The notes beneath the pieces are model-generated. The model made no database searches. It was not told the DNA's origin and saw nothing but the letters and a program-made list of their open reading frames with translations. Shown here piece after piece: positions 1 to 64,000 of a stretch of 64,000 nucleotides of DNA. The stretch covers positions 288,001 to 352,000 of the forward strand of contig CBDCNQ010000004.1 in NCBI GenBank assembly GCA_965219445.1, given 5' to 3'. Numbering within the stretch: the stretch's first letter is position 1; every line of letters starts with the position of its first letter. Made by a program: the position numbers and the translations under genes. This DNA is from Longimicrobiales bacterium. GTDB taxonomy: Bacteria > Gemmatimonadota > Gemmatimonadetes > Longimicrobiales > Gaopeijiaceae.

Positions 1-2
1 CA

Positions 3-1382
3 CGCGACCCCGACTACACCCTCACCGTGCGCGAAGGCTTCCACGGCGAACCCACCGCTGTCCCACGCGATAGCTGGGAGTTCGGGCGGCTGGAGAACGG
101 CGAGGCCGTGTATGACCCGCACTCGCTTCTCGTGTGGACAGGGTTCAAGCCGGGGTACACCTACGAGCTAACGTACGAGACAAAGGACCCTCGCGTCATT
201 GGGGTCGGCTTCGCAGCCATCCGTGACGCGGCCTCGTACTTCAAATTCGACCCGAGCTCACCAATCCGCGGCGAGTACGCTTACACGTACGGCAGCTCGC
301 AGACGGGGCGCTACGAGCGGCAGCTGATATACGAAGGCTTTACGGTGGACGAGCAGGGGGAGCGCAAGGCGCTCGACGGGATCTTCGTCAACACGGGCGG
401 GGCGTCCCTCGGGCCCTTTAACAAACGGTTCGGGCAGCCCAACGATGGCGGGTTCCACACCCAGACCCGGTTCCCGATCCTCTACCAGTCGACGCGCGAT
501 CCGGTCACCGGTCGCGTGGACGGCCTAGGCGCACGGATCCCGGTGGGATTGGAGCCGAAGGTCATGCTCGTCGAAACCTCCTCGGAGTACTGGGATCGCG
601 GGCGCGTGGCGGCGCTCAACCACACCTCGATCGACGGCCGCGAGGACGTGCAGCCCGCTGAGAACGTGCGCTTTTACGTGATGGGCTCCTTCCCCCATGG
701 CGGCGGCGGCTTCCCACCGACCTTGACCTGGGACCAGCAACTGCCGGGGAACCCCATCGAGGTGCGCATCGCCAAGCGCGCCATCCTGTCTGGGCTGGAC
801 CGCTGGGTCCGCGAGGGCGTCGAGCCCGCGCCCAGCAGCCACCCGACCCTCGCTGCTGGCACTCTGGTGCCTCAGAGGGAGATCGAGTTCCCCGGGATTC
901 CGGGCATACAGTGGCCGTATGACGTGCCCGGCGCCTACCGCGGCGAGTGTCTCTCAGGGTATCGTGGACATCAAGCAGGCGCCCCCAACGCGGTTGCGGA
1001 CTGTGACCCCATGCCCTTCCTTGTTGCCAACGTGGACGCGGATGGCAACGAGACCAGTGGGATCCTCCCCCCGGACGTGACCGTTCCCCTGGCCACGTAC
1101 ACCGGGTGGGCGTTTCGCAGCCTACGTGCTGGGCTCCCCGAGCAGATCCGGATGATGAGGGGCTCCTACATTCCCTTCCCGCGTACCCGGGCGGAGCGCC
1201 AGCAGCTGGGCGACCCAAGGCTGTCCATCGAGGAGCGGTATTCCGGTAAGGCCGACTACCTCCGTCGGTTCGAGGCGGCGGCGCGCCACATGGTCGAGGA
1301 GAGGTACATGTTGGAGGAGGACCTCGACCGATCGCTCGCCCAGGCGGCCGCGCACTGGGACCTGCTGATGGGACCGAGCTAG
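3..1382 (+). CDS. Alpha/beta hydrolase-domain protein, 5'-partial
   Basis: Frame open from window edge; YGSSQTGR nucleophile-like motif and VDADGNE...TYTGW...SIEERY C-terminal pattern. Confidence 0.7.
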   Translation, partial: RDPDYTLTVREGFHGEPTAVPRDSWEFGRLENGEAVYDPHSLLVWTGFKPGYTYELTYETKDPRVIGVGFAAIRDAASYFKFDPSSPIRGEYAYTYGSSQTGRYERQLIYEGFTVDEQGERKALDGIFVNTGGASLGPFNKRFGQPNDGGFHTQTRFPILYQSTRDPVTGRVDGLGARIPVGLEPKVMLVETSSEYWDRGRVAALNHTSIDGREDVQPAENVRFYVMGSFPHGGGGFPPTLTWDQQLPGNPIEVRIAKRAILSGLDRWVREGVEPAPSSHPTLAAGTLVPQREIEFPGIPGIQWPYDVPGAYRGECLSGYRGHQAGAPNAVADCDPMPFLVANVDADGNETSGILPPDVTVPLATYTGWAFRSLRAGLPEQIRMMRGSYIPFPRTRAERQQLGDPRLSIEERYSGKADYLRRFEAAARHMVEERYMLEEDLDRSLAQAAAHWDLLMGPS

Positions 1383-1412
1383 ACGCCGACGAACCTCGAG
1401 CTCTGGACCGAG

Positions 1413-1601
1413 GTGCTCCCGCCGGACGCCTTTGCGATTCAACCGGGCGCTGGGGTTGACATCCGACTAACCGACCGATTGGCCGCGCGGGTGCAAGGCG
1501 ACTGGCGCAGAATCTCTTCCGGCGATGAAGCTCTGGGTACTGTGGACGGTAACCAGATTCGGATCGCGGCAGGCATCGTGGTCGGCTTCGGTAGCCGATA
1601 G
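1413..1601 (+). pseudogene. C-terminal fragment of an outer-membrane beta-barrel protein
   Basis: Alternating beta-strand pattern (QPGAGVDIRL...IRIAAGIVVGF); no signal peptide or N-terminus. Confidence 0.5.
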
Positions 1602-1728
1602 CTGGTCTCCCTGACGCGGCGTGAGTCTTTCACGGGCGACCTCTCGGGGTCGCCTTTGCCGTGTCCGGGGAAGGGCACGAGTCCGATGCCTACCGCGACA
1701 GTAGCAATCGCTTGACGGAAGTATATAC

Positions 1729-1757
1729 TTGACGTAACATGAAGGGATTATTATATT
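1729..1757 (+). promoter_or_regulatory. sigma70-like promoter of the IS1595 transposase
   Basis: TTGACG-17 bp-TATATT upstream of ATG 1795. Confidence 0.6.
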
Positions 1758-1794
1758 TATGATACGTTAAAGAGACCTTAGAGAGATTGAGAAA

Positions 1795-2726
1795 ATGGCG
1801 AAAGTTGGCAGCGACAAGACCCGGATGATTGCCGAGATCCCGATGGCATGTGCCGATGAGGATGTGGCGGTCGCCTTCCTTGAAGACTTACGATGGGGCG
1901 ACAACCCATGCTGCCCCCGTTGTGGTGATTGCGATGTTTACCAAATGCGGTCCCGTGGCGGCGGGCGTGAGAAGGGCTACCGCTGGCGGTGCCGGGGATG
2001 CAAGCAACAACACACGGTGAGGACGGGAACGGTCATGGAGGACAGTCGGATTCCGTTACGTGTGTGGTGTCATGCCTACTGGCGCGCGGCCAGCTCGAAG
2101 AAGGGCGTCTCGGCCCTACAGATCAAGCGCGAGACGGGCATTAGCTACAAGTCCGCGCTATTCCTGATGCACCGCATCCGCTGGGCGATGGCTGACAACG
2201 GATCTGGACTGCTTGACGGTCAAGTTGAAGCCGATGAAACCTACGTCGGCCCACGCGGTCGCCGGGGATCAAAGCCCGGACGCTCCACGGAACTCAAAAC
2301 GCCTGTATTCGCGGCGATACAGCGAGACGGTGAGGTTCGTGCCCGCGTCGGTCCCGAACGTGACCGGGGCGACCCTCAAGGCTGCGCTTGCGCGAGACGG
2401 TGTTACCGTTAGCGACGATCTACACCGATGAGTTCGGCGCGTACAGTGGACTCGACAAGGAATTCGCTGGGCACGAGACGGTGAGCCACAAGCGGAAAGA
2501 GTATGTGCGCGGTGACGCGACGACGAACACCGCCGAGTCCTTCTTCGCGATCCTCAAACGCGGCGTGATCGGCACGTTCCACAGCGTCAGCAAGAAGCAT
2601 CTACACCGTTACGTGAGCGAATTCGAATTCAGGTGGAATACCCGTGGGATGGACGACGGCGCAAGGATGCGGAGTCTGGTCCAGGCCGGGGACGGAAAGC
2701 GCCTTTTGTACCGCTGGCTAGGGTAA
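1795..2726 (+). pseudogene. IS1595-family (ISXO2-like) transposase, two apparent frameshifts near 2350 and 2400
   Basis: CPRCG/CRGC zinc ribbon, VEADETY, IYTDE, TNTAESFF, KHLHRY...FRWN motifs spread over three frames. Confidence 0.9.
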
Positions 2727-2847
2727 CAACAACGGAGAAGCGAATGTTAACATCACCAGCAAACGCCGCCTCCAGACCGCAAACATTGGCCTTGTGTGCC
2801 GCGAATGCGTCTTGCGCTAGGTGCAAACATTCACCTTCGTGTAAGAA

Positions 2848-2931
2848 CGGGGCAGGTGGGATTCGAACCCACGAGGACGGAGTCCTGACCGTTTTTAAGG
2901 CGGTTGCGATAAGCCACTCTGCCACTGCCCG
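2848..2931 (-). tRNA. Class II tRNA(-like) gene, anticodon TAA (Leu) on a Ser-type body; may be a pseudo-tRNA
   Basis: Cloverleaf with T-arm GTGGG-TTCGAAT-CCCAC, D-loop AGTGG, loop CT-TAA-AA, variable stem AGGAC/GTCCT; mismatches C1:C72 and C31:A39; no CCA. Confidence 0.75.
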
Positions 2932-2935
2932 CAAG

Positions 2936-2981
2936 GCCCTCATGTCCGGCTTAGACCCGGATGTGAGGGCTGTTTTCGTTT
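2936..2981 (+). terminator. Intrinsic terminator-like hairpin
   Basis: GCCCTCATGTCCGG...CCGGATGTGAGGGC followed by TGTTTTCGTTT. Confidence 0.5.
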
Positions 2982-2982
2982 C

Positions 2983-3360
2983 CTATAGGATGAGTCCGTA
3001 CGAGACCCGCCCATTTTCCTTCTGCTTGTCGAAGATTCTGGCGTCCACGCCGTTCTTGAGCACCCATCGTACCGAGTTCCTATTCAGGGTCCTTCCGCCG
3101 ATGGTCGGCCCCAGTTCGACTATTCGCGATGCCCCGAGATACTGTGGGTGCACCGATCCAAGAATCCGTTTCACGGCGTTTTCGTTGGTGGGCTCGTCGT
3201 ACGCCTTAACGTTCGCAAAGTCTGGGTTGAAGGACAGCCTCGTGCCGTTGGGCTTATGGGTGTCCTCCTGGCTGCGCCGTCGGAGCACCTGCAAGGCCGC
3301 AGTGAGGGCCGTGATTTCTTCTTCAAGCGCCGTAATGGCGCTGTCATATGGAGTCGCCAC
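2983..3360 (-). CDS. IS passenger protein, 125 aa, N-terminal coiled coil plus possible winged-helix domain
   Basis: AGGAGG RBS before GTG at 3360; heptad stretch YDSAITALEEEITALTAALQVL. Confidence 0.6.
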   Translation of the reverse strand: MATPYDSAITALEEEITALTAALQVLRRRSQEDTHKPNGTRLSFNPDFANVKAYDEPTNENAVKRILGSVHPQYLGASRIVELGPTIGGRTLNRNSVRWVLKNGVDARIFDKQKENGRVSYGLIL

Positions 3361-3462
3361 ATGCACCTCCTGAACGTTGAATCTGACGTAAGTATCGCCA
3401 GGCGAATCCTTGTGGGCAATACCCTGAGCCACAACGGACACACCATCCACAAACTTTCGAGT

Positions 3463-3648
3463 GTGGCATCCGATGGTTCCGGTGTTTCTGACGATGATGA
3501 CGAGAGGCGTGGTCAACCCGGTCCTGAGCCGGATCGGCTCAAGATCGACGTGCCTTTTGCGGAAGGGTTGAGGCGGGCGCTGAAGAAGAAAAAGCCAAAG
3601 GAGGGCTGGCCGGAACCCGATGAACCACAACCAGATAACGGGTCGTGA
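3463..3648 (+). CDS. Small hypothetical IS passenger protein (GPEPDRLKID...KKKPKEGWP)
   Basis: Protein-like C-terminal part of ORF 3148..3648 ending just inside the right IR; start uncertain. Confidence 0.4.
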   Translation: MASDGSGVSDDDDERRGQPGPEPDRLKIDVPFAEGLRRALKKKKPKEGWPEPDEPQPDNGS

Positions 3649-4604
3649 GGCCCTATGACGCCGTTTGCACTAAGTACATACTTCGCTCGCTTGATAGGGT
3701 GCAGCCCCGGGCATCTCAGGTTAGCAGGAGACGTATTGCTCCACGCTTGAGCCGCACCTCAACGGGCAGTTTTCCAACCGGCTCTCCATCCAGTTGGAAG
3801 GGCACCTCGCCCTCTGAACGTAGCCTTATCCGGCTACCCAGAGTGTGCCTGACCCCACGGGCACGGTGAAGGCTCGAGGTGAGCATGCTCAGCCCCAGCC
3901 GAGCTAACCTCAGTTTCGAAATCACTGGAGCGGCCACGACATCGAGCTGGGCGTCGAAGGGATCCGCCGTTTCCGCGACAACGACTCCAAACGCGAGCTC
4001 GGCGACGTTTGGCAGGACTACGCTTGAGGCGACCCCAAACTCAGATCCATCGACCTCGAGTTCAATGTCCGGCCCCGGGTAGCGTCGCAGAGCGCCCAAG
4101 ACCTGAGGTGTGTTTCGCACCAAGCCCGCCATGCCCATGAGCCCGGTACGGGAAGCGTTCAGCGCGTCGATCACCACTGCGTCGAACCCAGCCCCGAACC
4201 AAAGAAGGAATGGACGTGCGCCACCGGAGTAGCTGACGACCCCGACATCCGCCGAGCGAACGGCTACATCGGATAGGGACCTGGCGACGAGACTGGGATC
4301 TGAGCCAAACCCAAACGCCCGGACCGCGGCGTTAGCAGTTCCGGAGGGCAAGAAGCCGAGATCAGGAAGCGCTTCTGCGGTCCGTCCCAATGCCATCAAG
4401 CCGCTGAGGACTTCATTCAGTGTCCCGTCCCCGCCCACAGCGATGATCCGCTCCACATCCGTGGCTCGCGCTGCCGCGATTTCAGAAGCGGAGCCTCGGT
4501 GCTGCGTCTCGACGACCTCTACCTGGCAATAGTCGGACAGGCCGCTTGCAAGAAGCCGCGCTCTGGAGTTGGCCCCGCACGGTGGACGGTTTTGGACTAG
4601 AGAT

Positions 4605-5453
4605 TCACGCGGCGGGGGCGTGTTCCTTTTCGTAGTTAAGAGGAGACAATTGGCCGAGGGCAGAGTGCCGTCGGTGGGGATTGTACCAGGCTTCGATGAA
4701 GTCGAACACGGCCATCCTGGCCTCGGCCTGATTGCGGAAGCTCTTTCGTTCGATGAGTTCGGTCTCGAGCGTGGCGAAGAAGCTCTCGCACATCGCGTTA
4801 TCGTACGCGTCGCCGACCGAGCCCATCGAGGGTCGGACGCTGGCCTCTTTGCAGCGTAGGCCGAAGGCGATCGAGGTGTACTGGGTACCCTGATCGCTAT
4901 GATGGATGACACCGTTCGGTCGTCGTTGCTGCAGCGCCATGTTCAGCGCGTCGAGCACGAGATCGGTCTTGAGATGCGTCTTCATCGACCATCCGACCAC
5001 ATGGCGGCTCCACGCATCGACGACGACTGACAGGTACAAGAAGCCGCTCCAGGTCGGCACGTAGGTGATGTCGGCAACCCAGAGCTGGTCCGGGCCGTGC
5101 ACACTGAAGTCGCGCGCGACGAGATCGGGGGCAGGTCGAGCATCTCTGTTTCGCTTCGTCGTGCGCCACTTCCTTCGCCGCGTAGCGCCTTGTAGTCCTG
5201 CCAGCCTCATCAGACGACGCACCCGCTTGTGGTTGACCTGCCAGCCGTCGTCCCTGAGCTCGGCGTACATCCGTGGCTGGCCATACGTCTCACGGCTGAA
5301 CGTGTGGATCTCACGCATCCGACCTAGCAGTCGCTCGTTCTCGACCGCGCGATGCGATGGAGGACGCTTTCTCCATGCGTAGTACCCGCTGGGCGAGACG
5401 CTCAGGACTTCGCACATCATCTGCACGCTGAACTCGGCCTGGTTGGCCCTCAC
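4605..5453 (-). CDS. IS3 transposase OrfB (rve/DDE)
   Basis: WVADITY, HHSDQG, DNAMCESFF motifs. Confidence 0.95.
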   Translation of the reverse strand: MRANQAEFSVQMMCEVLSVSPSGYYAWRKRPPSHRAVENERLLGRMREIHTFSRETYGQPRMYAELRDDGWQVNHKRVRRLMRLAGLQGATRRRKWRTTKRNRDARPAPDLVARDFSVHGPDQLWVADITYVPTWSGFLYLSVVVDAWSRHVVGWSMKTHLKTDLVLDALNMALQQRRPNGVIHHSDQGTQYTSIAFGLRCKEASVRPSMGSVGDAYDNAMCESFFATLETELIERKSFRNQAEARMAVFDFIEAWYNPHRRHSALGQLSPLNYEKEHAPAA

Positions 5454-5764
5454 GAACTCGAACGCTTCGGGGGCACCGAGTCGGACTCCTGAGCGAACCA
5501 GGCCGCGGCTTTTTTTAGGATCTCCCGCTCGACACGAAGCCGCTTGTTCTCACGCCGAAGCTCGCGGAGCTCCTCGCGCTCTGACGACGTCAGGCCGTCG
5601 CTTCTGACTCCCGTGTCGAGGTCCGTCTGCTTCACCCAATTGTGGATCGTCTGCGCTGTGGGCTCAAACTCCCGACTCAGCTCCTCAGGCGTGCGACCTG
5701 CTTTGACCAGCTCCACCATCTGCTGGCGGAACTCCAACGAATACGGCGGTCTCGTTCTTGGCAT
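5450..5764 (-). CDS. IS3 transposase OrfA
   Basis: HTH plus leucine zipper, EREILKKA. Confidence 0.95.
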   Translation of the reverse strand: MPRTRPPYSLEFRQQMVELVKAGRTPEELSREFEPTAQTIHNWVKQTDLDTGVRSDGLTSSEREELRELRRENKRLRVEREILKKAAAWFAQESDSVPPKRSSS

Positions 5765-5906
5765 CGTGGACTCCTCTCTCTAAAGAGAATAGGTGTCCAC
5801 CGTCAGGGGCTAACTCCACTCTGTGCCGGGCGCGACCGCTCCCTGAAGCCGGATTGACGATCACCAGATACGACGGCACAGGACTCCCAAGGTGGAGACT
5901 CTCACC

Positions 5907-6000
5907 GCACTCTAACGTTGTGCGATTCTACTGCGCGTCAATCTGCCGACCGCAAGCGAAGCGCGCGACCCTGACGTCTACCGCGACTGCAGCAATCGAT
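5907..6000 (-). repeat. attC-like integron recombination site (best-preserved copy)
   Basis: On + strand: GCACTCTAAC, arm CGATTCTACTGCGCG pairing with CGCGACTGCAGCAATCG with two extrahelical bases; far core box degraded. Confidence 0.7.
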
Positions 6001-6388
6001 CTACCTCGCTCTGCCCTGAATTCCCCAATTACACGCCAAATCCGCGTAGCACCGACTGAATGACCGCTGCCGGAAGTGTCATGAGTGCTACCGCACAGCC
6101 TCTAGCTGGACCTTCTTGCTGACTATCACGAATGAGGATGGGATTGCCACGCATGAAGTCTTCGATATCGATGGTAGGGCTGTGAATAACTTCGATGCCT
6201 CGCCGAAGCTGATCGTCCATGGACCGGAGTCTCAAGAAAGTGCACTAAGAGAGGATGCTCGCACACTATCCGCGACAACTCAGGAGGGCAAGCCGCCGCT
6301 ATGAAACGATTGTCTGTTCGACCCAGGAAGCGTCTAGGCTATCGCACTCCCGAGGAATGCTATGTCCAGAACTAGCCCGTGTTGCACT

Positions 6389-6850
6389 TCAAAGTTGATC
6401 CTGAGCAGCGCTCGATCGCATATCCGAGACCCGAGCATTTAGGTCCGCACCGAACTCGCGGAATCGTGCCATCGCCAGACGTAGTAGCGGCCAAAGCACT
6501 GGTACCAGGAGGCCGGTGGCCACCCATCGCTGGCGCAACGAGAGCCCGGAGGTCCCGCCACCAACGAGCGTGAAATAATGCACCAGGTGGACGAGCAAGT
6601 GATGGCCCAGAGAGGCTTCGAAAGCAAGCTCCCGGGACGGGTCAACCGAAACCACGGTTGGACGGAATGGACGCAGGCGTTGCCCGGGGCCGCGAATGCG
6701 GAACAGGACGCGTGCTCCCGGCACGGTGGCGCCGCTGGCGAATGGTACCAGATGGCTCCACTGTGGATAAGCGTCGCAATCTGTGAGCACCGCCCACGCC
6801 ACGTCACGTGTGCCGTCGATTGGTGTAAAGAACTCGAATTCTCGTGACAT
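6389..6850 (-). CDS. SRPBCC/START-like domain protein, probable gene cassette
   Basis: AWAVLTD..YPQW motif; ATG directly follows the GTTAGACGGC core site at 6858-6867. Confidence 0.8.
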   Translation of the reverse strand: MSREFEFFTPIDGTRDVAWAVLTDCDAYPQWSHLVPFASGATVPGARVLFRIRGPGQRLRPFRPTVVSVDPSRELAFEASLGHHLLVHLVHYFTLVGGGTSGLSLRQRWVATGLLVPVLWPLLRLAMARFREFGADLNARVSDMRSSAAQDQL

Positions 6851-7059
6851 GCTTAGCGCCGTCTAACGATTAAGGATTGTTTCCATACTCTACGCGCGGA
6901 AGCTCCTGCTCGGGCTACGATGCCCATGAGCAGCTTGAGATGCAACCTCAGCCCCTGTGACGCCCAGGTATGAACTGCGGGTTTCTAACCAGCTCATGAG
7001 GCAACTCCTATGACTCGGCAGTCCCGGCGCCCGCTGTCCCGCCGCGGTGTCGGGGGGAG

Positions 7060-7659
7060 GTGTCGAAAGGTTTGCGCGTGAACCCGTCAGCGTTTCGCGC
7101 GCTTGACCTTCGCGCGCATCAGCTCCTGTCCGACGCGCCGCTCCACGACGTGTGGTGCTTCCGGCTACGCGGCGGTGGTCCGGGCATCACCGTGCGCGAC
7201 GTGATCGACCTCTTCGTCGACCTTGATGGCTCGAGGGTCGACCCAGCGGCCCGTGTCCTGTTTGCTTTGCGCGCGATGATGGGGCGGGTATTCGGCTGGG
7301 ATCGTGAGGTCCCGACCGCATCCGCCCGTTCCTACGTCAATCGGCTATCCGCGGAGGACCGTGCGCGATCACTCGACGCGCCCGGCTCGAAACGCGGCTT
7401 CTGGACCACCGTGTATACGTTCGACCGCGAGGCGTTGGGTGAGGTCATCAACCACACAGTGCATGCGTTTCTGCTCTTCGCCCTAGAACCGGCTCCCAGC
7501 GGGTACACCTTGTACTGGGGGATTTATGTCAAGCCGGTAAGTCGATTCACTGCGTTCTACATGGGGCTGATCGACCCCTTTCGGCGGCACCTGATCTATC
7601 CTCGGCTCATTCACCGATTTGAGGAGGTCTGGTCCAGAAGGTGGGAGGGCACAGCATAA
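7060..7659 (+). CDS. DUF2867-like protein
   Basis: LFALR..GRVFGWD, NHTVH, YMGLIDPFR..IYP pattern; GGAGG RBS. Confidence 0.7.
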   Translation: MSKGLRVNPSAFRALDLRAHQLLSDAPLHDVWCFRLRGGGPGITVRDVIDLFVDLDGSRVDPAARVLFALRAMMGRVFGWDREVPTASARSYVNRLSAEDRARSLDAPGSKRGFWTTVYTFDREALGEVINHTVHAFLLFALEPAPSGYTLYWGIYVKPVSRFTAFYMGLIDPFRRHLIYPRLIHRFEEVWSRRWEGTA

Positions 7660-8076
7660 GGAGACCGTGACGACCGCCGTCGCGCCGCATGACGACGGGG
7701 CGGTGCACAGGAGGAGGACTCGTGAAAGCATTCTATCTAGTAGCGGCCCATCGGGTGGAGGTGGCGGCGCTCGAGAGCTCTTGCGCTCCCGTTGGCGAGC
7801 ACCCGCCGTTCTGCACGGCCTTCGATCTCATAGCTGGGCATTCATTCTCTTCAAGCACGTGGGAGGAGTGAGGGTCTTTCACCGCTCTGACGTTGTGGAA
7901 TACCGTCTTGAGCACCACCGCGAGGAATTGGGCGAGAGACTCACGACGCTGGAGAAGATGACGAACTGACTCTTTTTTTGGCCCGGTCTGTCACCGCCAT
8001 TGTCACCACGGGCCAATCTGGCACCACATGACAGAAGCCCCACAGGGCCGTTAAGCCTTGCGGGGCTTGCTTTTAC

Positions 8077-8108
8077 CGCAGTGGAGCCAGCCGGGATCGA
8101 ACCGGCGA
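8077..8108 (-). repeat. att-site duplicate of the tRNA-Ala 3' end
   Basis: 32 bp identical to 9867-9898. Confidence 0.9.
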
Positions 8109-8245
8109 AGCGGGATCGTACGAGGACAGCTCGATGTTCACGAGTCCACTCGTCCCCAAGAGCGACTCCTTGCCCGGTTAACCCCGGACGCGTACGGTAG
8201 CGGTGACCAGAGGTAGCCCCTTTCCGAGTTCGCCGAGGTGACCCC

Positions 8246-9316
8246 ATGTCGGTTCGCAAGCCAATTGTGTCCATAGCCGCGCTTCTCGTTGTGTCCTCGT
8301 TGTTGGCACCGCAGCACACAGCTGCGCAGAACTCCTCGAACCCATATTCGATCATCGAAGGGTGGGCAAAGCTTCCGAGCGGAAGGGAGATGGGAGCAGT
8401 CGGCAAGGCGACGGTCGACCCCGACGGACGCCATATCTGGGCCGTCATCCGCTGCGATGCCGGGCCTGAGCGGTTCGGAACAGAGTGCCTTGATTCAGAC
8501 CTGCCTCCCGTCTCGAAGTTCGACCCCGACGGGAACCTGGTCGAGGCCTTCGGCAGCGGAATGTTCATCTGGCCGCATGGAATTGACGTTGACTCCGATG
8601 GCAACGTCTGGGTGACTGACGCCGTGAGTGAAAACAACATTCCCGCGGGCGACAATCGGGGCCATCAGGTCATCAAGTTCAGTCCGACGGGCGAAGTGCT
8701 CATGACACTTGGCACGCCCGGAGAAGAGGGGGGCGGTCCGAACCACTTCACCTCTCCCAGCGATGTGGCGGTCGCGCCCAACGGCGACGTGTTCATCGCG
8801 GACGGCCACAACGAGAGCGGTAACAACCGCGTGATGAAGTACAACAGCCGCGGCGAGTTCCTCATGTCTTGGGGAGAGACCGGGTACGCCCCAGGGCAGT
8901 TCCGTGCCCTACACGCCATCGACATCGACATGGACGGCCGGGTCTTCGTGGGAGATCGAGGCAACAGCCGAATCCAGATTTTCGACCAACAGGGCAATCA
9001 TGCCGCCACTTGGACCCAATTCGGGCGCCCAAGCGGAATTGCCTTTGACGACCAGGGGCGGATTTACGTGGCGGACTCCGAGTCAGACAATGTGCAGAAC
9101 CCGGGGTTTGAGATGGGGATTCGCATTGGCGAAGTCGAAACGGGCTGGGTGACGGAGTTCATTCGGTTCCCCTGGGCGAATCCTCACATTCGCCCAGGGA
9201 ACGGAGCAGAGTTCGTTGCGGTGGATCGGGAGGGTAACATCTACGGAGGAGAGCCCGTCCCTTTACCTCATCTTAATCACCGAACGCTCAAGAAGTACGA
9301 GCGAGTGCGGCCCTAA
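8246..9316 (+). CDS. Secreted NHL-repeat protein (peptidyl-alpha-hydroxyglycine amidating lyase-like)
   Basis: Signal peptide; repeated PHGIDVD / PSDVAV / HAIDID...DRGNSRIQIFD NHL units. Confidence 0.85.
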   Translation: MSVRKPIVSIAALLVVSSLLAPQHTAAQNSSNPYSIIEGWAKLPSGREMGAVGKATVDPDGRHIWAVIRCDAGPERFGTECLDSDLPPVSKFDPDGNLVEAFGSGMFIWPHGIDVDSDGNVWVTDAVSENNIPAGDNRGHQVIKFSPTGEVLMTLGTPGEEGGGPNHFTSPSDVAVAPNGDVFIADGHNESGNNRVMKYNSRGEFLMSWGETGYAPGQFRALHAIDIDMDGRVFVGDRGNSRIQIFDQQGNHAATWTQFGRPSGIAFDDQGRIYVADSESDNVQNPGFEMGIRIGEVETGWVTEFIRFPWANPHIRPGNGAEFVAVDREGNIYGGEPVPLPHLNHRTLKKYERVRP

Positions 9317-9871
9317 GCGATGGTCCGCCCCCAGCTTCAGAGCCGAGATCGACCGCATCGTGGAAGAGTGTTCCAATTGGATACGTTGAACTACGTGTAG
9401 ATAAGTGCTGATTACGTAGGGATAACGGCCGGCTCTACTCCATCACCACCCGCCGCACAGTTTCCCTCCAGAGCGGCATCGCCTGCCTTCGGGAGGGACG
9501 GCCCCCCCCATCTCATGGGACCCACGACGGAAGGACCCGCTGGACGGTGACCCTACCGGCCTCCCAGCAATCAAGTAGCCTGGGCCAGGAGCCCAGACAT
9601 GAAAAAAAGCGGGGCGGACGTTAACGTCGTCCTTTGCTAGGTTGTTGAACTGAGTGCTTGATGCCGGACACAAAGAAAGGGGCCGCTCCTGTTGCTAGCG
9701 CCTTAGGACGCCTTAGAAGAGAAGAGAAGAAACTACGGACGGCAAACCGTATGATTGCTGACCTTTTTTTCGCCTGGTTTTGGCACTGTTCCCGGCACTG
9801 TTCGGGTTTTCGCGCCAGAAAAGAGAAAGTCCTTACAGCCGTAAGTGACTGCTGGTACTTCTCTTACGCAG

Positions 9872-9944
9872 TGGAGCCAGCCGGGATCGAACCGGCGACC
9901 TCTGGCTTGCAAAGCCAGCGCTCTCCCAACTGAGCTATGGCCCC
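9872..9944 (-). tRNA. tRNA-Ala(TGC)
   Basis: Canonical cloverleaf GGGGCCATAGCTCAG...TTTGCAA...TTCGATCCCGGCTGGCTCCA with G3:U70. Confidence 0.97.
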
Positions 9945-10040
9945 TCTTTGCTGCTTCCGTCCTGTAGGTAAGCGGTTTCCCCGTTTCCGCTAAACCCCGC
10001 CGATGAACAGGTGTGCACGTTGGTGTGCACGTTCGGGGTT

Positions 10041-10435
10041 TCACTGGGCCTCCCGAAGCTCACCCGCCCCAAGAACGACACGTAAGGTAGTCTCGCTGTC
10101 GGCCTGTTGGTAGGCGGTTTTCAGGCTAACCGTATTCTTCCATCCGCCAGCGTGCGCCACATCGACGTCCGGCATGTGCTTTCTCTCCGTTGCCCACTTC
10201 CGGCGGTAGCTGTGCCACAGAGTACCCCTCAACGGCTCCAGCCCTGCGAGCTTCTCTCCCTTCCGCAGCCATTTGTCTGCCAAGTGCCGTGTGATGGGCT
10301 TTGTCGGGTCCGCCGGTGACGGAAATAAGGGTGTGGCACCTATGCCGGGACGCTCCTTCACGATACGGTCCAAGGCGGCTCGTACGGGCGGTGAGACTGG
10401 GACGGTAGCCTCGTATCCAACCTTGTCTGTACCGG
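10041..10435 (-). pseudogene. Tyrosine recombinase/integrase C-terminal fragment
   Basis: WHSYRRKWAT (HxxR), GGW and AYQ (catalytic Tyr region); N-terminus missing. Confidence 0.8.
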
Positions 10436-10521
10436 AGCTGAATGTCCCCGAAGTCGTTGAGCACTTCCCACACGCTCTCCACCGGAGCCGCAATCTGACG
10501 AGTGATCGTGAATTCCGGCAT
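10436..10521 (-). pseudogene. SRPBCC N-terminal fragment
   Basis: AAGGAGG RBS then MPEFTITRQIAAPVESVWEVLNDFGDIQ, abruptly joined to integrase sequence. Confidence 0.65.
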
Positions 10522-10615
10522 CAGGGCCTCCTTAGGATAGAGCCGACGATCACCACGCCTTCCACGAAGACGCGAAGCCAGGGGATCTGCTTGCTCAATC
10601 AACTACCTCTTTCAC

Positions 10616-10685
10616 GCGCTCTAACGGATTTGCGATTCTGCTGCGCGGCTAATGTGGTGACCGCAGGCGTAGCGCGCGAGCCCTC
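10616..10685 (-). repeat. Partial attC-like site
   Basis: GCGCTCTAACGGATTTGCGATTCTGCTGCGCG plus shared internal motif; second arm missing. Confidence 0.65.
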
Positions 10686-10761
10686 AGTTGCCCCCGTCCT
10701 GGGGATGCGTCTCTATCCACTCGCGGGACACTCCACCGCCACGGTCCGTAAGCCGTCGCTA

Positions 10762-11946
10762 TCATCCTCCGTCCGGCCTGATCGCTATGGATTGGGGGCC
10801 ATCTCCGACAGTGATCGTGGAGGTGACTGTGTTGGTGGCGAGGTCGATCACCGACACGTCGTCCGAGAACTGCGACGCGACGTAAGCGAAGTCACCGTCC
10901 GGCCCGGTCGCGATGCCACCGGGGCCATCTCCGACAGCAATCGTGGAGGTGACGACGTTCGTCGCCAAGTTGATCACCGACACGTTGTCGGAAGAGAACA
11001 TCGCGACGTAAGCGAAGGCACCGTCCGGCCTGATCGCGATGTCAAAGGAGGTATTCCCGACAGCGATCGTGGAGATGACGCTGTTGGTCGCCAGGTCGAT
11101 CACCGACACGTTGTTGGCGTTCTGGTCTGCCACGTAGGCGAAGGCACCGTCCGGCCTGATCGCGATTTCCCCGGGTGTATCCCCAACAGGTAGAGATGTA
11201 ACTACGGCATTGGTGGCGAGGTCGATCACCGACACGTTACCGGAGAGTCCTCCCGTGACGTAAGCGAAGGCACCGTCCGGCCTGATCGCTATGCCAAAGG
11301 CGCCAACGATGACGGAAACCGTGGAGGTGACTGTGTTGGTGACCAGGTCGATCACCGACACTGTGGAGGCGCCCAAGTTCGTGACGTAGCCGAAGACTCC
11401 GTCCGGCCTGATCGCGATGCCAAAGGGGGAATCAAAATCGATCGTGGAGGTGACGACGTTGGTCGCCAGGTCGATCACCGACGCGTTGTCGGAGCGTCCG
11501 TTCACGACGTAGGCGAAGGCACCGGGAGCCGGAATCGGGTCGTTCACGGTGACCGACGCCGTTCCACTAGCGGAGCCAGAAGTCGCCGTGATCGTCGCCG
11601 TTCCATTGGCGACGGCCGTGACGAGCCCCGTGGACGAAACGCTCGCGACGGATGAGCTAGAGGACGCCCACGTAACGGACGCACCGCTCATCGTCACACC
11701 GTTCTGGTCCCCGACCGTCTCAGTAAGCTGTTGTGTTTCTCCTAGCGACGAGAAGCTCAGGATCGTGGGCGAGAGCATGACGGTCGTCGCAACGGGAGTT
11801 TCTGGCTCGGCGGGCGACCCGCAACTCGCCAGGACGGCGAGAAGAATGGTCAGGAGGGCGGCGGCACCGCCCGGCGCCGCGGTTCGTTGTACACTAACGG
11901 CTTCCTGCAACAATCTGGCGCGGACGATGGAGAGGGGCTTACGCAT
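10762..11946 (-). CDS. Lipoprotein with Ig-like (Big_2) domain and YVTN/YncE beta-propeller repeats
   Basis: LASC lipobox; WASS..VASVSSTGLVTAV; about six ~42-aa repeats GIAIRPDGAFAYV...VSVIDLATN. Confidence 0.85.
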   Translation of the reverse strand: MRKPLSIVRARLLQEAVSVQRTAAPGGAAALLTILLAVLASCGSPAEPETPVATTVMLSPTILSFSSLGETQQLTETVGDQNGVTMSGASVTWASSSSSVASVSSTGLVTAVANGTATITATSGSASGTASVTVNDPIPAPGAFAYVVNGRSDNASVIDLATNVVTSTIDFDSPFGIAIRPDGVFGYVTNLGASTVSVIDLVTNTVTSTVSVIVGAFGIAIRPDGAFAYVTGGLSGNVSVIDLATNAVVTSLPVGDTPGEIAIRPDGAFAYVADQNANNVSVIDLATNSVISTIAVGNTSFDIAIRPDGAFAYVAMFSSDNVSVINLATNVVTSTIAVGDGPGGIATGPDGDFAYVASQFSDDVSVIDLATNTVTSTITVGDGPQSIAIRPDGG

Positions 11947-12063
11947 GGCTGTCTCCTTCTAGCTTCGCCGCTGGAGGGGGAGAGCGGCTGGACACTACCG
12001 ATCCGATGTTATGCTACGGGAAGATTAGACGCAAGCCGACACCGTGCGTCTCACGCCTGACTC

Positions 12064-12106
12064 GAGAAGACGGCCACCTCCGAACGATGGGGGTGGCCGT
12101 TTCTCT
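12064..12106. terminator. Hairpin, probable terminator
   Basis: ACGGCCACC...GGTGGCCGT with pairing flanks, downstream of the 56-aa gene. Confidence 0.55.
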
Positions 12107-12149
12107 TGACCCGATCCTTACTTGAATCGTCTGGTGCCGTTCCCACGCG

Positions 12150-12320
12150 TCAGCGTGTAAAGGCGTAGTAGATCACGTAGAACCAAGAGAAGACCCCATG
12201 GATGACGGCCCATAGGATGGACTGATGCAGCGACCAGGAAATGACAATCGCAAGAGCGCTACCGAAGCCAATTCCGCCACGCACCGCGTGCCCCTTGGCG
12301 GCTCTGCGTTTGTCACTCAA
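12150..12320 (-). CDS. 56-aa small membrane protein (absent from the ORF track)
   Basis: GAGGAGG RBS, TTG start; MSDKRRAAKGHAVRGGIGFGSALAIVISWSLHQSILWAVIHGVFSWFYVIYYAFTR. Confidence 0.75.
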   Translation of the reverse strand: MSDKRRAAKGHAVRGGIGFGSALAIVISWSLHQSILWAVIHGVFSWFYVIYYAFTR

Positions 12321-12377
12321 AGCGTCCTCCTCATGATCGAGTTCCCTCGCGGACTTGCCGAACTGATCTGGGACTTC

Positions 12378-12425
12378 TGATGCTGCGCGGTTAATCTGCC
12401 GACCGCAAGCGAAGCGCGCGAGCCT
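12378..12425 (-). repeat. Degenerate attC-like site
   Basis: TGCTGCGCGGTTAATCTGCCGACCGCAAGCGAAGCGCGCGAGCCT, near-identical to 5931-5972. Confidence 0.6.
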
Positions 12426-12443
12426 CTAGCAGACCCTTCTCGT

Positions 12444-12934
12444 TCAACCAAAGGGCGTGATATGCGGGTTTTGATCGAACAGAGGCACGTCAACGAGTAG
12501 CTCGTCAACGAGGGCTATGAACTCAGCGGAAAAGACGCGCTCGACCCCGAAATTTTCCCACCACGCTCGCGCTTGCGGGGCTGATAGTGTCGCTAGAATT
12601 GAGCCTTGATACGATCGCCACGTGACGTCATCGAGTGTTCCGCTTTCGTATTGCAGCCAGTTGTTTTCCCGCATGCGGACGAATGTCACTAGTAAAAAGC
12701 TCACGCGAACTCTTTCTTCGTCGGTCAAATCCGGCTTGTACTGCAGAAGAAGCAGTTCCGGGCTCTCGATGTACAGCTCAAGAAACTGCTGATCCGAAGC
12801 AAGCATCGCCTGCCGGGTATCAGCCTGGGTCGCTCCGGCGTTCTGCTGAAGCTCGATCACTAGATACACAAGAGTAATCAGTATGGCCACAGAGCTAAAA
12901 ATCTCAGCGACGGCAGATGTCTTGGTCAGTTCAT
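12444..12934 (-). pseudogene. Hypothetical single-pass membrane protein with 1-bp frameshift at codon 3
   Basis: ATG AAC TG- ACC; adding one G gives MNWTKTSAVAEIFSSVAILITLVYL joined to ORF 12444..12890. Confidence 0.6.
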
Positions 12935-13145
12935 GGTTTTCCCTTTAGGATTGATGCGCTGATTCTGCGCCGTCTTAGGGGCGGGAGCGAGGCTGTCGGA
13001 GTTGAGTTCTCCGGAATTCGACGACCGCGATTCTGATCTTATAAGGCGAAAGGCTGACCTCACTCGAGCGGGACATTACGCTGATCTTGCTCAAAGGCCT
13101 TCCGCATCCCAACCCAAGGAGGATCACCATGCTCATCCGGATCGT

Positions 13146-13201
13146 GAGCCGCAAGCGAAGCGCGCGAGCCTGATGTCTACCGCGACAGTAGCAATCGCTT
13201 G
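13146..13201 (-). repeat. attC-like half site interrupted by IS110
   Basis: GCAAGCGAAGCGCGCGAGCCTGATGTCTACCGCGACAGTAGCAATCGCTTG; last 25 nt also at 1690-1714. Confidence 0.7.
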
Positions 13202-13292
13202 ATACTCATGCAGGCCCCCTCCTGGACCTCTCAGAGAGAGGACGGAATGATCAGAGCGCGACGCTCGATCCATCCAACCCAGGAGGGGAACC

Positions 13293-14339
13293 ATGCGCTT
13301 CTACACCGGCCAGCATCGATACTACTGTGGCATCGACCTTCACGCTCGCACGCTCTACCTCTGTATCCTGGACTGCCAGGGCAAGATACGACTACACAAG
13401 AGGCTACGCTGTGAGCGCGAGGCACTGCTTCGCGCCCTCGAGCCGTACCGTTCAGATCTCGTCGTGGGCAGCGAGTGCATCTTCTGCTGGTACTGGCTCG
13501 CCGATCTCTGTGCTCGCGAGCAGATCCCCTTCGTGCTCGGCCATGCGCTCTACATGAAGGCGATCCATGGGGCCAAGGCGAAGAACGACCACATCGACTC
13601 CCACAAGACGGCGGTGCTGCTGCGCGGGGGTGCCTTTCCGGTGGCCTACGTCTATCCCCCGCAGATGCGAGCCACGCGCGATGTGCTCCGGCGCCGACTC
13701 TACTTCGTACGCAAGCGCGGCGAACTCCTCGCCCACGTCCGTAACACCTTTCATCAGTACAACCTGCCTCGGCCCTCCGGTCAGCTCCTCTATAAGAAGA
13801 ACCGCGAGGGACTGGCCCAGGCATTCGACGATCGCATGATCCAGAGGACCATCGAGGCGGATCTCGCACTCGCGGATCGCTTCGACCCCGTGATCCGAGA
13901 ACTCGAGCGCACGATCGAAGAAGAAGCCCGCGTCCACGACCACGACACGCTGCAGCGGCTGCGAACCATCCCCGGCATTGGCCGCATCCTGGCCCTCACG
14001 CTGCTCTATGAGATCCACGACATCGCTCGCTTCAGCACGGTGCAGCGCTTCAGCTCCTACTGTCGACTCGCCAAGCCCGAGCACCGCAGTGCAGGCAAGC
14101 GAGTCGGCAGCGGAGGAGCCAAGATCGGCAACGCACACCTCAAGTGGGCGTTCAGTGAGGCGGCCGTCCTCTTCCTTCGCGACAACGTCCGCGGCCAGGC
14201 CCATCTCAAGAGGCTCGCGCGCCGCCACGGCAAGGGCAAGGCGCTCAGCATCCTTGCGGCTCGCATCGGACGCGCCACCTACTTCATGCTCAAGAACCGG
14301 GAGGCATTCGACACCGAACGCTTCTATACACGCACCTGA
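13293..14339 (+). CDS. IS110-family transposase
   Basis: CGIDLH (DEDD), KNDHIDS, TIPGIG, RSAG, GNAHLKWAFSEAA. Confidence 0.95.
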   Translation: MRFYTGQHRYYCGIDLHARTLYLCILDCQGKIRLHKRLRCEREALLRALEPYRSDLVVGSECIFCWYWLADLCAREQIPFVLGHALYMKAIHGAKAKNDHIDSHKTAVLLRGGAFPVAYVYPPQMRATRDVLRRRLYFVRKRGELLAHVRNTFHQYNLPRPSGQLLYKKNREGLAQAFDDRMIQRTIEADLALADRFDPVIRELERTIEEEARVHDHDTLQRLRTIPGIGRILALTLLYEIHDIARFSTVQRFSSYCRLAKPEHRSAGKRVGSGGAKIGNAHLKWAFSEAAVLFLRDNVRGQAHLKRLARRHGKGKALSILAARIGRATYFMLKNREAFDTERFYTRT

Positions 14340-14340
14340 C

Positions 14341-14461
14341 GGGGAGGGGAGGTTGTGAGCCTTGATTTCTAACTCGAGCGGGCACCGGATGCCTGACAGC
14401 CGCCTCGCTTGATTGGACGCCTCCTCCCGCTCCCCACACATCGAGTCGGTCTCACTCAGGA
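14341..14461 (+). ncRNA. Putative bridge/seek RNA (target-binding loop; 3' part lost)
   Basis: Stem GGGGAGGGGAGG/CCTCCCGCTCCCC enclosing TTTCTAAC (14366-14373) and TCGCTTG (14405-14411). Confidence 0.7.
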
Positions 14462-14561
14462 TGACGTCCCTCTCTGCCAACTTACGTGAGACACGGAGCA
14501 GCTAAGGAATTAGAGTAGGGCGAAGGCAGAGAAACCGAGGATGCTGAGACACCGAGAGAGA

Positions 14562-14990
14562 ATGAAAGAGAATGGAATAGCCCCACCAACCTGGGACGGT
14601 AAGCGAAGCGCGGCAGCTCCTGCGGACTCGGAGGTGGTAGATAGGCCGCTGCGCCGGCGGTTCGCTCCGTCGTACAAGCTGCGGATCGTCGAAGAAGCGG
14701 ACCGGTGCACGGAGCCCGGAGAGGTTGGCCGACTCCTACGGCGGGAGGGCTTGTACTCGTCGCACCTGACGACATGGCGCAAGGCGGCGCATAGCGGGTC
14801 CCTGAAAGCGCTGTCGAAGAAACGAGGCCGTAAGCGCGAGCGCAATCCGCTGGAGGAGAAGGTGCGCAAGCTGGAGCGCGAGAACACTCGCCTCGAGAAG
14901 GAGCTCCAGAAGGCGCACTTGATCATCGACGTCCAGGGAAAAGTTGCAGGGCTGCTGGGATTGAGCCTCGAGGACGGGACGAACTCATGA
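14562..14990 (+). CDS. Transposase OrfA
   Basis: RRRFAPSYKLRIV...LRREGLYSSHL..WR HTH; ATGA overlap with OrfB. Confidence 0.9.
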   Translation: MKENGIAPPTWDGKRSAAAPADSEVVDRPLRRRFAPSYKLRIVEEADRCTEPGEVGRLLRREGLYSSHLTTWRKAAHSGSLKALSKKRGRKRERNPLEEKVRKLERENTRLEKELQKAHLIIDVQGKVAGLLGLSLEDGTNS

Positions 14991-15994
14991 AGGCGACCCA
15001 GGAGCTAGCCAAGCACGTAGGGGTGAAGCCCGCGTGCGATGCGCTCAGGGTGCCGCGAGCCACGTTCTACCGTCGTCGGAGTGCATCGACCGGGCATCAG
15101 CAGCCCCGCCCGACCCCCGCCCGGGCCTTAAGTGAGAGGGAGCGGGACAAGATTTTCGACACCCTGTGTTCGGAGCGGTTCGTGGACCGGTCCCCAGCCG
15201 AGGTGGTGGCGACGCTGCTCGACGAGGACGTCTACCTGTGCAGCGAGCGTACGATGTATCGCGTTCTGGCTTCCCAGGTGCCGGTTCAGGAGCGTCGAGC
15301 GCAGCGGAGTCATCCCAAATACCAGAAGCCCGAGTTGATGGCGAGGGGCCCGAACCAGGTCTGGTCCTGGGATATCACCCGGCTGCTGGGGCCGAAGAAG
15401 TGGAGTTACTTCTACCTCTACGTGATCCTGGACATCTTCAGCCGCTACGTCGTGGGATGGATGGTGGCGGATCGGGAGAACTCTGCCCTGGCCAGCCGGC
15501 TGATCCAGCAGAGTTGCTTGAAGCATGGCGTCCAGCCCCACCTCCTGACCCTGCATTCCGATCGAGGGGCTCCGATGACGAGCCAATGCACGGCTCAACT
15601 ACTCGCCGATCTCGGCGTGACCCGCTCGTTGGGCCGACCCCAGGTCTCGGATGACAATCCGTTCTCCGAGGCTCAGTTCAAGACCTTGAAGTACCATCCC
15701 TCGTTTCCCGGCCGGTTCGGGGATCAGGGGCAAGCCAAGACCTTCTGTCGCTCGTTCTTCCGTTGGTATAATGCCGAGCACCGCCATGGCGGCATCTCGA
15801 TGCTGACCCCCGAACAGGTCCACTTCGGTCACGCCGATCGGATCATCGCCTGCAGGAAGGCCGTGCTCCGTGAGGCATGGGCCGCTCATCCCGAGCGCTT
15901 CGTCTCCGGTGAGCCGAAGCCTAAACCACTCCCGGAGGCCGTCTGGATCAATCCTCCCACCCCATCCCTCACGACACAGGAGATTGCTCTCTAA
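14987..15994 (+). CDS. Transposase OrfB (rve/DDE)
   Basis: WSWDIT, LHSDRG, DNPFSEA. Confidence 0.93.
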   Translation: MKATQELAKHVGVKPACDALRVPRATFYRRRSASTGHQQPRPTPARALSERERDKIFDTLCSERFVDRSPAEVVATLLDEDVYLCSERTMYRVLASQVPVQERRAQRSHPKYQKPELMARGPNQVWSWDITRLLGPKKWSYFYLYVILDIFSRYVVGWMVADRENSALASRLIQQSCLKHGVQPHLLTLHSDRGAPMTSQCTAQLLADLGVTRSLGRPQVSDDNPFSEAQFKTLKYHPSFPGRFGDQGQAKTFCRSFFRWYNAEHRHGGISMLTPEQVHFGHADRIIACRKAVLREAWAAHPERFVSGEPKPKPLPEAVWINPPTPSLTTQEIAL

Positions 15995-16056
15995 TTGATT
16001 TCCAAGAGTGTCTCACTGGCGTTGACAGGTTCCGCCCTCTCCTGCGGTACCACTTG

Positions 16057-16950
16057 CTATGTTAGACCTGAAGCCATTGGCGGTCCCTGGAGCTGAGGCA
16101 TTCTGAGGAACCAAGGTGATGGTTTCAATGCTTCCGGAGCGGGGGGTAGACCGCCGCAGGCGCTGTGGGGTCGAACGGTATTGTACACCCGCCGCCACTG
16201 CTCGACGAGTACGACGGCCTCGGGCAGTGTGTAAAAGATCTCTCCGTTCAAGAACTCGTTCCTCAGCTTGCCGTTGAAGCTCTCGTTGTAGCCGTTCTCC
16301 CACGGACTGCCCGGCGCGATGTAGAGGATCTGGACCCGCAGCCTGGCCAGCCATCTCCGCACCAGTTTCGCCGTGAACTCTGGCCCGTTGTCCGAGCGCA
16401 GATGCTCGGGCGGACCGTGCCGAGCGAAGAGATCGGTGAGCACCTCGAGAACGTCGTGAGCTCGAGTCTTTCGACCGACCTTGATCGCCAGACACTGCCG
16501 CGTGTACTCGTCGAGCACGGTCAGAAGCTTCAGCGCACGGCCGTCATGGGTCCTCGTGCTTACGAAGTCGTAGGACCACACGTGATTCTTGTGCAGTGGC
16601 CTGAGCCGGATGCACGAGCCATCGTTGAGCCACAACCGACCCCGTTTCGGTTGCCGTCTGGGCACTTTCAGCCCCTCCTGCCTCCAGATACGCTCCACAC
16701 GCTTGTGGTTCACCTCCCAGCCCTCGATGCGTAGCAGGTTCGTGATCTGTCGATACCCGTACCTGCCGAACCGGCTCGCCAACCGTATCACGTCCGTGCG
16801 TAGCGCCGACTCGTCGACCCGCACCTTCTTCACCCGACGCTGAGTCGAGCGCGGCTGACCCAGTACGTGACACGCGTGACGTTCACTCGCCCCGAGTCGC
16901 TGACGTACATGCACCACGCACCTCCGTCGGCGCTCGGGGCTCAGAAGTTT
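16057..16950 (-). CDS. IS3 (IS407-like) OrfB, probably expressed by -1 frameshift
   Basis: [22 protein letters not shown]. Confidence 0.93.
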
Positions 16951-17219
16951 CCCTTGGTCGCTTCCTCCAGGATCAGCTTGTCCACCGTCAGGTTCGCCAC
17001 CGCTCGCTTCAGCCGTGCGTTCTCCTTCTCCAGCTCCTTGAAGCGTCGAGCTTGATCCACCTTCATCCCCCCGAACTCCTGGCGCCACCGGTAGTACGTC
17101 TGCTCGCTGATCCCCAGCTCCCGGCTCACCATCCCCACCGTTTTGCCGTTCGCCAGACCCACCTCCGCCTCTCTCAATGCCGTGATGATCTGCTCCGGCG
17201 TGTGTCGTCTCCTACTCAT
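16941..17219 (-). CDS. IS3 (IS407-like) OrfA
   Basis: HTPEQII...[11 protein letters not shown]...[10 protein letters not shown]. Confidence 0.93.
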
Positions 17220-17418
17220 TCTGACCTCCTCCCTGATGGTTGCGACCAAAGCCGCATCCTAACATCAACTTCGGTCTCGGTTCAGGGGGTCACGTCACAC
17301 GTTCGTGTGCACGTTGGCGTACTCTAAGCCCGTGAACGGTCTGAAGATCGTACTCGGGGTTAGGGGAGGAATCCCTTATTCTGACTGGAGAATTGCGAAA
17401 ACCGGGATCTGTCCAGCG

Positions 17419-17460
17419 GGCTTGCAAAGCCAGCGCTCTCCCAACTGAGCTATGGCCCCT
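17419..17460 (-). repeat. att-site duplicate of the tRNA-Ala 5' half
   Basis: 42 bp identical to 9904-9945. Confidence 0.9.
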
Positions 17461-17723
17461 TCGTCGGAGTCGAGCACACCGTTACGGATGATCCGGAGAC
17501 TACCAGCCATTTCGGTCACGAGGATGTCACCATTCGGAAGGAACGCGAGTCCCCAAGGGCGGGTCAACCCTTTCGTGATGACCGACACGCGAATACGCGT
17601 CGAGGGGTTGACCGTTTCGAACTCCCAGGGACCATCACCAAGGGCCGGGGACTGGGCACTGACGTTCGGAGCGATGATGATGACGAGAGACAAAACGTGC
17701 CCTACGAGCTTGAGATTCTTCAT
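17461..17723 (-). pseudogene. PQQ-dependent sugar (glucose/sorbosone) dehydrogenase N-terminal fragment
   Basis: Signal peptide, GLTRPWGLAFLPNGDILVTE; runs directly into the tRNA half copy. Confidence 0.8.
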
Positions 17724-17951
17724 CGGCACGAACTCCTTTCATGCGCGGGCTCGCCCGCTGGCAACGTGACCAATGTGTCGACCGCAAACGAAGTGCGCGA
17801 CCCTCCGTGCCGGACGTCATGCCGAACCTGGACAGGACGCTTGCTACGCGCTCCACGGCCTCGCATGTTAACAGCGAACCAGGGGGCAGAGAGGGTGGCC
17901 TGAATGGTTTTGTGGTCGTCCGGCTGCGCCCATCATCATGAGGAGGGGACC

Positions 17952-18362
17952 ATGGACATCACCAGCACGGGTGCGCAGCCACAACCGGATGACACCGCAC
18001 AAATCAGGGCCACGATCGCGCCCTGGGTCCAGGCATGCTTGGACCGAGACTGGGATTCACTGCTGGCGATGTGCACGGAGGACATCGTGTTCAGTCCTCC
18101 TGGGGAACTCAAGGTCACCGGTGAGGCCGTGCGGCCTTGGCTGGAAGACTATCCACCCATAAAGGCGATGGCGTTCGACTTCGACCGCATCGAGGTCAGC
18201 GGTGATCTGGCGGCCTCCAATGGGTCGGGGAGCATGATCATCGAGGTGGAGGGACAGGAGGCAACGGTGAACTTCGATTTCACAGATGTCTTTCGTAAGG
18301 ATCTAGACGGTGTCTTCCGCTACTCGTCCGTGATCTACAACACCAAGGACGCGCCCGCTTGA
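17952..18362 (+). CDS. NTF2/SnoaL-like (DUF4440) protein
   Basis: GAGGAGG RBS; DWDSLLAMCTEDIVF..P, SGDLA, DVFRK..DG.FR. Confidence 0.75.
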   Translation: MDITSTGAQPQPDDTAQIRATIAPWVQACLDRDWDSLLAMCTEDIVFSPPGELKVTGEAVRPWLEDYPPIKAMAFDFDRIEVSGDLAASNGSGSMIIEVEGQEATVNFDFTDVFRKDLDGVFRYSSVIYNTKDAPA

Positions 18363-18484
18363 CCGACCGGCTGGCGACGGTGGAGGAAAAGGGTCCCAAG
18401 ACACGCCTGGGCTGCAACTACTGCAACTAAGGGGGCTGAGAGAAATCTCCCAGCCCCCGCCGACGTAGCAGCCAGACCGACGGC

Positions 18485-20668
18485 CTACCGGGCGAGCGGG
18501 TCCGGCCTCAGTTGGAAGTGCACAACCTTGCTCGGCGTGCCCTTTCCGGTCTCGAGGTGGAACGGCGCCCGAGTGCTGTAGGTCGCCCAAATCCCCCTAC
18601 CCTTCCAGCCAGCGTCCGGGTCATCGATTCGGCCGTCCATCCATTTGGTGTAAAAGCCAAGTGGGTACGGCACGCGCATGACGACCCATTCCCCGTCCTT
18701 GAGCGCCAACAGGCCTTCGGATCCATTGCCCGTGTTGATCGGCACATTTTCGCCCAACCCGAGCGTGTTGAACTGATCCACCCACGTGTAATAGCTCGAC
18801 TCGGCACTGCCTGACTCGGTCAGGTTCTTGATCTGCGGCGCCGGCTCCGGATAGAGGGTCCAGCCCTCGGGGCAGTGTTGACCTGTTGCGGTGGGCCCGT
18901 TGAGGGGCCCAGTGCACTTGCTGCGGTCGAAGCTGGCCATGTGTCCGCTCGCAAGCGGTGTCCACACGACTCCGTTGCGATCGATGTCCATGCCGCGCGG
19001 TGAGTAACCCTGTACGGGTGCGGCGGGGTTGTCCAAGGGCAGCTCGTAGACCTCCGTCAGAGCCGTCTCGGGTGGGTTCGGCCCCGGGTCCAACCGGAGA
19101 ATTATGCCGGGGAAGCCCAACGAGGAGCCCCAAATGGTGCCGTCCAAGGGGTTCGCGGCAACACCGTAATAACCGGAGGAGACCCGCTTGTCCTTCGTGG
19201 GATCGACGGGCTCGTCGGGTTCGACCCATTCGTCTTGCTGGCCGTTGCCGTTGGTGTCGACGATGAGTGGAGCCCAGCCTTGGGAGCGCTCTTCGTCACC
19301 CGTCTCGAGGTACATCCTCGTGTTGAGCCAGCCGATCACCTGCCCGCCGCCGCTCGTCCACAGGGTATTGTCCTCATCCTCGGCGAAAATCAGGTGGTGG
19401 GTGCTGAAACACGTGCTGATGAGGCTGACCTCTTTGGTAGACGGGTCGTACATGGAGAGATGACGGCTCGCCCTTTCAGTCGGAAAAAGCATGGCCGACG
19501 GGTGGTCCGAGCCCTCTCTGCAGAAGGCCGGATTGTCATTCGGGGGACGCACTCTCGACGTGAGCCAGACGCGCGCCTCACTGTCGAGCATGGGATTGTG
19601 GGCATTGGCCTTGCTGTCCCATATCGCCTCTTCTCCCCAATACGGTGACGGCTGCAGCGGCGGCCCCGATGCGACCGGCGTGTTGGGATCGCGGACCGGG
19701 AGCACCACCTGACTCGCCGTGTGGCTCATGGGGTCGAGGACCGGCACGTAGTCCGCGCTGGCCTCGAGCGCCCCGTAGATCGGGCCGTTGGCGTTCACCG
19801 TGGGATCGCGCTTGTCGGTAGAGGCCTCGTCATGGAGATATGCCGTCGGATCGGCCCAATCCCACTGCGTGACGACGACGTTGCGCTCTTCGCCCTGTGG
19901 CCGGGGCGGCGCCGGCGGCACTTCGCCGGCGACGATTCGATCGGTCCAGTCGGCGAACATCTCCAACGCCCGTGGGCGGCCCAGCCGGTTGAGCCCGCCA
20001 ACCATGCTGCCACCCGCTTGCCCGGATTGGATGCGCCGATCCCAGGCAGCCGCTGTGTTCGCGAACTCACCGAGCGCGGCGGGGATCTCCCGCGTCGCCT
20101 TGTTGCCCAGTTGATGACACGCCATGCAGCCACCGGACTTCAGGTTCCTGACCCACTCCGACTGGCTACCGATGCTAGGAGAGATGCCGTTTCCCTGTGG
20201 CCCCGTTCCGGGGAACTCGCTCTTTTCCGGGACCTCGATAAGGGAGAGCCAATTCGCCGCCGGATAGTACTGTGCTGCCGCGTGTGGATCGGGCGCCGTC
20301 ACCGCCGTCAGATCATGGGAAGATCCGGGTGTGGCCTGAATCTTCCTGGAGTCGACCAGCCCGTAGCCACGAACCCAGACGTCGTAGGTCGCTTCCGGCA
20401 GGTCGGGAATCAGGTACCGCCCCTGATCGTCCGTCACCACGATCTTGTTGAACCTGGTCGGTAAATCCATGGTTTCGGCGATGACCCAAACGCCGGCCTC
20501 CGGCCCGTCCGGGCCGCTCACCATGCCGCCGATGTCGTCGCCGTCGATGTCGACCGCATCACTGGTCTGCACACACGCACTTATCCCAGCCAGCAACACG
20601 GCCGCAAGGACGGTGGCACCAGTGTGCAGGACTCTATGGGACTCGACGTTTCTGGTCATGATGTCCAC
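18485..20668 (-). CDS. Secreted carboxypeptidase-regulatory-like domain protein with CxxCH motif and beta-propeller-like C-terminus
   Basis: ISAC lipobox; VTDDQGRYLIPDLP..YDVWVRGYG; CMACHQ. Confidence 0.75.
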   Translation of the reverse strand: MDIMTRNVESHRVLHTGATVLAAVLLAGISACVQTSDAVDIDGDDIGGMVSGPDGPEAGVWVIAETMDLPTRFNKIVVTDDQGRYLIPDLPEATYDVWVRGYGLVDSRKIQATPGSSHDLTAVTAPDPHAAAQYYPAANWLSLIEVPEKSEFPGTGPQGNGISPSIGSQSEWVRNLKSGGCMACHQLGNKATREIPAALGEFANTAAAWDRRIQSGQAGGSMVGGLNRLGRPRALEMFADWTDRIVAGEVPPAPPRPQGEERNVVVTQWDWADPTAYLHDEASTDKRDPTVNANGPIYGALEASADYVPVLDPMSHTASQVVLPVRDPNTPVASGPPLQPSPYWGEEAIWDSKANAHNPMLDSEARVWLTSRVRPPNDNPAFCREGSDHPSAMLFPTERASRHLSMYDPSTKEVSLISTCFSTHHLIFAEDEDNTLWTSGGGQVIGWLNTRMYLETGDEERSQGWAPLIVDTNGNGQQDEWVEPDEPVDPTKDKRVSSGYYGVAANPLDGTIWGSSLGFPGIILRLDPGPNPPETALTEVYELPLDNPAAPVQGYSPRGMDIDRNGVVWTPLASGHMASFDRSKCTGPLNGPTATGQHCPEGWTLYPEPAPQIKNLTESGSAESSYYTWVDQFNTLGLGENVPINTGNGSEGLLALKDGEWVVMRVPYPLGFYTKWMDGRIDDPDAGWKGRGIWATYSTRAPFHLETGKGTPSKVVHFQLRPDPLAR

Positions 20669-20697
20669 TCCCCACGGCTAGCGGATAAAAAGACTCA

Positions 20698-20712
20698 ACC
20701 GAGTGACTCGGT
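20698..20712. promoter_or_regulatory. Palindromic operator candidate
   Basis: ACCGAGT-G-ACTCGGT 30 bp upstream of the 727-aa gene. Confidence 0.45.
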
Positions 20713-20812
20713 CAGACGGATTTGGAGTTTCACTCAGGATAGCGTCCACGTTGCCAGGCCGATAGGCGGCCCTGAGGATCCTTGTGTACCTCCTGCGTAA
20801 TCAGCAGGAAAA

Positions 20813-20850
20813 ACAAAGCGCCCCCGGCCGAAAGGCCGGGAGCGCTTTGT
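20813..20850 (-). terminator. Intrinsic terminator
   Basis: ACAAAGCGC.CCCGGCC GAAA GGCCGGG.GCGCTTTGT with T-tract on the - strand. Confidence 0.8.
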
Positions 20851-20888
20851 CAAAGTCGCGTCGCGCGATTCGCGCGCCGACGACCGAA

Positions 20889-21962
20889 CTACTCGTGGCC
20901 GAACATCCAGGCCACCGGCTGAATGAAGTCCTCGAACCTTTTCTCGAACAGATCATCGAGTCCGTCGAATATGTCCCGTACGGCTTCCGCCTCGGCACCG
21001 GTCAACTGGCCGCCGTCCGCGTTCTGAGCAGTGACGGTATCGCCGTCGACGGTGATCTTCGCGAAGAGCTGCCCATCGACGTGAACCTCAAAGGTTCCGC
21101 CCCAAGCCGCGGGCTCGCCGTCGTTGAATGAGATGACACCAGCCACCGAGACCGCATGGTGGCCCTCCATGAATGACACTTCGACGTCAATCGAGCCATC
21201 CCTCGTCACCTCGTCGATCTCGAAGACCACTATGGCGTCCAACTCGAAGTCCCTCGCAGGAATCGAAAGATTGTAGTCGGCCGTGGCGCTCGAGACCGAT
21301 CCGTCCTGGACGAACGTCACCGAGAGGTCGACATCGATCACGTCACTACCGTCAGTGATGAACCCGGCAACGGTGAGGCCCACGGTTTGGAGGCCGACCA
21401 CCGCCCGAACCGTATAGTTGATGCGCTCGACACCATCCGTCACGGCTACGATGCGGGCGACGTAGGCGAGAGTGGTACTCTCGTCCAGGAGGTCGACGTG
21501 CCCGATCACGGCGTCCAAGAGGTTATGGGTGATCGGATCGACCCCGTATAGAACAAAGCGCACGCCATTCGTTGGAGCGTCCGTGCGTGCGGCATCGTGC
21601 TGATATTCGTCGTTCACGCGGTCGTACGTGCGACCGAGGATTTCATCCGGAAACAGCGGCCCCGAGGCCGGACCCGCAGCCGCGAAGGCCTCAGCCGCGG
21701 CGGCGGCCTCCCAGCGGCTGCCTGCAGCGGCTGCCGCCAAGCTGGCTTGGAGCAGCGGCGCGGGGACGGCGCCAGTGTCCGGCACCAGGACGAAGCTCAG
21801 GCTCTCGAATGCCGCGGCGGAGAATGCGCCCTGCACGACCGTAAGATCTGCGGCAGATGCCTCCGGATCGAACGGCTCGTTCGGTCCCGTACTATCGCTG
21901 CATGCAGCGAGTGCAACCATAAGGGCCATAGTGACGGCCGACAATTTGTTTAAGCGTAGCAC
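20889..21962 (-). CDS. Hypothetical lipoprotein
   Basis: LAAC lipobox, GGAGG RBS, beta-rich C-terminus. Confidence 0.75.
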   Translation of the reverse strand: MLRLNKLSAVTMALMVALAACSDSTGPNEPFDPEASAADLTVVQGAFSAAAFESLSFVLVPDTGAVPAPLLQASLAAAAAGSRWEAAAAAEAFAAAGPASGPLFPDEILGRTYDRVNDEYQHDAARTDAPTNGVRFVLYGVDPITHNLLDAVIGHVDLLDESTTLAYVARIVAVTDGVERINYTVRAVVGLQTVGLTVAGFITDGSDVIDVDLSVTFVQDGSVSSATADYNLSIPARDFELDAIVVFEIDEVTRDGSIDVEVSFMEGHHAVSVAGVISFNDGEPAAWGGTFEVHVDGQLFAKITVDGDTVTAQNADGGQLTGAEAEAVRDIFDGLDDLFEKRFEDFIQPVAWMFGHE

Positions 21963-22215
21963 GTTTCAACCTCCGTATCTGGTTCTAAAAAAAGAAATAT
22001 GACGGCGGTCGATGCCGCCCGTCTCAATGGTTTGGCGCTTAACAGGTCAAGAGACGTGCCGCTTTTGGGGGAGTCGGACGGGAAGGAGGCCGGCTGCCCG
22101 AGTTTCCGCGCCAGATCACACTTCTTCGGAGGTCGGGGGCCGGAGCCAGAGGCCGCGAAACGCCTCAGAAAGGTGCCCCGTTGTGCAACTTTTTGCGTGA
22201 AAGGATAAAAAGTAC

Positions 22216-22962
22216 CTAGTCGCTCATCCGCAGGGCCCGCGCGATCCAGACGGTCCTGAAGACGGCTGTTCCGACCGTGCCCACCGCCACGATCCCCAAA
22301 ACGGGCACGAGCAACGTTCCGACTCGACCGGCTCCCCAGAGTCCGGAAACCGTCGGGTCGAGGACTCCGCCGAACCCCAGAAGGAGCAAGCGTTCAGCTC
22401 TCTGCATGACCCCTAGTCTGCATACTACCCCCTGACTCTCCCCCCGAGCGCGCGTATAGCTGACCAGGAGTGACCCACCCATCGCGGTGACGGCCAGAGC
22501 CAGCGAGAGCGCGGAGAACCGAAACAGTACGGCCAGCCCGACAAAGGCCCCGACTTCGCCAAAGCGGTCGAGCGTAGAGTCGAGAAAGGCTCCCGTCCGG
22601 TCGCCGACCGCCGTGGAGCGAGCGATGCGGCCGTCGAGAACGTCCGCCATGCCTCCCAGGAGAACGCCCCACCCTCCAAGCGTCACGTGACCCGAGGCGA
22701 ACGCCACGCCGGCGCCGATACCGAAGGCCACACCCAAAAGGTTGTAGAACGTCGGCCCCAGCCCTACGGCGATTGAAAAGCGGACCACCGGGCTGACGGC
22801 CCAGTAGAACCAGGCCCTTACGAACGAGCCCAACACGAACGTGCCCTGGGCGTCCGACGCGAGCGGATCCGGACGCCTGTTGGCGCCTGTCAACACGTAG
22901 ACGGGCATCGACAGCACCGCCGTCGACAGCAGGACAAGAAAGGCCTGTAGTCCGGGTGTCAC
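22216..22962 (-). CDS. CDP-alcohol phosphatidyltransferase family protein
   Basis: DVLDGRIAR-x8-GAFLDSTLD signature; VSYTRARGE. Confidence 0.92.
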   Translation of the reverse strand: MTPGLQAFLVLLSTAVLSMPVYVLTGANRRPDPLASDAQGTFVLGSFVRAWFYWAVSPVVRFSIAVGLGPTFYNLLGVAFGIGAGVAFASGHVTLGGWGVLLGGMADVLDGRIARSTAVGDRTGAFLDSTLDRFGEVGAFVGLAVLFRFSALSLALAVTAMGGSLLVSYTRARGESQGVVCRLGVMQRAERLLLLGFGGVLDPTVSGLWGAGRVGTLLVPVLGIVAVGTVGTAVFRTVWIARALRMSD

Positions 22963-23939
22963 GCGTCGCCCTCGGACCCGGGACCAACCGCACGTCGCGC
23001 TGCGGCCTCTTCAGCCGGCCGGTTACGAAGCACTCGAAACAAGCGAGGCCATAGAAAAATGAGGGGCAGACGCGTCTCCAACGCGGTCAGGTCGACGCTC
23101 ATCCCCGTTCGACGCTCCACCTTTCGCACCACGTACGGAAGCCAGTTTTCGAAGGTCAGCACATGCTTGATCCATCGGGCGGTCACCCTGAACTTGCTGA
23201 AGTTGAAGTACGCCGATCTTCTGAGCCGAGCCATAAGCCGTGGCCGGCGTGCCGACCGGTACCCTTGCCCTTCACGCACGACAAGCCCCTCGCCAATCGC
23301 ATCCGCGAGCAGCTTCTCGTAGGTCTCCACAAGATAGGCGCGTTGAGCCTCGAAGACCGAGCTGGCCCGTGAACCGGACTCCGGTCGGATCTCGCTGCGA
23401 TAACAGATGGCGATCATCTCGCGCGTCAGACTCTCGGCGCTGAAGGGAGTGGCCACGTACGGCGCTGCCCAGTCGAGGACCGTTCTCCGCGCGGCCTCCA
23501 GACGGTCATCGAGCCACTTATCGGCGGCCGCATCCCTCACGTAGAGGACACCGACCTCCTGGATCATGCGGGAGATCATGAAGTGATCCCGTGACCGGGC
23601 TGACAGCTCGCGCTCGAAATCGCGCGCACTGATGATCAGGCACTTGGCAATCGGACCATCCGCACCCACCGGCGGGAAGGCGATCACGTTCGGGGGCAAC
23701 AGCCATGCGAGCGACGCCATGAGCCTGGGCGGCCGGTGGGTGAAGCCACGACGGCTCAGCTCCCGGTACGTCCCGAGGTAGTCCTCCACCACGACCACGA
23801 GATCGTGCGCGCTGTAGCGGTCGGGCGCCGCCCCGACCAGATGGGATCCGTACAGGAGAACGGCTCGGAGTTGCGTCCCGGTGCCCGCCACGAGCGACTG
23901 AGTGAGCAGTCGGGCGGGCTCCCTACCGGCATGGGTCAT
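22959..23939 (-). CDS. Nucleotidyltransferase-fold protein, Tam41-like phosphatidate cytidylyltransferase candidate
   Basis: LLYGS...HDLVVVVEDY; KCLIIS...ISRMIQEV; YRSEIRPE; operon context. Confidence 0.6.
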   Translation of the reverse strand: MTHAGREPARLLTQSLVAGTGTQLRAVLLYGSHLVGAAPDRYSAHDLVVVVEDYLGTYRELSRRGFTHRPPRLMASLAWLLPPNVIAFPPVGADGPIAKCLIISARDFERELSARSRDHFMISRMIQEVGVLYVRDAAADKWLDDRLEAARRTVLDWAAPYVATPFSAESLTREMIAICYRSEIRPESGSRASSVFEAQRAYLVETYEKLLADAIGEGLVVREGQGYRSARRPRLMARLRRSAYFNFSKFRVTARWIKHVLTFENWLPYVVRKVERRTGMSVDLTALETRLPLIFLWPRLFRVLRNRPAEEAAARRAVGPGSEGDA

Positions 23940-24832
23940 CCCACGCGCTCGGTCTCGTCGGATCCGCGTCGGGACCCGGTCCGGCGATCGATCCCGTCGG
24001 ACCTGCGTCGGGACGTCTTCCGGCGCTCCTTCAATGCAGGAGCCTCGACCCTGGATCTCTCCGTGGCCTGCTCGGAGAACGCCGCTCCTCGGCGCAACCC
24101 CTGGAGGCTGTGCCGCATCCGGCCCTCCATCTCCTCTAGCCAGGCGGAGATTTCATGGGGGTCCGAGGGCGTGGCGAAGGGTCCGGAAACACTCACGCGG
24201 CAGTGGACCTTATCGACCCCATCGAGCATGTCCCGAAGCCGCCCACAAGGCAAAGTCCCATCCGAGGTCAACAGATACACCTCCCACTGCCTGTGCCGCA
24301 GAAGGGTATCCACCGCTCCCCGTCGGAACGGGAGCAGTGCTCCGTCACGCGAGCGCGTACCTTCAGGGTACACGACGATCGGAACCCGGGGGTCTCGGGC
24401 CACCGACCGGAGCATCTTGACCTGCCACTTCATCGAGCCCGTGGGATCCACGACCGGATATTCGTAGAGTTCGATCATCTTCGAGAGCAAGGGTACCCCG
24501 CGAGCGTACCGTTTCCGTGTGACGATGCGCGGATATCCGTGCGCCAGGCTTCGGACGACGATCGGGACGTCCAGGAGCGACTGGTGATTCATCAACACGA
24601 GAACGCCCGGGCCGGAAGGAATCGTCGGGATCGGCTCGAACTTACCCCCCCCGACGACGCGGGTCAGACCGATCAGCCTCGCCGCAATCCACCGCTGCCA
24701 GCCCCCCAACACCCCTTCCTTCCGCGTGGGAACCACCCATACCAACGGCACGATGACCAACCTTTGAAACAGGTCGAGCCACGCAAAAAACACGCCGGCG
24801 GTAGCGACGGTCAAAAAGCCTCTTAGTTTCAT
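23936..24832 (-). CDS. Lysophospholipid acyltransferase (PlsC family)
   Basis: NHQSLLD (HX4D) and YPEGTRS. Confidence 0.9.
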   Translation of the reverse strand: MKLRGFLTVATAGVFFAWLDLFQRLVIVPLVWVVPTRKEGVLGGWQRWIAARLIGLTRVVGGGKFEPIPTIPSGPGVLVLMNHQSLLDVPIVVRSLAHGYPRIVTRKRYARGVPLLSKMIELYEYPVVDPTGSMKWQVKMLRSVARDPRVPIVVYPEGTRSRDGALLPFRRGAVDTLLRHRQWEVYLLTSDGTLPCGRLRDMLDGVDKVHCRVSVSGPFATPSDPHEISAWLEEMEGRMRHSLQGLRRGAAFSEQATERSRVEAPALKERRKTSRRRSDGIDRRTGSRRGSDETERVG

Positions 24833-24970
24833 GACGGCGAACGCTAACGGGATGTGGAGGGGTACTTCAAGCAGTATGCAGGGCGACAAGAGGATCTTCC
24901 AGCAGCGCCGATATGTGACGGATCAGGAAATGACCACGGAGTCCGCAGACACGAGGAGGAAGTTCGGGTT

Positions 24971-25633
24971 ATGGAGTTGACGGAATACGGCTTCAAGAAC
25001 GCCGTCAGTGGTTTCTTCGAGATGCCCACGAGTGACGCACGGAAAATCCTGCCCGCGCATCTCCAGCCGTTGGAGGTACAACATGAGCGCAGCATCCTCG
25101 CTGTTACTGCGTTCCAGTTCAACCAGAGCATGGTGGGGGAGTACGACGAGGTCGTCTTGTCGGTCATCGTGCCGCCGATCATGGAGGCCGGCCGACCTCT
25201 TCCAAAGGCTGCGTTCTTTCCGTTCATGGTGGGTGTGACCACGGATGCGTCACGCCAGCATGCCATCGAGCGCTGGCACCTTCCGCACTATATGAAGGAT
25301 CTACAGATGGAGTTCACGGAGACCGACGACGAACTGTCGCTGAGCATCTGTGACGAGCGCCAGCCCGTCCTGGATCTGAGCGTGACGAACTTCCCTGGAG
25401 CCCCGGAGATCGTCCTCTTCAACGCATTCACGGTAAACGAAGAAGACCGCTTCAAGGTGAATATCTTCATGGATGGCGAGCACACCGAGCACGAAGAGGA
25501 GGCCGGCTCACTCACCCTACATCCTCACGAGATGACCAAGGGGCTGACGCTCGACGACATCTCATCCGTTCCGTTCCGGGAACAGTGGTTCCACGGTGGT
25601 CTACAGACGTTCGAGGAGTTGGAGCAGCTCTGA
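24971..25633 (+). CDS. Acetoacetate decarboxylase-like fold protein
   Basis: ARKILP..LQP, SMVGEYDEV pattern; GAGGAGG RBS. Confidence 0.6.
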   Translation: MELTEYGFKNAVSGFFEMPTSDARKILPAHLQPLEVQHERSILAVTAFQFNQSMVGEYDEVVLSVIVPPIMEAGRPLPKAAFFPFMVGVTTDASRQHAIERWHLPHYMKDLQMEFTETDDELSLSICDERQPVLDLSVTNFPGAPEIVLFNAFTVNEEDRFKVNIFMDGEHTEHEEEAGSLTLHPHEMTKGLTLDDISSVPFREQWFHGGLQTFEELEQL

Positions 25634-25656
25634 CGAGGGGCGTCCGACCGTAGCGT

Positions 25657-27279
25657 CTAAAAGCGGGAGGAACGGATCCAAACGTCAGCCCTCGCCCAAG
25701 AGGCCTCGAAGACCTTTGCTATCTCCTCGGCCTCGCCGACCTTGCCCTGGGCGCGGAGCGCCTGCTCGAGCCCAAAGAGGGACCATCCGTTGAACGGATG
25801 GTCCTCGATCGCCGCACGGTAGACGGCTTCCGCCTCGACCGGACGGTCGGCCTCCAGAAGAATCGCCCCCAGCCAGTCCCGGGCGGAGAAATTGAGCGGT
25901 TCGGGCTCATCGTAGCGGAGTCCGTCTTCGATTTCGACGGCACGCTCGAACATCGCGATCGCCTCGGCGGTACGCCCTTCCTCCCGGAGAATCTCACCAC
26001 CGAGGATGCCCCTCACGATTCCGAGCAGATCCGATGCGGTGTGGCCGCGGAACTGCGCAGCCTCCGGAGCCGATGTGCGCCCCTCTTCTATGGCCTCGAG
26101 GAATCCGCGCGCAACGCCCACGTGCCCGGCTCGAAGATGAGCGTAGCCCTGCCCAAAGTCCCAAAAACCCCTGAAGATCGGATTCTCGGTGCCGTTGCCC
26201 TCCATGTCGAGAATGTCCTCGAAACGACCAAATCGGACCCTGGTCAGCACCTCGTAGTATTGGGCCCCGCCCGTGGCCGTCGTGTAATCCGCCCCGGCCT
26301 GGATAGCGACCGCGCCCTGACCATCGTTCGATGCGGCGAAGAGGAGCATGTGCAGGTTGTGCGAAGTGTATATGGCAAAACCCTCACCGTATTCGGCCGC
26401 CTGGTCGGAGTGCCACGCACGTTGATTCGCGCGCACTCCGTCACCCCAACGGCCAACCTCGTTATAGGTATGGGAGGGCATGTGGTTGATGTGGCTCGCG
26501 CCCGGGATGGATTCACCCAGGAGGTCCGCACAGGCCTCGGCCTTGTTCGGCTGCGTCGTCGACTCGGTCGCATGAATGTAGAGGTGGCACGATCCCGGAT
26601 GACGAATGTCTTTGGCCAGGACCTCCTCCAGAATCTGGTGAATCCGTTGGATCTCCTTCCGCTCGATGTCCCAATTACCCCTTCTGGGCTCTAGCAGCAT
26701 CAGGCTTTCGGCATAGAGGAATCCCACATCCAGGTCGGCCTTGTGGGCCTCGTAGACCCGGCCCATCGCTTCCGCGTATGCCGTATCGATGGCCAACTGC
26801 GGAGCCGGATCGCTCCGCGCCACGTACCGGACGGCCATCGCGTCGATCAGCTCCCGCTCGACCCTGCTCGCGTGATCCGGTGCGAGCTCCAACGCCTTTT
26901 GAATCGCCGCCTGGGCGCGGGGAAGAGCGCCCGCACCCATGGGACCGTTCATGTAAGGCCCCCACGCCCACGCCTCCCCGAAGTAGCACATCGCACAGTC
27001 CGGGTCACGGAGCTGTGCCTCCCGGAATGAGCGGGCAGCATCCATCAGCGTGAAGGAGTATATGAGCTGGATGCCCTGGTCGAAAAAAGCCTGCGCCTCG
27101 GTGGAATCCGTCGTGATCGTGCGTGAAAAGGGACCGAGCCCGATCGTGAAATAAGGCATGGGCTCGTCGAAGATTTCCGGCATTTCCGGAGGGAGGTTCT
27201 CCTGGCCAGCCGCACCTAGGGCCAGCGACGCCAGAAGGACGGCCGCATAGAATGGCACGCTCGCTATTCTCCGGTCCAT
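25657..27279 (-). CDS. Secreted TPR-repeat protein
   Basis: AQAFFDQG..DPDCAMCY, HMPSH, helical repeats. Confidence 0.75.
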   Translation of the reverse strand: MDRRIASVPFYAAVLLASLALGAAGQENLPPEMPEIFDEPMPYFTIGLGPFSRTITTDSTEAQAFFDQGIQLIYSFTLMDAARSFREAQLRDPDCAMCYFGEAWAWGPYMNGPMGAGALPRAQAAIQKALELAPDHASRVERELIDAMAVRYVARSDPAPQLAIDTAYAEAMGRVYEAHKADLDVGFLYAESLMLLEPRRGNWDIERKEIQRIHQILEEVLAKDIRHPGSCHLYIHATESTTQPNKAEACADLLGESIPGASHINHMPSHTYNEVGRWGDGVRANQRAWHSDQAAEYGEGFAIYTSHNLHMLLFAASNDGQGAVAIQAGADYTTATGGAQYYEVLTRVRFGRFEDILDMEGNGTENPIFRGFWDFGQGYAHLRAGHVGVARGFLEAIEEGRTSAPEAAQFRGHTASDLLGIVRGILGGEILREEGRTAEAIAMFERAVEIEDGLRYDEPEPLNFSARDWLGAILLEADRPVEAEAVYRAAIEDHPFNGWSLFGLEQALRAQGKVGEAEEIAKVFEASWARADVWIRSSRF

Positions 27280-28271
27280 TACGATTTCTCCTCGGGAAAG
27301 GCCTCTGAAGGAAGCACCAACATGGCGTCCCTGCCCTGAGCTCGTCCAGGAGGGCTTGGGCCCGGATGTGGCTCGACATGTACCAGCGCATCGAGGATCC
27401 GCAGGTCCGAGTGAAGGAGCCCGTCCTTGACCAGATGGGCGATCTCATGCCCGGCCCGAACCGAAATATCACCCTCCACCTCGACATGAATGTCGACCCA
27501 CAGCGCCAAACCACTCCTGCGTACACGAAGTAGGTCCACTCCGTCCACGCCGGGCACGGCTTCGGCGATCTCCCTGATGCGATCGCGAATTTCCTTCGGA
27601 GCGGTCACGTCCAGCACTTCACGGAGCGACGCCCGGAACAATCGAATACCGTTGAACGTGATCACGGCGCAAGCGACCAACGCCGCCCAGTCGTCCGCGC
27701 TCTCGAATCCCTCGCCGGCCGTCAGCGCCACGCTGATGCCGATAAAGGCTGCGAGCGAGGTCAGTGCGTCTGACCGGTGATGCCAGGCATCCGCGTCCAG
27801 AGCCCAACTGCCGATCTCCCGTCCCCGGGCCGACAACACGCGAAACATCAATTCCTTGGCGATGAGCACACCCACCAGGACCACGAGCGTAAAGCTCTCC
27901 GGAGCCTCTTGCGGGCTCAGTATCACCTGGACGGCACTGACGGCGATCCCCGCCGCAGCCAGAAGCAGAACCGTCGAAACTACGAGCGACGCCAGGGGCT
28001 CAGCCTTCCCGAGTCCGTATGGATATCGTTCCGACTGGGGCAGCACGCTGACCCGGAGGCCACCCCAAACGAGAAGACCACTGAAGATGTCGAGCACGGA
28101 CTCCACTCCGTCCGCGACGAGCGCGAACGAGTTCCCGATGACGCCCGTCACGATCTTCGTCGTCGCGAGAAGAGTACTCGCGATGACGCCGATCGCCGCC
28201 ACACGCGTCCCTCGCCGGACGGCATCGCTGAGTTGCTCCGGCGTGCTGGAACCTGAACCCTGGTCTTTCAT
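27279..28271 (-). CDS. Cation diffusion facilitator (FieF-like) transporter
   Basis: SFALVADGVES..D, HHRSD, HEIA..VHVEP. Confidence 0.92.
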   Translation of the reverse strand: MKDQGSGSSTPEQLSDAVRRGTRVAAIGVIASTLLATTKIVTGVIGNSFALVADGVESVLDIFSGLLVWGGLRVSVLPQSERYPYGLGKAEPLASLVVSTVLLLAAAGIAVSAVQVILSPQEAPESFTLVVLVGVLIAKELMFRVLSARGREIGSWALDADAWHHRSDALTSLAAFIGISVALTAGEGFESADDWAALVACAVITFNGIRLFRASLREVLDVTAPKEIRDRIREIAEAVPGVDGVDLLRVRRSGLALWVDIHVEVEGDISVRAGHEIAHLVKDGLLHSDLRILDALVHVEPHPGPSPPGRAQGRDAMLVLPSEAFPEEKS

Positions 28272-28466
28272 GTGTGGAAGGTGCACCGCTGGCGAATCGG
28301 TGCAACCGGGGGAGGGTCGACGACCGCGATCAAGCTCCGCCTTGGACGCTATGGACATCCCGAGTAGCCTTTTTTAGAATTTTCCCACTTCACCAAAGAA
28401 CGGCCGATCCGGCGTGGCCCGCTTTTTCAACCGGATTTTCTGTCGCGTTCACAAGGAGGAGAAGGA

Positions 28467-29489
28467 ATGATCGCCGTTGAGGGTGTGACCAAACGTTTTG
28501 GCGAACTGGTCGCCGTACGCAACGTCGACTTCGAGGTCAATAGGGGTGAGGTCGTCGGATTCCTCGGGCCCAACGGTGCGGGCAAGACGACGACTATGCG
28601 GATGCTGACGGGTACGCTCGAGCCCGATGAGGGTCGTGTTCTCTACAACGATGTGCCGATCAGCCAGGATCTCACGGCCGCAAAGGAGCACCTGGGATAC
28701 CTACCGGAGACCAATCCTCTTTATGAGGAGATGTTGGTCGCGGGGTACCTGGAGTACGCCGCCCGACTTCGTATGCTCACCCCGACTGAAGCGCGCTCGG
28801 CCATCTCTGATGCGGTGGACGAGACGGGCATTGGCGAGGTGTTCTTTCGCCCGATTTCGGAGCTGTCGAAGGGATACCGTCAGCGGGTGGGGTTAGCGGC
28901 AGCCATCCTTCACCATCCCGAAATCTTGGTGCTCGACGAGCCCACGGAGGGGCTCGACCCCAACCAGCGGGTCGACATCCGAAACCTGGTGAGCGAACTG
29001 GGCAAGGAGCGTACGGTGTTGCTCAGTACACACGTCATGCAGGAGGTCGAGGCGACGTGCACCCGGCTCCTCATCATCCATCAGGGTTCGATCGTAGCCA
29101 ACGGTACGGTGGCCGAGCTTCACTCTGCAGGTAAGGGCATGTCACAGTACACGGTAGAAGCCGAGGGCGATGGGGTGGCCGAAGCGCTGGGCCTGCTCCC
29201 CGGGGTGGACTCCCATACGGCGGAGCAAGTCGACGGCCGCACCCGAGTACGGCTTTCGGTAGCGGGTAGCGATGAGCTTCGCCCTGAGATTTTCCGCATG
29301 GCCAACGAACGCCAATGGGTGCTCTGGGAGTTGCATCGGGCCCAGGCGTCGCTCGAGCAGCTCTTCCGAGAACTGACGGCCGATGCGGGTGAAAGTGGAG
29401 AGCCGTCAGCGGAATCGTCCGAAGCCGCTGTCGATGTCGAGGCGGAGGCGGCACCTCCCGTCTCCGTAGACACGGAGGTGGGCTCATGA
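28467..29489 (+). CDS. ABC transporter ATP-binding protein (GldA-like)
   Basis: GPNGAGKTT, LSKGYRQRVG, LDEPT. Confidence 0.92.
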   Translation: MIAVEGVTKRFGELVAVRNVDFEVNRGEVVGFLGPNGAGKTTTMRMLTGTLEPDEGRVLYNDVPISQDLTAAKEHLGYLPETNPLYEEMLVAGYLEYAARLRMLTPTEARSAISDAVDETGIGEVFFRPISELSKGYRQRVGLAAAILHHPEILVLDEPTEGLDPNQRVDIRNLVSELGKERTVLLSTHVMQEVEATCTRLLIIHQGSIVANGTVAELHSAGKGMSQYTVEAEGDGVAEALGLLPGVDSHTAEQVDGRTRVRLSVAGSDELRPEIFRMANERQWVLWELHRAQASLEQLFRELTADAGESGEPSAESSEAAVDVEAEAAPPVSVDTEVGS

Positions 29490-31738
29490 AGCGAATTTGG
29501 ATCGTCGCTCGGCGCGAGGTGTCCGGCTTCTTCGACCATCCCGCGGCGTATATTCTGGTTGTGGCGTTCCTGGGATTGGGGCTCTTCCTCACGTTTCGAA
29601 CCCTTTACGCGGCCGGGATCGCCACGCTCCGGCCCTTCTTCGATCTGCTGCCGTGGCTTTTCGCTGTCTTCATTCCGGCGATGACGATGCGCTCGCTCGC
29701 TGAAGAGCGGCGAAGCGGTACGCTGGAATGGCTCCTCGCCCATCCGCTTCGCGAGGTCGAAGTGGTCGTTGGCAAATTCATCGGCAACTGGTTCTTTGTG
29801 CTCGCCGCTCTCGTAGGCACAGTCCCCACCGCTTTAGGCCTGCTGATGGTTTCGGAGGCGGACGGTGGAATCATGATGGCGGAGTACATCGGTGCGGGAC
29901 TGCTCGCCGCTCAGGGTGTCGCCATCGGCCTCTGGGCCTCGAGTCTGACGCGGAATCAAATCACGGCTTTCATCTTCGGGGCCTCAGTCTCCTTCACGCT
30001 CGTGCTCATCGGCACACCCGTCGTGCTCGTCGGACTTCCGCCATCGCTAGGCGCCACCGTCTCCAATCTCTCCGTATTGGGACACTTCGAGAACGTAGCA
30101 CGCGGCGTGGTGGACCTGAGAGATGTGGTCTACTTCCTGTCGACGGCCGGCCTGTTCCTGTTCATGTCCGTCGGCGTCATGAGCCGCGAGCGGCTGAGCG
30201 TCGGGCGGGGCGCTTTCCGGCGGCTCAGGACGGGCACCGCGGCGCTGATCGCGGTGGTGGTCTTGCTGAACCTTCTCGGGGCGAATATCCGGGGCCGACT
30301 CGACCTCACGCAGGAGGGTCTCTACACACTCTCCGACGGGAGCCGGGAGATTCTGGGCGAACTCGACGACATCGTGACGTTGAAGTTGGTGATCTCCGAT
30401 GAGCTACCGGCGGAGCTCCAGCCGACGCTTCGCGACGTGGCGGACTTGGTCGCCGACCTCCGCCGGGCAGCGGGCGTGCAACTCGTCGTCGAGAACCTCA
30501 ATCCGAATGACGATGCGGAGGTGGCGACGGAGGCGCGGAACCTGGGCATCACACAAAACGAGTTCAACGTGTTGCGGGATGACGAGTTCGAGGTGCGGCG
30601 TGGCTGGTTCGGTTTGGCGCTTCTTTATGCGGATCAACGCGAAGTCATCCCGTTCATCGACCGTACCGATGATCTCGAATTCCGGCTCCTCTCCGCGATT
30701 GCCACGATGACCACGGAAGAGCGTCCGGGCGTGGCCTTTCTCACGGGCTTCGGCTCCCAGGGGCCGGAGACGTTTCCCTCGTTTACACAGGCCTTGTCCG
30801 AGCGATACAACGTCCAAACGATCGACATCTCAGTAGACACGGTGCCGGCCTTGAGCCGGGACACGCTGGACATCGTGGTGGTCGCCGGTCCCCAGCAGCC
30901 TCTCGGCGGGCCCGCGGTGGATGCCATCCGATCCTTTACGGACGGTGGAGGGTCGACGCTCTTCTTGATCGATAAGCACCAGGTAGACCCCGAGTCACCC
31001 TTGATGTACCCGGTCGTTACGGGCCTGGAGGGGTTCCTTGCAGGAAAAGGAGTCGGAACCGACGTGGGTGTGGCCTTGGATCACAGCTCCAACGCCAGGA
31101 TCTCCATGGGGCGGCAGGGACTCTTCAACGTCGTGCGCCCCTACCCCCTGTGGCCCATTGCCCTGAGGGGAGATGCACACCCGGCGACGCGTGACCTCAC
31201 CAACTTGAGTGTGGGGTGGGCGACGGCGCTCGAGGTCGCGGACAGCACCGTCCGGAAGCTTTGGGTCACCACCGAGACGGGAGCCCTTCAAGCCGCGGGC
31301 GGAATCATCATGCCCGCCGCGCTTCTGGATCCTAATCCAGATGACTTCCAAACGGTAACCCTTGCGGTGGCGTTGGATCCGACGGCGGCCGGGAACGGTG
31401 AGTCCTCGAGCGAGGGAGATGGGTCCGGTGCGGAGGGACGAATGATCGTCGTGGGTGACGTCGACTTCCTCCAGGAGCAGTTCCTGAGGTCCAATCCTCA
31501 GAATCTGGTGTTCACCCTGAACGCCATCGATTGGCTCGCCCAAGACGAAGCTCTGATCGGGATCCGATCCAAGATCCGGACCCCTCCCGTGATGGCGTTC
31601 ACGTCCGAATTCCAGAGAGTCGCGCTCAAGTGGGGCAACCTGGTGGGCGTGCCGCTGCTGTTTGTGGCGTTAGGCGTGGTCCGCGTGACCGGACGCCGGA
31701 GGCGGATCGAAGCGCGCTGGAATGAGGTAGCGTCATGA
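29486..31738 (+). CDS. GldF/GldG-like fused ABC permease and auxiliary protein
   Basis: AEERRSGTLE, RLDLT..LYTLS, NAIDWL. Confidence 0.85.
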   Translation: MKRIWIVARREVSGFFDHPAAYILVVAFLGLGLFLTFRTLYAAGIATLRPFFDLLPWLFAVFIPAMTMRSLAEERRSGTLEWLLAHPLREVEVVVGKFIGNWFFVLAALVGTVPTALGLLMVSEADGGIMMAEYIGAGLLAAQGVAIGLWASSLTRNQITAFIFGASVSFTLVLIGTPVVLVGLPPSLGATVSNLSVLGHFENVARGVVDLRDVVYFLSTAGLFLFMSVGVMSRERLSVGRGAFRRLRTGTAALIAVVVLLNLLGANIRGRLDLTQEGLYTLSDGSREILGELDDIVTLKLVISDELPAELQPTLRDVADLVADLRRAAGVQLVVENLNPNDDAEVATEARNLGITQNEFNVLRDDEFEVRRGWFGLALLYADQREVIPFIDRTDDLEFRLLSAIATMTTEERPGVAFLTGFGSQGPETFPSFTQALSERYNVQTIDISVDTVPALSRDTLDIVVVAGPQQPLGGPAVDAIRSFTDGGGSTLFLIDKHQVDPESPLMYPVVTGLEGFLAGKGVGTDVGVALDHSSNARISMGRQGLFNVVRPYPLWPIALRGDAHPATRDLTNLSVGWATALEVADSTVRKLWVTTETGALQAAGGIIMPAALLDPNPDDFQTVTLAVALDPTAAGNGESSSEGDGSGAEGRMIVVGDVDFLQEQFLRSNPQNLVFTLNAIDWLAQDEALIGIRSKIRTPPVMAFTSEFQRVALKWGNLVGVPLLFVALGVVRVTGRRRRIEARWNEVAS

Positions 31739-32658
31739 GCGAACAAGCGCTGAAAAGGATCTTGGGAGTGCTCGGCGTTCTGGTGATTTTGTGGCTTGGC
31801 TCCGTCCTGCTCTCCGGGAGGCGTGGTGGCGGATCGGCACCCGATGGCGGCATCGCCTCGCTGCTCGAGCGCTTGGATGCGTCGACCGTGAGCGCGGTCC
31901 GCATTGTCGGTCCCGATGGGACCGTGTCGCTCCAGCGGGCCAGCGAGGCCTGGACCGTCAATGGATATGTTGCGGATTCGTCTGTCGTGGCCGGTCTCTG
32001 GACCATCCTCGCGGAGGCGGAGGTCGGCGGAGTCGTGGCCAACAACCCCAGAAACCACGAGCGCATGGGGTTGTCCGGAGACAGCGCCTGGACGGTGGAC
32101 TTCACGCTTGCCGACGGCGGCGGCATGGCATCCATGCTCGTGGGAGAGTCAGGGCCAATAATCCCCAGCGGGTATGTGCGGCTACCCGATCGGGACGCGG
32201 TTGTCGTCGTGTCCGGAGATCTTCGATCCACGCTGACCCAAAGCGTCACCGATTGGAGGGACAAGACGATTCTGCAGGTCGATACGGCCGCCGTGGTGCG
32301 CGTCGTGTTGGAGACGGACGAGGGGACCCATGTAGCCGAGCGATTGGACAGCACGTGGTCGGTCGATGGAGAGCCCGCGGACAGCACCACAATGAGTTGG
32401 GTTCTCGACGAGCTCGCAAATCTTGTTGCCGTCGGGTTCGTGGAGGACGGTGAGGTATTCCAAGAGAATGGAAGGCGCGTGATCGCCCTCGGGGCGCAAC
32501 AGGACACACTGGGGGCCGTCCTGATCACGGGTGAAGGAGGCGCCCGCCACGCACGCACACCCGGCAGCGATGTGGTGTTCGAGGTTGAGAGCATCCGAGC
32601 GAATCGCATCACGCCCGATATCGAACGCCTTCGGCCGGGGGATGCCGGCGGCGCCTGA
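31735..32658 (+). CDS. DUF4340-like protein
   Basis: N-terminal TM, YVR...WRDK; typical position after GldG-like gene. Confidence 0.75.
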   Translation: MSEQALKRILGVLGVLVILWLGSVLLSGRRGGGSAPDGGIASLLERLDASTVSAVRIVGPDGTVSLQRASEAWTVNGYVADSSVVAGLWTILAEAEVGGVVANNPRNHERMGLSGDSAWTVDFTLADGGGMASMLVGESGPIIPSGYVRLPDRDAVVVVSGDLRSTLTQSVTDWRDKTILQVDTAAVVRVVLETDEGTHVAERLDSTWSVDGEPADSTTMSWVLDELANLVAVGFVEDGEVFQENGRRVIALGAQQDTLGAVLITGEGGARHARTPGSDVVFEVESIRANRITPDIERLRPGDAGGA

Positions 32659-32780
32659 GCCTCGGGAAACTGCACCAAAGAGCTTGGGGACCCGCTCCCC
32701 CCCGTTCGTGTATTTCGAAAGCGACCCTGCGGTGGGATCGTTCAGCGCGCCATGACCGCTTACCCGACGTTTGGAGGAGA

Positions 32781-34679
32781 ATGCTCGTGCTAACCTACGT
32801 GACCACCCGAGCGAAACTGATCCTTCCGACCGCCGCGTTCGCGGTTCTCATTGCCCCGACTTCCGCCGTTGGCGCCCAGGACCCCGATGGACCCAATCCG
32901 GACTCCGTGGCTCTTCACGAGGAGGCGAAAGAGTCCCAGGCCCGCTTCGAGCGTTTTCGTGAGGACCGCATACCTCCAGAACTGGGGGGATTCGGGGGCG
33001 GGTGCGACGAGCTCGTCGGCCGGTTTTGCCTCCGATTCGAGAGTGGCGAGGACGAGAGCGAATGGAGCGTGCCTGAGGAGCCCGTGGAATTCGGCATGGC
33101 ACGGGTGCGGATCCTTCGTGAACTCCGCGAAATCCACGACCAGATCCCCGGTGACTCCTGGATTCTGGGCCAGCGCGTGTTCTACATGGGCGAGGTGGGC
33201 GACTGGCGGAGCGCGGAAAGCCTGGTCCGCAGATGTGGTGGCGGGAATTGGTGGTGCACGTCGCTGCTGGGGTTCGTGAGGCACGCTCAAGGAGACTGGA
33301 ATACCGCCGCCGACCTGTTCGCGCTGGCCGTGGAACAAATGCCCGAGGGTGAAGATTTCCTCTCGCTTGCTCTTCTACTGGACCCCGACGCCCTCGACGT
33401 CTACGAGAGCTCATCCGATCAGGACGCCGCACAGGAACGGCTGTGGCTCCTTTCCGACCCACTCTATCTGGTGGACGGAAACGACCGGATGACCGAGCAG
33501 TTCACACGCGCGGTCCTCGTCCGCATGCGGCGTGAAGCCGTCAACCCATATGGCGTCGAATGGGGTGACGACGTCGAGGAGCTCACGCTCCGCTATGGAG
33601 CCGAGAAGGCGTGGGAGCGCCGACGCGCTTTGCCGAACGGCCAGCTCCAGGACACCCGTAGCATCGTGGGCCGACACCACCCGAAGAGCCAGGAGTTCCT
33701 CCCGCCGGACGAGGCCCTCGAAGATCCGGCGCAGGTGGCGCCCGGCGATTGGACCCTGGAGCAAGAGCGCCCGTGGACCGGATACGCACCTCCGTACGCG
33801 CCAGACCTCAACGCTTTGGAGACCCAGGTGGCCCGTTTCCGGCGCGGGGACTCACTGCTCGTTGCAGGGGCGTTCGCACCTGAGGAAGAGGACGCGGCGG
33901 CGGATGCCCGCCGGCAGGCCCAGAGGAGGAATCCACGCATCGTCGATCTTCGCGCTCGGCGGAACGAAGACCGGGGTGACCAACAGGCTCGCACCAATCC
34001 ATTCGGTCGGCCCGTCGAGGAGCCGCAACCTTTCTTGGTCGAGGAGCCCGAGCCGGAGGGCCCCATCCGATCCGGCCTCTTCCTGATCGACACCGAGAGT
34101 GGTATGACGCACCAAGTCTTGGGGGAGGGTCCGCGTGGTGCGTTCCAGCTCCAGGTGCCGAACGGACGGTATGTGGTCGGCATCGAGGCCTTCAGCGCCG
34201 ATGCGAAACAAGCGTGGCGTGACCGCCACGGATTGTGGCAAGACCCGATTTTACCCGGTTTGGCAGCAGTTTCGGATCTACTGATCCTCGAGGGTGGAGG
34301 AGAGATCCCAGCCTCACTCGACGAGGCGCTGCCAACCGCACTTCCTGCGGTTCGCATCTCGGTTGGGGAGCCATTCAAGATTGCATGGGAGCTATACGGA
34401 CTCGCGATCGGCGAGTCGGCGAGTGTACGGATCGGTGTGGATCAGGGCGGCCAGGGTCTCCTCCGTAGATTGGGCCAGTTCCTGCGCGTGCTCGAGCCAG
34501 ATTCCCCCGTGGTGATGACGTACGAAGACGCAGGCCCCGACGTCTTGGGCACAGTTTTCCGGGCGGTCCAGCTCAACCTTCCCGACCTCGAGCCGGGCGA
34601 ATACACGCTGACTGTGGAAATCGAGCTGTCCGGACGTGAGCCGATGGTCGTTGCACGACCGATCGTCATCGTGTCCTGA
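32781..34679 (+). CDS. Hypothetical secreted protein
   Basis: 632-aa ORF with signal peptide and RBS. Confidence 0.7.
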   Translation: MLVLTYVTTRAKLILPTAAFAVLIAPTSAVGAQDPDGPNPDSVALHEEAKESQARFERFREDRIPPELGGFGGGCDELVGRFCLRFESGEDESEWSVPEEPVEFGMARVRILRELREIHDQIPGDSWILGQRVFYMGEVGDWRSAESLVRRCGGGNWWCTSLLGFVRHAQGDWNTAADLFALAVEQMPEGEDFLSLALLLDPDALDVYESSSDQDAAQERLWLLSDPLYLVDGNDRMTEQFTRAVLVRMRREAVNPYGVEWGDDVEELTLRYGAEKAWERRRALPNGQLQDTRSIVGRHHPKSQEFLPPDEALEDPAQVAPGDWTLEQERPWTGYAPPYAPDLNALETQVARFRRGDSLLVAGAFAPEEEDAAADARRQAQRRNPRIVDLRARRNEDRGDQQARTNPFGRPVEEPQPFLVEEPEPEGPIRSGLFLIDTESGMTHQVLGEGPRGAFQLQVPNGRYVVGIEAFSADAKQAWRDRHGLWQDPILPGLAAVSDLLILEGGGEIPASLDEALPTALPAVRISVGEPFKIAWELYGLAIGESASVRIGVDQGGQGLLRRLGQFLRVLEPDSPVVMTYEDAGPDVLGTVFRAVQLNLPDLEPGEYTLTVEIELSGREPMVVARPIVIVS

Positions 34680-34696
34680 GATCCACATCGTGCGGC

Positions 34697-34803
34697 CACG
34701 GATTTGAGGAGCTGCGCGCCAACCGTGTCGAGTTCAAGATCGACTCGAGGAACGAACGCTCCCGCGCCGCTCTGGCGAGGATCGGAGCCGTAGAAGAGGG
34801 GAC
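34697..34803 (+). pseudogene. GNAT (RimJ/RimL-type) acetyltransferase remnant
   Basis: Translates HGFEELRANRVEFKIDSRNERSRAALARIGAVEEG with no start. Confidence 0.6.
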
Positions 34804-34901
34804 GTAGGGAATGGCGAAAATGTAGTTCTTGCCTCCCGAGTACGTCACGCCACACTGTTCAAGAACAGCTGTGCACGCCTCTTCCGCCCCTGCGAGGCTT
34901 C

Positions 34902-35312
34902 ATGAGCGATAAACCTGCGACCGGGACCATCCTCTTTGAAGTGGCCCTCTTGACCGTCGTGGTCCTTCTGGTCGACGAATGGCTGATCCGTGGCGCTCTG
35001 GCCTTCATACCGGCCATGCTGCTGGCCCAGCGAGCCCTCGATGCTGGCGGCTCTAGGGCCTCCGAGGATTTGAGCTCCACTAATGATCTGGGAACGCCAG
35101 TCCGCGAGCACGTCGCGAAGCTACTCGAATATTTCCAGAAGTTTTACACCACGTGCGGGCTGATGGGGTCCGGCAAGATCACTCCCGAAGAGGCGCTGCA
35201 GCGGACGCGTGACCTCGAAGAGGATTTGAGTAGCCTACTAAACGAGGTGACCAAGGACTCGCCGGAGGTGAGGGTGAAGCCGCAAGAGTTGGTGCCCCTG
35301 CCCACCCTATAG
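34902..35312 (+). CDS. Hypothetical membrane protein
   Basis: Two N-terminal hydrophobic segments. Confidence 0.6.
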   Translation: MSDKPATGTILFEVALLTVVVLLVDEWLIRGALAFIPAMLLAQRALDAGGSRASEDLSSTNDLGTPVREHVAKLLEYFQKFYTTCGLMGSGKITPEEALQRTRDLEEDLSSLLNEVTKDSPEVRVKPQELVPLPTL

Positions 35313-35340
35313 GCGGCCACGGAACGACAAGGACTTAGGC

Positions 35341-38127
35341 CTAGCTCTCGGTCGTCCCAAACTTGATGTGCACGGTATCTGAATCCTCATCACGAAGCGC
35401 CTTCACCGCATCGTGAATCCCCTGCGTCAATTCGCGCTCTTCACGGAGCGCGTTGATGAGCCCCTCGGCTTCTCTCGCCTCGAAGCTCAGCTTCCCGGCG
35501 GTCGAGATCACATGATCGACCACCGTCCTCTGACTGGTCAGGGACTCGAGGCCGGACCGGATCTCCCTGAGTAAGGCATCCGCCCGTGCAAGACGCACCT
35601 CCGCCTGTTCAATCTGCTGCTGCCGCCCGTCGATATCGTCGAGCGCCTCTCTCATGGCATCCGCCTTGGCCTGCACTGACTCCAGCATCCGGGCGGCACC
35701 CTGTACTTCGTCACGCGCCGCGGAGATGGCCCTCACATCCTCCAGCGTTCGCTCTGACGCAGCAAACAGTTTTTCCACATCGTTGCGGACCTGCCCGACG
35801 CCCTCTTGTCTGGCGAGCAGGGTCTCAATCGACTGTTGGAGCTCCAGCTCCACCCCATCGAGCCGCGCGAGCTTCTCCTCGAACTGGGTGATTCGCTTTT
35901 CGGCGAAGCGTAGGCTGCCGGCCCTGGCCTCCAGCACGTCCGCCCGCTGCCCAATCTTCTCGGACTGCTCCTCGGCGATGACGAGGCTCTCATTCACCCC
36001 CCGGATCTTATCCTCCAAGGATTGGACCATCTCGGCCGCTTCCTTCCTCAGGGTCGACACAGCATCGAGCTGTCCCACCGCCTTCGACAGCGTGCGCTCG
36101 CCCTGGTGGATATCCTCCAACACACGGTCGGCCCGCTCGGACAGTGCGGTGACGGCCTCGGAGCGATCGACTGTCGAGTCGACTCTCTCACCCAACTCAG
36201 CCATTCGCCCCTCGGCCTGCTCAACCGCAGCCACGACCTCCTCGACCACCACGCGAACTTCATCCGCCTTATCGGCGTTCCGTGCAGCGGCCTTGAACCG
36301 ACGATCCGCATCCGTTAGGCCAGTGAGAAGGTTATTGGTGCGCTCGTCCAACTGCGTACCGATCTGACGGAGCTCCGACATCCGGACCTCGAGTTCTTCG
36401 AAAGATTCACGACGCTCGTCCAGATCCGACGCGGCTGTGACGACGCCATCCGCCATCTCCCGCATGTGATCGACGTTCGACCTCAAATCGTCCAGCTGGG
36501 CGACGTTCGCTCGTAGCTCCCCAACTCTTTCCTGGGTCTCGACCAGCCAGGCAGCGGTCTCGTCCTGCCCCATTTGCGTCCGCTCCATCTCGGCCTTCGT
36601 CGCTCGCATTCTCTCCAACGCGCCGGCGACCTCCTCTTGAGCACCACGAAGCGTTCGTAGGTCGTTCACGGCGTTCTCTACGTCGGACTGCCGCGCCTCG
36701 ATGCTGGAGAGAGACGAAGCCACGTCGACGGAGATTCGCCGGGCTTCCGACATCCCTTCCCGCATCCCTTCAACCAACTCCACCTGCTCACTGAGACGGC
36801 CCAACTCCCCAGACAGCGATGTCGTACGAGCAGACATATCGTCGACCCTGCGGTTGGCCTCGTTCAGCGCTTGGCCAGCTTCCTCGAGCTCACGGAAGCG
36901 GTTCTCGAGGTCGGTCACACTGGCCCGGAGAGCGATGACCCGCTGTCCGTCGGCCTCCAACGTGCTTTGCTCCAGCTCGAAGCGTTTGGTGCTACGCCGC
37001 ATCTGCTCCTGCAGCCCAGCTAGCGCCGCCCTCAGCGTCTTGCTATCCCGCTCGACTTGGGACTGCTCCGCCCGCAACTCGTCCGATCGCTCTCCGACCT
37101 TGGCATTCAGCTCGCGGAGGGCCTTCTTCACCTCATTGATCTGCGCTCGGGCGTCTTTCAGCTTCCCCTCGAGTTCCCAGTGGAGGTCGGTGAGCGCCCG
37201 GGCCTGGGCCTCCGTCCGGTCCATCGCCTCACGTTCCCGCTCTACCGCCGCGATCTTCCCGCTGATGTGGTCCGACAGGGTCTTCAGGGCGTTCAACTGC
37301 CGTTCCGTGCGGGCTCCGAGCTCCTCCGCCTTGTTGAGGTCCACCATTGCCTTGTCGACGCGCGCCACATTTGCGTTCGCCCTGTCCACACCGGCGTCGA
37401 CCGATTCCAACTTGGAACGCAAGTCCTTGTACCCTGACGAGATACTCTCTTGCGCCGCTCGAATACCCTCCTGGTCGTCGCTGAGCTGGGCGACTTCCTT
37501 ACCGTAGCTCAACGATTCTTCACGAGCCTGTTCGATCTGCGCTCGCACTCCGGCCAGCGCCCCTTTCGGCCCCGTAATCTCTTCGATCTCCTGCCTGATT
37601 TGCGCGATGGACTGGAGGCCTTCACCCAACTTCGCGACCCTTTCGTCGGCTTCGACCAACCGCCTCGACACCGATTCTACGGAGCTGGTCATCGCCTTCT
37701 GGTCGTCCTCTAGACCTCCTGCTCGCTCATCAATCGTCCCGATCCGGTCTTCGATCCGGGCAAGGTCGGTGGTTCGCGTCTCGAGTCGGTCGGCGGCGCT
37801 CGCACTCTGTTCGACAGTCTCCTTGAGATGTTCCTGGGACCTGCCGATTTCCTCTTCCCGCTGCTCCAGGAGGTCGAGTCGAGAAACAGATTCCGCCAGG
37901 GCGGCCGCGTGCGTCTGTAAGTCCGACGTCTGCGAATCCAGAGATTCGGCAGCGGCCTCGAGCGGATTTCCGAGATCCTCGATTTTCTTCGAGGCGGTCT
38001 CCGACCGCTTCAGAAGATCACGAAGGGCCCTTTTGTCACGATTTGCTTGGGCGAGCAGCTTCATGAGCTCCTCGGGGAGCTCTTCGAGTTCTCCGCTACC
38101 CAGTAGTGACTTGAGCCAAGACTTCAT
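35341..38127 (-). CDS. 928-aa coiled-coil protein
   Basis: Almost continuous E/L/R/A heptads, nearly Pro-free, no Walker motif. Confidence 0.85.
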   Translation of the reverse strand: MKSWLKSLLGSGELEELPEELMKLLAQANRDKRALRDLLKRSETASKKIEDLGNPLEAAAESLDSQTSDLQTHAAALAESVSRLDLLEQREEEIGRSQEHLKETVEQSASAADRLETRTTDLARIEDRIGTIDERAGGLEDDQKAMTSSVESVSRRLVEADERVAKLGEGLQSIAQIRQEIEEITGPKGALAGVRAQIEQAREESLSYGKEVAQLSDDQEGIRAAQESISSGYKDLRSKLESVDAGVDRANANVARVDKAMVDLNKAEELGARTERQLNALKTLSDHISGKIAAVEREREAMDRTEAQARALTDLHWELEGKLKDARAQINEVKKALRELNAKVGERSDELRAEQSQVERDSKTLRAALAGLQEQMRRSTKRFELEQSTLEADGQRVIALRASVTDLENRFRELEEAGQALNEANRRVDDMSARTTSLSGELGRLSEQVELVEGMREGMSEARRISVDVASSLSSIEARQSDVENAVNDLRTLRGAQEEVAGALERMRATKAEMERTQMGQDETAAWLVETQERVGELRANVAQLDDLRSNVDHMREMADGVVTAASDLDERRESFEELEVRMSELRQIGTQLDERTNNLLTGLTDADRRFKAAARNADKADEVRVVVEEVVAAVEQAEGRMAELGERVDSTVDRSEAVTALSERADRVLEDIHQGERTLSKAVGQLDAVSTLRKEAAEMVQSLEDKIRGVNESLVIAEEQSEKIGQRADVLEARAGSLRFAEKRITQFEEKLARLDGVELELQQSIETLLARQEGVGQVRNDVEKLFAASERTLEDVRAISAARDEVQGAARMLESVQAKADAMREALDDIDGRQQQIEQAEVRLARADALLREIRSGLESLTSQRTVVDHVISTAGKLSFEAREAEGLINALREERELTQGIHDAVKALRDEDSDTVHIKFGTTES

Positions 38128-38286
38128 GATACCTCTCCATCAGTGCCATCAAGTGGTCGCTTGAAACTTGATGTTTGTGCCGCCAAGGCGCCAGGTCATT
38201 CTGTCGTCCCCGCGGGCTGAATCCACTAGACGCTGAAACCGAACCGATCGGAGGCCCGCATTACAGGGTCCACCGCCGCCGAAGCG

Positions 38287-38793
38287 TCATCGGATCAGCC
38301 GTCGCACCGGGACACTGCCTCGGGTCGTCATCTCGATCGGGTGGTCGCCCAATGGCGTGTCCACCGTGAGTTTCGTCTCAAGTGTATAGCCGATCGTACC
38401 CCGCTCCAACAGAGCACGTGCCCCCGCGCCAACTCCCCCCCAACCGAAAGAGAGTGGGAGTTCGATGGGAGTGACCGCCTGTGAGCCGAACCTGGTGGAG
38501 CCATCGAGGAATGCCTCGCCGAAACGAGTGCCCTCGAAGTCGATGGCCATGTCGATCTGACCCGTACGGAGATCATAGGAATTGGGGTTGTCCACGTCGA
38601 CCAGGAGCGTGAGTGATCCACCCGTGAGGCCGAGTCCGTCGATTTGGACCGAAGTGAGGTCGAAGTCGGGCGACTCGAAGCCGCCTTGCTGGAACATCGC
38701 ACACCCACTTGGCACGAGCGCCCAAATCAGGGCAACACAACGAGAGATGGAGATTTTCCCCGCGAAATGGCCGGCATGAACACGTTTTCTCGT
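38287..38793 (-). pseudogene. LEA_2/WHy-domain lipoprotein, start codon lost at the IS256 boundary
   Basis: VDVDNPNSYDL; frame open up to the IS end with no start codon before the signal peptide. Confidence 0.7.
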
Positions 38794-38960
38794 GAGCTAG
38801 GATCAAAGGCATCATAGGGGCATGGCGACCGCTACCGGTACCGATCAGCAGCTAAGCAGCCCGAAGACGAAGAGGCGTTCTCCTCCGGGAGCGGGTGCGC
38901 GTTCATCATTATTCGCGCAAGCAAGCAACCCAACCCGTCCTACCCAAGAGGAGGATGCCC

Positions 38961-40015
38961 ATGGAGAGGTATATCGGACTCGACGCACACGCGTCGAGCT
39001 GCACGCTGGGGATTGTAGGCCCCAGCGGCAAGCGCTTGGGCTCGCAGGTGGTGGAGACGAACGCGCGGGCGCTGATCGAGGTGCTGCGAGGGATTCCGAG
39101 GAACCGGCACTTATGCCTGGAAGAAGGGACGCTGTCGGGGTGGCTGTACGAGGTGCTGAAGCCGCACGTGGAGGAGCTGACGGTGGCGGGGGTCGGCAAG
39201 AGCCGGGGCCCGAAGACCGACAAGCTGGACGCGTTTGCCCTGGCGGAGAAGCTGCGGATCGGATCACTGGAGACGACGGTCTACAAGAACCGGGGCCAGT
39301 TCAGGCGGCTGGGGGAACGGGCGAAGAGCTACGACTTCTTGGTCGGCGACACGGTGCGGGTGAAGAACCGGCTCAAGAGCGTGCTGCGCTCGAGAGGAGT
39401 GGCCTACGGCGCGGGGCGCTCGGTCTACTTAAAGCGCGACCGGGAGGAGTGGTTGGCCAAGCTGCCGGAAGCGAGCAGGACGACGGCCGGGTTGCTGTAC
39501 GAGGAGCACGACGCACTCGTGGCATTGAGGGCGAAGGCCGAGAAGGCGTTGCTGGCGGAAGCACGCAAGCATCGAGAGTGGCATGTGCTGAAGACGTGCC
39601 CGGGTCTGGGTCCGATCCGGACGGCGGAGCTCCTGCCGGTGGTGGTGACGCCGTACCGGTTCCAGAGCCGGAGCAGGTTCTGGGCGTACTGCGGACTGGG
39701 CGTGGTGATGCGGAGCTCGTCGGACTGGGTGCGGGGTCCGGGTGGGCGGTGGGTAAGGGAACCGGTACAGCAGACGCGGGGGCTGAATCGGAACTTCAAC
39801 CACACGCTGAAGCGTGTGTTCAAGGGCGCAGCGACGACGGTGATCGGTCGGGCCGAGGACGAGCCCTTGTACCGCCACTACGAGCGACTCCTGGAGGGGG
39901 GCACGAAGCCGAATCTGGCGAAGCTGACGATCGCGCGTCAGCTCGCCTCGATCGTGCTAGCGGTGTGGCGCACGGGCGAAGCGTACGACCCAAGAGACTG
40001 GAAGCGACGGAGTAA
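38961..40015 (+). CDS. IS110-family transposase (1-bp frameshift near 39990)
   Basis: YIGLDAH, KTDKLDA, TCPGLG, RSSS; natural end YDPKRLEATE* in the shifted frame. Confidence 0.92.
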
Positions 40016-40089
40016 ACCGGCCTGGGATCGGCGAGCGTGGGGTCGAAAGCGGTCACAACATGGGGTCCGACGAAACGGAAGCGAACCGG

Positions 40090-40225
40090 TTACAGGGGAC
40101 AGCATCCATACACACCGTGGGCCGGGGCAGAGAGCCCAAGCCCCCACTCAAAGGCTATGCACCCCTGGAAGAGCCGAACGAAGCGATGGGCCACAGAGTC
40201 CCAGATAGAAGGATGGTTCCCGCTC
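40090..40225 (+). ncRNA. Putative bridge/seek RNA core (target and donor loops)
   Basis: TACACACC (40109-40116) and TCAAAGG (40148-40154) in an internal loop; TAGAAGG (40206-40212) matches the donor junction. Confidence 0.75.
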
Positions 40226-40501
40226 CAGAGCGGAGAACGCGACGGCTGTGAACGTCTTCCGGACTGCGATGCGGACCCTGCGAGCGCACCCCTCCCCACC
40301 CTGAGTCGTCGACCGGGCAATCCAAACCATGCGGACGCCGACGGTCAAAAAATGAGCCGACGGCGCGTGGGGAAGGTGCGTCTTGACCGCCAGCCCCATA
40401 GAAGGGTGTGTAAAAAAAGAGGCGACGTACCTTTCCGCTAGGTAGTAAGAAGTTAACCAGCGAATCCCGGGTGAGCGCCCGGGGGAAAGGAACGATGCCT
40501 C

Positions 40502-41746
40502 GTGAGGAAGAATATGGTGGGACCCGAGAGTGAGTCCAGCACGCCGACGTGGGAGTGCTTGGAAGCGCTGGTTCGTGAGAAGGCCCAGGAGATGGTCCAG
40601 CGGATTCTGGAGGAGGAAGTGACGGAGTTGCTCGGCCGGGAGAAGTCGGAGCGGAAGACGGTCGTAGACCCGGCGCCAGGCTACCGCAACGGCTACGGCA
40701 AGGCTCGGCGGCTGGCGATGAGCTCGGGCACGATCATGCTCCGACGGCCCCGGGTTCGAGGCATTGAGGAGCGGTTCGAGAGTCGGGTGTTGCCGTTGTT
40801 CGCACGACGGACGAAGGAGGTGGGTGCTCTGCTTCCGGAGCTGTATCTGCACGGGCTGGCGGAGGGAGACTTCGAGCTGGCGATGCGGGGCCTGCTGGGC
40901 GAGGGGGCCCCGTTGTCGAAGTCTTCGATTTGGCGGCTGCGGGCGGGATGGACAAGGAAATTCGAGGAATGGTCGAAGCGCTCGCTGGCCGACCGTGAGG
41001 TCGTCTACGTCTGGGCGGACGGGATCTACGTGAAGGCGGGGCTCGAGCGGGACAAGGCAGCGCTGCTGGTGGTTCTCGGTGCGATGCGAGATGGTACGAA
41101 GGAGGTGTTGGCCCTGAGATCGGGCTACCGAGAGTCGGTCGAGTCCTGGTCCGAGGTGTTGCGGGATCTGAAGGCACGCGGCATCGAGGCGCCCCGGCTT
41201 TTGATGGCGGACGGCAACGCGGCGATCTGGGGCGCAGTACGGCAGGTATGGCCTGAGGCGGGCGAGCAACGGTGCTGGAACCACAAGATGAGGAACGTGC
41301 TGGACCGGCTGCCTCAGCGGGAGCAGAGCGAGGCGAAGGACCTTCTCAGGACCGTGGTCTACGCACCGAGGCGGTCCGAGGCGCTGAAGGCCCGTGAGGC
41401 GTTCGCCAGGCGCTACAGACCGTGGTATCCGAAGGCGGTGGATGTACTCGAGGACGACTGGGAGCGGATGGTGGCGTTCTACGACTTCCCCGAGGACCAC
41501 TGGAAGCATCTACGCACGACGAACGTGGTCGAGAGCCCCTTTGCCGCAGTACGGCTCAGGACAACGGCGGCGAAGCGCTTCAAGCGGGTCGAGAGCGCTA
41601 CGGCGCTGATCTGGAAGCTGCTCTTGGTGGCGGAGAAGCGCTTCAGAAGGCTCGACGCTCCTCACCTCCTCAAGGACGTATTTGAAGGAAGAAAGTTCGA
41701 AGACGGAAAGCCCGTCTCAACCCAACAGCGGAAAAACGCCGCCTGA
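40502..41746 (+). CDS. IS256-family (mutator) transposase
   Basis: YRNGY, VWADGIY, QRCWNHK, LRTTNVVES. Confidence 0.95.
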   Translation: MRKNMVGPESESSTPTWECLEALVREKAQEMVQRILEEEVTELLGREKSERKTVVDPAPGYRNGYGKARRLAMSSGTIMLRRPRVRGIEERFESRVLPLFARRTKEVGALLPELYLHGLAEGDFELAMRGLLGEGAPLSKSSIWRLRAGWTRKFEEWSKRSLADREVVYVWADGIYVKAGLERDKAALLVVLGAMRDGTKEVLALRSGYRESVESWSEVLRDLKARGIEAPRLLMADGNAAIWGAVRQVWPEAGEQRCWNHKMRNVLDRLPQREQSEAKDLLRTVVYAPRRSEALKAREAFARRYRPWYPKAVDVLEDDWERMVAFYDFPEDHWKHLRTTNVVESPFAAVRLRTTAAKRFKRVESATALIWKLLLVAEKRFRRLDAPHLLKDVFEGRKFEDGKPVSTQQRKNAA

Positions 41747-41775
41747 AACATTTACACACCTATTGACCCAACCTC

Positions 41776-42970
41776 CTCGGGTAACGCCCATATCCTGAGC
41801 AACAACCATGTGATGGCGAACTCCAACAACGCCAGCATTGGGGACAACATCCTGCAACCCGGGCCGTTCGACGGAGGCTCCGCCCCGGCGGACATCATCG
41901 GCACCCTCTCTGCGTTTGAGGAGATCAGGTTCGACGGCAGCAACAACGTCATAGACGCCGCGATCGCGAGCGTCGCCCCGGGCGATGTGATGTCCCATAC
42001 CGGGAATGAGGGATATGGCCAGCCGAGCGCCACAACGGTGGCGGCTACAACCGGCATGTCGGTGACGAAGTACGGCCGCACGACCGAGGCAACCGTCGGC
42101 ACCGTGGATGCAACCAACGCCACGGTCGATGTCTGTTACCAGACGCAAGGCCCATTTCGTTGTAAAAAACTCGCCCGCTATGTGGGCCAGGTCGTCATCA
42201 CCCCCGGCACATTTAGCGACGGAGGGGATTCCGGATCGGGGATCGTGACAAATGACAACAACCTAAACCCGGTGGCACTCCTCTTCGCGGGAAGCTCATC
42301 GTATACGATCGCCAATCCGATCGACGCGGTGTTGAGCGCGTTCAACGTTACGATCGACGACGGCAGTGGCAGTACGGGCGGCAGCGGTGGGGGCAACAGC
42401 TCCCCGACAGCGTCGTTTACGTCCAGTTGCTCGAACCTCACTTGCAGCTTCGACGGATCGGGCTCCTCCGACGACGGTTCGATTGCGAGCTGGGACTGGG
42501 ACTTCGGCGACGGGAGCCCGGCGGAGTCCGGCCCGACGCCCCAACACACTTACAGCGGGAACGGCACGTACAACGTGACGCTGACTGTCACAGACGATGA
42601 AGGTGCAACCGACACGGAGAGCCAGAATGTCTCGGTCACGCAGCCGGCTACGGGTCAGCACGTCGGCGATCTCGACGGTAGCGGCCAAAACAACGGCTCT
42701 ACCTGGACGGCCGTTGTCACGATCACCGTCCACGATGCCAACCACTCGCCGGTCGCGGGGTTCTCGGTGACCGGCTTATGGTCGGGGCCCGTTGCCGGAT
42801 CCGGGGACTGCATCACAGGCCCGAATGGTCAATGCACGGTGAGTCGCGGGGGTATACGGAAGCGGGACGGAAGCGTGCAATATGACGTGACGAATGGATC
42901 GGCGACGGACGACAACCACGACCCGGATGGTGATAGCGACGGGACCACGATTACGGTGACTAAACCGTAG
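41776..42970 (+). pseudogene. Trypsin-like serine protease with PKD domain, 5'-truncated by IS256
   Basis: LSNNHV, IDAAI, GGDSGS triad motifs; WDWDFGDG PKD. Confidence 0.85.
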
Positions 42971-43009
42971 TCCCAGCAGCCGCATGGTCCCGAACGGCGC
43001 ACTGCGAGC

Positions 43010-43399
43010 GTGGACGTTCTTGGTGAGCGCCTGCTCAGTCCTAAGTGCGACGGCCGCAGAGGACAGATCATAAGGGATCCAGCTCTTCTCTCGCTCGTGA
43101 CGATGATCGCACTCTCGTCCTGTACGGGAACGGGAGAAAGAAGCGATAACGCGCCTCTGGAGACGACTGTTGTGCGATCCATCGAAGAAGTTCAGGAGGC
43201 GTTCACTCCAGAGTGGATGGACCTTCCCGGCGTAGTGGGGACGGGTATCGGCCTCTGTGAAGATCAACCATGTATCAAGATCTTCGTTGCCGGGCCGATT
43301 CAACAGCTGGAAGACCGGATTCCGAACGAGATCGACGGTCATCGCGTTGTCCTGGAGGAAACCGGGCGGTTCCAGGCCCGCGACACCGTCGACTCCTGA
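43010..43399 (+). CDS. Small lipoprotein resembling a protease pro-domain
   Basis: LSSC lipobox; LPGVVGTGIG...IPNEIDG..V..ETGRFQA. Confidence 0.6.
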   Translation: MDVLGERLLSPKCDGRRGQIIRDPALLSLVTMIALSSCTGTGERSDNAPLETTVVRSIEEVQEAFTPEWMDLPGVVGTGIGLCEDQPCIKIFVAGPIQQLEDRIPNEIDGHRVVLEETGRFQARDTVDS

Positions 43400-43476
43400 G
43401 CAGCCTCACGCGTCACGGTGCTGGCCAATGCACCGGGAACGCCACGAAAAACACGGGCCGACCCCCTCCCCCAAGA

Positions 43477-44707
43477 TCAGAAGAAATACGACAGCGAAAC
43501 GTACCCCACCGGCGGCCGGCCACCGAACTCCGACCCGATCCCGGTAATGGGATCGAGGGTATCGTCTCCGAATCCGAGGAAGAAGCCACCCCGAAGGCTC
43601 GAATTGGCTCCCACCGACCAACTCCCACCGCCCGACACAAGGCCGCTCCCGTCCGCCAAGCTCATGATGGTCAGCAGGTCGATGCCCCACAGTGGACGGA
43701 TTTGGTAGGACGCCTGGACGGCAAGCGCGTCCCGGCCGAGAACCTGAAGCTCTCCCCGCTGGAACGGATCCGACGCAAGAACGTCGAAGAGATCTTCCGA
43801 GCTCGCAGCCCCGAATCCGTCGTGCTGATACTCGGCAATCAGGTAGAGATCTCGTCCCTGGACGGAGACCCGCCGGTCGACGCCGACGGTGCTTCGCACC
43901 ATCACGTCGTCGGCCTCCGATCGGACCGCGACCTCGCTGCGCACGGCCCACGGTCCGAGCGCCCCGACGAAGCTCAGGGCGCCGGCCGGCTCGTCGAATA
44001 TGACTCCTCCCCAGGCGGCGAAGTCCCAACCGAGCCAGTTGGTCTTCCCGCGGGCGAGTGCCGTGATCTGATCGCTCTCGGTCGTAGAGACGGGCCGCAC
44101 CACGATGTCGATCTCACTGAACGGACCGGGATAGGCCCGGAACCGGAGGGCATCGACGCCGGCACGGTACTCCCGGAACGGATCCGCGGGATCGAACGGC
44201 GTGAAGGGGTCGGCAGGCGTGAGGATGATCGTGCTCGCCCATGAAATGACCTGCCGGCCCACGGACAATTCGGTCACCCCACCCAGGGGAACGGTCAGGC
44301 CGAGACGGTCGAAGCGATGCCGCCAGGCAAAGTGGTCCCCCTCGTCTACCGTCCAATACCAGGGTCAACCAATTCCCGCCGGCTTCGGGTACGAGGATCC
44401 CCTCAGCCGTGCCCAGTACGTCGGTGCTGTTCAAGAGCAGCGTGTGCTCATAGGCCACGTCTAGGGCCAGCGGGCCCACGTCCGGTTCCCCCATGAGGCG
44501 GAGGCGCTGAAAGTCCGAGGCGCCCGCATCGCTTACGGGGCTGCTGCCCGCTCCACCCGCCAGATTGAAATAATACGCCGAAACATCCAGGAACTGCGCC
44601 CGCAGGTCTGCGGCAACGAGCGCGACGCTGATCACCGAAGCGACGAGCGCCCACAGGGTCGTCCCACTCCCGGCGCCTGATGGTGAAGTGATTCGGCCGA
44701 TCCTCAA
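43477..44707 (-). CDS. Outer-membrane beta-barrel protein (frameshift near 44360)
   Basis: Two ORFs join (RHRFDRL...GRQVISW); ends in YFF. Confidence 0.7.
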
Positions 44708-44737
44708 CGGCGTGCTCTCAAGGACTCCAGCGCATCG

Positions 44738-45535
44738 TCATTCCCTCTCGTCCGATGCAATCCGCCCGTCCACGAGCCTTACCCGACGGCGGGCTCGCTC
44801 CATGACTCGGGGATCGTGAGTCGAGAACAGGAAGGTCGTGCCGTGCTCGCGGTTCAAGCGCTCCATGACATCCAGGAGGGCGTCGCTCGTGCGCGAATCC
44901 AGGTTGGCCGTGGGCTCGTCGGCGAGGACGAGCGTAGGTTGGCCAACGACGGCTCGTGCGACCGCCACCCGTTGTTGTTGGCCTCCCGAGAGCCGGGCCG
45001 GCTTACGATCCGCCAGCCCCTCGAGCCCGATCTCGTCGAAGAGCGCATGCACCCGTCGATGACGCTCCTCGGCCGGCACGCCCCGGAGGAGGAGTGAGAA
45101 CTCGGCGTTCTCGAGTGCCGAGAGCACGGGCAGAAGATTGAAGGCCTGAAAGACGAAGCCGATGCTCTCGAGGCGGAGGCGAGCCAGCTCCTTGTTGGAG
45201 AGCGTCGTAATCTCCAGATCCCCCACCCAAATGCGTCCGCGGGTGGGGCGGGTCAGCCCTCCCAGCATATTGAGGAGCGTGGTCTTCCCGGAGCCCGACG
45301 GTCCCGCCATGGTCATGAAGTCTCCCTCACGAACCTCCAGAGACACCCCGCGGACCGCCTCCACGTCCTCCGGCTCCTGCGGGTAAATCTTCCAAACGTC
45401 TTCGGTCCTGAGGGCGATGTCGGCTGTCGCCACCGGATCGTTGGCAAGGCCCACGGCCGGCTCCTCGGCCGGGTCCTCGACCGGGTCCTCGACCGGGTCC
45501 TCGAACGGATTCTCCTGCGGGGTCTCGCTCGTCAT
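44738..45535 (-). CDS. ABC ATP-binding protein (LolD/MacB-like)
   Basis: [27 protein letters not shown]; 12-bp tandem repeat (EDPV) at N-terminus. Confidence 0.92.
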
Positions 45536-46809
45536 TCGAATTTCAGTGCCTCTCCGACATCGATCCTCGTCGCGTGATAGGCGGGATAAATCGACGCCGC
45601 GATCCCCACGAGGGCGATGGACACGAAACTCTGAAACAGCTGCATCATGCGAAACTCCGGAACGATGACGGGATCCATGACGATGCCCGAGAAGGTGAAC
45701 TCCTCGTCCATGAAGAACGAGAAGTCCAGCCCGTCGTGGAAGAAGCCCCAGGTCACCGCCACCCCGACAATGATGCCGACGACACCCGCGAGCGCCGTGA
45801 GCAACAGCCCCTCGACGAAAACGACGAGCCCCGTCTCCGCCGGGGTGAGGCCCAGAGCCTGGAGCACGCCGAACTCCCGCTTCCGGTAGAGTACGGCCAT
45901 GAGTACCGTATTGAGCACGGCCAGAGCGACGATGGCAAACAGAATGCCGTGAAAGACATAATCGGCATAGTCATCGATGCGTACCGCAGCATCGAGCTCC
46001 GGATAGGCCTCCTGCCAGCTCAACACCCGGACGTCGTCATCCCCGAGACCCGAGCGGACGGCGATATCCGAGCGGACGGCGCTCACCACCTGAGGTACCA
46101 TCTTACTCCGCGGCAGGATGGCGCCCACCGTGGTCGCCGCACCCCCCGCCCCGAGCCAGGACCGGGCGGTAGAGATGGGAATGTGGACCAAGCTCTCGTC
46201 CACTTCCGGCAGTCCCGTACGAAAGACCCCAACTACCCGGACCAGCTGCCCCTCGATTTCGCCGTCGGTCGACTGGGCCGTCAGTACGAAGCGGGACCCG
46301 AGCGACAGGCCCAGACGTTCGACCAGTCCCGTTCCCACGTAGGCGGCCAGGCGGTCATCGAGCTCCAGGTATCGGCCCTCCATGACTGTTTCCGCGGCGT
46401 GGGAGAAGCCGGCTTCCGCCTCGGGGTCCACTCCGTCGATCATGACGGGAAGAGCAGACGATGCTGAACTGGCGAGCCCGCTCGTGGAGAGACGGACGGT
46501 TGTGGCCAACGGCGCGAGTTGCTCATCCAGCGCGGCCAAAGCCGCCAGGGCAGCGCTGGCCTCGCTGCCGGAAAGTCGGTCATCCAGGCTCCTACTCTCC
46601 CGGAAGCCCGGAGCCTGGAACAGGACATGTCCCGAGCCCATCCGAACACCCGTGTTGATCCAGTCCTCGTGGCCCCCATCGGCAAGCGAACGGGAGAACA
46701 TGAGAAGGGCCAGGCCGAGCGCCATGGCCGAGGCGGTGAGCAGGCTCCTCCTCGCTTCCCGCAGGACGCCGCGGCTGGCGAGCCGCAAGAGCGTGGGAGT
46801 ACGTCTCAC
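45532..46809 (-). CDS. ABC permease (LolC/E, FtsX-like)
   Basis: LNTVLMAV..RKREFGVLQALG. Confidence 0.9.
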   Translation of the reverse strand: MRRTPTLLRLASRGVLREARRSLLTASAMALGLALLMFSRSLADGGHEDWINTGVRMGSGHVLFQAPGFRESRSLDDRLSGSEASAALAALAALDEQLAPLATTVRLSTSGLASSASSALPVMIDGVDPEAEAGFSHAAETVMEGRYLELDDRLAAYVGTGLVERLGLSLGSRFVLTAQSTDGEIEGQLVRVVGVFRTGLPEVDESLVHIPISTARSWLGAGGAATTVGAILPRSKMVPQVVSAVRSDIAVRSGLGDDDVRVLSWQEAYPELDAAVRIDDYADYVFHGILFAIVALAVLNTVLMAVLYRKREFGVLQALGLTPAETGLVVFVEGLLLTALAGVVGIIVGVAVTWGFFHDGLDFSFFMDEEFTFSGIVMDPVIVPEFRMMQLFQSFVSIALVGIAASIYPAYHATRIDVGEALKFE

Positions 46810-48077
46810 AGGCCAGCGAGGGCATCGGCGGGCGGTATGCTCACCGCTCGGTACGCCGGATAGAGGGCCGACAAGACCGAGGTGATGAGAAGACCGGCCG
46901 CACTCGCCAAGGGACCATTCAACGAATAATCGGCGCGAAGCACCGGCCGGACGATGGACCCGGCCATGGTGAAGTCGCCGAACAGGTTGGAGAGGTCGGG
47001 CGGATAGTTGTGGAGCCAGTACAGCACGGGCACGGACAGCGCGGCCCCAGCGGCGAGGGCCAAGATCCCCAGGATCATCCCTTCGAAGACCACCGTGCGA
47101 GCTACGCTCGATGGATTCGTGCCCAGGGCAAGCACGACGGCGAACTCCCGGCGACGCTCGAACGTCCCCAGAAGTATGGTGTTCGCGACCCCGAAGACCG
47201 CCATGATGAAGACGATGCCGACGACGATTCCGTTGGCCGCCCCGGCGAGGTCCGCGTATGCGGCGAGCTCAGCGCGAAAGACGGTCCAGGGCCGCGGAGA
47301 CACCGGATAGTCGAGTCCACGGACGTCGATTGCGGCGGCGAGTGAATCCCCCAGAGCCGGTGCGCTCCACGCATCCTCCACGGCGGCAGCCACTTCGTGG
47401 ACCCGGTTTTCCGGCAGGGCGAGAAGCTCCTGGAAGGACCGGATGGGAAGGATCCCGAGCGATCTGTCGAGCGCGCTCATGCCCGTCTCGAACACACCGC
47501 TCACCCGGTAGAGGTCATTGCCGAGCGAGCCATCCGCCGCGGGAGTCACCAGGACGACCTCTGCTCCGACCCCGACATCGAGAAGGTCGGCCATATCCCT
47601 CCCGATGAAGATCTCCCGTTCACCCGCTCGCGGAGCGCGGCCCTCGGCCGGAGTCGCGAGGAGCCGCGTCACCTCCCCCTCCCGATCGGGATCCACGCCC
47701 ACCAGCATGCCGGCCACGGTCTCGGTACCCGAGCTCACCAACCCCCCTCCGTAGACCCGGGGCGAGGCAGCCACGACACCGGGAGTCTCCCGGGTGAGGC
47801 GAACCAGCTCGTCCACGTCGATGCCTTCTCGACCACCGAGCGTGGCGTACATGCTCCGCTCGGGATAATAGTCGGGAGCGTGAAGCTGCAGCTGACCCGA
47901 AACCAGATTGGTTCCAGTCTCGATCATCTCCCCGATCATGCCGTGCCAGATCCCGATCATGGTCACGGAGGCCAGGTAACCGAATGCGAGGGCGGAGGCG
48001 GTGATCAGCGTGCGCTTTCGGTTACGCCAAAGGTTGCGCCACGCCAGGCGCCACCAGATCCTCCGATCGTCGATCAT
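46806..48077 (-). CDS. ABC permease (LolC/E, FtsX-like)
   Basis: LAWRNLWRN.KRT, ERRREFAV..ALG. Confidence 0.9.
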   Translation of the reverse strand: MIDDRRIWWRLAWRNLWRNRKRTLITASALAFGYLASVTMIGIWHGMIGEMIETGTNLVSGQLQLHAPDYYPERSMYATLGGREGIDVDELVRLTRETPGVVAASPRVYGGGLVSSGTETVAGMLVGVDPDREGEVTRLLATPAEGRAPRAGEREIFIGRDMADLLDVGVGAEVVLVTPAADGSLGNDLYRVSGVFETGMSALDRSLGILPIRSFQELLALPENRVHEVAAAVEDAWSAPALGDSLAAAIDVRGLDYPVSPRPWTVFRAELAAYADLAGAANGIVVGIVFIMAVFGVANTILLGTFERRREFAVVLALGTNPSSVARTVVFEGMILGILALAAGAALSVPVLYWLHNYPPDLSNLFGDFTMAGSIVRPVLRADYSLNGPLASAAGLLITSVLSALYPAYRAVSIPPADALAGL

Positions 48078-48872
48078 CTACCTCTCGCGGCGGAGGTTCC
48101 GAAGCGAGAAGAAATCCTCGTCGAGGCCCGTGTCGAACTCGAGCTCGTGGTAGCGCACGACGGTGGTCTCGTCCGGCTTGTCGGCCGGCTCAACCGTCAT
48201 GACCGTGGGGACCAGCCGCGAGTCCATCACGCGATTTTCGCTGAACGTCATCGTCCGAACGAGCTCGTCGGACTCGTCGTAGTATCGAGCCCATGTCGGC
48301 AATAGATCTTCTTTCATCACCTGGTAGCGGATCTTACCCCAGACGACCGGAGCCTCAGGGAGAGGCACGAGCACGAATTCCCATACGTCGAGCCCGTCAC
48401 GGGGACCCTCGTATTCGATTTCGATCTCGTAGTCGTCGACGAGCCGGCTCTCCTTCACGAGATCGTCATTGGTGAAGTGCGAACCCATCCACGAGCCCAT
48501 CATCATGGAAGACGGCACCTTGATGGTGCGGTCCACACGAGGGAGGTAGTTCCAAACTTCCTGTCCGGCCCTGAGGGTGGCCATTCCGGCCTCTTTCTGC
48601 GGCGTCTCGACCCGGATGAGGGCGTGTTCGGTGCCGAGCGACCAGGCCCGCAGCGTCAGGGAGCGGTCCCAGTTTTCCGTCCGAATGTCCATCGTGAACC
48701 GGGCGAGACTCGACTCTCCCCTCATGAGCCGGTCCACACGGTCGACAATCTCTCGAGCGCTCTGGGCATGCGCGGGGAAAGGCGCAAACGAGCCTCCCAG
48801 GAGGCCCAGCGAGATGGTGAGGATCGCGCGCCTGCCGGGCGTCACTGTGGCCCTGCGAAGGTGTAGCACCAC
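48078..48872 (-). CDS. Outer-membrane lipoprotein-sorting (LolA-like) protein
   Basis: WNYLP, SWMGSHFTNDD, FFSLRNL. Confidence 0.85.
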   Translation of the reverse strand: MVLHLRRATVTPGRRAILTISLGLLGGSFAPFPAHAQSAREIVDRVDRLMRGESSLARFTMDIRTENWDRSLTLRAWSLGTEHALIRVETPQKEAGMATLRAGQEVWNYLPRVDRTIKVPSSMMMGSWMGSHFTNDDLVKESRLVDDYEIEIEYEGPRDGLDVWEFVLVPLPEAPVVWGKIRYQVMKEDLLPTWARYYDESDELVRTMTFSENRVMDSRLVPTVMTVEPADKPDETTVVRYHELEFDTGLDEDFFSLRNLRRER

Positions 48873-49249
48873 GCCTCTCCCTCCAGCACGGTCTCCCCAT
48901 CCTGACGTCGCACGGTGATCCCCAACTGCGTGACCGGCTTCGTGTCGTGCGCGCTCAAGACCTCCGCCTCAGCGGTAATCGTGTCATCGAGGTAGACCGG
49001 CGCCGTGAACTTCCAGTCTTGGCTCATGAAGACCGTACCCGGTCCGGGCAGGTCCGTGGCCACCAGCGCGTGCAGGAGACCGGTTGTGAGCCCGCCCTGG
49101 ACGACGAGCCGGCCAAATGGCGTGGCAGCGCAGAAATCCTCGTCGAAATGAAGTGGGTTGCGGTCGCCGCTGAGTTCCGCGAATCGCTCGACGTGTTCAG
49201 CGGTGAGTGTCAGGCTACGGGTTGCCCGGTCTCCAACACTGATGTCCAT
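48842..49249 (-). CDS. MaoC-family dehydratase
   Basis: FAELSGDRNPLH.D, LPGPG, F.APV. Confidence 0.9.
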   Translation of the reverse strand: MDISVGDRATRSLTLTAEHVERFAELSGDRNPLHFDEDFCAATPFGRLVVQGGLTTGLLHALVATDLPGPGTVFMSQDWKFTAPVYLDDTITAEAEVLSAHDTKPVTQLGITVRRQDGETVLEGEAWCYTFAGPQ

Positions 49250-49344
49250 GAATGCACCTCGGTCGGTAAGCACCTGGTCCAGCATGTCCCCGTGTCGAGG
49301 AACCTAGTCCACGGGACCACTCGAGGGGAACAACCCGCCCTACC

Positions 49345-49758
49345 TCACGCGATATCCTCGAAGCCCTGGGTGTCAAGGTCGCACTGTGACCAGGCCTCGT
49401 CCTTGTGATCGATGTCGCCGCGTAGGAGCTCGTGGAGCATCTCGTGACTCACGACGAAGACGTTCTCCTTGGCGGTGTTCACGACCGTGATGTCGTGCGG
49501 AGGCTCCCAGAGTCCGAGCACGATCTCGCCCTGGAAGACAATGCCCTCCGCTTCGTGCCAGTGCACGAGATCGAAGTCGCCCGACCTGGACGAGCACCCC
49601 TCCACGGTTTCCCACAAGCTCCGGTATTGTGCGGGAGGCTCGAAGCGCTGGCGCTGCGTGAACGCGAGGATCACACTTTCGGTCGGGACCGAGCACGCCG
49701 GCAGCGCCAGCGTTGCGGCGGCTGCCACGATCAGCTCGATTCGTGTATTGGTGTTCAT
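49345..49758 (-). CDS. Small lipoprotein with HEXXH motif
   Basis: LPAC lipobox; SHEMLHE. Confidence 0.6.
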   Translation of the reverse strand: MNTNTRIELIVAAAATLALPACSVPTESVILAFTQRQRFEPPAQYRSLWETVEGCSSRSGDFDLVHWHEAEGIVFQGEIVLGLWEPPHDITVVNTAKENVFVVSHEMLHELLRGDIDHKDEAWSQCDLDTQGFEDIA

Positions 49759-49860
49759 GGGGAATGCGGCGACTCGTATGAATGCGACTGTGCCAATTTA
49801 GCAGGTCCGTCCGTTCGTGTTTGCACATAGGAGAGGCACAGCCACATCGAGAAGGCACAG

Positions 49861-52834
49861 ATGCGACCTTTAGGGTTCGGAACGACGGCTCTGGCGGCCA
49901 TGCTCCTGTCGGCCTTGCCCGCCGAAGGGCAAGTGATCACCGGCCGGATTTCGGATGCCCACAACGGGCGGGCGATCGCCGCAGTTCGGGTCTCCCTCTC
50001 TGGCTCGAGTTTGGGAGCACTCTCCGAGGGAAACGGAAAGTACCGGATCCAGAACGTGCCGGCCGGAACGCACACCGCGTCGGTCCAGCGACTCGGATAT
50101 CGGCCCGCATCCCAGGTCGTTGAGGTAGCGCAGGGTCAAGCGGTCGAGCTCGATTTCGAGCTCGAGTCCCAGGGCCTGTCGCTCGATGCCGTGGTCGTGA
50201 CCGGAACCGCCGGGGGCTCTCGGGCACGCGCCGTCGGCCACCTGGTCGAGCGTGTCGACGTGCCGGACCTTCTGAGTGAAGCCGCGGTCTCGACCGTAGA
50301 GGACGTGCTCACGGGAAGGATCCCCGGCGTGATGATGATTGGCTCTCCCAACAGCGCCGGCGACGGCGCCCAGATCCGGATCCGTGGCAGTGCGAGCATG
50401 AGTCTTCTGGGAGATCCCATCTTCTATGTGGACGGCGTTCGAATGATCAGCGACCGGGGCTTCGTCCAGCGGTATTCTGCCACGTCACGGCTCAATGACA
50501 TCGATCTGAGGGATATCGAGAGCATCGAGGTCATCAAGGGTCCTGCCGCTGCCACCCTCTACGGGACCGAAGCCTCAAATGGCGTGATTCAGATCGTCAC
50601 CAAGCGGGGGGAAGTGGGTGCGCCGGTCTTCGACTTTACCGCCGAGACCGGGACGATGTGGCTGCCGGAGCGCTACATCACGAATGGGTGGATTCCCGAT
50701 CCTGCGCTCTGCCCGTCCATACCCTGCGCCAGCGTTGATCAACCGGTCAAGGTCAATCTCATCGAGATCAACAAGGAACGTGGGTTCAGTGACGTCTTCA
50801 CGCATGGCCTCACCCAGAGATACAACGCCTCGGTTCGAGGGGGCACGGAGCTGCTACGGTACTCGGCTTCTCTGAGCCGAAGCGATCAGGACGGGGTCGT
50901 AGACTGGAACTGGGACGAGCGCTCTTCGGTCCGAGCATCAATCCAGGTGAATGCGACCGAGACCTTCAGCTTCACGCTGAACGGAGCCTACTCCGAGTCA
51001 GAGCGGGGGCCTCCGCAGAACTTCTGGGGTGCGAATTTCGCCTGGGGAGGGCAGCCGAACACCATTTTCAATGACCATCCCAACAGAGGATTCCGAACTC
51101 CGCCCGAGGCGCTCGATCCCTCCGTACATAGTGAAATCTTCACTACCAAGCGGACCACTTGGAGTCTGGAACTGAACCACGAAGCCACCAATTGGCTTTC
51201 GTATCGTCTCGTCGCCGGCATCGACGAAATAGACGAAAGGTTCGACGGGTTGGACATCTCTGGAACCTTTTTTGTGCCCGACGCGAGGGAGGAGGAGATG
51301 GAGGTGCGAAAGCGGCAATTGCCAGTAGCGACGTTGGATTTCTCGGGAACCGCGTCGTTCCGCTTCGGCGATGGCTCGTTGGGCTCGGCGAGTTCCTACG
51401 GGGTCCAATACTATCACAGAAGGGACCTATCATCCCAGGTCACTAGCGAGACCCTCACGGCAAGCGCGCCCTCAACGGTAGGGGCGACGATAACAACTGC
51501 GGATAGGTTGCTCTGGGAGAACACGACTCTCGGCGCGTACATCCAGCAGGAGTTCGATTGGGAAAATCGGATCTTCCTTACCGGTGCCATCCGGAGGGAC
51601 GACAACAGTGCCTTTGGAGCGAAGTTCGATAACGCGTTCTATCCCAAAGTCATGACTACCTGGGTGGTGCACGAGGAGGACTTCTGGAACATCGACTGGG
51701 TGAGCCAGCTCCGGCTGAGGGGCGCGTGGGGCGCCTCTGGGCAACAGCCAGACGTGTTCGCGGCGTCGCGCCTCTCCACACGGGGGACGGACACCAACCG
51801 GCGGCCGATTCTGACACCCTCTTCGATCGGGAACCCCGACCTTGGTCCGGAGAGAAGTGAGGAGCTCGAGCTCGGCTTCGACGCTGAGCTGTGGGATGGG
51901 AAGGTCTCCGCAAACTTCACGTGGTTCAGCCGCTCGACGAAAGACGCGATCCTCGCGAGAATTGACGCCTCGTCGGTCGGGATGGGCGGGGTCCGGCCGG
52001 TGAACATCGGAGAAGTGAAGGCTTGGGGCGCCGAGACCAGCCTGAGGGTGAGGGCTCTGGACAGGGAGCCCGTGCAGTGGGACATGGCCATCGCCTTCAC
52101 GACGCTCGGCAATAGGATCGTCGAGATGGGTGAGACCGAGAGGGTTCCGATCGGCCGGAGCAGGGCCCACTACCAGGGATTTCCGATCGCCGCCGTGGCC
52201 GAGAGGCGGATCCTTTCCGCAGAGTTCGTAAACGGCGTAAACGGCCAGATCACGAACATCCTGTGTGACGGCGGAACCGGGAGGAAGGGTCTCGAGCTCG
52301 GTGGCGCCCCGGTGCCCTGTGACAACGCACCGCTACTGGTTTGGGGTCCCATCGGAACCGTCCTGGCTCGTGAACCTGACGTCGACCTGGACGCTGTTCG
52401 ACGATTGGCGGCTGACGGCCAACATCGACGCCCAAGGCGGCCACTGGATGAGTTCCGACTACCTCGCCGCCAGGCACACCAACTTCCATACCTCCCGACT
52501 CACGCACCTTCAGGACAACGCCGTCGGTCAGGCCTACCGCCAGGAAACCCGGAACGGGCTCGCCTACCACAGGGCCGGCTTCGCCAAGCTACGCGAGCTT
52601 ACGTTGGCCTACACGCTCCCCGATGCGGTCACGGACAGGATCGGTGCCACGCGCGCGAATGTGACCCTCGGAGTGCGCAACCTGGCGAGGCTGTGGCTTG
52701 CACAGAAGTTCGTGGAGCGCGAGCGGATCACGGACCCCGAAATGAGCCGACCTGATAACCAATTCGCCGGTGAGTCCGGAGGAGACTGGCCTCCCCTGAG
52801 CTTCTGGTCCCTTCGGATGAACATCACGTTCTAG
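49861..52834 (+). CDS. SusC/RagA-like TonB-dependent receptor (frameshift near 52350)
   Basis: DIESIEVIKGPAAATLYG.ASNGVIQI.TK; C-terminal part in ORF 52265..52834 ending in F. Confidence 0.9.
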
Positions 52835-52865
52835 ACCCAGCCTCTCGAGGTTTCGGCGATTCTCG

Positions 52866-52920
52866 TTGCATCCCACCGATTTCCAGTCTATAATGGCACT
52901 AGCCCGAACAAAAACCGAAC
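52866..52920 (+). promoter_or_regulatory. sigma70 promoter plus putative LexA box
   Basis: TTGCAT-17-TATAAT (52866-52894); GAAC-N7-GAAC (52906-52920). Confidence 0.7.
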
Positions 52921-52946
52921 ATCGGCCTACACTTCGATCGAATACC

Positions 52947-55900
52947 GTGCTCACGCCTCCCTACATCGAGCTCCACTGTCACTCCGGCTTCTCCTTCCTG
53001 GATGGGGCCTCTCATCCGGAAGAGTTGGTCTTTCGGGCCCTCGAGTTGGGCTATCCCGCCATGGCGCTCACGGATCACAACGGCCTGTACGGGTCCATGG
53101 AATTCGCCCAAGCGGCCCGCGCCGAAGGACTTCAGCCCATCACCGGTGCCGAGGTCACGGTGGCTCTGGACATTCCGGGGATCCCCGAGGGCTTGGACGG
53201 ACTGGGCGGAGACCCCGACGGCGACTCGCTGGCTCGGGGCTGCCACATGACCCTTCTGGCCGAAACTCCGGCCGGTTACGCCAACCTCTGCCGGCTCCTG
53301 AGTGAGGCGCACCTCCAGAGTGAACGCGGACGGCCCACCCTTCGCCTCTCGTCCCTCCTCGCACGCACGGAGGGGCTCATCGCCCTCACCGGGTGCCGGC
53401 GAGGCCCGTTGTCGAGGGCGCTGGAAGACAGCATGGCCACGGCCGAGCTCCTGGCCCGGCGCCTGCACGCTGCCTTCGGCCCCCGAGGCCTTTTCGTCGA
53501 GCTTCAGGACAATGAGCAGAAGGGCGACGGCTACAGAAACCGCAACCTCGGTCGACTCGCCGACCGGCTCGGAATTCCCGTGGTGGCCACGGGAAACGTC
53601 CACTATCACCGCCCCGAGCGGCATCGGCTTCAAGACGTCTTGGTGGCCATCCGGAATCGGACCACGCTGAACGGCTCGCACGAGCAACGCCGTGCCAACG
53701 CACGATTTTACCTGGCTGCGCCCGAGGAAATGGCCCATCGCTTCCGGAGCCGCCCGGACGCCCTCGCTCACACTCTGGAGATCGCCGAGCGTTGCGCCGC
53801 CTTCGACTTGACCAAAGACCTGGGCTACACGTTTCCGGACTTCGAGGGGAGCGACCGGGGTGGAGCGATCGAAAATCTGGCCGCCGTCTGCCTCGCCAGA
53901 CTGGACGAGCGCTACCGGGGCTCCAAGCTGGAGGCCGAAGCCCGTGAGCGGCTCCACCAGGAACTCGTGCTGGTGGACCGACACGGCCTCGGGGGGTTTT
54001 TCCTGGTCTACCGAGACATCATGGAGTTGGCCCGGGATGTGGCCGCCGAGATCCGGAGCGGCGCCCCCAGGGCCCACGCTGGCCTGCCTCCGGGGCGTGG
54101 GCGAGGCTCCTCGGTATCGTCGATCATCTGCTACCTGATCGGCCTCTCCCACGTCGATCCCATCAAAACGAACCTCTTCCTGGGCCGCTTCCTAAACGAC
54201 GCCATGCGAAGCGTCCCGGACATCGACCTCGACTTCCCGCGCGACATCCGGGAACAGTTGATCCTCCGGGTCTACGAGCGATACGGAGGCGAGCACACGG
54301 GGCTCGTGTGCACGTTTCCCACGTACCGTCTGAAATCGACGCTCCGTGAAATCGGGAAGGCCCTCGATCTTCCGATGGGAGATCTGGAGAAGCTCTCCAA
54401 GCTGGCGGAGCGGCGCTCGGGCGGAGGCCTGCTCGCTGAGCTCGAGCGTCTGCCCGAGTTCGGTGAGAAGGCCGGCTCACCGCTGTGGCAAGCGCTTTGC
54501 GAGCTGGCCGACGACATCCGGGGCCTTCCCCGCCACATCTCCCAGCACGTGGGCGGCATGATCATCTCGAGCCGTCCCCTGGTGGAGATCGTGCCTCTGG
54601 AGCCCGCCGCCTGGGAGGGTCGGGTGCTGTGTCAGTGGGATAAGGACTCCTGCGACGACGCGGGGTTCATCAAGATCGACTTTCTCGCGCTGGGCATGCT
54701 CTCCCTCGTCGAAGAGGCCGTGGACCTGATCTCGGAGCGACACGGCCGCGCGCCGGACCTCTCCCGCATCGACTTTGCCGACGAGACGCTTTACGAGCAC
54801 ATCTGCACGGGCGACACGATCGGCATGTTCCAAGTGGAGAGCCGGGCCCAGATCCAGATGATCCGCCGTGTGCAGCCTCGCAATCTGGAGGATCTGGCCA
54901 TCCAGGTGGCCATCGTCCGGCCCGGCCCCATCGTGGGGGGCGCGGTCAACCCATACGTGCGCCGGCGCGAGCTCCTCCGCGAGGATCCGAGCTTTCGGGT
55001 CCCGTACGACCATCCTCTTCTGGAGGAGGCCCTGGGAGAGACGCTGGGCGTCATCATCTTCCAGGATCAGGTGCTCCAGGTATGCCAGGCCCTCGCAGGA
55101 TTCTCGGACGGCCAGGCAGAGAGCCTCCGGCGCTCCATGAGCCGAAAGCGCTCCAAGGAGGCCATGGACGCCCACTGGGAGGCCTTCCGCGACGGCTCAC
55201 ATGAACGGGGCGTCGACGAGACCATCGCTCAAAAGGTCTTTCAGCAAGTGACCGCCTTCAGCGAGTTCGGATTTCCCAAGTCCCATGCAGCCGCCTTCGG
55301 CCTGCTGGCCTACCAATCCGCCTGGCTTCGCTACTACCACGGCACGGAGTACTACGTGGCGCTCTTCAACAACCAACCCATGGGCTTCTACTCCCTGGAC
55401 GCCCTGGGCCGCGACGCCCGCCGTCACGGTATCGGCATCCGCCTGCCCGACGTCAACCACAGCCGGGTGAAGTGCACGCCCGAGGACTCCGACCTCCGGA
55501 TCGGCCTGGGGTTCGTCCGGGGCTGGGGAGCCGACATTGCCGAGTGCGTGGTGGAGGAGCGAGAGCGGCATGGGCCGTTCGTCTCCCTCTCCGACTTCCT
55601 CCGCAGAACGCCCGGGTCCCTGAAGAGGCCCGCGATCGAGAACCTGATCTGGGTCGGTGGATTCGAGAGCTTCGGCCTCACGAGGAGGGAGCTGCTGTGG
55701 CAGGCCGGGCTCTGGCTGGGCCCCGAAGACGATTCGGGGCTGAGCGGCGGCCGGGACGACCATCCCCAGACCGAGCTCGGCTTGGAGGACCCGTACGAGC
55801 GGATCGAATTCCCCGACCTCGACGATTCGGAGCGGATGGTGGCGGAGTACCGCATGCTCCGCTTCTCCACGAACCTCCATCCCCTCTCCCTACTTCGGGA

Positions 55901-56342
55901 TGAACTCCCCGCTGAAACCGTGACCGGAGATCGTTTTTCGGACCTTCCCAATCACTCCACTGTGACGGTGGCCGGCATTGTCGTGGCCCGCCAACGCCCC
56001 TCGACTGCAAACGGCTATGTGTTTGTACTGATGGAAGATGAGTCCGGCCCTATAAACGTGATTGTGAAGCCAAAGATCTACGAAAAGTGCCGGACCACAG
56101 TGCGTATGGAGCCATTCCTCGTGGTGCGTGGACGCCTTCAAAAGGATGGGCTGACCACGAATGTGATCGCCCATACCGTGAAGGCCGTTCGGGTTCAGGA
56201 GGCGGAACAGCCGGAGGCTCTCCACCCTGCCCTGCCGGGCACCCTGGAGTACTGGGCCGAGCCGGAGCGGAGCCCCCGCGCTCCCTTTCGTTATCTGACG
56301 GCGCTCAGGCAGTCTCCGCCGGGCATCAAGAACTTCGGGTGA
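52947..56342 (+). CDS. dnaE2: Error-prone DNA polymerase III alpha-like subunit
   Basis: ELHCHSGFSFLDGASHPEEL, PDIDLD, QVESRAQ, GFPKSHA, NNQPMGFY, C-terminal OB fold. Confidence 0.92.
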   Translation: MLTPPYIELHCHSGFSFLDGASHPEELVFRALELGYPAMALTDHNGLYGSMEFAQAARAEGLQPITGAEVTVALDIPGIPEGLDGLGGDPDGDSLARGCHMTLLAETPAGYANLCRLLSEAHLQSERGRPTLRLSSLLARTEGLIALTGCRRGPLSRALEDSMATAELLARRLHAAFGPRGLFVELQDNEQKGDGYRNRNLGRLADRLGIPVVATGNVHYHRPERHRLQDVLVAIRNRTTLNGSHEQRRANARFYLAAPEEMAHRFRSRPDALAHTLEIAERCAAFDLTKDLGYTFPDFEGSDRGGAIENLAAVCLARLDERYRGSKLEAEARERLHQELVLVDRHGLGGFFLVYRDIMELARDVAAEIRSGAPRAHAGLPPGRGRGSSVSSIICYLIGLSHVDPIKTNLFLGRFLNDAMRSVPDIDLDFPRDIREQLILRVYERYGGEHTGLVCTFPTYRLKSTLREIGKALDLPMGDLEKLSKLAERRSGGGLLAELERLPEFGEKAGSPLWQALCELADDIRGLPRHISQHVGGMIISSRPLVEIVPLEPAAWEGRVLCQWDKDSCDDAGFIKIDFLALGMLSLVEEAVDLISERHGRAPDLSRIDFADETLYEHICTGDTIGMFQVESRAQIQMIRRVQPRNLEDLAIQVAIVRPGPIVGGAVNPYVRRRELLREDPSFRVPYDHPLLEEALGETLGVIIFQDQVLQVCQALAGFSDGQAESLRRSMSRKRSKEAMDAHWEAFRDGSHERGVDETIAQKVFQQVTAFSEFGFPKSHAAAFGLLAYQSAWLRYYHGTEYYVALFNNQPMGFYSLDALGRDARRHGIGIRLPDVNHSRVKCTPEDSDLRIGLGFVRGWGADIAECVVEERERHGPFVSLSDFLRRTPGSLKRPAIENLIWVGGFESFGLTRRELLWQAGLWLGPEDDSGLSGGRDDHPQTELGLEDPYERIEFPDLDDSERMVAEYRMLRFSTNLHPLSLLRDELPAETVTGDRFSDLPNHSTVTVAGIVVARQRPSTANGYVFVLMEDESGPINVIVKPKIYEKCRTTVRMEPFLVVRGRLQKDGLTTNVIAHTVKAVRVQEAEQPEALHPALPGTLEYWAEPERSPRAPFRYLTALRQSPPGIKNFG

Positions 56343-56429
56343 GGGGTGCGGCCGGCTAGCCATTCGCGTACGCGAGGATATTGACCCAACGCAGCCGATG
56401 TCAGATATTCTGATTATCAGGAGGTCTGC

Positions 56430-56729
56430 ATGCCGGTTAAGGAAGCAGGACGTGTCGGAAAAAGGGGCACGCTCGTCATTCCCGCGAAGCTTCGCAGGAT
56501 CTTCGGGCTTGAGGAGGGATCCGAACTCATTGCCGAGGAGACCCCGGAGGGGATTCTCCTCAGACCTGCGGTGACGGTTCCGCTCGAGCTCTACGGTCCC
56601 GAGCGGAAGGCCGAGTTCATTCTGTCGAACTCGGTCGACGCCCCGGACTACGCCCGAGCCGTTGAGGAGGTTTGCGCTATGGGCCTGGACCCCAAGGACA
56701 TTCCCCATCGCCGCCCCGACGACACGTAG
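56430..56729 (+). CDS. AbrB/MazE-family antitoxin
   Basis: VGKRGTLVIPAKLR..FGL..G...GILLRP. Confidence 0.9.
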   Translation: MPVKEAGRVGKRGTLVIPAKLRRIFGLEEGSELIAEETPEGILLRPAVTVPLELYGPERKAEFILSNSVDAPDYARAVEEVCAMGLDPKDIPHRRPDDT

Positions 56730-56732
56730 TCG

Positions 56733-57131
56733 GTGGATCGGCTCTTCCTCGACGCCAACGTCTTGTTCTCTTCAGCCTATCGAGAGGACCCCGGCGTTCA
56801 GCGGCTTTGGGCCCTGCGGAACGTGACCCTGGTGACCTCTGAGTACGCAGTAAACGAAGCGCGGAGGAATCTCGCCGGGACCGAGCAACTCAACCGGCTC
56901 GACAGACTTCTGGGCCCCATGGAGGTCGGGCCATCACGAACTCTCGACCCTGTCCTTCGAGGTGAGATCGAGCTTCGGGACAAGGACTGGCCGATCTTGG
57001 GTGGAGCCGTCGCGGCTGAGGCCACGCATTTGATCACCGGAGACCTGAGGGACTTCGGACCGTTCATGGGCCAGGTGGTCCTCGGCGTGCTCATCCTCAC
57101 CCCGGCACAATACCTCAAATCCGTGCCATAG
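56733..57131 (+). CDS. PIN-domain toxin
   Basis: FLDANVL, E, DKD.PI, LITGD. Confidence 0.88.
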   Translation: MDRLFLDANVLFSSAYREDPGVQRLWALRNVTLVTSEYAVNEARRNLAGTEQLNRLDRLLGPMEVGPSRTLDPVLRGEIELRDKDWPILGGAVAAEATHLITGDLRDFGPFMGQVVLGVLILTPAQYLKSVP

Positions 57132-57148
57132 ACTGACCAGTTGACCCC

Positions 57149-58309
57149 TCAACGAACCATGATCGTGCCCACCATGGCGGCTCCCTCGTGCGGGATGCAG
57201 AAGTACCGGTACTCCCCCGGCTCGGTGAACGTCCAGGTGAAGCTCCCCCCCGATCCGATATCGCCCGAGTCGAAAGCGCCGACGCCGGAGGGAAGTCGAA
57301 CGTTGTCCGCCTGCATGGCCCTGGACGGATCGGCTGTGACCGTGTGGACGACGGCCGAGGAGTTGCGCCAGCGCACGGCCTGACCCGCCGAAACGGTGAC
57401 CACGGCCGGCTGGTACGTGAGCTGGTTGCTCATAGCGACCTCGGCCGCCACGTCGCCGCTGGGACCCTGTTGAACGGTCCCCTCACGACCACCGAAGTAG
57501 CGCGACAGCGTGAACGGAATCGTGAACTCGAACCCGTAGCGGGTCTGGCCGTCGCCGAACGACGAGCCCTGGAGGCTAGCCGTACGGGCGTTCGTCACCT
57601 GGAGCGAGAGCGTATGGGGCGTAAAGGGCACCGCCAACTGGAGGGCTCCGCTCCACGCCACATCCAACTCTCCGTCGGGCACTCCAGCACCCGTCCCACC
57701 CGGTCCGACCTCACGGTCGGTGAGGGCGACCACGTCCCCAGCGAGGGCCACATTGTCCGAGACTCGGATCGTCGCTCCACCGCCGACGGCCCACTTCGAG
57801 TCGTCGAGCCCGTCGTCGAAGACATCCGACAAGAACCGCCCGACCGCCATGAGCCTGACGGGTCCGGCAGGAATGGCCACCGTCACCTCACCGTCCCCGC
57901 TGGAAGCCGCTTCGTTGAAGGCTCCCGTGATGGAAACGTCGACCGGGTGGCCCACCGTCGTCGATACTGGAGTCCAGCGGGCGAAGTACTCGTACTCGTT
58001 GAGCTCGCCCCCGTCCACGAGCGAATTGCTCGAGTAATCGACGCCCACGAGCGTTCGACCGGGCAGGGGAACGGCCAGGAAGAACGTCGGCGAGTTGAGG
58101 ATCTTGCTCTCAGTCGTCGTGTCCACCTTCCAGAAGCGGTGGAGGAAGTTGAAGTAGACGGTGCCCTCGATGCCGGTCCAGCCACCGGCGAGGCTGGCGG
58201 TTCGATCCAGGACGGACTGGGCGTGGGCGGGGTAGGGTGAGGGGAGGATGGCAGCGGCGGACAGGGACAGGAGCATCAGTGAGTGGCGGGTCCGACGAAA
58301 TTTGCGCAT
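57149..58309 (-). CDS. Beta-barrel-like protein with C-terminal plastocyanin/azurin domain
   Basis: Signal peptide; FNFLHRF; VHTVT and YFCIPH...M type-1 Cu ligands. Confidence 0.75.
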   Translation of the reverse strand: MRKFRRTRHSLMLLSLSAAAILPSPYPAHAQSVLDRTASLAGGWTGIEGTVYFNFLHRFWKVDTTTESKILNSPTFFLAVPLPGRTLVGVDYSSNSLVDGGELNEYEYFARWTPVSTTVGHPVDVSITGAFNEAASSGDGEVTVAIPAGPVRLMAVGRFLSDVFDDGLDDSKWAVGGGATIRVSDNVALAGDVVALTDREVGPGGTGAGVPDGELDVAWSGALQLAVPFTPHTLSLQVTNARTASLQGSSFGDGQTRYGFEFTIPFTLSRYFGGREGTVQQGPSGDVAAEVAMSNQLTYQPAVVTVSAGQAVRWRNSSAVVHTVTADPSRAMQADNVRLPSGVGAFDSGDIGSGGSFTWTFTEPGEYRYFCIPHEGAAMVGTIMVR

Positions 58310-58583
58310 GGGCCTTTCTCCTGCTTGGGTAGGTCGTAAGGGGGTCCGTCGGGCAAACGTGAGGGCAACCGAACGTAAAAAGACCGCACCTCCGACGGGC
58401 GCCGCAAACGTATTCGGTTCTTGGGTGGGTGGCTATGTCGGGCATGACCTGAATGCCCGTTTGGGCTCAGCGGTTCCCGCTTGCGCCTTGTCGTGACACC
58501 GCCATAGCCCTTGGAAGCCGCGTTCCGCCAGCCAGCACGGGATTCCATGTCCAACCAAACCGATTATAGGTAGCCCAGCTGCT

Positions 58584-59942
58584 CTACGGACCCGTTATTA
58601 GCCCAGCCTGATTGGACAGGGGTCCGAACTGCGCATCCACACCGAGCGTGCCCCTGAAGGGTCTCACCTCGAAAAAATAGAACGTTGCCGCTTGTAGCCC
58701 ACCCGCCGTGCAAGCGAGCACTTGGCCTATTATCGCTCCAGCGACCGGGGCACCACATCCTCCGCTGGTGATATCGGTCCAGGCCAGGGTTGTGCTGGGA
58801 CGGAACCGGACGGTATAGCTCGAGGGACTCCCAAAGCCGTCGTCCACCTCGGTCCAGTTCAACGTGAGCGTCGTGCTGGTTGCTGTGACGGCGGTGAGAT
58901 CGATCACCTGGCCAGGGAACGGAATCGCGTCTACCGCTAGGTCTGTGCCGGATCTAGGGATCAATCGCCAACTTACCACGCCTCCAGCCGTTTGGCTGGG
59001 AACGAGCAGCCCAACGGCCTCAAGGATCGAGAACGAATCCGGGTGGACCTGGCCTAGATTGAATCCTCCGAGCTCTAGGAGAATCATGTCCAGCGGGCCG
59101 GAGCCATCGTCGACGGTCATGCGCAAGTCACGACCGGTCGGACTCGTGACCGTTGCCGTGTCCACGATATCGGCATCACGGATTCGCACGAGCGCAGCGT
59201 CTCTGAGCCCGCCGGCGGCGGTCGCAGCCGTTGCCGTGTTCAGCACCAGCGGCTGCGGAAGGACCACCTGTTGAGCCAAGAGGAAGGGCTCTCCTTCGCG
59301 GAAAATTGGCTGGCTGGCCTGCTGGGCTGCTCGCCCCAGGATCCTAACGCTGTCGCCCGGGAAGAGAGTCGATTGGGGGGTGCCGACCACTCTCAAGTAG
59401 GTCTCACCGGCCTGCAGGTGCAGGGATCCATCGCCAAAGGCACTGCCAGGGTTGAGCACGATTCCTTGGGTGAACCCCTTCGTCCCATCAGGGAGGCTCC
59501 GAGCCTCGGCAAGACTAAACGACGGGAAGGTCACGCCCATGATTACGCCCAAAGTATCGCCCGCTCGGAGGGTCAGCTCTGGGTCATCGAGGTCGAAGAC
59601 GGCAAGCGAATCTCCGAGGAAAGCGCCGTCCGCCTCGAGTCGGAGACGGCCTACGGGAACGTTGGCCAGGGCGAAGATTCCGTTGGCGTCTGTCGTAGCA
59701 CTGGCAGCCAGGCTCCGCGTTCCCGCCACGAAGAGATGAATATCCAGTCCCTTTACCGGATCATCGGAAGCGTCTTGGACTTCGTTTCCGTTGTGATCCA
59801 GGTACGCGAATCCGGTGATGGCACCCTCCGACTCTACGAGCAGTATGCGACCCGCGAGATCGGCATCGGTGCAGGATGAGACAACGAGCGCCAGTGCAAG
59901 AAGCGCCGCCGCGAGACTCAGCGTCCTCGTCCACCTCTTCAT
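58584..59942 (-). CDS. Surface lipoprotein (SdrD-B-like, OB-like and FN3 domains)
   Basis: VSSC lipobox; YLDHNGNE..D; FN3-like LNWT...Y.FEV. Confidence 0.7.
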   Translation of the reverse strand: MKRWTRTLSLAAALLALALVVSSCTDADLAGRILLVESEGAITGFAYLDHNGNEVQDASDDPVKGLDIHLFVAGTRSLAASATTDANGIFALANVPVGRLRLEADGAFLGDSLAVFDLDDPELTLRAGDTLGVIMGVTFPSFSLAEARSLPDGTKGFTQGIVLNPGSAFGDGSLHLQAGETYLRVVGTPQSTLFPGDSVRILGRAAQQASQPIFREGEPFLLAQQVVLPQPLVLNTATAATAAGGLRDAALVRIRDADIVDTATVTSPTGRDLRMTVDDGSGPLDMILLELGGFNLGQVHPDSFSILEAVGLLVPSQTAGGVVSWRLIPRSGTDLAVDAIPFPGQVIDLTAVTATSTTLTLNWTEVDDGFGSPSSYTVRFRPSTTLAWTDITSGGCGAPVAGAIIGQVLACTAGGLQAATFYFFEVRPFRGTLGVDAQFGPLSNQAGLITGP

Positions 59943-62900
59943 CCGCCCCCCCCAACCAAATGGAACCCAATCCGTAGCATTCTACCTGTACTCGTCGAGG
60001 CGAGCTTCCTCCCAAAGCGAGGATTCACTGTGACGGGGACATCGACGTCACCCGTGATTGGATCGACCGACACCTGCCCAGACCCGTCGACCAGCAGAAG
60101 CGCGGTGTCCCGCAACCCTTCGTGGGATTGAAGGAGGTTGAAGCCCTCGACGACGAACTCCACCCGACGCCCACTCGATCGGAAGATGCCGAGGGCCAAC
60201 CGAAGGTCCAGAGCGTGCACTCCCCCCCCTCGGCAACGGTTGCGCTTTGCGAATTGCTCCAAGGCGGTCGTAAGGCAACTCCAACGCCGCGCCAGATCGA
60301 GAACCGCTGGATCATCAGGCACGAAGGACACGTCATTCGAGGCGGAGCCGTCCCCGTTGGCGTCTACTCCCGCCCGGTAACCCGCCGTGAAGGGGTAAGC
60401 GGAACGGAAACGGTACGTCCCAGTCAGGGTCCCCTCAGGGAAGCGGAGCGACAAGCCCACAGCCACGCGGTGCGGGGTGTCGAGGTCTGATCTACCTTCG
60501 CTCCACGGCGTGGGGGTGAGATCGTCTAGCCCGGGATCGAGCGCGGCGTCCGGCTGACCGGAAGCTACGCCCAGCCAGTTGTCCCTCGTTTCTGACCAGG
60601 TATAGGCACCGAACAGCTCCAACCAGTCTTCAACCCTGTGGTCGAGTGACACCGTAGCAGAGATTTGCTCGGACCAGCCATCAGGGTTCAAGGCCCATAC
60701 CTGGTCGAATTCGGCGAATCGCCGATTCGACCCAGGGGCGGACGTCAGCACGCCGCCTTGCTGGGCGAGCTGCCCAAGAACGCGCCGGCCGAACTGGTCT
60801 GAGCCGGCCGCCTCGGTCAGCAGGTTCAGATCGGAGCGGCGTAGCAGGAATTCGGTTCGCCGAAAGGAGCCCGACGCCCGGAAGGCCGTTCTCCTTCCTA
60901 GGAGCTGCCACAGACCGACATATGCGCGACGGGTTCGGGGGGACTCTATGCCGGTGCTCATCAGTGTGATGCGCTCCCCGGTCACCGGAACGGCAGTCTC
61001 ATCCGGTAAGCTGGGCCACGCACCGAGGTTCCCTACACCTCTCCGGATGTCGATACCTCGACCAAAGGAGAGGACCTCGCTGAGGGCCCCCGGATCCAGA
61101 TCTCCGTGGTGCGTTCCGGCCCCGGCCAAGAAGACCGTGTTTCCCTGCCCTCTCAAGTCCCAGCGAAGCCCGATTCGGGGGCTGAACCTATGCAATGTGG
61201 ATTCCGGCGCTTCCGCCCCAAGTCCGCTAGCCGCGATCCAGTCACCATTCACGCTTACGTCCTCGTCTGGAAGGAACTCCGCGTCGTACCGGAAGCCGCT
61301 GGTCAATCTGAGTCCTGGAGCCGCGTCCCAGCCGTACTGAACGAAGCTCGAGATCCTGGGCAGTGAAAAATTTACTGGCGGCCTTGGGGCCGCGATCTGC
61401 CTGAAGGCGCCGTCCCCGCTCGCGACCTCGTTCGGACTGGAGTACACGAAAGTTCCGACTCCGCTGCTCGGGAACCGGTACTCGAATGACGGAATCGAGA
61501 ACTGACCGCCGACCTTGAGATGGTGCTGCGGGCCGATCGAAAAATGGAGGGTAGGACCCCCGACAAAGCCGGCCCGGGACACCCGGCTGGGTAGCGAAGG
61601 ATCGAGCCCGATCCAGTCGCCCGAGTCAACGAGCCACGTGCCCGGGATGGGTTCACGGGCCGCCCCCGGGTGTTCCCTGCTGCTGCTTTGGAAACCGGTC
61701 CGGAACTCCAGATCAGCCGCACCGAATGGGCGCGTAGTGAGGGTCGCCGAGATCAGAATGTCCAGGGCTTCGAGCGGCGGTGTGGTGCCATAGGCTGCCG
61801 GAAACTGCATAGCCAGGCCTTGCGAAACCTGGAGCGCAGCGGCCATCGCCCCCACTTGGAGGCTGCTGGTGGGCGATAGCGCCCAATCGACTCGAGTGAT
61901 CCCGGTAACGGACCTCGTTTTTTCTACCCAAGGCTCACCGAACTCGGAGGCCCTTTCACCGAGGCCGGGCAACGCTGATGCAGTTGGACCAGCTACTACG
62001 GGAAGACGAGGCGTCTCCACCTGGTAGCCTTCCGCGGCCACGAAAAGGCGGGTCGTGTCTGCTATGAGGGGGATGCTCGCTCTGGCCCCACCCCAGAACG
62101 ACGTAAGGCTAGGAACACTCGCTTCGAAGGAATCGGAGAACCAGAGTTGGTCCGCCGAGCCACTACCGAAAACATCGATGGCGTTCCGTTGCCCGCCGGA
62201 TCGCGTCCCGACGACCGTGTAGCCTCCGGCGCCACCTTGCCCTTCAATGTCCGTCTGGGCCTCTGGAAACGCCAGGTACGCCAATCCCGACCTAGGGAGG
62301 ATCAGGGCTTCCGTTCCTCCGCCCGGCAGCCACGGGTGTCGAGCGGGAGAAAAGGGGATGCCGTCCACAAACGTCTGTGTCATGGAAGCTGGAAGACCCT
62401 CCGACCCCATGAACGGGTCGAAGCGAGACGAGAGAGAAGAGAGCGACGATATCGTCCGGAGGCGATCCGGGTAGTCGTCGACCTCATCCCCCTGGATCCA
62501 GCGGCCACCTCCGGGTATCACGATTCCGGTCAGCCCGATGGCGAGTGACACCGTGTCCACTCGTAGGACAGGGGGTACTGCCGGCGCGATGGTCACCGGG
62601 ACTCGGGTGCGTTCCCCGGGTCGGATCGGAATGCCGATCACCCGCACGGGTCCATACCCGATGATCTCCACGAGGAGGTCATACTCCCCGGGGGGTACTT
62701 GCGGGAATTGAAAGGCACCACCTCGCTCTGTCAGTTCCACTCGCTCCCACCCCGACGTCACCGAGGCGGCGACCACGCGTGCCTGCGCGACTGGTCGCCC
62801 AAACTCATCGACCACGAGTCCGTTCAGTTCACCGCTTGTGATACTCTGAGCGGCCAACCCGGTCGCCGACCCAACCATGGAGCAGAGGAGCACGCTGAGG

Positions 62901-62956
62901 ATCCGGCCGTTTGGTAGCAATCTTGCCGAACCGTTGAGATCGGTAGCACGGGTCAC
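59939..62956 (-). CDS. TonB-dependent receptor (Oar-like, carboxypeptidase-regulatory N-domain)
   Basis: N-terminal PPGEYDLLVE, FSPRIGLRWD, barrel C-terminus. Confidence 0.8.
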   Translation of the reverse strand: MTRATDLNGSARLLPNGRILSVLLCSMVGSATGLAAQSITSGELNGLVVDEFGRPVAQARVVAASVTSGWERVELTERGGAFQFPQVPPGEYDLLVEIIGYGPVRVIGIPIRPGERTRVPVTIAPAVPPVLRVDTVSLAIGLTGIVIPGGGRWIQGDEVDDYPDRLRTISSLSSLSSRFDPFMGSEGLPASMTQTFVDGIPFSPARHPWLPGGGTEALILPRSGLAYLAFPEAQTDIEGQGGAGGYTVVGTRSGGQRNAIDVFGSGSADQLWFSDSFEASVPSLTSFWGGARASIPLIADTTRLFVAAEGYQVETPRLPVVAGPTASALPGLGERASEFGEPWVEKTRSVTGITRVDWALSPTSSLQVGAMAAALQVSQGLAMQFPAAYGTTPPLEALDILISATLTTRPFGAADLEFRTGFQSSSREHPGAAREPIPGTWLVDSGDWIGLDPSLPSRVSRAGFVGGPTLHFSIGPQHHLKVGGQFSIPSFEYRFPSSGVGTFVYSSPNEVASGDGAFRQIAAPRPPVNFSLPRISSFVQYGWDAAPGLRLTSGFRYDAEFLPDEDVSVNGDWIAASGLGAEAPESTLHRFSPRIGLRWDLRGQGNTVFLAGAGTHHGDLDPGALSEVLSFGRGIDIRRGVGNLGAWPSLPDETAVPVTGERITLMSTGIESPRTRRAYVGLWQLLGRRTAFRASGSFRRTEFLLRRSDLNLLTEAAGSDQFGRRVLGQLAQQGGVLTSAPGSNRRFAEFDQVWALNPDGWSEQISATVSLDHRVEDWLELFGAYTWSETRDNWLGVASGQPDAALDPGLDDLTPTPWSEGRSDLDTPHRVAVGLSLRFPEGTLTGTYRFRSAYPFTAGYRAGVDANGDGSASNDVSFVPDDPAVLDLARRWSCLTTALEQFAKRNRCRGGGVHALDLRLALGIFRSSGRRVEFVVEGFNLLQSHEGLRDTALLLVDGSGQVSVDPITGDVDVPVTVNPRFGRKLASTSTGRMLRIGFHLVGGGG

Positions 62957-62984
62957 GACCGGGCCTCCACTTCTTTGCGTGTAC

Positions 62985-64000
62985 TCATGTGCATGTACTC
63001 ACGGATTGTTGGCGCATCGGCGAGCTGGCGGTCGCACGGTCGTCGGGCGGGCCGAGGGTACGCCTGAGAACGAGACCGAGCATCACGCCCCCGAAAGCCG
63101 CCAGAATCTCCGCTACGGCCATATCCGTCAGGGGTCCCGTGGCCGCAGCTGTCGCCATGCCTGAAACAGCTAGAAAAAGTGCTCCCGTCGCCCATCCGAG
63201 TCCTGGCGCCCACCATCCCGCCAAGATGAGAGGCCCCGCGACCCAGGTGAGACTGAGCGTGGAATCGACCCATGGAGCCGTATGCTCCGGATGGATGAGC
63301 AGGGCCCAACCTTCTCCCGGTGTATGCCGGAGCGCCGCATATTCGTACTCGTCCAGCCAGAGGGAGTATCCCTCCACGGCATTCTCCGCGCGAAGCCTGA
63401 TCGTGTCACCGGGCCGAGTAGCTGCGAAGGCTTGTCGAACCCGTAGGTCCGGACGGTCCAACCGGAGCTCGTTCGCCCGGTATCGCACGCGGAGGACGAG
63501 GTCCGTGGCATCGGCCCCGAGGACCACCATCTCTACGCCGGACTCGTCGAAGATACTTACGATCGGGGCCAGAGCGGGGGGAGCGGGCCCGGCCACCGCT
63601 TGCACGTACAGAGGCGCTCCAGAGCGAAGCAAATCCACGGCAAGCTCGGGGTTCGACGTCCTCTCCGATCCCAAGAACATGGATCCCAACGAGGCCTCGA
63701 GCACCTGGCCCTCGTATGCCTCCAGGTACTGAAGGTCGGCCGTCCATTGTCCGTAGTAGATCGTGGCCGGGAAAGAGGGAGCCAGCAGGACTCCGGCCAT
63801 AAAGAGGAGCACCGCCGCCGCCGCTCCCGTGCCTACGGTCAGAGCCCCGGCCAGACGCCGGCTCGGCCAGAGCAACTGCTTTGCCATCGCGCCGATACCG
63901 GCCCCGGCAGCCCCTCCGAGGGCGTTGTTTACCACGTCGCCCAGACCCGGGTACCGGCCTGGAATCATCCCCTGCAGCACCTCGATGAGAATCGAAAGCG
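62985..64000 (-). CDS. VanZ-like membrane protein, 5'-partial
   Basis: IEVLQ..IPGR...GDVVNNALG motif. Confidence 0.7.
   Translation of the reverse strand, partial: LSILIEVLQGMIPGRYPGLGDVVNNALGGAAGAGIGAMAKQLLWPSRRLAGALTVGTGAAAAVLLFMAGVLLAPSFPATIYYGQWTADLQYLEAYEGQVLEASLGSMFLGSERTSNPELAVDLLRSGAPLYVQAVAGPAPPALAPIVSIFDESGVEMVVLGADATDLVLRVRYRANELRLDRPDLRVRQAFAATRPGDTIRLRAENAVEGYSLWLDEYEYAALRHTPGEGWALLIHPEHTAPWVDSTLSLTWVAGPLILAGWWAPGLGWATGALFLAVSGMATAAATGPLTDMAVAEILAAFGGVMLGLVLRRTLGPPDDRATASSPMRQQSVSTCT

Follow-up and report, generated by a model that had tools for sequence, protein, structure and literature searches.

We describe an element of the IS110 family, from the ISGsu4/ISMahy12 lineage, that is inserted at the TAAC end of integron attC sites. 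It is very probably steered there by an RNA from its own downstream non-coding end, the first loop of which (loop 1) would pair with both strands of the target. RNA-guided targeting of attC has been published for ISKpn4, ISPst6 and ISPa25 (PMC11187229, available text), and RNA-guided insertion into attC is by itself a fresh example of that 2024 result. What would be added here is a second, unrelated IS110 lineage that converged on the same attC end, together with a duplicated target loop that bears on the question of seekRNA versus bridge RNA.

The element was found in the window, the whole 64,000-nucleotide stretch of DNA that was analysed (G000:C4:288001-352000). The window copy is a broken member of this lineage, which is 1.6 kb long when intact. 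It keeps an intact plus-strand frame for a recombinase of 348 amino acids (13293..14339) that matches PF01548 and PF02371 and scores 189.7 bits against NF033542 (cut-off 140), in agreement with its first-pass assignment to IS110. In alignment, the DEDD and serine positions of IS621 correspond to D15, E61, D99, D102 and S266, and the protein has the domains of the IS110 superfamily, a DEDD RuvC-like domain and Transposase_20 with its catalytic serine.

Counting one core, the intact element measures 1597 bases, with 91 bases upstream of the gene and 459 after the stop codon; one such copy lies at G000:C2:285784-287380 on the minus strand. The left end of the window copy (13202..13292, plus strand) starts with the donor half-site and holds the predicted -10 of a putative circle-junction promoter. 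It includes the left subterminal inverted repeat CAGGCCCCC (13211..13219, plus), whose partner GGGGGCCTG in the right end is absent from this copy; in intact copies these 9-bp repeats are separated from the core by 9 and 5 bases. Downstream of the gene, 122 of the 459 bases remain and the final 337 are gone. Identity with intact copies ends at 14461, where the linker toward the second loop (14436..14461, plus) is cut, so that the right junction is lost, as had been proposed. Only the first of three loops is present, while loop 2, the donor loop, the right repeat and the right flank are missing. Because its right end is gone, the window copy is presumably immobile as it stands.

Loop 1 is predicted as an RNA hairpin at 14341..14435 (plus). 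It encloses a 5′ guide, TTTCTAAC (14366..14373, plus), complementary to the G of the core and the right flank, and a 3′ guide, TCGCTTG (14405..14411, plus), a copy of the left flank and core; both motifs lie where the first-pass annotation had read them. The 3′ guide is followed by AT (14412..14413, plus), the dinucleotide with which the left end of the element also begins; by analogy with IS621 these would serve as handshake bases. AT follows the loop-1 guide in 95 of the 96 cases scored, and the elements begin with AT in 101/101, a position fixed by the search pattern.

The outer stem that had been proposed around the guides stands: 14340-14440 folds at -48.1 kcal/mol (z = -3.95), none of 200 shuffles was as stable, and 3 of 17 pairs carry compensatory changes in 18 sequences. 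The minimum-energy fold of the single sequence, however, has most of the guide bases paired, and the open loop is therefore a prediction. In the alignment fold of loop 1 the interior is open and no inner stem is resolved. The complete non-coding end of a relative folds with a stability that is not unusual (z = -1.23), and an Rfam search gave no match at E up to 1. TCTAAC and TCGCTTG occur together in 2 of 50,000 dinucleotide shuffles of 14340-14461, a test that overstates significance because the motifs were chosen post hoc.

The junctions agree with these guides. The genome contains nine matches to the element, and the eight that keep the left end all read ATCGCT-TG|ATACTC; the left junction first read in the window (flank TCGCT plus core TG at 13195..13201, plus, the core being 13200-13201) is thus shared by every left end. 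Five right ends read GGGGGCCTG-ATAAG-TG, followed by TTAGAC, TTAGAC, TTAGAG, TTAGAG and TTATGC. The right flank TTAGA, which the first-pass annotation had expected of complete copies, is therefore seen in four of the five, the fifth being TTATG. Both junctions are kept in three copies, and a diverged sixth right end (37 bases, 86%) continues into TTTGG. Rather than lying away from the predicted site, the copies of this genome fit loop 1 at all their junctions, with mismatches in one of the five right flanks.

TG is present at both ends of the element, with no target duplication beyond the core, as judged from the junctions and from an empty site. This empty site comes from six contigs of run X3, in which ...CCATCTAA runs on into CAAGCGA at the core position (consensus agreement 0.61). 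A search of the whole genome found no intact copy of the 12-base target; with no intact empty site left, the element may freeze cassette arrays. The full copy at C2:275698 has an attC-like left flank of only about 11 bases.

The repeats that carry the element appear to be attC sites. Reconstructed 101-bp sites read GTCTAAC-AAGCG...GTTAGAT and GCATAAC-AAGCG...GTTAGAT; the attC boxes RYYYAAC and GTTRRRY are both found in two of three reconstructed sites, one of them with 6/7 at R″, and the third lacks the far end. In the window, the attC remnant (13149..13201, top strand probably minus) likewise misses its far end and keeps the arm beside the insertion, the same arm as in the 101-bp sites around the other copies. 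The proposal of an insertion in an attC core site seems right as to attC, but the end concerned is most likely the inverse core (R″, TAAC) and not the crossover core, to judge from the spacer of 5 bp and from the ORFs nearby on the minus strand. The element lies opposite to the cassette genes, an orientation that in the window is deduced from the ORFs.

An integron integrase (TIGR02249, 345.5 bits, cut-off 265) is encoded at C2:398574-399617, about 4 kb from the nearest element copy of a cluster that comprises five element matches and one right-end fragment. All four recognisable attC sites of this array (G000:C2:384000-399617) are interrupted by the IS110 element. The integrase frame starts without an obvious early ATG, and a RelE/HigB-like toxin-antitoxin pair, recognised by eye, lies just past a right junction (about 393100-393700 of the same contig). 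The window itself has further degenerate attC remnants at 1662-1714, 5950-5998, 10639-10682 and 12381-12424, and a TCGCTTG at 1708 may be another damaged junction.

Beyond this genome, the flanks of relatives follow the consensus GCA-N5-T-TG-TTAG (96 left and 87 right flanks). On plasmids of Vibrio campbellii, Alteromonas and Pseudoalteromonas, the copies lie within palindromic repeats, share these junctions wherever they are preserved, and have both target-like loops; the Vibrio repeat around the plasmid copy is presumably a VCR-type site. A crude two-arm attC test across the family gave a weak result, with 11 of 47 sites passing against 4.9 expected. The arms are complementary by eye, and the minimum-energy DNA folds of the reconstructed sites are not the full canonical hairpin.

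Covariation between loop 1 and its flanks was measured in a sample made of the best 80 of 519 genome-contig matches, the best 80 of 584 metagenome matches and one intact copy of our own genome. Nineteen of these 161 loci were excluded as too short, and 52 of the 142 long enough lack at least one guide call (truncation, divergence and pattern failure pooled). The extraction patterns fix the TAAC and TTG letters, so that conservation of these letters is partly built in, and the test was confined to variable positions. Loop 1 matches the right flank at 2.97 of 5 positions compared to 2.32 after permutation (n=71, p=5e-5) and the left flank at 3.60 of 7 compared to 2.52 (n=55, p=5e-5). When each 80%-identity cluster was represented by a single locus (n=26 right, n=21 left), the highest p values over 20 draws were 0.003 and 0.0005, respectively. 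Covariation extends over seven positions on the TAAC side and five (-1 to -5) on the other, and is absent at -6/-7, which bears out the 7-2-5 geometry of the first-pass annotation.

The same data bear on whether the protein reads the shape of the attC hairpin, with the sequence matches being captured flank or chance. Many relatives do occupy sites with several mismatches to their loop-1 guides, a high tolerance that shape reading would account for, and the abstract of a 2026 preprint raises the question of further layers of IS110 specificity on top of RNA-DNA pairing. Nonetheless, we consider shape reading very improbable as the explanation: covariation is seen position by position on both flanks and in the donor loop, and two distant relatives, at 30% identity, look retargeted, with different 5′ guides and correspondingly different right flanks (read by eye). 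Hairpin shape may add to the guide but not replace it.

We compared the element with the known attC-targeting systems. Among named elements, ISGsu4 and ISMahy12 come closest at the protein level; they are of the same lineage as ISGsu5, ISShfr7 and ISShwo5 (ISfinder names, from the supplements of PMC11187229 and PMC11208160), and 109 of the first 158 residues are identical to ISGsu4 (counted by eye). These source tables, as far as available, class ISGsu4 as IS110 and ISMahy12 as IS1111. The IS1111-attC group (ISPa21, ISKpn4, ISPst6, ISPa25), as described in the available text of PMC11187229, shares much with the window element: guidance by RNA to a point near the attC TAAC end, insertion opposite to the cassette genes, a non-coding region downstream, subterminal repeats, and a top-strand match placed 5′ of the bottom-strand match. 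Accordingly, one could take the element for an ordinary member of this group. ISPa21 stands here for the IS110 after smr in plasmid pKKp4-VIM, named from its cassette order (PMC5724420 and PMC7232449, available text) and recorded as "IS110 family transposase".

Membership of the IS1111-attC group is nevertheless extremely improbable. The ISPa21 protein is 18.5% identical to the window protein and groups with ISEc11 and IS4321 at 100/99; the window protein is 17-20% identical to ISEc11, IS4321 and a Vibrio IS1111-type protein and falls outside their 100/99 clade. A grouping with ISPa21/ISPst6 was not obtained in a tree flagged for long branches, and the separation therefore rests on the pairwise identities. 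The published matrix (PMC11187229, available part) likewise places ISGsu4 and ISMahy12 at 17-18% to ISPst6, ISKpn4, ISPa21 and ISPa25. In place of the GL-P----S/TG motif of the IS1111 type, the window protein reads RLAKPEHRSAG. The insertion points also differ, the right junction of ISPa21 being followed by GAATTGTTAG, 6 bases deeper into attC than that of the window element (junction table of PMC13604230, available part). The non-coding end measures 459 nt in the intact copy of the window lineage and about 260 nt in ISPa21, and for the IS1111-attC group long seekRNAs of 148-151 nt are given (PMC13604230) and no second target loop is described. In the sense of PMC11187229 (available text), the subterminal inverted repeats and the long downstream non-coding region (459 nt against 91 upstream) are those of the IS1111 family, and the non-coding loops match and covary with target and donor as in the IS110 superfamily (the donor loop in intact copies only). 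Judged from sequence, the element appears to work like a seekRNA/bridge system, as a member of the IS110 superfamily with IS1111-like ends that stands outside the IS1111-attC group.

The lineage is large, with at least 7999 members (7999 of 8000 candidates scored pass E 1e-20). It is present in 12 of 121 family genomes searched and ranges over Gemmatimonadota, Desulfobacterota, Nitrospirota, Planctomycetota, Balneolota and marine Gammaproteobacteria. We found no description of its target or RNA, or of two target loops, in a search of openly accessible papers and preprints.

In intact copies, loop 1 is followed by another module, closed by the same motif and carrying TAAC...TTG guides, and then by the donor loop. 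By its sequence this loop 2 is a putative paralogous, target-like loop beside the donor loop. The 3′ guide of the donor loop copies the right end (p=0.0005, n=11), and covariation links its 5′ guide to the left end (p=5e-5, n=36), with a conserved mismatch at the third position of the 5′ guide in 36/36.

Three properties of loop 2 are what one would expect if it were a second working target loop, giving one RNA two classes of site (dual specificity or a retargeting reserve). It shares the closing motif and geometry of loop 1, and 10 of its pairs are conserved across 36 sequences; all four target guides are called in 90 of the 142 long-enough loci; and the right flanks give a weak signal before clustering (p=0.004). 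This signal disappears after clustering (median p about 0.1 on both sides), and at 40 sites the better fit is to loop 1 in 33 and to loop 2 in 4, with 3 ties. At sites that mismatch loop 1, loop 2 matches at chance (0.393 vs 0.391; 0.314 vs 0.405), all junctions of our own genome fit loop 1, and the AT handshake follows just 11 of 92 loop-2 guides. We therefore rejected loop 2 as the guide to the observed insertion sites, which it does not track after clustering.

Other targets for loop 2 were also considered. A by-eye comparison with the other attC end and with the -35 region of the element gave no fit. The predicted loop-2 site has an exact 13-base match across the stop codon of an IS256-type transposase, in three copies of that element in the genome (G000:C1:211187, C5:478073 and C5:1044338), which again would favour dual specificity. 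Yet these sites are unoccupied, the three copies count as one event, and the predicted loop-2 sites of relatives have no match in three genomes; the IS256-type match was thus treated as chance. Taken with the flanks, this leaves a second working target loop distinctly unlikely.

We also regard it as unlikely, to a lesser degree, that loop 2 is a decayed duplicate retained as a protein-binding scaffold, with pairing left to loop 1 and the donor loop. The outer guide positions of loop 2 fail to track the sites, as such decay would predict. Its TAAC and TTG columns, however, are invariant or nearly so across 55-97% protein identity (in part built into the selection), for which a scaffold has no obvious need. 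At two loci (L027 and L142) three TAAC-type 5′ guides were called, possibly a third target loop. At another locus (L002, about 2990-3140) the final 143 bases of the right end, from an internal copy of the donor guide onward, are repeated after it, as if the right end had recombined with its own guide sequence.

For the RNA-guided insertion that we favour, the IS621 and ISKpn4 work suggests the course of events. The element would be excised or copied out to a circle, in which the joined ends would create a promoter (TTGACT, 17 bases, GATACT). The resulting RNA would be bound by the recombinase, loop 1 would base-pair with both strands of the attC site, and a recombinase tetramer would exchange strands at the TG core. 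In 68 of 87 right ends, a TTG-type -35 hexamer precedes the right junction by 24-25 nt, and a promoter scan of the linear element returned no site. Among the contigs of four runs, no circle joint was found. Two RNA runs yielded three small contigs, of a kind that says nothing about expression, and no transcript was seen.

Tentatively, we suggest a division of labour in which site choice would fall to loop 1 as a free-standing seek module, and loop 2 and the donor loop would together form a bridge unit that needs the invariant TTGTTA core only. This suggestion is favoured because of the analogy with CazIS110-1 (bioRxiv 10.1101/2025.10.25.684509, available text), in which a free target loop cooperates with a full bridge RNA, a model borrowed here for loops 1 and 2. 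The two RNAs of CazIS110-1 derive from one loop by truncation, whereas the window lineage encodes two separate loops. It is a real possibility, if somewhat short of an even chance, that this lineage adopted attC on its own, apart from the IS1111-attC group, and came to encode a guide RNA of three fixed modules: a seek loop, plus a bridge unit whose target loop reads the core only, for a separate step (excision or second-end transfer) or for a second target class. If true, the three-module RNA would be a natural split-guide system and would account for a sharing of tasks between a short seekRNA and a full bridge RNA.

The nearest solved structures to the window protein are those of IS621 and ISCro4 (E 2.8e-6 and 9.3e-6). 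According to the available text of PMC11208160 and PMC13626964, these systems share with the element a 2-base core, target and donor loops, and the handshake bases predicted here. Unlike in these systems, the RNA of the window lineage lies downstream and not upstream of the gene, with the guide order reversed relative to the gene, and the lineage has 9-bp subterminal repeats, three loops and the third-position mismatch of the donor 5′ guide. Group IIC-attC introns (PMC3001079, available text) are unrelated mobile elements that also insert into the attC bottom strand, but they are retro-elements with a different chemistry.

Finally, we looked at what broke the window copy. The break at 14461 abuts TGACGT, the probable end of an IS3-family element (TGACGT...ACGTCA) on the minus strand that would span 14462..17297. 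A second, rve-type element appears to be nested in it (about 14468-16033). The remainder of the IS110 element was looked for beyond the IS3-family element and not found, which makes a deletion likely, with the IS3-family element as its likely cause. The left end of the rve-type element has 22 more near-identical and 4 diverged copies in the genome. Its sequence abuts most of the truncated IS110 copies, and the rve-type element thus seems to dismantle arrays.

In the surroundings, a tRNA-Ala gene lies at 9871-9944 (minus); 42 of its bases recur at 17419-17460, and 10041-10493 holds a piece of an integrase. This region (9871-17460) has the look of a decayed tRNA-integrated island that houses the cassette remnants and insertion elements. 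A lipoprotein-like gene at 10762-11946 (minus) encodes an Ig-like segment and 42-aa beta-propeller repeats.

Follow-up and report, generated by a model that had tools for sequence, protein, structure and literature searches.

The window, the whole 64-kb stretch of DNA that was analysed (C4:288001-352000 of the source genome, G000), contains an IS256-family insertion sequence with a second mobile element inserted in its left terminal inverted repeat. The IS256 host encodes an intact Mutator-type DDE transposase of 414 amino acids (40502..41746, plus strand; PF00872 199.8 bits; NF033543 295 bits, cut-off 150). Its right inverted repeat (41751..41775, plus strand) is never occupied in the source genome. 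The outer part of the left repeat, bp 1-15, is located at 38794..38808 and ends in the AG core (38807-38808). The inner part, bp 16-25, is located at 40405..40414 and contains TGTAAA, a motif of IS256-family repeats (PMC7780238); both parts read on the plus strand. Terminal repeats of about 25 bp with TGTAAA and target duplications of 8-9 bp agree with the IS256 family. The inserted element spans 38809..40404 (plus strand, from the junction comparison), including the right copy of the AG core, and splits the repeat between bp 15 and 16. It belongs to the IS110 family and is classed as IS1111 type on the basis of its downstream RNA and guide order.

An own target duplication is present in 9/28 IS256 units. 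The window copy has swapped flanks instead (38786-38793 and 41776-41783), as part of a three-way flank swap: the flank on its right matches the left flank of the unit at C4:199262, and the one on its left matches the right flank of the copy at C5:654041-657022. A protease-like PKD gene at 41776-42970 lacks a start, which is found in frame beside C4:199262. Such swaps affect 9/28 IS256 units and come from either rearrangement or mis-assembly. On the other side, a LEA_2-domain gene (38290-38778, minus strand) has its start about 15 nt from the IS256 tip, and a 928-aa protein that looks rich in coiled coils by sequence is encoded at 35341-38127 (minus strand). Joining the IS256 ends with a 6-bp spacer would give TTGACC-17-TAGGAT (41760-41765 and 38798-38803), and the IS110 element lies just downstream of that -10 box. 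Junction promoters of the IS256 family are described in PMC7780238.

Excision of 38810-40405 from the window sequence yields GAGCTAGGATCAAAGG|GTGTGTAAA. This rebuilds the IS256 left repeat, as the earlier note had claimed, and the 25-bp product matches the right repeat at 20/25 positions. Other genomes carry this empty site without an interruption (46 copies in G003 and seven in G005), and it was also found as loose ends in independent runs. The GG core proposed in the earlier note did not hold. The core is AG, at 38807-38808 and 40403-40404; the empty site is identical either way. Among the parsed relatives, with 12 parsed rows left out of these counts, the left flank ends in AG or AA in 50/50 rows (41 AG, nine AA), and the element's left end starts with G in all 50. 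The donor end is AG in 58/62 and AA in 4/62. The first base of the right flank is not a G in 10/62 rows, and the RNA base facing it is constantly G. The constant AG or AA of the left flank, the constant G of the left end and the variable first base of the right flank place the crossover after AG, which is CT on the other strand. A GG core is ruled out by these junctions of the relatives and by a self-junction in G002 without the second G. The second G is a handshake base outside the core. An AG (or AA) core at both junctions without target duplication, in agreement with the empty sites, is in line with the IS110 family.

Elements of the IS1111 group carry near-perfect sub-terminal repeats of 11-13 bp, located 7 and 3 bp from the ends. 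The corresponding repeats of the window copy were located by junction comparison at 38814..38827, 7 nt from the left end counting the core, and at 40388..40399, followed by 3 nt and the core (both plus strand). They are imperfect and align either with two 1-nt bulges or ungapped with 9/12 matches. The 7+3 register, with the core counted on the left, gave a mean of 5.1/8 matches in 32 junctions, and a register two bases further in gave 6.0/8. Joining the element ends creates TTGACC-17-CATCAT, confirming the earlier reading of the circle junction. The hexamers are a predicted -35-like TTGACC at 40383..40388 and a predicted -10-like CATCAT at 38810..38815 (both plus strand). The conservation of this putative promoter among relatives is partly built into the junction parser. 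A consensus promoter scan of the linear locus detected none, as expected. The contigs of four runs had neither a circle joint nor an empty-site joint, and the contigs of one RNA run did not cover the IS110 element; neither is evidence of absence.

The recombinase gene is located at 38961..40208 (plus strand) and encodes in the window copy a read-through protein of 415 amino acids. Intact copies encode 351 amino acids, with the stop at 40013-40015. Both domains of IS110 recombinases were recognised (PF01548, 39 bits, cut-off 29; PF02371, 31.9 bits, cut-off 21.3), and the NCBIfam IS110 model NF033542 scored 111 bits, below its cut-off of 140. The DEDD residues D8, E54, D87 and D90 and the serine S253 are invariant across 14 aligned proteins and align to the IS621 chain. 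A profile search of the PDB led to IS621 (profile E 1.5e-13) and ISCro4; the same search with the single recombinase sequence gave no hit. The earlier note had seen a frameshift at 39990 that would need repair before a reprogramming assay. The lesion in the frame exists. It is a missing C behind 39988 that is common to 5/22 aligned copies, alters only the last ~8 residues before reading through to 415 amino acids, and needs no repair. A dead gene was considered and rejected: only the C-terminus is altered, and the extra C is present in 17/23 copies, which encode the normal 351 amino acids, and in three independent runs. An assay is possible without repair because intact natural copies exist.

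The right end of the element is long, about 390 nt compared with 152 nt on the left. As in IS1111-type elements, the long non-coding region lies downstream of the gene and holds the RNA. An alignment of 60 related right ends revealed two modules with internal loops. In this alignment, 97.4% of the cells are paired and 10/29 pairs have two-sided changes; slid controls had 34-52% paired cells, a lenient comparison, as the structure came from the same alignment. The outer stem GGGG..GCAT/ATGC.CCCC described before is supported by compensatory changes in the 60 relatives. The inner stem GTGGG/CCCAC can form in the window copy, but family-wide only GG/CC is conserved and the two outer pairs often break. 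On its own, a fold of the entire right end gave no useful signal (z -1.2), and an Rfam search returned no match at E up to 1.

The first module, a target-binding loop, is located at 40094..40166 (plus strand). Guide-flank matching located the first target guide, TACACACC, at 40109..40116, where it would pair with IS256 bp 16-23 (40405-40412). The second target guide, TCAAAG, covers IS256 bp 10-15 including the core and, with the handshake dinucleotide GC, occupies 40148..40155 (both plus strand). This GC pairs with donor positions 7 and 6, and L089 alters both partners. The second module, placed by the alignment at 40173..40217 (plus strand), is a donor-binding loop with a weak left donor guide GATG (40185-40188), a right donor guide ATAGAAG (40205-40211) and a handshake GA (40212-40213). 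The weak left guide, noted before as matching only GATG, is the norm throughout the parsed relatives. The three motifs occur once each within 40016-40385: TACACACC at 40109-40116, TCAAAGG at 40148-40154 and TAGAAGG at 40206-40212. In 20,000 dinucleotide shuffles of the right end, both target guides appeared together three times and all three motifs never. The match of the right-end motifs to the 14-nt target, part of the earlier reading, is well supported by these frequencies. TAGAAGG matches the donor junction, as noted before, and in several variants the right donor guide tracks the donor end. The guide order is reversed relative to the IS110 type: the right flank appears as its reverse complement in the 5' guide, and the 3' guide runs in the same sense as the left flank, the reversal given for IS1111 in PMC11187229. 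By motif matches and covariation, the right end holds a two-loop bridge RNA, and its predicted target guides read the IS256 insertion site.

Other copies show how specific the element is. In the source genome, 24 left and 24 right IS110 ends were counted, and the IS256 left tip precedes 23/24 left junctions. IS256 is present on both sides of 22/23 complete copies; in one of these, an intron was later inserted 3 nt into the flank on the right. The same junction with the IS256 left repeat was found in G001-G004, G393 and L095, so that the flanks of further copies, which the earlier note had proposed to check, bear out its reading. The 29 right repeats of IS256 in the source genome had no IS110 insertion. 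An extra T in these repeats, which shifts the second guide out of register, explains why they are spared. A perfect empty 14-mer target was not found in the source genome. The single off-target copy matches the second guide at 8/8 positions and the first guide at 5/7 with a one-base shift. The exact junction pattern occurred in 4/401 genomes of the class, G000 included, and similar DNA in 8/61 relatives, which indicates a patchy distribution; incomplete genomes often lose repeats, and this bears on both counts.

Several unusual copies were observed. The intron-like element beside one IS110 right end is 1.9 kb long (C4:1171666-1169766, minus strand), resembles a group II intron and has an RT-like frame according to motifs seen by eye. 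It lies 3 nt past the IS110 end within the IS256 repeat, which makes three nested elements. The source genome has 13 copies of it, mostly after hairpins. At C5:1612737 and in L162 (G002), the IS110 right end adjoins AG sites inside its own gene. These self-junctions, once in G000 and twice in G002, create tandem partial duplications that repeat the bridge RNA. They resemble the half-match events of bioRxiv 10.64898/2026.08.31.748434. The single copy of G005 (L009/L163) has altered guides. Its left flank is an IS256 right repeat with a 6/7 match, and its right flank is unrelated. Its altered guides possibly re-aimed this copy at the IS256 right end.

Guides and flanks of the relatives covary. 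Parsing succeeded for 109/159 sequences; the test of the first guide excluded four rows with self-junctions or parsing errors, and that of the second excluded five. The first guide matched its own right flank at 5.68/7 positions and shuffled flanks at 3.26 (44 distinct guides, best of three registers both ways). For the second guide, 4.68/5 positions matched the own flank and 2.80 the shuffled ones (22 distinct guides). In neither test did any of 10,000 permutations reach the observed match, a significance that is overstated because the relatives are not independent. Plain single cases of tracking are L013, L085, L111, L126 and L145. Relatives with different guides occupy different sites that match those guides, as the earlier note had expected of guided insertion. 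The distance between the end of the first target guide and the crossover is 7, 8 or 9 nt in 10, 16 and 18 of 44 relatives. The shorter register in the off-target copies of G000 and G004 suggests that register flexibility is possible.

Most relatives aim at another target. Their second guide is GGATAG (or GGATAA) and their first guide starts with TTG; they include L011, L013, L014, L079, L086, L091, L098, L101 and L116-L118. In many cases the occupied sites resemble a TAG/TAA stop with a short conserved motif behind it, and folding and inspection did not identify the target class. In L138, a transposase-like gene replaces the bridge-RNA region downstream of the recombinase. We take this gene to be IS4-like.

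The IS256 guides are found in two branches, each placed among relatives with the different, commoner target. L095 has the same guides and the same IS256 insertion base as the window copy, 15/15 guide bases at 73% gene identity (recombinase 69% and IS256 transposase 73% identical). L095 and L098 share only 5/15 guide bases at about 91% DNA identity, and their sites differ. A tree of 28 proteins, chosen from the 72-row set of a quick tree, requires two guide changes. The IS256-guide elements formed one group in 0/200 bootstrap trees, and forcing them into one clade was rejected (p-AU 0.00024, 28 proteins). A recent patch from the window lineage into L095 was considered and is not supported: the loop stems are alike at 16/25 positions, no closer than L098 at 18/25. 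The IS256 guide of the two branches may have come about by convergence or by transfer of the loop out of an unsampled lineage. L093 has IS256 guides with the commoner left flank, as expected of a recently switched copy.

The junctions, the guides and their covariation with the flanks agree with the earlier claim of an IS110 element programmed by RNA against a terminal inverted repeat of IS256. In the reading that is very probably correct, a bridge recombinase of IS1111 type is directed by the right-end RNA and inserts in one orientation at bp 15/16 of the IS256 left repeat. By analogy with IS621, ISEc11 and ISEc21, the element would form a circle with a promoter made by the joined ends, and recombinase dimers on the two RNA loops would exchange strands at the core. 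Every new IS256 copy would be a new target, which IS110 would reach later and in a separate event. An overlap with the transposase-binding sequence of IS256 would keep the target stable: the first guide reads bp 16-23, into the TGTAAA motif, and the target would be hard to change. In the IS256-family transposase of ISCth4, separate sites bind bp 1-12 and bp 14-25 of the repeat (PMC7780238). The insertion would part the terminal site from most of the subterminal site and probably lowers the mobility of IS256. ISCth4 junctions that retain just 14 bp of the left repeat are still able to integrate in vitro (PMC7780238), so that a split end may keep some activity. The 'parasitism' of the earlier note stands in so far as the IS256 end is used as a renewable target; that IS256 is harmed or disabled is what we infer.

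That protein-DNA recognition or recruitment by the IS256 transposase sets the target, with the RNA match being incidental, is extremely improbable. Guides track flanks across the family; L095 and L098, about 91% identical in DNA, differ in guides and sites; both features are shared between L095 and the window copy, at 73%. It is also very unlikely that a composite IS256::IS110 transposon of about 2.98 kb was amplified by the IS256 transposase from one ancestral insertion. Own target duplications of 8-9 bp at 7/23 occupied units would fit, and bp 1-14 alone, as in the ISCth4 junctions, suffice for integration (PMC7780238). However, the duplications are equally expected if IS256 landed first, and both diverged IS256 variants and further genomes have the element at this same base. 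In 12 IS256 bodies of identical sequence, the IS110 haplotypes all differ from one another (12/12, 1-26 differences apart), which favours a separate arrival of IS110 after the spread of IS256. This argument is weaker as the haplotypes are mosaic, with 326/528 column pairs failing the four-gamete test. A composite also leaves the change of every free end in the target unexplained. Beside its 23 occupied left tips, the source genome has five free ones, and all five are altered within the 14-nt target. Three of them read TCAGAAG, TCGAAG and TCAAG before the core junction in otherwise unchanged IS256 bodies. They read as the left part of the target followed by the final bases of the IS110 right end, a product that imprecise excision would leave behind. 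The three are located at C4:199262, C4:1221680 and C5:267938. In 18 near-identical IS256 bodies, five changes were found in 24,534 bases; about 0.05 changes in the target are expected from this background (P ~2e-5 for three). These hybrid ends look like scars of imprecise excision, or else like assembly artefacts.

The free ends lead to the further reading that IS110 ends IS256 bursts by disabling left ends. Imprecise exits would leave ends that cannot be re-entered, and IS256 variants with a changed core would escape and spread. This is possible but doubtful. The five changed free ends of G000, among them the three hybrids, would be explained. Perfect free ends are also missing in G004 (0/11, eight of which share one core change; five occupied) and in G002 (0/2; two occupied), and imprecise junctions exist at C5+1030825 and in L165. 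On the other hand, hybrids could be consensus artefacts, since reads from the 23 occupied ends outnumber those from free ends. Single instances of the core variants are also present in G001 and G003; these variants could be standing variation. Many perfect targets are free in G003 (46/48, beside one occupied copy with an intact gene) and in G001 (5/8; six occupied); G005 has 7/8. These counts in other genomes allow substitutions only and miss free ends with indels. With 46/48 and 5/8 perfect ends, saturation is not general, which argues against efficient suppression. In G000, IS256 burst recently, yet the pool of IS110 copies is the more diverse one. A broader scenario, in which both elements are engaged in an arms race, is partly supported. 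IS110 would shut down IS256 bursts through a split transposase-binding site, scars would immunise ends, core variants would be selected, and the guide programme would have arisen twice by rewriting or transfer of the target loop rather than stepwise drift. As a whole, this scenario is unlikely.

One genome maps the specificity of the element with 23 on-target junctions, one off-target insertion explained by the guides, 29 spared near-matches and five changed free sites. This provides a specificity map for the IS1111 type with a CT core, a group far less studied than IS621. Genes that are 91% identical with 10/15 guide bases different, and 73% identical with 15/15 shared, make the natural retargeting of bridge RNAs testable. 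RNA-guided elements could curb the spread of the IS256 family if the split end is indeed disabled.

Insertion into the terminal repeats of other mobile elements has precedents in the IS110 family. [quoted passage not shown] The insertion described here is of the same kind. In contrast to these elements, the host is an IS256-family element, only the left repeat is hit, and the split lies between two binding sites of the family transposase. IS256 as a target of IS110 elements was not found in the literature covered, namely abstracts, main texts and the supplements of PMC11208160 open to search, with ISfinder and most of the subscription literature outside this scope.

The closest architecture is that of the ISEc11/IS1111 elements with seekRNA. 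According to PMC11187229, they have the downstream non-coding region, the sub-terminal repeats, a circle-junction promoter and the reversed guide order; the promoter is a predicted one here, and the sub-terminal repeats are imperfect. IS621 shares the DEDD and serine catalytic residues, a two-loop RNA, a CT core (PMC11208160) and handshake dinucleotides 3' of the right guides (PMC11208158 and PMC13626964). Compared with IS621, the RNA here occupies the right end and its reading of the target is opposite in orientation, pairing of the left donor guide covers about 4 nt instead of 8, and the first target guide stops 7, 8 or 9 nt short of the crossover in different relatives. The sequence similarity is distant. 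ISEc21, of the IS110 group, targets codons of the catalytic motif in IS3-family transposases, which is likewise an RNA-guided hit on a constrained IS sequence (PMC11187229). Its target is coding and its RNA is upstream. The same paper reports a natural redirection by three bases in the relative ISMch6, whereas about 10/15 guide bases differ between close relatives here. The mechanism and the targeting of the ends of other elements were already known. The locus is well supported as a further example, in which population evidence and a double origin of the guide go beyond an ordinary nested insertion.
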